From the NCBI GenBank assembly GCA_048882505.1, contig JBHLRO010000001.1, forward strand, positions 180,001-212,000: 32,000 nucleotides of DNA, in the 5' to 3' direction. A model generated the notes under the pieces. It was not told the DNA's origin. It searched no databases and saw only the letters and a program-made list of their open reading frames with translations. Below, one piece after another: positions 1 through 32,000 of the stretch; within the stretch, counting starts at the first letter, position 1, and each line of letters starts with the position of its first letter. Both the position numbers and the translations under genes were made by a program. This DNA comes from Candidatus Thorarchaeota archaeon. GTDB lineage: Archaea; Asgardarchaeota; Heimdallarchaeia; Hodarchaeales; Hodarchaeaceae.

Positions 1-181
1 TATGAAGAAAAGATGGGAGATCAGAAAGATGCTTAGTAGATTCAAAGGACTCAAAATGTGCTGCAGCGATCCCTTATTTGGTACATTAACGTGTGATTTT
101 AATGGTTGATAGACCTTTTTTTGGACATGATAAGTCAGCATTAATACAAAAGTATGGTAAAAGTCTGTATGTTGTGATTAA

Positions 182-1402
182 ATGATTGAAGATTTAGATT
201 CCGAATTAGAAAAAGTAGATAGTGAGGCTATTATCATCATAGGAGATAGTACTTCTGGAAATCCCTCTCTTGGGTACGTTTGTGGCGTAACAGTTCCTCG
301 CGGTGGAGTTTATATCAAGAAAATTGGTGAAGAACCTGTTCTTGTTGTTGGCGATTTGGATACGGCTAATGCTCAGCGTGGATTAGTCAGGAAGGTCTAT
401 CCCACATCCAAATACAACCTCTCAAAACTTGCTCAAGAAAACGGGCTCAAAGAGGCATATATTATTATCTATGATCAAATCCTTGGAGAACTCGGCGGGG
501 CCAAAGGCCTTGTACTTGCTGGGAAGATTGAAGCCGGCCAAGCAATTGATATTTCAAGAAGAATGGAAAAAAGGGGGTATAAGATCAGAGCTGAGCCTGA
601 TTTGGTAGATAATGTTCGAAGAACAAAGAGTTCTAGAGAACTTGATATCATTCGTGAAGTTGCACGTAGGACTGAAGATGTTGTACGGACTACTCTTTCA
701 ATGCTCAGGGAATGTTCAATAAAAGGTGACACACTTCAAAATCCCTTTGAATCAGGCAAAGATTTAACAGTTGGGAAAGTTAAGCAGTTTATCAACCTCA
801 GATTAGCAGAAAAAAATCTTATCGCCGTTTTTGATACAATATTCGCTCCTGGACCAGATGGTGCCGATCCGCACAATCATGGAACTTCAGAACGAAAGTT
901 GACCACAGGAACACCTATCGTGTTTGATATTTTTCCCAGAGATGTCGAATCGGGATATTGTTTTGATACCACACGAACTTTTACCATAGGAAAGGCCTCC
1001 ATGGAGGTAAAAAAAATGTATGAGGATGTTTTGGAAGCTCAAAAAGCAGCCCTAGAACAGATCATGGCTAACGCCAACGGAAAGAAGATTTCAACGTCTG
1101 TTTGCAATATTCTTACAAAGCGTGGTCACAAAACTCCGTTGTATTATATGGAAAATCCTGGAATGCCTATGGAAGAAGGATTCATTCATGGTTTGGGCCA
1201 CGGGGTAGGTTTAACCATTGGTGAGCCCCCATATCTCTCACTTCTCAGAGAAGAAGAGGTTTTAAAGGTCGGAGATGTGGTTACAGTCGAACCTGGAGTC
1301 TATTATCCCAATAAATGGGGAATTAGAATTGAGGACACTGTTGCTGTGCAGAACAAAGGCCTTTGGAATTTTTCAACCTTGGAAAAGAATCTTGAACTAT
1401 AA
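182..1402 (+). CDS. Xaa-Pro aminopeptidase / M24 family metallopeptidase
   Basis: Pita-bread fold metal ligand motifs: IVFDIFP, FDTTRTF, HGLGHGVGL, TVEPGVY, GIRIED; LRRxKS-like segment (VRRTKSSRELD) at the start of the catalytic domain. Confidence 0.92.
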   Translation: MIEDLDSELEKVDSEAIIIIGDSTSGNPSLGYVCGVTVPRGGVYIKKIGEEPVLVVGDLDTANAQRGLVRKVYPTSKYNLSKLAQENGLKEAYIIIYDQILGELGGAKGLVLAGKIEAGQAIDISRRMEKRGYKIRAEPDLVDNVRRTKSSRELDIIREVARRTEDVVRTTLSMLRECSIKGDTLQNPFESGKDLTVGKVKQFINLRLAEKNLIAVFDTIFAPGPDGADPHNHGTSERKLTTGTPIVFDIFPRDVESGYCFDTTRTFTIGKASMEVKKMYEDVLEAQKAALEQIMANANGKKISTSVCNILTKRGHKTPLYYMENPGMPMEEGFIHGLGHGVGLTIGEPPYLSLLREEEVLKVGDVVTVEPGVYYPNKWGIRIEDTVAVQNKGLWNFSTLEKNLEL

Positions 1403-1493
1403 AATCTTGTCTTCCATTTCTGATTCTAAAATCAACGAAAGATACATCTATATACACAGAGAAGTGTGATTCCTTTCATGAAGGGGATTGTGA

Positions 1494-2651
1494 TTGCGAC
1501 GTAGTTTAGATCAGAAGGCCATTCAGTTTTCAAGAATATTACCCCAAGAAGTCCATCAGCTTTTAAATATCCTAAAATCCCATAATAAGGAATCCTTGGT
1601 AATCGGAGGGGCCGTCAGGGACTTTTTCTTTGGGGTTCCTATTGGGGATTTTGATTTAGCAACATCAGCGGTTCCAAGCCAGTTGATTCAGTGGTTTCAG
1701 GATTCAAATGTCAAAACTAAATCAATTGGCGGTGAATTTGGAACAGTCCTTGCCATCATAGGAAAAAAGGCTTTTGATGTGAGTACCTTTAGGCGTGAGC
1801 ATTTTCCCGCCCCTGGAAAACCCCCAATAGTTACATTCGTGAAATCATTGGCCGATGATTTAGCCAGAAGGGATTTTACTATTAATGCACTAGTCTATGA
1901 TGATGCAGATAAAAAGATTTTCGATCCCTATGATGGTCTTCGTGACATCCGAGAGCGCGTGATTCACATTATAGGAGATCCTTTTATTCGTTTTCTTGAA
2001 GATGGCTTAAGAATAATTCGAATTTGTCGTTTTATTGCGCAATTCAATCTGAATCCCGGGGAAGCGGCCCATAGAGCGGTTTACGTTGTAGGACGACAAG
2101 CGTTATTTCGAAGTCGAACCGTACTTCGCCAGGAGTTTTTTAAATTGCTAAAACTTCCACAACCGGAAAGAGGGTTACGGCTTTTATATGACGCAGGAGT
2201 CTTGAAAGCAATTTTCCCAAGCATTCCTATTATTTCACCTCAAAACAACCAGGATAGTTTAACTGCCGTCTTCGAGAACCTAAAGGATATCCCTGCTCGT
2301 CAACCCCTCATTAGGTTGTTTAGTTTTCTGATTACAGGGATTATATCTGAAGATAATTCATTTCATGCTTGGAGGAGATACCAAAAAAAAATTACACAGG
2401 ATCTCAATTTGAACCTAAGGCAACAGCAGGTTTTGACACGACTAGTTGAAGGATGGTTCAATCTTCCTAATTTCGAGGTAGAGCGGGAAGTTCGGCAATG
2501 GATTCGTAAAACAGGCCTAAACACGAGTGAAGATCTTCTTCCAACCTTATTCCTCTTGTCCGAAACCTTGGGAAACAATAATTTATCGAAAGACCGTGAA
2601 TCAATAAGAAAGAGTGTAATTCGAACCATATCGAGCCTGAGGGGCCTTTAG
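1494..2651 (+). CDS. cca: Class II (bacterial/eukaryotic-type) tRNA nucleotidyltransferase, CCA-adding enzyme family
   Basis: GGAVRD...GDFD (catalytic DxD), RRDFTINAL, EDGLR (EDxxR nucleotide-recognition motif). GGEFGTV resembles CCA enzymes rather than the poly(A) polymerase GRRF signature. TTG start; no HD domain seen. Confidence 0.8.
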   Translation: MRRSLDQKAIQFSRILPQEVHQLLNILKSHNKESLVIGGAVRDFFFGVPIGDFDLATSAVPSQLIQWFQDSNVKTKSIGGEFGTVLAIIGKKAFDVSTFRREHFPAPGKPPIVTFVKSLADDLARRDFTINALVYDDADKKIFDPYDGLRDIRERVIHIIGDPFIRFLEDGLRIIRICRFIAQFNLNPGEAAHRAVYVVGRQALFRSRTVLRQEFFKLLKLPQPERGLRLLYDAGVLKAIFPSIPIISPQNNQDSLTAVFENLKDIPARQPLIRLFSFLITGIISEDNSFHAWRRYQKKITQDLNLNLRQQQVLTRLVEGWFNLPNFEVEREVRQWIRKTGLNTSEDLLPTLFLLSETLGNNNLSKDRESIRKSVIRTISSLRGL

Positions 2652-2716
2652 CTAGAAGAAAATTTAATCACTAGGGTATTCTTCCTCTAATCGGAATGGT
2701 AAAGGTAATAAGATAG

Positions 2717-4033
2717 GTGGATTCTATTAAGGTCACATATAAGGCAATACATACGGAGGGAAAGGTACTAAACTGGTATAAATCGCCTGATACCTGGTTT
2801 TGGACCCATGGATCTGTAAATCCGTATCGAGGATGTGAACATGATTGTGTATATTGTGATGGGCGTACCGAATGGTATGGAATTGCCGATTTTGGAACTT
2901 TGATTAGGATTAAGGAGAATGCACCTCAGCGCTACGAAAAAGATCTCTTGAAACTCGGATATTTACCCGATTACCGTCCTCGCTCTCAAACCATAGAAGG
3001 GTTCTTCGAATCCTCATCAAACGCTCATTCTGAGATGAAGGCGAAGAATCAACCTCCACGGTTTCCTGTTGCTATTGGCGGAGGCGTTTGTGACGTTTAT
3101 CAACCAGCGGAACGGAAATATCGTGTAACACGAAGTCTGCTTGTAAAACAACGAGATTTTGGTCTTCCTACTACCGTATTAACCAAATCTAAATTAGTTC
3201 TCAGAGACATTGACCTATTTAAAGAGATTAATGAAATGAACTATGCCAGCGTGTCTTTTTCTATTACTTTATGTGATGAATCACTTAGAAAACGCTTTGA
3301 ACCACATGCTACAGCGAGCCGACAACGCTTTAAGGCGCTTAAAGAGATTCGTGAAAATAAATTACATGGCGGGGTAATGCTTATGCCAATTTTACCCGGT
3401 GTTGGAGATTCCGAAGAGAATCTAGCTTGTATAATAGAAACGGCCAAAACCACGGATGCCGAGTTTATTCTGCCTAGCGGCTTGACTCTGAAACCAGGTA
3501 AAAATAAACGTGAATTTATTAATGTGATTCAAAGGCATTTTCCGACTTTGATGCCATTATACCAAGAGCTTTATGGAAACAATAACAGGTACGGTATAGC
3601 TGACGGAACGAAAATCCAGGGAATTAATATCAGTGCTTTGGCCCACGAAATGTGCAGGAAGTGGAAGATTCCAGATCGTATGCCTAGATACATCCCTACC
3701 GAAGTTTATCAGACAAACTATTTAGTTTCCACGGTTCTAGCAAATCTAGCTTATTATTTGCAATGGGTGAGAGAGGAACCTTGGATCAAAACTAAGCTGT
3801 TCATCGAAGCCGGTAACCAAATCGAGGCAATGGACACAGATATTCGGGAACTACCGTATAGGAAGGTGCGAGCCCGATTTAAGTTAAATGAGGAAATTAC
3901 CGATATAGTTCGAGAAGTAATCGAAACGGGACATTCGTCCTTGCTATCTGAATTTATACCTAACCATCAAATAGTGATAACCGGAACAAAATTCGACTCT
4001 AATCAGAACTGGGCCAATGGTGAAAAGGATTGA
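2717..4033 (+). CDS. Radical SAM protein, SplB/Rv2578c-like (spore photoproduct lyase-related), with C-terminal helical DNA-binding-like domain
   Basis: NPYRGCEHDCVYC (CxxxCxxC at 2834-2857), DVYQPAE, LTKS..VLRDID, FEP...RF.AL; GTG start 7 nt after GGTAAT. Confidence 0.88.
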   Translation: MDSIKVTYKAIHTEGKVLNWYKSPDTWFWTHGSVNPYRGCEHDCVYCDGRTEWYGIADFGTLIRIKENAPQRYEKDLLKLGYLPDYRPRSQTIEGFFESSSNAHSEMKAKNQPPRFPVAIGGGVCDVYQPAERKYRVTRSLLVKQRDFGLPTTVLTKSKLVLRDIDLFKEINEMNYASVSFSITLCDESLRKRFEPHATASRQRFKALKEIRENKLHGGVMLMPILPGVGDSEENLACIIETAKTTDAEFILPSGLTLKPGKNKREFINVIQRHFPTLMPLYQELYGNNNRYGIADGTKIQGINISALAHEMCRKWKIPDRMPRYIPTEVYQTNYLVSTVLANLAYYLQWVREEPWIKTKLFIEAGNQIEAMDTDIRELPYRKVRARFKLNEEITDIVREVIETGHSSLLSEFIPNHQIVITGTKFDSNQNWANGEKD

Positions 4034-4540
4034 TCTTGGAATCCGTTAGATTTCGATTTATGCTTATTATTAATGTAGGTTAGTGGTTCCCTGTATAAAG
4101 TTTAGCTGGATAAGGCATTTTTGAGCCACAAATGACATTTTTTGGCACTTATATACGATATTGTACTTCAGAGTTCATGTCTTCTCGATCAAGTTCTTTT
4201 CCATAAGATGGGTGGATCGGAGAGCAAAGAGAAATGTGAATAGGTTAGATGCCCAGCTTTATAGAACTATAGGGGCAAAAAGGTCAATAAACCTCCGAAT
4301 TTCCTCTTTCTGTTTTCTTAAAGGTATTTGAACTATATTAGTGTAGCAACGAAAACTCCGCGATTCATAGGTATATTGCCCAGCTTTACCTTCTTGATTG
4401 TTTACAGCGCTGTGTTATGGCGTTACTAGGCCTTTAAACCGTCAAAACGTCTGTTCAAACGGAATTTCGATTATTAAATTAAAAACAAGATCCAATTATC
4501 ATCCTTGATATAAGAAGGGTTTCTCTTGGAAGTATAGACG

Positions 4541-5965
4541 ATGTGTAATCCCAGAATTGCCTTCAATCTGTTGTTTGCTGTTCTCGTTTCTTTTTCTTTG
4601 ATTCAAGTGTTCTCTTACCAAAATGCAGAATCAGGAGAAATAAACGCTTTTACGACAAATATTCTCCTTTCTACGGAAGATATGATTTATCCAGCTCATG
4701 TAGAGCCGACCTTGGCGATTTCCACAAATGGGACACTGTTTGCAGGGTGGAAACAAGCATACAGCCATAATGGAGAGGGCGTTCGGGTTAGTTTTTCCAA
4801 ATCCATTGACGGTGGGATTACTTGGTCTTCCCCTTTTGACATGCCCAAGTTTATGGGAATGAACACGGGCCAATCCGACCCGTGGTTGGTTTGGCATAAC
4901 GAGTCCCTATTTTACGCATATCTAGAGTATGAACTGAACCGACCACCTGCAACTGCTTGGTCCCAAATTACGATGGCTAGAAGTCAGGATTACGGAAAAT
5001 CGTGGAATCCAGTAACAGCAACTTATGGCGAGGGATTTGCAGATAAAGAAACAATTGCTATCAGTTCCTCTGGTGTAATCTATGTTGCTTATGATGACAT
5101 TGTCGGGGAGAAGGTTGCAATCCGAGTAAGTCGCTCAGAAGATGCTGGTATGACCTTTTCTGAGGTTAAAGTGATAACTGATTCAGTCACCAACCCTGTA
5201 GATCACCTATCACCTTACATAACGACAGACAGCCAAGAAAATGTCTATGTAGCTTGGATATGGTATACCGAAGCTAATTGGGGTGATATATACATGGTAA
5301 AATCACAAGATCAAGGCCAGACTTTCTCGGCTGCTAGTGATATTAACCTGAATGATCAAAACGCGTCAATTACCATAACCGATGGCCGTGTATCTCGTGC
5401 CTCGTTACCAGTCCTTAGGTTCCATGATGAAAGACTATTTGTATCATGGTGCGCAAGATTAGAAGAAGCTGGAGGATGGGATGTATATCTTCGATATTCT
5501 GATGACTATGGCGCAACTTGGAGTGATAGAATACGAGTTAATCCAGACACAGAGGGAGACCAATGGCAACCCGACTTTGATATAGATAATATGGGTCGGG
5601 TTCATTACGTGTGGTTAGATGAACAAGGGAATTCATTTCGTCCTTATTATCGGATGATCTCCATTTCGGATCTAGATAGCACGCCCACACTTGGTCCAGT
5701 CGTACCCATTGCTAGTGTTAGAACGTCAAATGCTTTCACGAGACCTGGCGATTATTTTACTGTTCGTGTGGATGGCGCTGACATCCCACATGTCGTATGG
5801 ACAGACGGTCGAAATGATGGAATGGATATTTATTATAGCCATGGGATCCACGAAGAGACTACAACCAATACAACTCCGACAAGCTTTCATCCCTACATAC
5901 CTGTCGTTTTATTATTGACGGTTGTCTTAAAAAAGATAAGGGGGCGTTTCAAGTCTTATGAGTAG
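4541..5965 (+). CDS. Secreted Asp-box (BNR) beta-propeller protein, sialidase-like fold, with C-terminal anchor
   Basis: N-terminal signal peptide; five Asp boxes (SIDGGITWS, SQDYGKSWN, SEDAGMTFS, SQDQGQTFS, SDDYGATWS); Thr-rich linker, hydrophobic segment and basic tail at the C-terminus. True sialidase activity is not established. Confidence 0.82.
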   Translation: MCNPRIAFNLLFAVLVSFSLIQVFSYQNAESGEINAFTTNILLSTEDMIYPAHVEPTLAISTNGTLFAGWKQAYSHNGEGVRVSFSKSIDGGITWSSPFDMPKFMGMNTGQSDPWLVWHNESLFYAYLEYELNRPPATAWSQITMARSQDYGKSWNPVTATYGEGFADKETIAISSSGVIYVAYDDIVGEKVAIRVSRSEDAGMTFSEVKVITDSVTNPVDHLSPYITTDSQENVYVAWIWYTEANWGDIYMVKSQDQGQTFSAASDINLNDQNASITITDGRVSRASLPVLRFHDERLFVSWCARLEEAGGWDVYLRYSDDYGATWSDRIRVNPDTEGDQWQPDFDIDNMGRVHYVWLDEQGNSFRPYYRMISISDLDSTPTLGPVVPIASVRTSNAFTRPGDYFTVRVDGADIPHVVWTDGRNDGMDIYYSHGIHEETTTNTTPTSFHPYIPVVLLLTVVLKKIRGRFKSYE

Positions 5966-6205
5966 TAGAAAGGAAGATAAGGCTTCTCAAGGATAGAAAC
6001 CTTTTCCTCCAACGCAGAAATAATTATACCTTGGCTCTATTCAGCGATGATATTCCCTAACCTACTGGTTTGGGGATGAACTTTAAATCAGCAAGTTTTT
6101 AAGGAAGTCGGCCCTCATTAGACTGATTACTTTCAGGAAGATAACAACAATTTAGTTCTTCCCATTTTAACTTTTACTTCATTATATCATGCTTATAACG
6201 GACTA

Positions 6206-6727
6206 ATGGTGTATAAATTGAGTTTCTTCAAAAAAATATTTGCAAAACCAAAAACAAAAACAGTCAGAGCGGATTCTGATCTCGAATTACAGGAAAAGGT
6301 GAGAAAGCAAAGCGAAACTCCAGATAGTACCGCTCCAATAACCACGGGACGAGGAGGGATTAGTTTAAAGGACCATACAAGTTTATTAGAAAAACGACTC
6401 AATCAACCTGAAACACGCCAAAATCCCCCTAAGCACATCGAAGTCATTCGTGCGCTAGCAGCCAATTATGTAAAACTAGGAAACCTTGAGGATTTTGGAT
6501 ACTTTGCAAAAGCTGAGAACCTCTATAAACAAATGAATGTTCTCTATCCTCTCCATATGGAGAAGATCGATTGGGTTAATTGGATTGAAGCATCAGCTAG
6601 GGCAAAACTGATTCGTGAGGCCCGACGTTTACTGACAGAGGCCCGTCTGCTGTTTCCTGGTGATCAGGAATTTGATCGTATTGAAACAACTGTTTTACAT
6701 ATCACTCAAACTGAAACTACTGGATAA
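6206..6727 (+). CDS. Hypothetical protein with TPR-like helical C-terminal half
   Basis: 173-aa ORF; C-terminal helix pairs with TPR-like pattern (LAANYVKLG...AKAENLYKQM..LYP; EARRLLTEARLLFP). Likely true start is TTG at 6218, 4 nt after GGTGTA. Confidence 0.7.
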   Translation: MVYKLSFFKKIFAKPKTKTVRADSDLELQEKVRKQSETPDSTAPITTGRGGISLKDHTSLLEKRLNQPETRQNPPKHIEVIRALAANYVKLGNLEDFGYFAKAENLYKQMNVLYPLHMEKIDWVNWIEASARAKLIREARRLLTEARLLFPGDQEFDRIETTVLHITQTETTG

Positions 6728-6773
6728 ACGGGTTCAGAAGCTTGATAAAAAAAGCTAGAAATCTAGTTTGTTG

Positions 6774-7925
6774 TTAAAACTCGTTTTCTGTTGAACGAGC
6801 TGACTTTGGGTCGGATTCTCCTCTATAAAAGAGAAACGCGATTAAGACCCCAATAAATCCAATGAAAGATCCAATCCCAAAGTTAGGTTGTATTTTTCCG
6901 GACCCTGATGCAAAATAAGCTCCGATCAAAGTTCCTGCAGCAATTCCAATGTAGTTTGACGATCCCAGAAAGCCCATATAACGACCCCTGTTCCTCTCCG
7001 TAGTATTCTCTGCAATGACCAGAGGAGAAACGATAAAAAAGATCGAGTAGATCGGGATAGTGTATAACATTAACATTAACAGAGGGTTGATCGCGGATAG
7101 AATAAAGGTACCAAACGCCAGAAAAAAATAGAGGAGCATCGCTAATAGCACCAAGGGGCGGAATGAAACCTTATTCGCAATTTTTCCCATTAAAAAAGTC
7201 CCTCCAATGCCAAAGAGGGTAGCAAGGGTATTTGCTATCCCAACCCAAGCCACAGATAACCCCACCTCCTGTTCTAGGAAAATTGAAAATAATCCAACTA
7301 CCAGATTATTTGATACTTGAGAGATGATTGTTAAGAGAAGGAGAACATAGATCAGATAAAGGGATCTGTTGACCTCCCGAACGGGAGGGTCTGTTTTATA
7401 AGTTGGATAAAGAGAATGATTCACCTCTAATGGCGAAAGGTGCCTTTCCTGTAGCCCAAGACTAAGTAATACAGATATACACGAAATTATCCCTGCCCAA
7501 AGAAACAAAGATTGTAATCCGATATTATCAATCGTAAGAGAGGTAAATAGACTCCCTAATAAGAATCCTAGGCTGGCCATGACGCCCAACCTGCCAAATT
7601 TCTCCGCGTGTTCTCCCTCTGGGGAATTAATTGTCACCAAACGAGTAAATGCGGGTCCAAATGCAGCAACGAAAAAATTGAAACATAAATATGCCCAAAA
7701 GAAAGGAACTGCACTCCGAATTGTCCAGTATACAAAAAAGGATAGCGCCATAATAACGAGGCTCATAAAGATCAATCGTTTCGAGCCCCAAAGATCACTC
7801 AACCATCCAAAGAAGGAGGTGGAAAAGATTTGGAGTAGATATGGAAGGCTAACGAGTAATCCAGCCCCCCAAATGTCTCCTTCCGAGAGAATAAAGAAAT
7901 ACCACCCGACAAAGGGAGCAGCCAC
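6774..7925 (-). CDS. MFS transporter
   Basis: Motif A (FGWLSDLWGSKR) and its C-half copy (GKIANKVSFRP), ERNRGRYMG loop, many TM segments. Frame stays open to 8036, so the real start is probably upstream of the GTG (see findings). Confidence 0.9.
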   Translation of the reverse strand: MAAPFVGWYFFILSEGDIWGAGLLVSLPYLLQIFSTSFFGWLSDLWGSKRLIFMSLVIMALSFFVYWTIRSAVPFFWAYLCFNFFVAAFGPAFTRLVTINSPEGEHAEKFGRLGVMASLGFLLGSLFTSLTIDNIGLQSLFLWAGIISCISVLLSLGLQERHLSPLEVNHSLYPTYKTDPPVREVNRSLYLIYVLLLLTIISQVSNNLVVGLFSIFLEQEVGLSVAWVGIANTLATLFGIGGTFLMGKIANKVSFRPLVLLAMLLYFFLAFGTFILSAINPLLMLMLYTIPIYSIFFIVSPLVIAENTTERNRGRYMGFLGSSNYIGIAAGTLIGAYFASGSGKIQPNFGIGSFIGFIGVLIAFLFYRGESDPKSARSTENEF

Positions 7926-8198
7926 GGCAAAAGGAAAATGGAAAAGGGCATAGAGTATTTCATCTAGCGTAAAGAACCTTTTATTCAGAGAACTAGGGGA
8001 AACCAGAGAAACTACCAGCGGAGAATTTCGTAATCTTCAATAGGGAACGAACTCGGGAGTTTAAAATCAGTTAATTAAAGTAGATGTAAAAGGTAAAATT
8101 TGCAACCGTAAATTTTTCTATTGATATGAAATCAAATGTGCGAAGTCATCAATTGCGACTCTTTTCCAATCCATCAACAATTCCTTGAATCTCGCTTT

Positions 8199-8699
8199 TT
8201 AGAAATCTAGTTCAGAAAGAGCATTTCGAATGGGATCTTTTGCTTTCTTTTCCTCAATCATTAGTGAAGGAGTCTTGTTCTCGATTTCTTCAGCCTTTTT
8301 CAGTAGCTGTATCAAACCAAGCAATTCAGATTGGATTTGATGAAATGCTTTTCTGATACCTTGGACATTTGTATGGGGTTTAGTTATACCGATCACAACA
8401 TATTCTGGAGTAACACCTTGCATGACTAGATTACCCCCGACAAACTCCGATATCATAAATCCTAGCTTTCCTATTTTTAAAAAGGTGTCTCCCTGTTCTT
8501 GCATACCAGAATAAAGGGCACAAGCAAGAGAACCAATCCCTTCCAGATTGTAGGGAGTCCCGGAGTCTTGTTGACGCGAGACCTGACCAATCACCAGCCC
8601 CGCCGCATCCGTTAGCAAAATTTGTTGAAGCCCACGGGAAGTTTTTAGTAATTGGATCAGGATTGCGTGTATACCTGTCGAAATATCCAGCATCATCAT
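8199..8699 (-). CDS. Roadblock/LC7 (LAMTOR2/MglB-like) domain protein
   Basis: helix - ILLTDAAGLVIG - helix (GSLACALYSG..EQG) - strands MISEFVGGNLVMQGV..EYVVIGIT - C-terminal helix: the canonical roadblock pattern, plus a charged C-terminal tail. Confidence 0.85.
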   Translation of the reverse strand: MMMLDISTGIHAILIQLLKTSRGLQQILLTDAAGLVIGQVSRQQDSGTPYNLEGIGSLACALYSGMQEQGDTFLKIGKLGFMISEFVGGNLVMQGVTPEYVVIGITKPHTNVQGIRKAFHQIQSELLGLIQLLKKAEEIENKTPSLMIEEKKAKDPIRNALSELDF

Positions 8700-8808
8700 C
8701 TCTTGGATAAGAGGTCTAAGGTACCTAAATTCAGATTTTTAGAAAAAGACAGGTTCAATCTAGTTTTTAAAGATACAATGGGCAGTGATTAAAGATTTGA
8801 TCATATAT

Positions 8809-9573
8809 CTAAATTAGATCAGCAGGAAGCTTTAGGAGCTTAAGAACGTATTCAAACGAAAAAGTTGTGGCTAGGGAATGCTTGGGATCATGCCATTTGG
8901 AACACCCGGGATATTGTAGTGGTACCGCCTGAGCAGGGATCCCAGCTTCCATGACGTAAGTTTTACCCAAGGCCAGTTCAGGGAGACAAGCAACTGCGAT
9001 TAATCCAAAATCGCCTAATTTTTTCCTCAAATTTTTGAAAACCCGAGAAAACGAAGGTTCCTTGAATCGCCTTCCCATGGTGATGAACGTATAGAACCCA
9101 TTGGACTCCCCAAGTTGGCTCAATTTAAGCGCTGGGGAATATTCATCTGTATTATTTCCCACAATACGGTGCCATCCCATTTTGCTACGTTTAACCTTTA
9201 GAAGGTCGTAATTGGGACCAGTTAAACACCGTGGGAGAACCACCACTTTAGTAGGGGTAGCTTCAAATGCCGCGCGCATGTTTGAGTTTGAATACTCAAT
9301 TAGGAGCATATAAAGCAAATATTCCGCTTTTTGTGTGTGAATCATCGGATTCCGATAATCGATGTTCAGCGTCTTCAGCTCTACAGCCTCGTTATACCTT
9401 TGACATTCCAGAAGATATTTCTCAAGAACCGGAGAAACCTTTTCTTCAAAGGCTTGCTGCGCAGTGTTCACAGCTCGGAGATAATCCGTATATCCTGGTA
9501 AAGTTTCTCCATTATTGATGTAATAAGGAAAAGTTGCTTCCTTCGTCTCGTCTTTCTGATCCTTCACAAGCAA
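8809..9573 (-). CDS. DUF116-like protein
   Basis: VVLPRCL, LIAVAC..EL..G, IP..AVPL...GC match my recollection of the DUF116 consensus; TTG start. Confidence 0.65.
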   Translation of the reverse strand: MLVKDQKDETKEATFPYYINNGETLPGYTDYLRAVNTAQQAFEEKVSPVLEKYLLECQRYNEAVELKTLNIDYRNPMIHTQKAEYLLYMLLIEYSNSNMRAAFEATPTKVVVLPRCLTGPNYDLLKVKRSKMGWHRIVGNNTDEYSPALKLSQLGESNGFYTFITMGRRFKEPSFSRVFKNLRKKLGDFGLIAVACLPELALGKTYVMEAGIPAQAVPLQYPGCSKWHDPKHSLATTFSFEYVLKLLKLPADLI

Positions 9574-9671
9574 TCCCGTATCTTTCGCAATATTGGCATC
9601 AATTACCTGAATAATGAAATATGTAACCTTGGGTTATATGTGGAAATTCCAACGCTCATCCAGGTTTTACA

Positions 9672-10988
9672 ATGATGGCCTCCTTGAATCAGTTCCTTAT
9701 GGTTCAATCCTTGCCCGAATCATTGCAAAGCGATGTAAGAAGCTTCTTTTTGGTCAGTAATTTTAGAATATTTATCGAAAGCCTCACCTCAATTGTTCTC
9801 ATCCTTTATCTATTAGATTCCTTACCACCCGAGCAAGTAGGTTTTATTTGGGCGGTCAATTTCGCGGTTAATACTCTCCTTGATTACCCAACTGGAGTAT
9901 TGGGGGATTTAATAGGTCATAAAAAGGTACTTTGCCTAGCTTATGCTTTCAAAATTGTTGGGGTCGGGACTCTAATACCAGCAAGAACATTCGGTGACTT
10001 CTTACTTTTCATGATTATAATGGGATTCGCATCATCTCAGGAGAGCGGAGCACTCCAATCATGGTTTGATAATTCATATAGGGTTAAATCAAAGACCTTG
10101 GATGAAGATCGAAATATCTATACGAATTTCACAACCAAGAACGGATTTGTAGCCAACATCGCATACATTGTTGGATTTATTGGAGGAGGGACGTTAGCGA
10201 CCTATGTTTCTCGGCAGGCTCTCTTTACTTTCAGACTGATATTAGAAGTGACTATTCTAATCATAGTCATCATTCGGATAAGAGAATTTACTGTTAGTAA
10301 TGACACTCCTTTATCAATCAGGAATTATCTAGTTCAAACCTATTCGGGGATCTGCTTTTTATTCCACAGAAAATCAGTTTTTTTCTATTTCATTGGATCA
10401 TCCTTCATTTTTGCCGTCAATGGAACAGTTTGGCATCCGCTCATGCTATTCAGAGTCTACGAAACATATTCAGGGTCGGATGCGGGAGCGGGAGTGCTTC
10501 GGTCTTTGATCTTTGCCAGTGGGTTATTTTGGCAATATCTCCTCATAAATAGAATGTTTCATTTTGGACGTAGATCCTATTGGTGGGTTTTTGTTTCATC
10601 AGTCATGAGCAATGCTGTATTCTTCGGATTAGTGATGCTCTATTTCATCTTTTTACCGCCGATGGGATTTAGTTTAATTCTCGTAGTAGGATTATTTGCC
10701 ATTTATCAAATTCCTTCATTTCTAGAGTCGCTGGAATTTATCCTGAGGAATAGGATTAATCTCGATTTGGTACCTGACGAGTTGAGGAACAGTGTATATT
10801 CTCTGATACCGACTATTGTGACGGGGTTGGGATTCCCGTTTGTACTAGTCGGAGGATATGTTATTGGTACTTTTGGCTTTGTTTCGGGTTTTTATGTCCT
10901 GATTATCATATCCCTAAGTGGATCTCTTCTATTGGGTTTGGGATTATTCTTCAGAGGGAAGGAAAGTCCCTCTGTTACAAAAAGCTGA
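9672..10988 (+). CDS. MFS transporter
   Basis: DYPTGVLGDLIGHK (motif A variant), SGALQSWF, VPDELRNSVYSL; about 12 hydrophobic segments. Confidence 0.88.
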   Translation: MMASLNQFLMVQSLPESLQSDVRSFFLVSNFRIFIESLTSIVLILYLLDSLPPEQVGFIWAVNFAVNTLLDYPTGVLGDLIGHKKVLCLAYAFKIVGVGTLIPARTFGDFLLFMIIMGFASSQESGALQSWFDNSYRVKSKTLDEDRNIYTNFTTKNGFVANIAYIVGFIGGGTLATYVSRQALFTFRLILEVTILIIVIIRIREFTVSNDTPLSIRNYLVQTYSGICFLFHRKSVFFYFIGSSFIFAVNGTVWHPLMLFRVYETYSGSDAGAGVLRSLIFASGLFWQYLLINRMFHFGRRSYWWVFVSSVMSNAVFFGLVMLYFIFLPPMGFSLILVVGLFAIYQIPSFLESLEFILRNRINLDLVPDELRNSVYSLIPTIVTGLGFPFVLVGGYVIGTFGFVSGFYVLIIISLSGSLLLGLGLFFRGKESPSVTKS

Positions 10989-11425
10989 GCGGAGTTAGTG
11001 TGGATGTTAAGATTTCAGCGAATAACACCATGCCCGATTTCAAATTCCAATTGATTCACTGTCGCCACCTGCTGCTGAAATGGCAATAGAGACCAAGGCT
11101 ACCTTTAATTCCCTGAAAACTCGTGCAGCAGCCATTGGGGATCCTTTATTGTTAATTTAGGATTGTTCTAGGAACAAAAAACCCATCCATAAGTTTCTTT
11201 CGAAAAATTCGAACGCGTCCAGTCATATCAATACTGGATTATATTATGAGACTGAAAATACAGTCCAAACAAGGCAAATTAGCGATTAAGTTTAGACCCA
11301 GGACTTGAGTGTTGTTACCGTTCTATTGTTTACACAGGCCGATCTGGAAACCTTATGAGTTTGAAAATTGTTATATCAAAATAGTTTCCTGACCATGGGT
11401 TGTGTTCGTGAAATAAAAAGATCTG

Positions 11426-11448
11426 ATTCAATTTCTATATGATTGAAT
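11426..11448. promoter_or_regulatory. Inverted repeat ATTCAAT-N9-ATTGAAT, candidate transcription-factor operator
   Basis: Perfect 7-bp arms directly upstream of an AAGAAATATAAG BRE/TATA-like element, about 75 nt before the 11523 start. Confidence 0.35.
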
Positions 11449-11522
11449 ACTAAGAAATATAAGTTCCATGAGCTTTTACGATATGCACTCTCACAATTGA
11501 TTAGATCGGAAGGTAACGCCAA

Positions 11523-11849
11523 ATGTTCTGTGATAATTGCGGCAATTCGGTAGATGATGATAGTGTATTTTGTTCGCGTTGCGGGAATCAGCTAATACCG
11601 CAAAAGGCTCCCCCAAGCAACGTCCCTCGGCCTACACGCCCAGCAATGAGAACGAGACGCGAGAGTCAAGACTTTTTATGTTTTGGAGAAGAATCAGGAG
11701 AAAATCCATATACGGGCGGGATTGTATTAATCTGTATCGGTGTTTTTTTAGCGTTATTGTTCTTTTTTCCCACTTTTCCTATCGAATATTTGGTTCCACT
11801 TGCGTTTATGGTATTCGGAGCCCTAATAGTTATCAATGCTCGAAAATGA
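11523..11849 (+). CDS. Zinc-ribbon domain membrane protein
   Basis: N-terminal CxxC-x10-CxxC (CDNC...CSRC), Pro/Arg-rich linker, DFLCFGE motif, two TM helices; GAAGGTAA RBS. Confidence 0.85.
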   Translation: MFCDNCGNSVDDDSVFCSRCGNQLIPQKAPPSNVPRPTRPAMRTRRESQDFLCFGEESGENPYTGGIVLICIGVFLALLFFFPTFPIEYLVPLAFMVFGALIVINARK

Positions 11850-11859
11850 GGTGATCAAG

Positions 11860-12345
11860 TTGAGTAAAATATGTTCAAAGTGTGGCCATCCAAATGAAAA
11901 AGATTCAAACTTCTGTCGAAATTGTGGGGCCATTTTAGCATCTCAAGTTCTTCCAAGCAAAACTGGAGATCAAGTTGAATTTGTTGGTGATTCCCGATCC
12001 ACACAACAGGATGATTTTCTCTGTTTTGGGGAAAAATCTGATGTTGAAGGAGCTGCCGTCATAGGTGGTCTTTTCATCATTGTGGGACTCTTCATTGGAA
12101 TCGTTCTACTGTTCCCTGGCTTCATTGGGGACTTTTTCGGTAATTTTGGTGAATCTATGGGGCGCCTTGGGAGTGATTTTGGTAGTGCAATGGGGAACTG
12201 GGGATCAACATTCGGACAGTCGGTTGGGTTTTTCTTTGAAAACCTTTTCACTGAAAATCTCTGGTGGGATGTTCTCCAATTGTTAATACCAATTGGGTTT
12301 ATTGTCTTGGGAATTATTGTTATTTTGAGGAGTAGAAGGACCTAA
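11860..12345 (+). CDS. Zinc-ribbon domain membrane protein (paralogue of 11523-11849)
   Basis: CSKC...CRNC, DFLCFGE, TM helix, Gly/Phe-rich 11-mer repeats, C-terminal TM. Start placed at TTG 11860, 4 nt after GAGGTGAT, rather than the ORF-track ATG at 11836. Confidence 0.85.
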   Translation: MSKICSKCGHPNEKDSNFCRNCGAILASQVLPSKTGDQVEFVGDSRSTQQDDFLCFGEKSDVEGAAVIGGLFIIVGLFIGIVLLFPGFIGDFFGNFGESMGRLGSDFGSAMGNWGSTFGQSVGFFFENLFTENLWWDVLQLLIPIGFIVLGIIVILRSRRT

Positions 12346-12368
12346 GTACCCCCCAATGCGATTAAAAA

Positions 12369-15206
12369 ATGAACGATTCGAAGGCAAAATCTGAGTTTGA
12401 GAAACAAATAAACCTACTGTGGGAATCGGATTATAGAACTGAGCAAAGCTGGAATGAATTCCTCAATTGCCTGTCTCTGGAAGAGGTTACATTCGTAGGG
12501 AACTTATCGTCTCACACATTCCAATTCATTACAAACAATTTACTTATCATCGCTCTTAGAGACACATGGAAAGAGAAGGATTGTTTAGGCTATCTTAGTG
12601 ATGTTAGAAAGGATTTAAATCTCAATGGTAAGGATTTAGTGATCGTAACGGCATTATTGGAGCCGTTTCAAAATGTCTCATTTTTTTTTCAACCAGGACA
12701 CACAGCAGGTTCAAAGATCAAGGTTATTCGGATTCCTCGGTTTCATATCCCATATTTTTTTTCGCTGGACAGGAAAGGAGTCCCTTCTGCGACTTTAAAG
12801 GAACTTCTCTGTAATTGGATTGACCAAATCTCGCTAGAGAGGGAGTACTTGGATGTCTTTACAGATTCAAAAACCAGCTTAAAGGAGAGGGTTTATCTTG
12901 CCACGCTAACACTAATTTGGGGGCTTTTAGTCCATTTAGAAGGAAAAAAACTTTTGGTATCCAATAAGAGCATAGACCGAGACGGATTTCGTAAGCTGAC
13001 TTTAAGATTCCTTAAGGAGTTCATTGGGCCCGAAATTGGCTATTCAGACAATTCCCTGGTAAAAGAATTGCTGAAAGACATCGTAGCGGATGATAACGAC
13101 TTTGATTTTAAGTTGATAAGCCATTTGTCACAATCCTTTCCCTACTCATGGATTGAACCCTCTACAATGATGGAAGAGGTCGCGATCACTCCTGTCATTC
13201 TCTCAAAGGTCTTTGAATCCTTCGGATTAGGGGAAAAAAAACACGGCAAATATTACACAAAAATCGTGGATGCGGAATTTCTCAGTTTCCTCGGTTTATA
13301 TCGATATTTACAGACCAAAAAAGAAGGAATTGATCTTAAAAGTCTTCGTGACGCATATTACTATCCCCTATTATTTTCTAATGGTGAAACGAATTATCAG
13401 CTTTCTCCTCACGAAATTTCCATAAAAATACTCGATCCAAGTTGTGGTACAGGAACGTTCTTGATCTCTATAGCCAATTTAATAATCCGCTTCCTTCAAA
13501 TCAAAACTGAACCTATTCGCCTTAAACTTCATCTCTGGGGAGTCGATATCGCCTCACTCCCTCTCTGGATAACTAAAACGAGAATAACATTCCTAAAAAT
13601 GACGATTTCGAAGAAAATTAGATCCCAGATGACTTTGCCCCTCAAAATAGACACCGTGAAGCTTATTAGGTCGGATTTTTTTGCATGTTCTTTTCCTACA
13701 TCTTTCGACCTCATTATCGGCAATCCTCCATGGGTCCGGCACGAAGATATAAACTATGGAATCCGAAGTGGTTCTTTCAGCAAGAATCAAATCCACAATA
13801 AAGTTGCAAAGGAATTAGGAACAGGAGTAGTTCTGGACAAAAGGAGCGACCTATCAATCTTTTTTTGTTTAAGAGCATTCTCCTTGCTTGACCCAAAGGT
13901 CGGCCAACTTTCCTTTATCATGCCCATTTCATGGTTAGAAGTTCAGTTTGGGCGTAGTCTTCAGAACTTTCTGTTAGATCCTCTAAATCGTATCTCAAGA
14001 TTTGAGGTGCTTAATTGGGAGCGAAAACGTCTCTGGGAAGAGTTGGGCGTAAATTCTGTTTTCTTCTTGGCATCTCGTGAGACGCAGGTTCCAAAAAGTT
14101 TAACGGATGGATTTTTTACTACTTCTTCGGTGCCATTTTCTGAAATTCCTCCCAAAACCTTACAGGATGGAATTCTTGACTTACGGGAGCACAGGTTCAA
14201 TATTTATAGAACAGAAAAATTAGAGGGAGCTGTTCTAAGGACCACAAAGAAATGGGCTGGTAGTTTTCTACGTACTCCTCTTAAGATACGTAGAATCATT
14301 AAGAAACTTCAAACTAAAGGGATAGCCTTGGGTGAACTCGCCATAGTACGGTTCGGGATAAAAACAGGTGCAAACGATTTTTTTTACTTGGAATTGAGCG
14401 AAAATTCAGCATCTAATCCGGATCTTATTCATGTACGAAATCGCTTGGGTTTCGGTGGCTTAATGGAGAGGGAATACTGTATTCCTATAGTAAAATCACC
14501 TATCGAAATCCAAGGCTTTATCATATCCAAATCGTTTGTATCAACACGTTTACTCTTTTATTGTCAAGAATCTCCAGATGAACTCAAAGATAAGCAGGCG
14601 CGCCGTTTGATTGAATGGGGAGAATCGTTAGAACTTGAAATAAAGCAAGGAATTAATAGTGGAAACCAGATACAGGGGATTAAGTCTTTAAGAAGTCTTA
14701 GAGGAAGGAGACAGTGGTATTCTATTCCCGAAACACCCATTCCCGATCTTGTTTGGACAAAGAGTTTCCATGATCGTCCGGGCTGTATATTCAATGAGAA
14801 AAGAGTACATACTGATCAAAGATTTTACTCAATTATATTGAAAGATAAGTCCTTTACTTCTCTGGTCTTCCTTTACCTCAATAGTTCCTTAGTATGGGCT
14901 CAAACTGAAATTCAAGGGAATACAAATATGGGATTTGGAGTACTCGACACGAATGTGTATTCCTTAAGAAGTATCTTCATCCCTGTGGGTCTTGTAAACG
15001 ATCCTACAAAAATGAAATGCGTGGAGGATTTGGTAAATCGATTAAAATCTCAGCCAAGGAGATATTCCATGCTAAAGAATTCTCCACTTCTTCATGAAAT
15101 AGATTCTTTGTTCTATGATTACTTTGATATTTCCGAAAAGGATCGGCAAAATCTCTCTTACTTTGTAACAAGTACATTGAAGAAAAGAATACGGATGACA
15201 ACCTAG
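12369..15206 (+). CDS. Type IIG / Eco57I-like N6-adenine DNA methyltransferase (gamma-class motif order) with C-terminal target-recognition region
   Basis: GKYYT (motif X), ILDPSCGTGTFL (motif I), FDLIIGNPPW (motif IV), GIKTGANDFFYL and a TaqI-C-like C-terminal region. Confidence 0.88.
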   Translation: MNDSKAKSEFEKQINLLWESDYRTEQSWNEFLNCLSLEEVTFVGNLSSHTFQFITNNLLIIALRDTWKEKDCLGYLSDVRKDLNLNGKDLVIVTALLEPFQNVSFFFQPGHTAGSKIKVIRIPRFHIPYFFSLDRKGVPSATLKELLCNWIDQISLEREYLDVFTDSKTSLKERVYLATLTLIWGLLVHLEGKKLLVSNKSIDRDGFRKLTLRFLKEFIGPEIGYSDNSLVKELLKDIVADDNDFDFKLISHLSQSFPYSWIEPSTMMEEVAITPVILSKVFESFGLGEKKHGKYYTKIVDAEFLSFLGLYRYLQTKKEGIDLKSLRDAYYYPLLFSNGETNYQLSPHEISIKILDPSCGTGTFLISIANLIIRFLQIKTEPIRLKLHLWGVDIASLPLWITKTRITFLKMTISKKIRSQMTLPLKIDTVKLIRSDFFACSFPTSFDLIIGNPPWVRHEDINYGIRSGSFSKNQIHNKVAKELGTGVVLDKRSDLSIFFCLRAFSLLDPKVGQLSFIMPISWLEVQFGRSLQNFLLDPLNRISRFEVLNWERKRLWEELGVNSVFFLASRETQVPKSLTDGFFTTSSVPFSEIPPKTLQDGILDLREHRFNIYRTEKLEGAVLRTTKKWAGSFLRTPLKIRRIIKKLQTKGIALGELAIVRFGIKTGANDFFYLELSENSASNPDLIHVRNRLGFGGLMEREYCIPIVKSPIEIQGFIISKSFVSTRLLFYCQESPDELKDKQARRLIEWGESLELEIKQGINSGNQIQGIKSLRSLRGRRQWYSIPETPIPDLVWTKSFHDRPGCIFNEKRVHTDQRFYSIILKDKSFTSLVFLYLNSSLVWAQTEIQGNTNMGFGVLDTNVYSLRSIFIPVGLVNDPTKMKCVEDLVNRLKSQPRRYSMLKNSPLLHEIDSLFYDYFDISEKDRQNLSYFVTSTLKKRIRMTT

Positions 15207-15268
15207 GGAAAGGAATAAATCCGGTTTAGAGTGAGTGAGTGTACTTGTAAATCGGGTGATTCACGGGT

Positions 15269-15898
15269 TTGAAAACAACCGATGAAGAGATTCCTCCAAA
15301 TATAAGGTCGGTTATAGACCAGCTCGTACGACAACAGTTTTTTCTAACCCCTAGCTATATAATTGATCGTACCAGTCGCAAGAGGTTGGAAGTAAAAGGA
15401 TCTAATCAAATTCTGGCATTTTTTTCTGAATTTCTCTTTGGAAAGATGAAGGATTTAGAAGGAACGGATCCTGAACCCTACCTTTTGGCTTTGTTATCTG
15501 TAACGGCCAAGCTCCAATTGGAAAAAGATGACTTAATAACAAGGTTTGAGAGAAAAGCAGGGGATTTCCTGATCGAAGGTTTGGCATCCGAAACCATTCT
15601 CTTAATTACTACGGTTTCTACAATATTAGAATCCCTGGATGCAAAGCATTTTGAAACACTGCTAAAACACCTTCGTTCATGGCTTTCAAAAATAGCTAAT
15701 CCTCGAAATTTGGAACAATTGTTCAAAGAAGGGATCAAACGACTGGGGGAAACAGCAAATCCTGATTTTTCTCTATTACTAAATCTAGTTAAGATAAAAG
15801 ATTTGGCAAGGCTTTTCGGAGGAGTTATTGAATTCAACCCTCAAGAAGAAGAGCGGATTCGAAATAAAGTTATTCAAGAACTTTTAATTCATAATTAG
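15269..15898 (+). CDS. Hypothetical all-helical protein
   Basis: 209-aa ORF, TTG start 8 nt after GGGTGAT; Leu-rich amphipathic helices; no recognised motif. Confidence 0.75.
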   Translation: MKTTDEEIPPNIRSVIDQLVRQQFFLTPSYIIDRTSRKRLEVKGSNQILAFFSEFLFGKMKDLEGTDPEPYLLALLSVTAKLQLEKDDLITRFERKAGDFLIEGLASETILLITTVSTILESLDAKHFETLLKHLRSWLSKIANPRNLEQLFKEGIKRLGETANPDFSLLLNLVKIKDLARLFGGVIEFNPQEEERIRNKVIQELLIHN

Positions 15899-15976
15899 AA
15901 AGCTTTTCCGCAAACCCTTTAATTGGGTATATTTGAAAGATAACAATCGTCTTCAAAATAAAAGGATGTAAATGAT

Positions 15977-16591
15977 ATGTTCGAAATCTTGTTTGATGTC
16001 CTACCTATTATCTTGGTTCTCGCTGGAGCCATAGGATTACTTTATGGAGTAGATAGGCTCACTAAGAGGGCCAAACATGAATCTGGTCTCTTTAAGTATA
16101 TTGCATTGGCTACATCAATTATAATTGGATTAGTAAACGTAGCTCTCATCTTTGAATGGAAAATCTTGGCAACAGCTACAGTTCAAGATAGATTACATTG
16201 GTTGACAATCCTTCTGATCTTCATTGCGGGATCCTCAATGTTGGCCGAATCCTTGAAGGAAACACCACTCGCTGCTGTCATTGCGATAATTGCATTTGGA
16301 GCGATTTCCGGTCTGTTCTTGTTTACAGCAGATTTTAGCGGGGGTTTCGCTAATCCCGAGGTTCTTGGTATAGTCCCCGTTCCGCTATCACTCGTAATAT
16401 TGGTGATAGTAGTTCTCGTCGGTATAATATTCCTGCTAACTTTTCTCACAGAATTCACTGTTGATAAGCTTCTTGATGTTATAGGTTGGTCTCCGATCGT
16501 TATCGTATTTTCCGCCCTATTACTTGTTCAGGGATTTTTGATTTTCGTGCTTACCGATGCAGGCGGCATTTGGGCTTTGATAGGTCTTTAA
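15977..16591 (+). CDS. Hypothetical polytopic membrane protein
   Basis: 204 aa, about 6 hydrophobic segments, AGGATG RBS-like element upstream. Confidence 0.8.
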   Translation: MFEILFDVLPIILVLAGAIGLLYGVDRLTKRAKHESGLFKYIALATSIIIGLVNVALIFEWKILATATVQDRLHWLTILLIFIAGSSMLAESLKETPLAAVIAIIAFGAISGLFLFTADFSGGFANPEVLGIVPVPLSLVILVIVVLVGIIFLLTFLTEFTVDKLLDVIGWSPIVIVFSALLLVQGFLIFVLTDAGGIWALIGL

Positions 16592-16599
16592 AGAGAATT

Positions 16600-16618
16600 G
16601 GGTTTCCTTTTGAAACCC
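16600..16618. terminator. Hairpin GGGTTTC-CTTTT-GAAACCC between convergent genes
   Basis: Perfect 7-bp stem with 5-nt loop, 9 nt after the 16591 stop and between convergent CDSs. Confidence 0.4.
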
Positions 16619-16716
16619 TTCCCCCATTTTAATTACTAAAAATACGCATCAACATCGTTTTCCTGTCCATGCGTTTTATTTCACGTCGAACAAAAGGTAC
16701 GCAGTTGATTCTAAAT

Positions 16717-17259
16717 CTATAACTGACTTCGAAGCACTATGATTTTCCGCGCGAGCATTTCGAACGCGTCCTCGATGGCTTCCCCAGTTTTTGCAGAGGT
16801 CTCAACAAATCCTGAATTTAGCGCTTTTGCTTTAGCAAACCCTTGAACTGTTTTTAGGCTGGAGGTAACTTCTTCTCTGAGATCAATCTTGTTTCCTATT
16901 AGCACCACAGGCAGCTCTGGGAAAGTCTCAGCGCGTTCACGAACTTCTGCTATCCAGACATCAATTGAATCCAGCGTTTTGGGTTGTGTAATATCATAAA
17001 CAGCCAAGGCTCCAAAGGCTCCTTTATAGTAGGCTTTCATGACATTTCTAAATGCTGGTTGTCCCGCGAGGTCCCATATCTGCCAGTTCACATCATAATC
17101 ATCAATTTTCGTTCTTAAAAAGGCAAAATCGGCTCCCATTGTGGCAAGAAAGTCCGTACGAAATCCTTCTCCCATATAGCGTCTCCTGATCGAGGTTTTC
17201 CCGACCGCTCCATCCCCGATGAGCACTATTTTTAGAAGAAGTTTCGAGATCATCGACAC
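16717..17259 (-). CDS. Rab-like small GTPase (Ras superfamily)
   Basis: G1 GDGAVGKT, G2 TMGADF, G3 WDLAGQ, G4 NKID, G5 ETSAK; RabF-like YYKGA and VYDIT. GTG at 17259 or ATG at 17253. Confidence 0.95.
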   Translation of the reverse strand: MSMISKLLLKIVLIGDGAVGKTSIRRRYMGEGFRTDFLATMGADFAFLRTKIDDYDVNWQIWDLAGQPAFRNVMKAYYKGAFGALAVYDITQPKTLDSIDVWIAEVRERAETFPELPVVLIGNKIDLREEVTSSLKTVQGFAKAKALNSGFVETSAKTGEAIEDAFEMLARKIIVLRSQL

Positions 17260-17422
17260 ATCCTAATAATTTGGGATTTTGGGGCTTAAAGTCATTGTGA
17301 AGAAGAATCCGTTAATGAATTTTAAGTAATAGTCATTACAGGGGTTTATATGTCATTCCTCCCCAGGATATTATAAAATAGTTCGGTGATAAAAAATCGA
17401 CTCCTCCCGTCTTTGCTTCGTA

Positions 17423-17968
17423 GTGGGCAGGTCAGGCAGCGGAAAGGATCTCTTGATGCGAAAAACAGTCGAAGATCTGGTCCACAAGGGATTACCAGCT
17501 GTCATCCTTCAAAGGGTCATCACTCGTAAGGCCGATTCCTCGGAACAATCCAAATTCGTAACTAGAACGCAATTTCAGAACCTTAAGGAACGAGGCGAGT
17601 TTGTTCTCTCATGGCTCATCTATAATACTAGTTTTGGAATTCCTCGTAAAGAACTATTCGATTTTTTATCGAAAGAATACATTGTCCTAGTGAATGTGTC
17701 TCGTGAATTGCTATTTGAAGCACGGCGTCTCTTTCCGGAATCAAAAATTGTTTATGTAAAAGCTTCACCGGCTATCTGTGAAGATCGGATTCGTAATCGC
17801 CAACGTGAAGTCAATAATGACCTAAATGATAGAATTGAGCGGCTCCAAAAAGAGATCGAGATGCCGTCCCCCAACCTTATCATAAACAATGAGAATAGCA
17901 TAACAACGGCAGTAGAGGAATTCACAGCCTTCTTAAGCGATTTATACAAGGAAAAGAGTGGGGAATGA
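17423..17968 (+). CDS. phnN: PhnN-like P-loop kinase (ribose 1,5-bisphosphokinase / guanylate kinase family)
   Basis: GRSGSGKD P-loop, RVITR, F.LSW..Y...FGIP, VLVNVSR, RIRNRQRE lid. The conserved strand RLCFVV lies upstream of the GTG, so the true start is probably near 17396. Substrate not proven. Confidence 0.75.
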   Translation: MGRSGSGKDLLMRKTVEDLVHKGLPAVILQRVITRKADSSEQSKFVTRTQFQNLKERGEFVLSWLIYNTSFGIPRKELFDFLSKEYIVLVNVSRELLFEARRLFPESKIVYVKASPAICEDRIRNRQREVNNDLNDRIERLQKEIEMPSPNLIINNENSITTAVEEFTAFLSDLYKEKSGE

Positions 17969-19161
17969 GGGATACCGTAATTATAGGAGTCGGAATGGGA
18001 CATAGATGGGGTAACCATCCCCAAAAATCGATCATTGATCTCATGGCCAAGGCTTCGTTAGAAGCAATTGAAGACGCGGGGACTGACCGAATAGATGGTC
18101 TCTTAGTGGCGAATATGGGCGCGGGAAGGATGAATAACCAAACTGCTCTTGGATCCGCTTTGATCGATTTTCTCAATTTGTACCCCGCAGTTGGAGCCAC
18201 AATTGAAAACGGGGCGGCCTCTGGGGCCACTGCTATACGTATGGCAGCTCTGGCAATAAAATCTGGGCATCATAACTGCATTATGATAGCTGGCGGGGAA
18301 AAAATGCGAAGTGCATCCAAGGAAGAAATCACGAATTTTATCGCCACTATGGCCCATCCTGAGGCAGAATATAATCAAGGTATCACCTTCCCCAGCCTAG
18401 GAGCGTTCCTAACGCGCCTTTATTTTGAGAAATTCGGGGTATCCCGTGAAGATCTTGCAAGAGTTGCTGTTAAGAATCATGAAAATGGATTAAAAAACCC
18501 CATTGCCCATCTTCATAAGAAAATTACTGTACGTGAGCTTCTAACAAATGAAACACTCAATCCCTTGATAGTAGATCCGCTTCATCGCTATGACATATGC
18601 CCGATTTCAGATGGGGCAGCCAGTGTAATTATTTGTGAAAAAACACTTGCAAAAAAGCTTACGGATGGGCCTCTAATTCAGCTGACAGGCATTGGACATG
18701 GAATGGACACGATGACGGTACATGAGCGAATAGATCCAACATTTCTTGGAGCTGTCAAGCGATCCTGTGATCAGGCACTTTTACAAGCCAAAAAATACAG
18801 AGAAGATATTTCATTGATCGAACTACATGACGCTTTTACTATTCTGGAACTAGCAGAGGCAGAATCCGCTGGGTTCTTTAAACCTGGTACCGCGCATCTT
18901 GCTGTTAAAGATGGAAAAACTGAAATCACAGGAAATCTCCCTATAAATCCTTCCGGAGGTCTGAAAAGCCGAGGACATCCACTAGGTGCCACCGGAGTGG
19001 CCCAAATTTGCGAGCTCGTCTGGCAACTGCGAGGGCAAGCTGGGCCTAGACAAGTCCCCAATAATCCCGTAAACGGACTTGCCATTAATTTTGGGGGATT
19101 TGGTAATTCCGTCATTTCCACCATTGTCTCTAGAGTGCAAAAAGGAAGTTTGATACAATGA
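17965..19161 (+). CDS. Thiolase-fold protein (archaeal/SCP2-type) lacking both catalytic cysteines
   Basis: GGEKM, VAVKNH.NG..NP.AH, PISDGAA, HDAFT, NPSGGLKSRGHPLGATG, NFGG. ENGAASG replaces ENACASG. ATGA overlaps with both neighbours. Confidence 0.9.
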   Translation: MRDTVIIGVGMGHRWGNHPQKSIIDLMAKASLEAIEDAGTDRIDGLLVANMGAGRMNNQTALGSALIDFLNLYPAVGATIENGAASGATAIRMAALAIKSGHHNCIMIAGGEKMRSASKEEITNFIATMAHPEAEYNQGITFPSLGAFLTRLYFEKFGVSREDLARVAVKNHENGLKNPIAHLHKKITVRELLTNETLNPLIVDPLHRYDICPISDGAASVIICEKTLAKKLTDGPLIQLTGIGHGMDTMTVHERIDPTFLGAVKRSCDQALLQAKKYREDISLIELHDAFTILELAEAESAGFFKPGTAHLAVKDGKTEITGNLPINPSGGLKSRGHPLGATGVAQICELVWQLRGQAGPRQVPNNPVNGLAINFGGFGNSVISTIVSRVQKGSLIQ

Positions 19162-19511
19162 GATCTCCCGTTGGATATCAGTGTGATTCCTGCTCAAAAA
19201 TACATTATCCTTACCACAAAAGGTGTCTCGAATGTAAAAACACCCAGTTTACTGAAATTTGCCTGCCATCCACGGGTATATTAATCACCTATTCCATCAT
19301 ATTTGATTCTTCAGCCAAATCGAAAGAACCTCTTTGCTTGGGAATCGTTGAGTTAACATTAAACAGAGATAAAGTTCGGTATACTGGACAACTGGACGTT
19401 AAAACTGGGGATATCCAGCTAGGAATGAAAATGCATGCGAAATGGGGAAAACTGCGGAGTCTAGATAATCATGATCATTTCGGTTTTCTATGGATAAAAA
19501 GCTTGAAATAA
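19158..19511 (+). CDS. DUF35 Zn-ribbon/OB-fold thiolase partner protein
   Basis: CDSC..HYP...RCLEC zinc ribbon, G.LITYSII, P..LGIVEL, IGMKM-like OB-fold; overlaps the thiolase stop (ATGA). Confidence 0.9.
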   Translation: MRSPVGYQCDSCSKIHYPYHKRCLECKNTQFTEICLPSTGILITYSIIFDSSAKSKEPLCLGIVELTLNRDKVRYTGQLDVKTGDIQLGMKMHAKWGKLRSLDNHDHFGFLWIKSLK

Positions 19512-19514
19512 ATC

Positions 19515-20147
19515 TCATAAAGCTGGTTTTACGGGATAACGGGGGAATATTTGCCTAAAAAGATTGAAGTCCAATAGAAAAATCGACAGAATGACCAAGG
19601 AGGATGCAAAGGGGGCCAACAAAGCCGAAAATGCGGGTGAAAGAAGGGAAATCAGGCTTGTTGAACAGCAGGCAACACCGCTTGCAAGTGCTGATGAGCC
19701 CGCAATAATCGTGGATGCCGAATTTGTCGCTACTTGGACACTAGTCGTGGATTTATCAGAGTCAACCTTGCACACTGGTGGAAACATCAGAAGTCCAGCG
19801 TAGGTTAGTCCTGAAAGGATTGCAACAATAAAGAATCCTATTCCAGTGTAATAAGGGATGATAATGGCTAAATTCTCTGTAACATTCCAAACCAACGCTT
19901 GGGGTTCCAAGAATAGACCAATTTCTTGATAAAAAACCTGGATGATTCCACCGGTTAAGAATACAAAGATGAAGAAGAGAGTCATGGAAAAAATCCCCGA
20001 CAACATAACGTATTTTGCTCCTGTCCCCCGATCAATGGCTAAACGTTGAGTTGACCGTGTGAAATTGTACGTAAATCCGATAATTGGGATAAGGAGCCCC
20101 AACATGGGAATCCATGATATTTTGATTAAATAAACCAAATCTATCAA
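19515..20147 (-). CDS. Hypothetical membrane protein with Cys-Cys motif
   Basis: 210 aa, several TM segments, PPVC and GVACCS motifs; TTG start; 54 nt downstream of the DUF3179 gene on the same strand. Confidence 0.75.
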   Translation of the reverse strand: MIDLVYLIKISWIPMLGLLIPIIGFTYNFTRSTQRLAIDRGTGAKYVMLSGIFSMTLFFIFVFLTGGIIQVFYQEIGLFLEPQALVWNVTENLAIIIPYYTGIGFFIVAILSGLTYAGLLMFPPVCKVDSDKSTTSVQVATNSASTIIAGSSALASGVACCSTSLISLLSPAFSALLAPFASSLVILSIFLLDFNLFRQIFPRYPVKPAL

Positions 20148-20201
20148 CTGTTTGTCTCCATATACTTTTAGTATTCTTATCTAGATTAAGTATTGCAAGG
20201 T

Positions 20202-21500
20202 TTATTCCTTTTGATGCTTCCGTTTTTTAAGTTCACGAAGAATGACCGATAAAACTAGACCAGGAATCGCTGATATTAGCGATAAACCTGGTGTGTTGAA
20301 CATATTCTCTCCTGTTAAATCATCTGCCGTAGAAAAATTTTCTATTGGACCATCGAATTGAAAATAGCTTTCCGATCGAAACACCGTGACATCAGAATAA
20401 AAGGAGGTAGCAGCAAACCAAAAGGCACTGTATGCTGGCACTTGGGATAATCTCATTCCTTCTAATGGACCTCTAAAAGCTACCCCATTAAAGTTCCATA
20501 AACTACCTGTTTGTTTATCGCGAAAAACAGGCAGATCCATTGTGTCAGAATTATCGTAATCCGCTTTATTGGCTTGAGAAAATGTCAATAGGGGTTCAAC
20601 TACTAACGGGGAGTCTATTGATGTGTTAAACGGTATAGCCAGATTGTTGCTAGAATCATACACTACAACAATAGATGTGTCGGAGCCGTTTTGTTGATGA
20701 TTTACAACTGGAGATTTCGATAGTTCAAAATAAGGGTATAAAAATGTCGTCGAATCGATATTCAAAACAAGAGTTAGATCCTTTTGATGATATAGATTGA
20801 AAGGCGCAGCCGATATGCTATATGTCGTTGGAAACCAAATACTTTCCAAATTACGGTACCCTGGGTACGGTGTATCATCATATCTACGAAGATATCCTGT
20901 TTCACGGCTTAGGACTTGGGTGTCTGGATGAAGAGCTTTCCAACTTTGCCAAGTTGTTTCCACCACAGGTATTATGGGAAGGCTTTTGCCCAATGATTCG
21001 CCTACTATTATAACGCTTAGCATCTGGCTATACCAATCATCAGTGGTACGAGTATAAAACACCAAATTATTTTCATAAAGACGTCCAGTAGTTCCCAAAG
21101 TACTTCCTCCAATAGATGTTGTATCATATGCAATTGCAGATCCAGTGAGAGGACAGAACGTGACACTAAACGGCGAACCATATATTTCATCATTACATAT
21201 CTCATGCCAGTTTAGAATATCCCGAGGATAGGCCCTGGAAACGCCCTTAACCACTGTTCCCACAACATATAGCTCATTCAAATAACCAATATTGTACAAA
21301 GCTTCAAATTCTTGTACTGAGATGAATTTTGGCGAGTCAATGGCAGGAATACCGTCCTTTGGCGGACCGCCACTCACGATCTCATTGCACGGTACGAGGC
21401 ACTCATCTAGCGCAATTGCAGCTGCCAGATTAACCAAAAATCCAAACATAAGAATTATGAAGGCAAGTGTGACACTCATTCCTCGCAATAGAGATTCCAA
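20202..21500 (-). CDS. DUF3179 family exported protein with C-terminal sorting-like signal
   Basis: GGPPKDGIPAID.PKF, RAYP..IL.WHEI.ND, VTFCPLTGS, G..G.LY.NNLV.Y, WNFNG.A..GPL.G..L; signal peptide; TPGL-hydrophobic-KKRK tail. Alternative ATG at 21479. Confidence 0.88.
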   Translation of the reverse strand: MESLLRGMSVTLAFIILMFGFLVNLAAAIALDECLVPCNEIVSGGPPKDGIPAIDSPKFISVQEFEALYNIGYLNELYVVGTVVKGVSRAYPRDILNWHEICNDEIYGSPFSVTFCPLTGSAIAYDTTSIGGSTLGTTGRLYENNLVFYTRTTDDWYSQMLSVIIVGESLGKSLPIIPVVETTWQSWKALHPDTQVLSRETGYLRRYDDTPYPGYRNLESIWFPTTYSISAAPFNLYHQKDLTLVLNIDSTTFLYPYFELSKSPVVNHQQNGSDTSIVVVYDSSNNLAIPFNTSIDSPLVVEPLLTFSQANKADYDNSDTMDLPVFRDKQTGSLWNFNGVAFRGPLEGMRLSQVPAYSAFWFAATSFYSDVTVFRSESYFQFDGPIENFSTADDLTGENMFNTPGLSLISAIPGLVLSVILRELKKRKHQKE

Positions 21501-21960
21501 TGTACGATCGCCACAAAAAAGGGTAGGTTCCTCTTTCCTCCCCGTGCAGTAACGAACCTAGCATCCTTTTATTTCTATTCAAACGAAATTCGTATCATTT
21601 AAAGAAAAACAGCGGATGTAAATTTCCCAATTCATCAGATTTCAGCCTCTGTGGCCCCATTCCAGTTGATAATGGCTCCTTCGTATATAAAATCAAAATC
21701 TATAAGAAATGCATTACAAAATTTGACTTAATCTAGACCAGATTGACCTAGGATATACCTAGATTGAGAAAATGGATTTTTAAAACGTAACAAAGATCTA
21801 CAGATTACTTGTCCAAGATATTATTGTTTATTAGTAGAGTTTCACAGGTGAAATGACCTACGGTTTATTAGATTGTTTTGGATTTGAAGTTCAAGACAAA
21901 GTGACATTAGGATTTGAAAGAAATTAAAGGAAATACCCCCAATAGAAAAACCTGATCTAA

Positions 21961-22407
21961 TCATCCAGTTTGGTTTTGATAATCTTCTTCCGATTCTTTC
22001 GATATTTTCTCTAGGCCTTCATCTACTAGTTTGTTCACTGTCACTTCTACTACCTTTTCACCAGCTTTTTTAGCTGCTTTCATTGCTATATCATTATCCG
22101 TTTGTTTTCTGACGTTTTCTTCCACATCATCTTCAATATCATTCCACACGATCTCCGTAATCTTATCTTTTAACGTTTCTACCCCCGCCCTTTTGTGGGC
22201 TTCCAGATCAACGTCTTTAAACACAATTTCCCTTCCTTCACCTGACCATTCTTGAGCAACGTTGTGAAATTCCTCGCGATAATGTGCTGCGTAGCCATCA
22301 ATCTGCATCAAGACAGAACGTTCGATTTTTTGTTTAATTTCCGGATTTATTGCATTTACACTAACTTTTTCTTCTACAGCGGACTTTATTTTCTTAAAAA
22401 AACCCAT
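21961..22407 (-). CDS. Hypothetical charged helical protein
   Basis: 148-aa ORF with ATG preceded by AGGAGG; acidic/basic helical composition; N-terminus MGFFKKIK. Confidence 0.75.
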   Translation of the reverse strand: MGFFKKIKSAVEEKVSVNAINPEIKQKIERSVLMQIDGYAAHYREEFHNVAQEWSGEGREIVFKDVDLEAHKRAGVETLKDKITEIVWNDIEDDVEENVRKQTDNDIAMKAAKKAGEKVVEVTVNKLVDEGLEKISKESEEDYQNQTG

Positions 22408-22568
22408 TTACGAATTCCTCCTTTTATTCTAGGCGGAGATTAGTTCTATCAAAGGGAACGATTTTCTCCGATTTTTATACCATTCTCTTTGATTCTCATC
22501 AAGTCTCCAGTATTTTGATCCATTGGGGATTATCGCAAACTATTTTTTGTCTGATCTGTCAAAGCACA

Positions 22569-22582
22569 GATAGGTACCTATC
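22569..22582. other. Perfect 14-bp palindrome GATAGGTACCTATC
   Basis: Sequence equals its own reverse complement; lies in the 610-nt divergent intergenic region. Function unknown. Confidence 0.3.
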
Positions 22583-22937
22583 GACCTTAGGAACGGAAAT
22601 GCGGATCTCGAGTTCCATGGCTTGTGAAATTCAAAATCCTGATATGGTTGATCAAATCGAAACTGTTTTTGCGAGACCTCTTTGAGGTGGTCCCGACAAT
22701 AGGATAATGCTGAATTTTTCTCGACTATGTTGAGTTCCCAGATATCTGGTTTCCTGCGTGAAGAGAATTCTTTTTTCTTTATACCTTCGGTCTTCTAATT
22801 CTATGGGGGTTCGAAATGGTCCAGATCTTTGAAATTGTCTTCCCATGAAAATATTTTTGTTCAAAGAGCAGAATTATTTGTCAAAAACGTCCAATAAAGT
22901 ATTAAAGATAGATTTGGAGTGACAAGAGGAGGAATTC

Positions 22938-22976
22938 CAACAATTGATTTTGACTTTACAAGAATTTCAATTGTTG
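22938..22976. promoter_or_regulatory. Inverted repeat CAACAATTGA-N19-TCAATTGTTG upstream of the surface protein
   Basis: Perfect 10-bp arms ending 41 nt before the ATG at 23018. Confidence 0.4.
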
Positions 22977-23017
22977 AGATCGTCCTTAAACGAGTTTAAA
23001 AGGTGTAAAATCTAAAA

Positions 23018-26000
23018 ATGAAAAATATAAAGATCTTGTGCGCTACGGGAGTGGTAGCGCTAGTCTTTGTAATGTCCTTGGTTGGCGGTATGATTCCACA
23101 ATTAAAAAATCAGAATCCAGCGACAAACCAAGTGAATGGAACTCCTGAGAATGTTCCAGTTGAACCTCTGGGTGTTACGGAACAACCGGAGTTGGAACAA
23201 CCTACCGATTTCTCGGAAAAACCAGAATCGGACCAAGATACAAATCTCACGGAGGAACTGGAAGAACCTCCGTATGTCGAAACGATTCCGGAACAACCTA
23301 CAGGAGATAACATAGCTGATGAAGTCAATCCTGAGTTCGCGTCCTCCACAAGTGAGCTTCAAAGTAGCGTAGGTACGCATCGGTTTTCGATCAGCTACTA
23401 TAGGGCGAATATCCATAACACGCACGATCTTTGGCCCTTTAGTGGAAATTGGCGTTTTTGGGCAACTGGAAGCACATGGACAGGTACTTATGACAACATT
23501 GGAACCGGGATTATTGATTTCTCGGATAGAAAGGGCTCGTGGGATGTCACGGGAAGCACTTCACAGACCGTATTTGTAGTTGAAGCTCAGGAAATAGATC
23601 TGGGTCTTGTAGATTACTGGTCTCGAGTGACTATAACAATACCTTCTCCTGCCTACATTACTCCGAACAATTGGCAACAAGATAATTCTCGCGCTGGGGA
23701 TGTCACGCACTACTGGCAATACAACCTTAGAAATCTTGCCCCAATAGCGCAAGCAATTGGTGGCGCAGGTCTCCACCTCCAATGGCAACCCATTGTTTTG
23801 TCGGGCATTGGCTCGGAACCAGAAGGCGACAGTTTCAGCTGGTATTGGGATCTCAATAATGATGGATCTTTTGAGACCAAGGTGTCTAATCCCACGTTTC
23901 CCTCAGATGTGCCTGGAACCTACACAGTAGGTCTTCGTGCAAGGGATGATCAATATGGAGCATGGTCAAATGTAGTTACTGCTACTGTTACTATCGTTCC
24001 AGACTCAGATATGGATGGAATCAGTGATGGCGATGAAATAAGCATATATGGCACAGATCCTTCGAATCCCGACACTGATGGTGACGGCCTATCCGATGGC
24101 GATGAAGTTCTCGTTTATGGCACCGATCCTTTGAACCCCGATACCGATGGCGATGGCCTATCCGATGGAAAAGAAATCATGTATGGAACGAACCCTTTCG
24201 TTTCAGACACTGATGGGGATGGGCTTTCCGATAGCGAAGAAGTCTTTCAATACTTCACAAGACCATTATCAGTTGACACTGACACGGACGGACTGACTGA
24301 TGGAGAAGAAGTTTTAATTTACAATACAGATCCGTTAAACCTAGATACCGATGGCGATGGCACATACGATGGTGATGAAGTACTTGTTATAGGTACAGAT
24401 CCTTTGAATTCGGACAGTGATGGCGATGGCCTACTTGATGGACATGAGACGGTTATTTATGGTACGGATCCTTTGAATCCAGACACTGATGGTGACGGCC
24501 TATCCGATGGCGATGAGGTTCTAATATACGGCACTGATCCTCTAAACCCCGATACCGACGGTGATAGCTTGTCCGATGGGCAAGAAATCCTTACTTATGG
24601 TACGGATCCTTTGAACCCGGACACTGATGGCGATGGCCTATCCGATGGTGATGAGGTTCTAATATATCGATCCAATCCTCTGAACATTCATAGTGACTTT
24701 GACGGAATCCCAGATGGCGATGAAGTTCTTTTGTATGGAACCAATCCTATAAATCCTGATACGGACGCAGACGGACTAGTTGACTTTGATGAGATTTTTG
24801 TCTATGGTACCGATCCCATTAATCCCGATACCGATGGTGATGGCCTATCCGATGGGCAGGAAATTCGTACCTACGGTACAGATCCCTTTAATCCCGATAC
24901 CGATGGTGATGGCCTGTCTGATGGGCAGGAAATTCGTACCTATGGTACCGATCCGTTAAATGCGGATATGGATGGTGATGGCTTATCCGATGGTGAAGAA
25001 GTTCTCATTTATGGCACCGATCCTTTGAATCCAGACACTGACGGTGATGGCCTATCCGATAGCGACGAAGTTCTCATTTATGGCACCGATCCTTTGAATC
25101 CAGACACTGATGGCGATGGCCTATCCGATAGCGACGAAGTTCTCATTTATGGCACCGATCCGTTAAATGCGGATATGGATGGTGATGGCCTATCCGATGG
25201 CGATGAGCTTCTTGTTTATGGTACCGATCCGTTTAACTACGACACCGACAACGACGGTCTATCCGATGGCGAAGAAGTTCTTATCTATGTCACCGATCCC
25301 TTAAATCCCGACACTGATGGCGACGGCTTATCTGATGGTGAAGAAGTTCATTTGTATGGTACCGATCCTTTGACCGCGGATATCGATGGTGATGGTCTAT
25401 CTGATGGGCAGGAAATTCTTATCTATGGCACGGATCCCTATAATCCTGATACCGATGGCGATGACTTATCCGATGGCGATGAGGTTCTTACTTATCTCAC
25501 CGATCCTTTGAACCCCGATAGCGATGGCGATCAGGCGACCGATGGTGACGAGGTTTTATTCTATGCATCTGATCCATTAGTAATTGATACTGATGGGGAT
25601 GGTCTCAGTGATGGGTTTGAGATTTTAGTATCAGGTACGGATCCCACCAATCCGGATACGGATGGTGATGGCTATACAGATTTTGAAGAAGTTACTGATC
25701 CACCCAGTGCTCCACTTAATCTCGCAGCGCTCCGAACTAGTTCTGGAGTCGACCTGACATGGGCTACGCCCAATAAGATTGGAGGTACGCCGATTCTTGA
25801 ATATAGGGTGTATCGAGCCAAACTTACCCTCTATTGTTTTACAATACCCTTTCCACCGTATCTGATCTGCTTTTGGCTACCAGGACCCTATAGTTTTATT
25901 GGTTCAAGTAGCACCCTTAGTTACGCTGACTCCACCGCAGTCCTTGGAGAAACCTACTACTATGTCGTCACAGCCGTAAATTCGTTAGGTGAAAGCGTCT

Positions 26001-26023
26001 ATTCTAATAGAGTTCAAATTTAA
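23018..26023 (+). CDS. Large surface/secreted protein: signal anchor - acidic linker - unknown beta domain - PKD - 25 TSP3-like Ca-binding repeats - FN3
   Basis: N-terminal hydrophobic helix; E/P/Q-rich linker; PKD-type WYWDLNNDG...PGTYTVGLRA; DTDGDGLSDGDE repeats; FN3-type PSAPLNL...LTWATP...YRVYR...YYYVVTAVN..GES. Confidence 0.9.
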   Translation: MKNIKILCATGVVALVFVMSLVGGMIPQLKNQNPATNQVNGTPENVPVEPLGVTEQPELEQPTDFSEKPESDQDTNLTEELEEPPYVETIPEQPTGDNIADEVNPEFASSTSELQSSVGTHRFSISYYRANIHNTHDLWPFSGNWRFWATGSTWTGTYDNIGTGIIDFSDRKGSWDVTGSTSQTVFVVEAQEIDLGLVDYWSRVTITIPSPAYITPNNWQQDNSRAGDVTHYWQYNLRNLAPIAQAIGGAGLHLQWQPIVLSGIGSEPEGDSFSWYWDLNNDGSFETKVSNPTFPSDVPGTYTVGLRARDDQYGAWSNVVTATVTIVPDSDMDGISDGDEISIYGTDPSNPDTDGDGLSDGDEVLVYGTDPLNPDTDGDGLSDGKEIMYGTNPFVSDTDGDGLSDSEEVFQYFTRPLSVDTDTDGLTDGEEVLIYNTDPLNLDTDGDGTYDGDEVLVIGTDPLNSDSDGDGLLDGHETVIYGTDPLNPDTDGDGLSDGDEVLIYGTDPLNPDTDGDSLSDGQEILTYGTDPLNPDTDGDGLSDGDEVLIYRSNPLNIHSDFDGIPDGDEVLLYGTNPINPDTDADGLVDFDEIFVYGTDPINPDTDGDGLSDGQEIRTYGTDPFNPDTDGDGLSDGQEIRTYGTDPLNADMDGDGLSDGEEVLIYGTDPLNPDTDGDGLSDSDEVLIYGTDPLNPDTDGDGLSDSDEVLIYGTDPLNADMDGDGLSDGDELLVYGTDPFNYDTDNDGLSDGEEVLIYVTDPLNPDTDGDGLSDGEEVHLYGTDPLTADIDGDGLSDGQEILIYGTDPYNPDTDGDDLSDGDEVLTYLTDPLNPDSDGDQATDGDEVLFYASDPLVIDTDGDGLSDGFEILVSGTDPTNPDTDGDGYTDFEEVTDPPSAPLNLAALRTSSGVDLTWATPNKIGGTPILEYRVYRAKLTLYCFTIPFPPYLICFWLPGPYSFIGSSSTLSYADSTAVLGETYYYVVTAVNSLGESVYSNRVQI
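24002..25693 (+). repeat. Intragenic tandem array of 25 units of 69 nt (23 aa), bacterial thrombospondin type 3-like repeat
   Basis: Consensus DTDGDGLSDGDEVLIYGTDPLNP; 24 full units (unit 3 is 22 aa) plus one partial unit, counted from the translation. Confidence 0.95.
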
Positions 26024-26063
26024 AACTAAACTGGAGTTCCAGTGATATTTTAAATTTAATCTC

Positions 26064-26073
26064 TTTTTTTTTT
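26064..26073 (+). terminator. Oligo-T tract (T10), archaeal-type terminator
   Basis: Ten consecutive T within a pyrimidine tract 40 nt after the 26023 stop. Confidence 0.5.
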
Positions 26074-26393
26074 CTCCTATCCTGGGTTTTGTACTCTTCC
26101 ATTTCCATTCAAAGGCAAATGGACATCGGGAGGGGCTAGAAATGTTCTTTTTTGTGTAAAGGGCTGATGGAAAAGTAAGATTTACGGCCAAAGCAAAAAT
26201 AGTACCTGAGCGCAATCGGAGACCAACTTACGTTCAGAAAAACACCAGTTAAAACCCGCTAAAAAGAGAAGGGATTTCCGAAAATGTTACCAAAACAAGC
26301 TTAAGAATCAATTTTTGAGCTGAAATACCATCAGTTAATATTATTGAGTTTTTCACTTGCATTAAAATCAAATTATTTTGGAGACGAATTGCT

Positions 26394-26834
26394 ATGGTTG
26401 GTGATCTTCACGAGTTATTACAGAATCGACTGCTGAACTCGTTAAAACTAACGTCAGACCTCTTTGAATCGATTGGAAATACTGAGCTAACACTCAAAAT
26501 CAAAGACTCGCCTTCGAATACAATAGGAGAACAGGCCTGGTGCATTATTGGAGCCAGGGAATCGTATTTGACAGCCGTTGAAAACGAAAAATGGGTAGGG
26601 TTCTCTTGTAGCCTTCGAAACACAAATGATATTAAAGAAATTAGAAACAAACTTAACAGTTCTTATGAAAATGCTAGTAGAATTATCCAAAGAAGTGTCA
26701 TATCCATTCTACGGAGTGATTTTTTGTTTCAATTGTTGGAACACGAAGTCCAGCACCATGGACAGCTCATTCGTTACTTTTATACCAATAGACTAAAATT
26801 TCCACGAAGTTGGAATGAACGCTACACCGTTTGA
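26394..26834 (+). CDS. DinB/YfiT-like four-helix bundle protein
   Basis: PSNTIGEQAWCIIGARESY and C-terminal LLEHEVQHHGQL metal-binding His motif. Confidence 0.75.
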   Translation: MVGDLHELLQNRLLNSLKLTSDLFESIGNTELTLKIKDSPSNTIGEQAWCIIGARESYLTAVENEKWVGFSCSLRNTNDIKEIRNKLNSSYENASRIIQRSVISILRSDFLFQLLEHEVQHHGQLIRYFYTNRLKFPRSWNERYTV

Positions 26835-27114
26835 AAGCGGAGTGGTAGGAAGTTGTGGCAGTTATTGTTCTTTAAGTGGTCCAGTTTGGAAAAATCCTGT
26901 CAAAAATCCGTGGTATTCACTCTCTTGCGAGAAAAGATGAACAAATAAATTCCACATTCCCTTGTATTGGATTTCCTAAATCTTCAATGGAATTTGATTA
27001 TTTTAGATCTTGGTTTTGTATGAATCGTAATCGAAATTTGATAAAGGCACCATAAGAGGCTTAACATAGTATTTTAATTAATCTTAAAGTTTGTACAATT
27101 GAGGTAGACAGGCA

Positions 27115-28566
27115 ATGACCGAGGCGAATCTAGATCCTGAAGATTGGGAATCTTTTCAAGATTTAGGAGCAAAAATGCTAGTGGAAATGATGACACATCT
27201 TAGAACAATAAGGGATAAACCCGTATGGCAGCCAATTCCCGATAATGTAAGATTAAAATACAAAGAACCGTTAAATACTGAACCTCAACCTCTAAACGAC
27301 GTATATCAAGAATTTCGTGACAACATCTTGCCCTATGCGTTGGGAAACATTCACCCGCGGTTCTGGGGATGGGTGATTGGTACCGGAACTCCAGTAGGTG
27401 TATTGGCTGAAATGCTGAAGGCCGGGATGAATCCAAATTTGGGCGGAGGAGACCATAGCGCCAATTATATTGAAATGCAAGTTGTAGAATGGATGAAAAA
27501 GATCTTTGAATTTCCGCGTGATGCCAGCGGTATTTTAACCACAGGAGGATCTATGGCAAATTTGGTGGGCCTTACGGTTGCTAGAAATAAAAAAACTGGG
27601 CATGATGTCCGAAATCAAGGGATATATACGGCAAGACCTCCCGTAGTATATGGTTCCGTTGAAACTCATAGTTCAGTCCAAAAAGCCATTGAACTACTTG
27701 GAATTGGCAAGGAGTTCTATCACACGATTCCTGTCAATGATCGATTCCAGATTGATCTGCAAGCTCTTACTGAGACAATCGAAGCGGATAAAGAATATGG
27801 TTTACGCCCGATGTGTATTGTCGGTAATGCAGGCACAGTCAATACTGGGGCATTTGATAATTTACCAGAGTTAGCTCGGATTGCCAGGAAAGAGGACGCC
27901 TGGTTTCATGTGGATGGTGCCTTTGGGGCTTTCGCGTGTTTATCATCATCGCACAAGGGTCTCACTGATGGTATCCAACAAGCTGATTCGTTGGCATTTG
28001 ATCTTCACAAATGGATGTATATGCCGTATGATATTGGATGTACTCTCGTTCGTTCCGAAGCCGATCATTACAAAACATTTACCCTTACGCCCGATTACCT
28101 AACCCATGAAACGCGAGGTATCCCATCAGGCAAAAAATGGCTATCAGATTACGATTTTTTACTCTCACGTGGATTTCGTGGACTTAAGGCCTGGATGAGC
28201 CTTAAGACACATGGCTTGAAGCAATATAAGCTGTTAATTCAGCAAAATATCGATCAGGCCCATTATTTGACAAATAAGGTCAAGAGTAACCCAAATCTGA
28301 AGCTTATTGCCCCGACATCTCTCAATACAGTGTGTTTTCAGTTTATTCCTCACGACAACGGGTTATCCACGGAAGAAATAAATCAGATGAATAGGGAGAT
28401 AGTACTTCAGCTACATGAAAAAGGAATCGCTGTACCAAGCAATGCAATTCTTAACGGTCTTTATGCCATAAGAGTATGTATTACGAACCATCGAAGTATT
28501 AAATCTGATCTTGATCTCTTTGTTCAATCTGTGATAGAGATCGGTCAAAATCTAACGTCCACTTGA
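27115..28566 (+). CDS. Group II PLP-dependent decarboxylase (aromatic-L-amino-acid decarboxylase-like)
   Basis: HPRFWGWV, GGSMANL, THSSVQKA, AGTVNTGAFD, HVDGAFG, DSLAFDLHKW (PLP lysine), LSRGFRGLK.W; GAGGTAG RBS. Confidence 0.92.
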   Translation: MTEANLDPEDWESFQDLGAKMLVEMMTHLRTIRDKPVWQPIPDNVRLKYKEPLNTEPQPLNDVYQEFRDNILPYALGNIHPRFWGWVIGTGTPVGVLAEMLKAGMNPNLGGGDHSANYIEMQVVEWMKKIFEFPRDASGILTTGGSMANLVGLTVARNKKTGHDVRNQGIYTARPPVVYGSVETHSSVQKAIELLGIGKEFYHTIPVNDRFQIDLQALTETIEADKEYGLRPMCIVGNAGTVNTGAFDNLPELARIARKEDAWFHVDGAFGAFACLSSSHKGLTDGIQQADSLAFDLHKWMYMPYDIGCTLVRSEADHYKTFTLTPDYLTHETRGIPSGKKWLSDYDFLLSRGFRGLKAWMSLKTHGLKQYKLLIQQNIDQAHYLTNKVKSNPNLKLIAPTSLNTVCFQFIPHDNGLSTEEINQMNREIVLQLHEKGIAVPSNAILNGLYAIRVCITNHRSIKSDLDLFVQSVIEIGQNLTST

Positions 28567-28597
28567 ATTTTTACGCCTAGGCCTTTCACTATATAGG

Positions 28598-29098
28598 TCA
28601 CAATTCTGAAAGTATTTCGTAAAACTTCTGGCAATTGATACGCAGTTGTTTTAATTGCTCATTTGTAAGTCTATTTGAAAAAGTTGCGTGGGACGAGGTT
28701 AGAATTTCAGAGAATTTCATACCAATTCTGGCTTCAAACTGCAATAGGAACTGAGTCAATATTTCAGCTGATTCGTGAAATATAACAAGATAAGCCAGCC
28801 CCGAAGTCTCAAAGCGAAACAGCTTGGTTATGGCGAAAATTTCCACTTCATCAAAAACAAGCGGGAGAAAAGACCAGTCCACATTCTCGAGATCTGTTTT
28901 ATCTTTCATGGAGAGGATTGAAAGTAAGAGTTGCCATGAGGAGAGCTCGGAGTGCCATGTAGAGCCCGACCAAAGGATCTGGGGTCTTTTATTTTGTTCA
29001 ATGATGCCAAAAAAAAGTCCCAAACCAGGGAGAGGATGCGAATGGATTTCATCATTAGTCATAAGGCCTTCCGAGACCCCTTTTGCTTTCAATGACAA
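28598..29098 (-). CDS. Hypothetical protein, possible longin/uDENN-like fold
   Basis: 166-aa ORF (TTG 29098 or ATG 29062); by-eye pattern beta-beta-alpha-beta-beta-beta-alpha. The fold call is inference. Confidence 0.55.
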   Translation of the reverse strand: MSLKAKGVSEGLMTNDEIHSHPLPGLGLFFGIIEQNKRPQILWSGSTWHSELSSWQLLLSILSMKDKTDLENVDWSFLPLVFDEVEIFAITKLFRFETSGLAYLVIFHESAEILTQFLLQFEARIGMKFSEILTSSHATFSNRLTNEQLKQLRINCQKFYEILSEL

Positions 29099-29305
29099 TT
29101 TTATGATATTTTGGGTCGACTAGCGATCAATTTGTTCGAGAATGTCGGGATTTAATGTCGCTTTCTCTCTAAAATGCTTCGGGTTTTTATCAAATGAAAT
29201 ATAACCAAAGGATTGAAACCATGTCCTCTTGTATTTCGGCTTCCCAAAAGGTGCAATCTTAGCTTAGAAACAGTCATCGGCTTTTCCTGGTCAGAAGTGG
29301 TTATT

Positions 29306-31885
29306 ATGAGCACAAAAAGAATATTATTTGTGAATTCAATCATTCTCTTTTTATCAGTTGTTGGAGGTATGATTTTGATTATCGTTTTATCAACTCCCAT
29401 AATGGGGATGTTTGCATTGGGACCTATTGTTTCTCCCGGAGGGATTTTTGACTCTGCATACGGATCTACGTATTCATCACAAACAATAAGTGACCCTCAT
29501 CTGGCAAATCAGGTTACGGTAATACGAGATATTTGGGGGATCCCCCATATCTACGGAGAGTCCCAAGAGGATGTGGCATTCGCTCTTGGGTACCTGCACG
29601 CTGAAGATCGGCTGTTTCAGATGGAAATTACCCTACGATTGGGATTGGGGAAAATGGCTGAAATAATGGGCAACGACTCCTTGGAGGATGATATCTGGTT
29701 TCAAACTATTGGATTGGAAAAAGCAGCGGAGGAAGCGATTGCCTCATCAAAACAAGATCCCTTGATGAAAGATTTTTTGAAAATTATGGATATATATTGT
29801 GCCGGGGTAAACGCTTCAATTGATACAAGAATTAAGACCAAAACCCTTCCGATCGAATTTCGCTTATTGAATTTTGAACCGACCCCTTGGACGCTTGAAA
29901 AAATATATGCATATAAACTCTTAATGGGGCTCCAATTGACCTATTCCACGGAAGATCTCAGCGATACAGTTCTCCTGGATGACATGTTTAATGGGAATAT
30001 CTCCCAGATGGAAGAGCTTTTCCCCGTAAATAACTCTTATTTTCAAGTTCCAGTGGTTCCTGCCTATGGTAATTACTCATCTCGAATTACCAACGGCATT
30101 GCCAATTCAAACAATGACGTTCGGCCCAATAATATCGGAAAAATGTTAAGAAAAACCCTGATCAAGAAAATAATGGATGCTACCCCTGATTTTGTACGTT
30201 TTTATCAACAATCATGGATAGGGTCTAATAACTGGGTAGCGGGAAGTGTGAAATCAGCCGGAGACAAACCGATCTTGAGTAATGATATGCATCTAGGCAT
30301 TAATCTTCCTCATATTTGGTATGAAGCCCACCTGGTCGTTTCATCTGAGAATATCAACAGTTACGGTTATACTCTCACGGGTACTCCCGTTATTGTAGTT
30401 GGTACCAACACTCATGTTGCCTGGGGATTTACGAACGTTGCCAATGATGCTGTTGACTGGTACGAATACATCTGGAACGGTGACCGTTCTATGTACTGGA
30501 GTGGAAAAGAAAACCAATGGAAGTCTCCAAGCAAAAGAAACGTCACCATCGCCGTGCGGGGCGAGCCTGATCATATAGAAACTATTCTTTACACTGAAGA
30601 TGGAGTAGTAATGGGAGAAACTGAAGGAAAAACGATGATGGCCATGCGATGGGTGGCCACCGAAGCTCCCACATACGAAATGCTCGCACTGAATGGTGCT
30701 GTTAAAGCGCAGAACTGGTCTGATTTCAATGCCTCATTTCAATATTGGTCTGATCCCAGTCAGAATGTGATCTTTGCGGATTCCAGCGGAAACATCGCTT
30801 TACGTCCAAGTGGAAGATTCATTAAACGTAAATACTTCGGAGAAGGAAGATACGTAATCAATGGAAGTGATCCAATAATAAACAAGACCTGGGAATACAT
30901 CCCTTATAATGAACTTCCTTACGCTCTCAATCCACCTCAAGGTTATCTTGCCTCTGCTAATCAAAAGAGTACGGGCCCAGATTATCCCTATTATATCTCA
31001 TCGAGGCAGAGTAACGGTTACAGAGGAAGAGCGATCAACTACCTTCTTAAAAACGCACCTTCGGGATCAGTAGACATCGAATGGATGAAGGATGCCCAGG
31101 CTGGACGTGGGGGAATCTTTGATACTCGAGCCCAAGCTTTTACTCCTTTCTTTATCTCAGCGATTGAGGTATCCGGCCAGATTCAAGCTGGTTCCACTTC
31201 GGATGATGTCTTACAAATCCTGAAACAATGGCAAACAAGTTCAGATCAATGGTTAATGAACAAAACATACGTTGCTCCGACAATTTTTTCCCAAACAATG
31301 ACCCGTTTTAAGGAATACGTGTGGAACGATGAATGGACGGCTCGTGGTGTCACCGCATCGAAGCCAGGCGATAACGTTCTGGAATTTTTGGTTAAAAATG
31401 AACCCGATTCCATCTGGTTTGATGACGTCTCAACCCCTAGTATAATAGAAAACCGAGACGAAATCATTGTTAAAGCATTCAAACAAGCAGTGATTGACTT
31501 GGTTGATGAGTTCAGTTCTGAAGTTAGCGATTGGGTTTATGGGGCATACCATAGAATGCACTTTGACCATCTGGGAGGCATACCTGCCTTCTCAAGGGGT
31601 GATTATCCACATGATGGATCAGGGGCTACTTTGCTCAACGCAGGGGGACGTGAAGTCCGTGGAGGGCCAAGCGAGAGAATGATTGTAGATTTCAACGATA
31701 TTGCAGGCAGTTTGTCTGTAATTCCCGCAGGGGTTAGCGGCAATCCCGTGAATCCTCATTATGCAGACCAAGCTCTTGAATTGTGGATAAAGGGGGAACT
31801 TCATCCAATGTGGATCCAGTATGGTTCCGTTGCTGTATTTCCGGAAGAAATTAGAGAGGTTTCGATTACGTTTAACCCATTTTGA
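29306..31885 (+). CDS. Membrane-anchored penicillin acylase family Ntn hydrolase (peptidase S45)
   Basis: RDIWGIPHIYG, GYLHAEDRLFQME, GSNNW (catalytic Ser at 30224), NDMHL, WYEAHL, QNVIFAD, SANQ, G.SGNP..PHY.DQ...W; N-terminal TM. Start placed at ATG 29306; ORF track starts at TTG 29213. Confidence 0.93.
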   Translation: MSTKRILFVNSIILFLSVVGGMILIIVLSTPIMGMFALGPIVSPGGIFDSAYGSTYSSQTISDPHLANQVTVIRDIWGIPHIYGESQEDVAFALGYLHAEDRLFQMEITLRLGLGKMAEIMGNDSLEDDIWFQTIGLEKAAEEAIASSKQDPLMKDFLKIMDIYCAGVNASIDTRIKTKTLPIEFRLLNFEPTPWTLEKIYAYKLLMGLQLTYSTEDLSDTVLLDDMFNGNISQMEELFPVNNSYFQVPVVPAYGNYSSRITNGIANSNNDVRPNNIGKMLRKTLIKKIMDATPDFVRFYQQSWIGSNNWVAGSVKSAGDKPILSNDMHLGINLPHIWYEAHLVVSSENINSYGYTLTGTPVIVVGTNTHVAWGFTNVANDAVDWYEYIWNGDRSMYWSGKENQWKSPSKRNVTIAVRGEPDHIETILYTEDGVVMGETEGKTMMAMRWVATEAPTYEMLALNGAVKAQNWSDFNASFQYWSDPSQNVIFADSSGNIALRPSGRFIKRKYFGEGRYVINGSDPIINKTWEYIPYNELPYALNPPQGYLASANQKSTGPDYPYYISSRQSNGYRGRAINYLLKNAPSGSVDIEWMKDAQAGRGGIFDTRAQAFTPFFISAIEVSGQIQAGSTSDDVLQILKQWQTSSDQWLMNKTYVAPTIFSQTMTRFKEYVWNDEWTARGVTASKPGDNVLEFLVKNEPDSIWFDDVSTPSIIENRDEIIVKAFKQAVIDLVDEFSSEVSDWVYGAYHRMHFDHLGGIPAFSRGDYPHDGSGATLLNAGGREVRGGPSERMIVDFNDIAGSLSVIPAGVSGNPVNPHYADQALELWIKGELHPMWIQYGSVAVFPEEIREVSITFNPF

Positions 31886-31895
31886 GGAATTAAAT

Positions 31896-32000
31896 GTGAC
31901 AAATAACGAAATTCAAACGTATTCATTTCCGCAGTTTTTAAAAAATCGCAAGATCATGGGTTTTGCATTTTCAATCTTCGGAATACTTCTCATTGATCTT
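31896..32000 (+). CDS. 5' fragment of a membrane/secreted protein, truncated by the window end
   Basis: GAGGA RBS then GTG; open to the end as MTNNEIQTYSFPQFLKNRKIMGFAFSIFGILLIDL (basic residues then a hydrophobic segment). Confidence 0.55.
   Translation, partial: MTNNEIQTYSFPQFLKNRKIMGFAFSIFGILLIDL

Follow-up and report, generated by a model that had tools for sequence, protein, structure and literature searches.

A Cys-less thiolase-fold protein and its DUF35 partner in a Hodarchaeales genome belong to a GNAT-associated subfamily

Thiolases require a cysteine that accepts the acyl group during catalysis. The archaeal acetoacetyl-CoA thiolase is part of a complex with HMG-CoA synthase (HMGCS) and DUF35 (PDB 6esq), and the benzoylsuccinyl-CoA thiolase BbsAB has two components, DUF35 (BbsA) and a Cys-dependent thiolase (BbsB). 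The archaeal complex has also been repurposed in the Friedel-Crafts C-acetyltransferases PhlABC and MucABC, which are DUF35-scaffolded three-component complexes on a thiolase-fold subunit (PMC6392133, PMC12960953). In PhlC and MucB the catalytic Cys is retained, being acetylated in the structures, and their third subunit is HMGCS-like. Meanwhile, Ltp2 (with ChsH2-DUF35), Sal (with Shy-DUF35) and the trypanosomal SLP are non-thiolytic thiolase-fold proteins complexed with DUF35, having no nucleophilic Cys (PMC12329534). Another archaeal protein of this fold is ST0096 from Sulfolobus tokodaii (PDB 4yzo), named 'thiolase-like protein'; literature searches on PDB 7YVY and 4YZO yielded nothing beyond the name of ST0096.

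The window, the whole stretch of 32,000 nucleotides analysed from a Hodarchaeales genome, carries a gene for a thiolase-fold protein of 398 amino acids, P0001 (17965-19161, forward strand, as are all features below). It matches the Pfam profiles Thiolase_N (PF00108, 3e-23) and Thiolase_C_1 (PF22691, 9e-37), both domains placing it in the thiolase superfamily fold, and stays under every NCBIfam cut-off, thiolase families included. Its closest PDB match is 7yvy (1.4e-74), with a full-length alignment. In the HMMER alignment to solved archaeal-type thiolases, Ala84 (codon GCG, 18214-18216) pairs with the nucleophilic Cys (IENGAASG versus IEAACASG in 7yvy and 6esq) in a gap-free vicinity, and Ala290 (GCT, 18832-18834) is the x of the HDxF motif, H288-D-A290-F (18826-18837, His288 being CAT). 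Both histidines expected of a catalytic thiolase are present, in HDxF and in GHP (His338, CAT, 18976-18978), but the acyl-accepting Cys of CxS(G) is absent. These codons and the alignment agree with the original prediction, which had named both alanines and the two retained histidines; its reading that both catalytic cysteines are replaced is right for site 84 and overstated for site 290, since 34 of about 93 representatives that do have the Cys also carry HDAF, as does PDB 7yvy, and the motif alone is not diagnostic. The archaeal motif is given as HDxF in a 2026 paper (PMC12960953).

A sequencing or assembly error as the source of Ala84 was ruled out, because the residue is found both in the 92% relative and in a contig from an independent study (X2), which is identical over 17821-18788 with zero differences, the Ala84 codon included. 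The X2 contigs skip 18789-18865 and the last ~60 nt, the support for Ala290 coming from the source assembly and the 92% relative.

Overlapping the thiolase-like gene by 4 nt (ATGA), there is a gene for a DUF35-type protein of 117 amino acids, P0002 (19158-19511), with a Cys4 zinc ribbon and a putative OB fold. P0002 keeps the zinc ribbon and every invariant column of the family alignment. It has no Pfam match (PF01796/PF12172) and its sole NCBIfam match is BbsA (5.6e-10), and it can be aligned with DUF35 proteins of the family that themselves match PF01796. No HMGCS gene was found in the window, and a search of the whole genome with the Pfam HMG_CoA_synt_C profile gave no match; the sole HMGCS-like gene of the genome stands alone about 115 kb away, fused to a DUF35-like tail (TIGR00748, sub-threshold). 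A complete, overlapping DUF35-type gene and the lack of an adjacent HMGCS gene, both stated in the original prediction, were borne out.

Compared with 6esq and 7yvy, P0001 shares the fold over its whole length (E 1e-64 to 1e-74), and the window presents the same HDxF, GHP, DUF35 partner and gene overlap, differing in the absence of the nucleophilic Cys and of an adjacent HMGCS. The pair resembles BbsAB in its two-component composition, but P0001 is unlike the Cys-dependent BbsB, and the scores lie far under the cut-offs of those families (39 versus 250 bits and 136 versus 750 bits). With Ltp2, Sal and SLP, P0001 has in common the thiolase fold without a nucleophilic Cys and the DUF35 partner; however, P0002 is free-standing, with no MaoC hydratase fused to it. 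In addition, Ltp2 bears YDHF and Tyr344 (Y294DHF in TcLtp2) where P0001 has H288DAF and His338, confirming that the Ltp2 Tyr sites are His here, and Sal and SLP possess a Tyr/Cys dyad, YDC[Y/F], where P0001 has HDAF. As the Tyr pair of Ltp2 and the Tyr/Cys dyad of Sal are both absent, membership of P0001 in either group was rejected. ST0096, archaeal and without the nucleophilic Cys (NTSGSG) like P0001 (E 1e-68), is a member of another subfamily: it has Ser at the site of the nucleophile, reads HDMA instead of HDAF and shows no inserted loop.

Judging by its homologues, the Cys-less state is fixed throughout a very large subfamily and is not a peculiarity of the window copy. The pattern ENG[P/A]ASG...H[D/N]AF...GHP is present in 120/120 of the closest homologues, with no Cys at either site and Pro at the nucleophile position in ~97%; in the family alignment, position 84 is Pro in 111 of 114 members. 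The motif set of the subfamily comprises E-N-G-P-A-S-G, H-[DN]-A-F, GHP, an invariant Cys212 and NFGGFGNN. Relative to canonical thiolases such as 6esq and 7yvy, it also adds an inserted loop and a Thr-Asp...His-Pro block of its own. This branch counts at least 7,600 protein clusters on the thiolase-like side and at least 3,500 on the GNAT side. Cys212 (TGC, 18598-18600), within the motif D-x-C-P-x-S-D-G-A, is the sole subfamily-invariant Cys (114/114), the site being C/S/T/A in canonical relatives; it probably lines the CoA tunnel, as by hand alignment it corresponds to the pantetheine-tunnel Ser of bacterial thiolases. The sources that name the thiolase-like protein all label it 'acetyl-CoA acetyltransferase', a label that is almost certainly wrong.

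P0001 fits this subfamily, keeping 121 of the 131 conserved positions and being nested on a long branch in the Hodarchaeales clade of the tree. The exceptions include P84A, D124N (AAT, 18334-18336; Asp in 114/114 members) and N382S (TCC, 19108-19110, in the NFGGFGNN loop; Asn in 114/114), all falling on near-invariant residues. P84A would give back a backbone NH.

The gene order in the subfamily loci is GNAT-fold protein, thiolase-like protein and DUF35, in Asgard and other archaea and in more than 10 bacterial phyla, the module having been first met in Heimdall-, Hadarchaeales- and Bipolaricaulota-type contigs. Scanning for the GNAT-fold protein turned it up in at least 582 species genomes; in 72 of the 75 loci with room downstream it was followed by the thiolase-like gene and next by DUF35, and ENGPASG was present in 70 of those 72. 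A cultured organism that carries the trio is Neomoorella stamsii DSM 26217. The GNAT-like proteins have no Pfam match, and their fold is indicated by the structural model (AF2 pLDDT 83.7) and by the best Foldseek matches, PatZ, Rv0998 and the PAT GNAT domain, with probability 1.0. Adjacency is not obligatory, as in one genome (G007) the GNAT is unlinked from the thiolase-like and DUF35 genes. In the co-fold of an intact trio, the GNAT was placed on the inserted loop with a score of 0.63, against 0.00 for the best of three controls; among solved complexes 58 of 80 attained this mark, and among mismatched pairs 2 of 110, rates that are only a rough guide here due to the use of our own alignments and of three chains. 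The runs had at least 91% of the contacts in common, with a partner pLDDT of at least 81, and the result is unlikely to reflect memorisation by the model, since there is no solved GNAT-thiolase complex; the score expresses how confident the model is and not a measured interaction. The GNAT is then predicted to dock on the subfamily-specific loop, beside the active-site entrance of the thiolase-like protein. The third partner of the ancestral module would be a GNAT, and not the HMGCS of the archaeal complex or the HMGCS-like subunit of PhlABC and MucABC.

The module is widespread in anaerobes, often adjoining hydroxylases of the xanthine-dehydrogenase (XDH) family or AllH/FdrA-like genes. These neighbours might point to a heterocycle or ureide pathway not described so far. 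Nothing on the trio was found in the literature searched, including in the XDH/AllH/FdrA context.

In the lineage of the window, the GNAT was found neither in the genome itself (94.6% complete) nor in its 91-92% relative (G016). Of 21 congeners, 15 have it, and among the 14 with the thiolase-like gene only two, G000 and G016, are without it. The window and a related locus (L007, with an intact trio at 5292-7538) have in common the order Ras-kinase, thiolase-like-DUF35 and penicillin amidase, and five intervening genes are absent from the window, which points to a five-gene deletion that would have removed the GNAT together with four neighbours. There is no GNAT gene upstream in the window, and the docking loop is not intact: residues 185-199 (18517-18561), the inserted loop predicted to receive the GNAT, have lost three residues and are altered at sites where E, G, I and A are conserved. 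The changed conserved positions concentrate in the GNAT interface, as defined by the co-fold model of an intact trio (7/11 versus 23/177, Fisher p=2.8e-4). In addition, P0001 has a root-to-tip distance of 1.65, versus 1.1-1.25 in the sister sequences, with a long stem branch, and its 10 changes among the 131 subfamily-conserved positions are the maximum of the clade. The pair is nevertheless still under strong purifying selection after the loss of the GNAT, as shown by the dN/dS against the 92% relative, a single pairwise estimate of 0.082 for the thiolase-like gene, under that of most neighbouring genes, and 0.21 for DUF35.

Regarding function, the established need for an acyl-accepting Cys means that P0001, to judge from its sequence, cannot be a covalent (acyl-Cys) thiolase, and it is probably no acetoacetyl-CoA thiolase. 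We consider it likely that P0001 and its DUF35 protein are a live, non-thiolytic pair of the GNAT-associated Cys-less subfamily, in a lineage that lost the GNAT. The subfamily would have given up covalent catalysis for good, with Pro (here Ala) at the nucleophile site and Ala as the x of HDxF, while retaining both histidines of the oxyanion hole, the NFGGFGNN loop near the C-terminus and the invariant tunnel Cys, and the thiolase-like protein would ancestrally have been the middle subunit of the GNAT/thiolase-like/DUF35 module. In the window lineage, the deletion of the GNAT and four neighbours would have been followed by erosion of the loop and by P84A, D124N and N382S. The pair may still form the usual DUF35-capped thiolase-fold dimer and bind acyl-CoA, His288 and His338 possibly polarising the thioester without an acyl-enzyme; it could act as a slow non-covalent enzyme of the lyase or decarboxylase type, or else have no catalytic role and serve another partner as a scaffold or acyl-CoA-binding subunit. 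A more far-reaching proposal, possible but doubtful, is that the module represents a new class of CoA-dependent complex, having a thiolase fold without an acyl-enzyme and a composite site shared with the GNAT, perhaps in a heterocycle or ureide pathway, and that the window lineage dropped the GNAT and re-tuned the core through P84A, D124N and N382S for a second function, possibly with a new partner.

The original prediction had proposed, as one option, a Cys-free acyl-CoA aldolase or lyase with a His/His site; understood as a catalytically active retro-aldolase or lyase, it would work with DUF35 in the manner of Ltp2 and Sal. Proven aldolases do exist among DUF35-bound Cys-less thiolase-fold proteins (PMC12329534), and the oxyanion-hole pair His288/His338, along with the strong purifying selection, would suit a working active site. 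However, Tyr294 and Tyr344 of Ltp2 become His and His in P0001, Tyr302 and Cys304 of Sal become His and Ala, no MaoC hydratase or hydroxyacyl-CoA-forming gene lies nearby, the conserved partner of the subfamily is a GNAT and not a hydratase, and the window copy has a neutral Asn in place of the invariant Asp124, which together make an aldolase unlikely. It is even harder to credit a true thiolase with a relocated nucleophile. The candidate would be Cys212 in the CoA tunnel, present in every subfamily member aligned and variable in canonical relatives, but the alignment would place it with a residue of the pantetheine tunnel and not of the catalytic centre. Moreover, Pro84 of the subfamily lacks the backbone NH of the second oxyanion hole, which in the mechanism of the Zoogloea thiolase stabilises the acyl-Cys intermediate, and we know of no thiolase with a relocated nucleophile.

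P0001 could also be a former enzyme drifting to a pseudogene after the loss of its partner, as the missing GNAT, the long stem branch, the eroded docking loop and the 10 changed conserved positions, two of them at 100%-invariant residues, might indicate. This decaying-paralogue reading was rejected due to the low dN/dS of the thiolase-like gene (0.08) and has very little probability: the DUF35 gene is intact and also constrained, the thiolase-like frame is intact in both genomes, and the conserved positions that are kept include all motif residues bar P84. The refuting case foreseen at the outset, that of a decaying paralogue, is rejected by the same low value. Meanwhile, the PhnN/guanylate-kinase-like gene upstream (17423-17968), which shares the ATGA of its stop with the start of the thiolase-like gene, could be seen as a new, translationally coupled partner to which the pair was rewired in a kinase/thiolase-fold complex. 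The 4-nt overlap recurs in the same arrangement in the 92% relative and the dN/dS of the kinase is 0.11; however, in the sister genome the kinase also adjoins the Ras-like gene, 4.4 kb from the trio, and no canonical start codon is present upstream of its first beta strand. Since the deletion that removed the GNAT by itself explains the adjacency, the latter is secondary, and such a rewiring seems most improbable.

Taking the live, non-thiolytic pair as the preferred reading, the original prediction was right that P0001 is neither an acyl-Cys thiolase nor of the Ltp2 type and has an intact DUF35 partner without an adjacent HMGCS, but it missed that the trait is subfamily-wide, that a GNAT partner was deleted and that HDAF occurs in Cys-bearing relatives. 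Its wording of a non-catalytic subunit or undescribed chemistry remains an honest description of P0001.

The thiolase-fold/DUF35 combination is a versatile platform, serving mevalonate channelling, steroid aldolases, benzylsuccinate thiolysis and Friedel-Crafts acylation, and what is new here is a very large uncharacterised branch of it, with no catalytic Cys and with a GNAT as its third subunit. For the reconstruction of lipid and mevalonate metabolism in Asgard archaea, it means that only one of the three thiolase-like genes of this genome can be a thiolase. In addition, the partner-less copy of the window offers a clean comparison for the residues that serve the GNAT-dependent reaction.

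P0001, the thiolase-fold protein of the window (398 aa, 17965-19161, plus strand), is an ORF in which the Pfam domains Thiolase_N and Thiolase_C_1 are full-length, and it falls under the curated cut-off of all NCBIfam thiolase models, the best being PRK06064 (368 vs 420 bits). As placed by HMMER alignments to solved archaeal-type thiolases, with no gaps near the motifs, Ala84 (codon GCG, 18214-18216, plus strand) is aligned with the nucleophilic Cys of 7yvy and 6esq, Ala290 (codon GCT, 18832-18834, plus strand) is the x of HDxF, and His288 and His338 are retained. Contigs of a public run from a different study, which include the Ala84 codon and leave out that of Ala290, have zero differences over 17821-18788; thus, Ala84 is not an assembly error. 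Its DUF35-type neighbor P0002 (117 aa, 19158-19511, plus strand) shares an ATGA overlap with the P0001 gene, carries the zinc ribbon CxxC...CxxC and keeps every invariant column of the family DUF35 alignment, with no match in a Pfam search and a weak NCBIfam match to BbsA. The alanine at the nucleophile position, the intact histidines and the overlap with a complete DUF35 gene, all claimed in the original prediction, are therefore borne out.

The further claim that both catalytic cysteines are replaced stands for the first site and loses its weight at the second, as HDAF is often found in Cys-bearing superfamily members, the solved 7yvy among them, and so Ala290 is not diagnostic; the archaeal motif is given as HDxF in a 2026 paper (PMC12960953). 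The pattern ENG[P/A]ASG ... H[D/N]AF ... GHP is present in 120/120 best homologs of P0001, which span Asgard archaea, Hadarchaeales, Bathyarchaeia, Bipolaricaulota, Armatimonadota, Bacillota and others. Leaving out the window protein and its 92% relative, position 84 is Pro in 111, Thr in 2 and Ala in 1 of 114 full-length members, and a 50%-identity sample of the wider superfamily has C, P, S, D, E, G, A, N or Q in place of the nucleophile. Judged from these motifs, the absence of Cys is a trait of the whole family and not of P0001 alone. The "acetyl-CoA acetyltransferase" labels now on the family are not credible.

The window genome (G000), a Heimdall/Hodarchaeales-type Asgard assembly of 4.3 Mb and 94.6% completeness, has two further thiolase-like genes. 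Its sole Cys-bearing thiolase is canonical (L002, G000:C25:20853-24989; EAACSSS/HDCF) and is flanked by a Zn-alcohol-dehydrogenase-like gene and by a 407-aa DUF35-SDR (3-oxoacyl reductase-like) fusion, a layout resembling an ACP-independent fatty-acid-type module. The remaining gene encodes a second, unrelated Cys-less protein of 422 aa (L003, G000:C5:5616-9719; IDNGGNTGG/HDAF/GHP), followed by a 222-aa DUF35-type protein. The only HMG-CoA-synthase-like gene (L006, G000:C1:313565-314545), ~115 kb from the window, encodes a fusion of 557 aa whose C-terminus is a zinc-ribbon/DUF35-like tail and stands alone, without a neighboring thiolase; a comparable HMGS-DUF35 fusion is known in Pseudomonas (PMC12960953).

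In Heimdall-, Hadarchaeales- and Bipolaricaulota-type contigs, a gene of ~230 aa overlaps or abuts the 5' side of the thiolase-like gene. Across domains, its products share 48-55% identity, and they form at least 3,575 clusters at 90% identity, every named one being called "hypothetical protein", and a Pfam search matched no family. The AF2 model has a GNAT fold (pLDDT 83.7), with the protein acetyltransferases PatZ, Rv0998 and the PAT GNAT domain as best Foldseek matches (probability 1.0), and an Atlas feature search was consistent with this fold. With one genome scanned for each species, at least 582 carriers were found. Among 80 GNAT loci fetched, 75 had room downstream, and in 72 of these the thiolase-like gene follows directly, then DUF35, with ENGPASG in 70/72 of the thiolase-like proteins. 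No paper on this GNAT/thiolase-like/DUF35 module was found in literature searches.

In 49/78 loci, over many phyla, the module abuts one of two gene sets, a three-subunit hydroxylase of the xanthine-dehydrogenase family or an AllH-like and FdrA-like pair. At bacterial loci (L041-L115), the Mo-hydroxylase (MoCoBD, FAD_binding_5, Fer2_2) is upstream of the trio, or the AllH-like and FdrA-like genes are downstream, and at the Hadarchaeales locus there are AllG, Amidohydro_2 and an AFOR. These flanks give hints of a connection with heterocycle/ureide catabolism or with CoA-thioester hydroxylases; MoCoBD_1 and AllH are both missing from the window's genome.

Regarding the assembly of the module, an intact Heimdall trio was co-folded, each of the three chains with an alignment, and scored for the GNAT, giving a median score of 0.63 over three runs, while the best of three controls reached 0.00. 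That mark is met by 58/80 solved complexes and 2/110 mismatched pairs, counts that are only a rough benchmark here because the co-fold had three chains and custom alignments. The runs share at least 91% of contacts, with partner pLDDT of at least 81. No GNAT-thiolase complex is known to have been solved, so the result is unlikely to reflect a memorized structure; the prediction supports, and does not show, GNAT binding to the thiolase-like chain. The predicted contacts on this chain are residues 16-17, 184-201 and 211, of which 194-200 are an insertion absent from canonical thiolases (docking loop), and those on the GNAT side include residues 125-131, which may be the loop binding the CoA pyrophosphate in GNATs.

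Searches of the window's genome with one protein and with a profile did not find the GNAT, which was likewise not found in G016, the assembly carrying the 91% ortholog of P0001. It is found in 15/21 congeners and, among the 14 with a thiolase-like gene, is lacking only in these two. The window and the sister genome with an intact trio have a common gene order: Ras(-), kinase(+), ..., thiolase-like, DUF35, ..., small ORF(-), penicillin amidase. The window has lost five genes that separate the kinase from the thiolase-like gene in the sister genome, namely three ORFs of unknown function, an amidohydrolase and the GNAT; the downstream PNP-family gene is also absent, and the amidohydrolase was not found across the window's genome. 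Since the GNAT-thiolase-like adjacency is ancestral across phyla, the window state is a deletion, and since the same deletion produced the 4-nt overlap with the PhnN-like kinase, the kinase coupling is secondary.

P0001 itself diverged after the GNAT loss: it lies on a long branch within the Hodarchaeales clade (root-to-tip 1.65 vs 1.1-1.25 in sisters) and has 10/131 subfamily-conserved positions altered, the clade maximum, including P84A, D124N and N382S, positions 124 and 382 being otherwise invariant (114/114). Its docking loop has lost three residues and carries substitutions where Glu, Gly, Ile and Ala are conserved, and conserved-position changes are enriched at the predicted interface (7/11 vs 23/177, Fisher p = 2.8e-4). 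The congener G007 carries the GNAT gene together with the amidohydrolase on one contig and the thiolase-like, DUF35 and PNP genes on another (L018, L025; C42, C15), with surface-protein genes at the break, and its thiolase-like protein retains Pro84 and an intact loop. A divergent ENGPASG/HDAF protein on a methanogen-like contig (L117, 4001-5453) has neither the docking-loop insertion nor an upstream GNAT, and a 94-aa ORF comes after it; therefore, Pro-type proteins occur outside the GNAT module too. Taken together, the unlinked GNAT with intact loop and the loop-less, GNAT-less protein fit a link between loop and GNAT.

Such divergence could also be read as decay, as the original prediction had considered for a paralog under relaxed selection. 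In comparison with the 92% relative, the thiolase-like gene has a dN/dS of 0.082, DUF35 one of 0.21 and the kinase one of 0.11, with values from 0.04 to 0.24 in eight neighboring genes. Both the thiolase-like and DUF35 genes are intact in the two genomes, the latter being present and uncalled in the annotation of the relative; the thiolase-like gene is thus not a pseudogene.

Around 17385-17425, the PhnN/guanylate-kinase-like gene is closely preceded by in-frame stops and has no ATG, GTG or TTG ahead of its first beta strand (RLCFVVG), within which the earliest canonical start (GTG 17423) falls, right before the P-loop GRSGSGKD; the sister-genome ortholog is 28 residues longer at the N-terminus and starts with ATG. 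Its dN/dS of 0.11 makes expression from an unusual start probable. At 17858-18023, the probable source run has a minor 166-nt contig (depth 3.9 vs 30.8) with 13 differences spanning the kinase/thiolase-like junction, probably a co-occurring strain. The window also encodes an Eco57I-type fused restriction-modification methylase (945 aa, 12369-15206) and, 700 bp upstream of the P0001 gene, a eukaryote-like Ras/Rab-family small GTPase (16717-17259, Pfam Ras 8e-44), both conserved in the 92% relative, as well as a 1001-aa protein (23018-26023) with 19 bacterial TSP3 calcium-binding repeats and a PKD domain, whose weak match to the binary-toxin B Ca-binding domain probably reflects the repeats only.

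Thiolases require an acyl-accepting Cys, and P0001 is therefore incapable of ping-pong Claisen chemistry. Relatives that likewise lack the Cys are known as aldolases with other catalytic residues, Ltp2 with Y294DHF and Tyr344 and Sal with Y302DCY (PMC12329534), whereas P0001 has His, Ala and His at the catalytic positions, the Tyr-to-His difference from Ltp2 being as originally described; membership in either aldolase type fails on these residues. The earlier proposal of a Cys-free aldolase/lyase or non-catalytic subunit with its own chemistry is partly supported. The His288/His338 pair and the C-terminal glycine loop are retained, as is the invariant Cys212, which by hand alignment is a putative counterpart of the pantetheine-tunnel Ser of bacterial thiolases. 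In thiolases, the pair matching His288/His338 forms oxyanion hole 1, and the backbone NH of position 84 contributes to the second, an NH that is abolished by the Pro84 of the subfamily and that Ala84 restores in the window lineage.

In the favored reading, a DUF35-capped dimer would bind an acyl-CoA and polarize it without covalent catalysis, and ancestrally the thiolase-like site may have fed the GNAT site or received from it. By its identity and history, the window protein is likely a derived member, now without its partner, of a GNAT/Cys-less thiolase-fold/DUF35 module that is widespread and undescribed, and in this lineage the remaining pair would act alone or with another partner.
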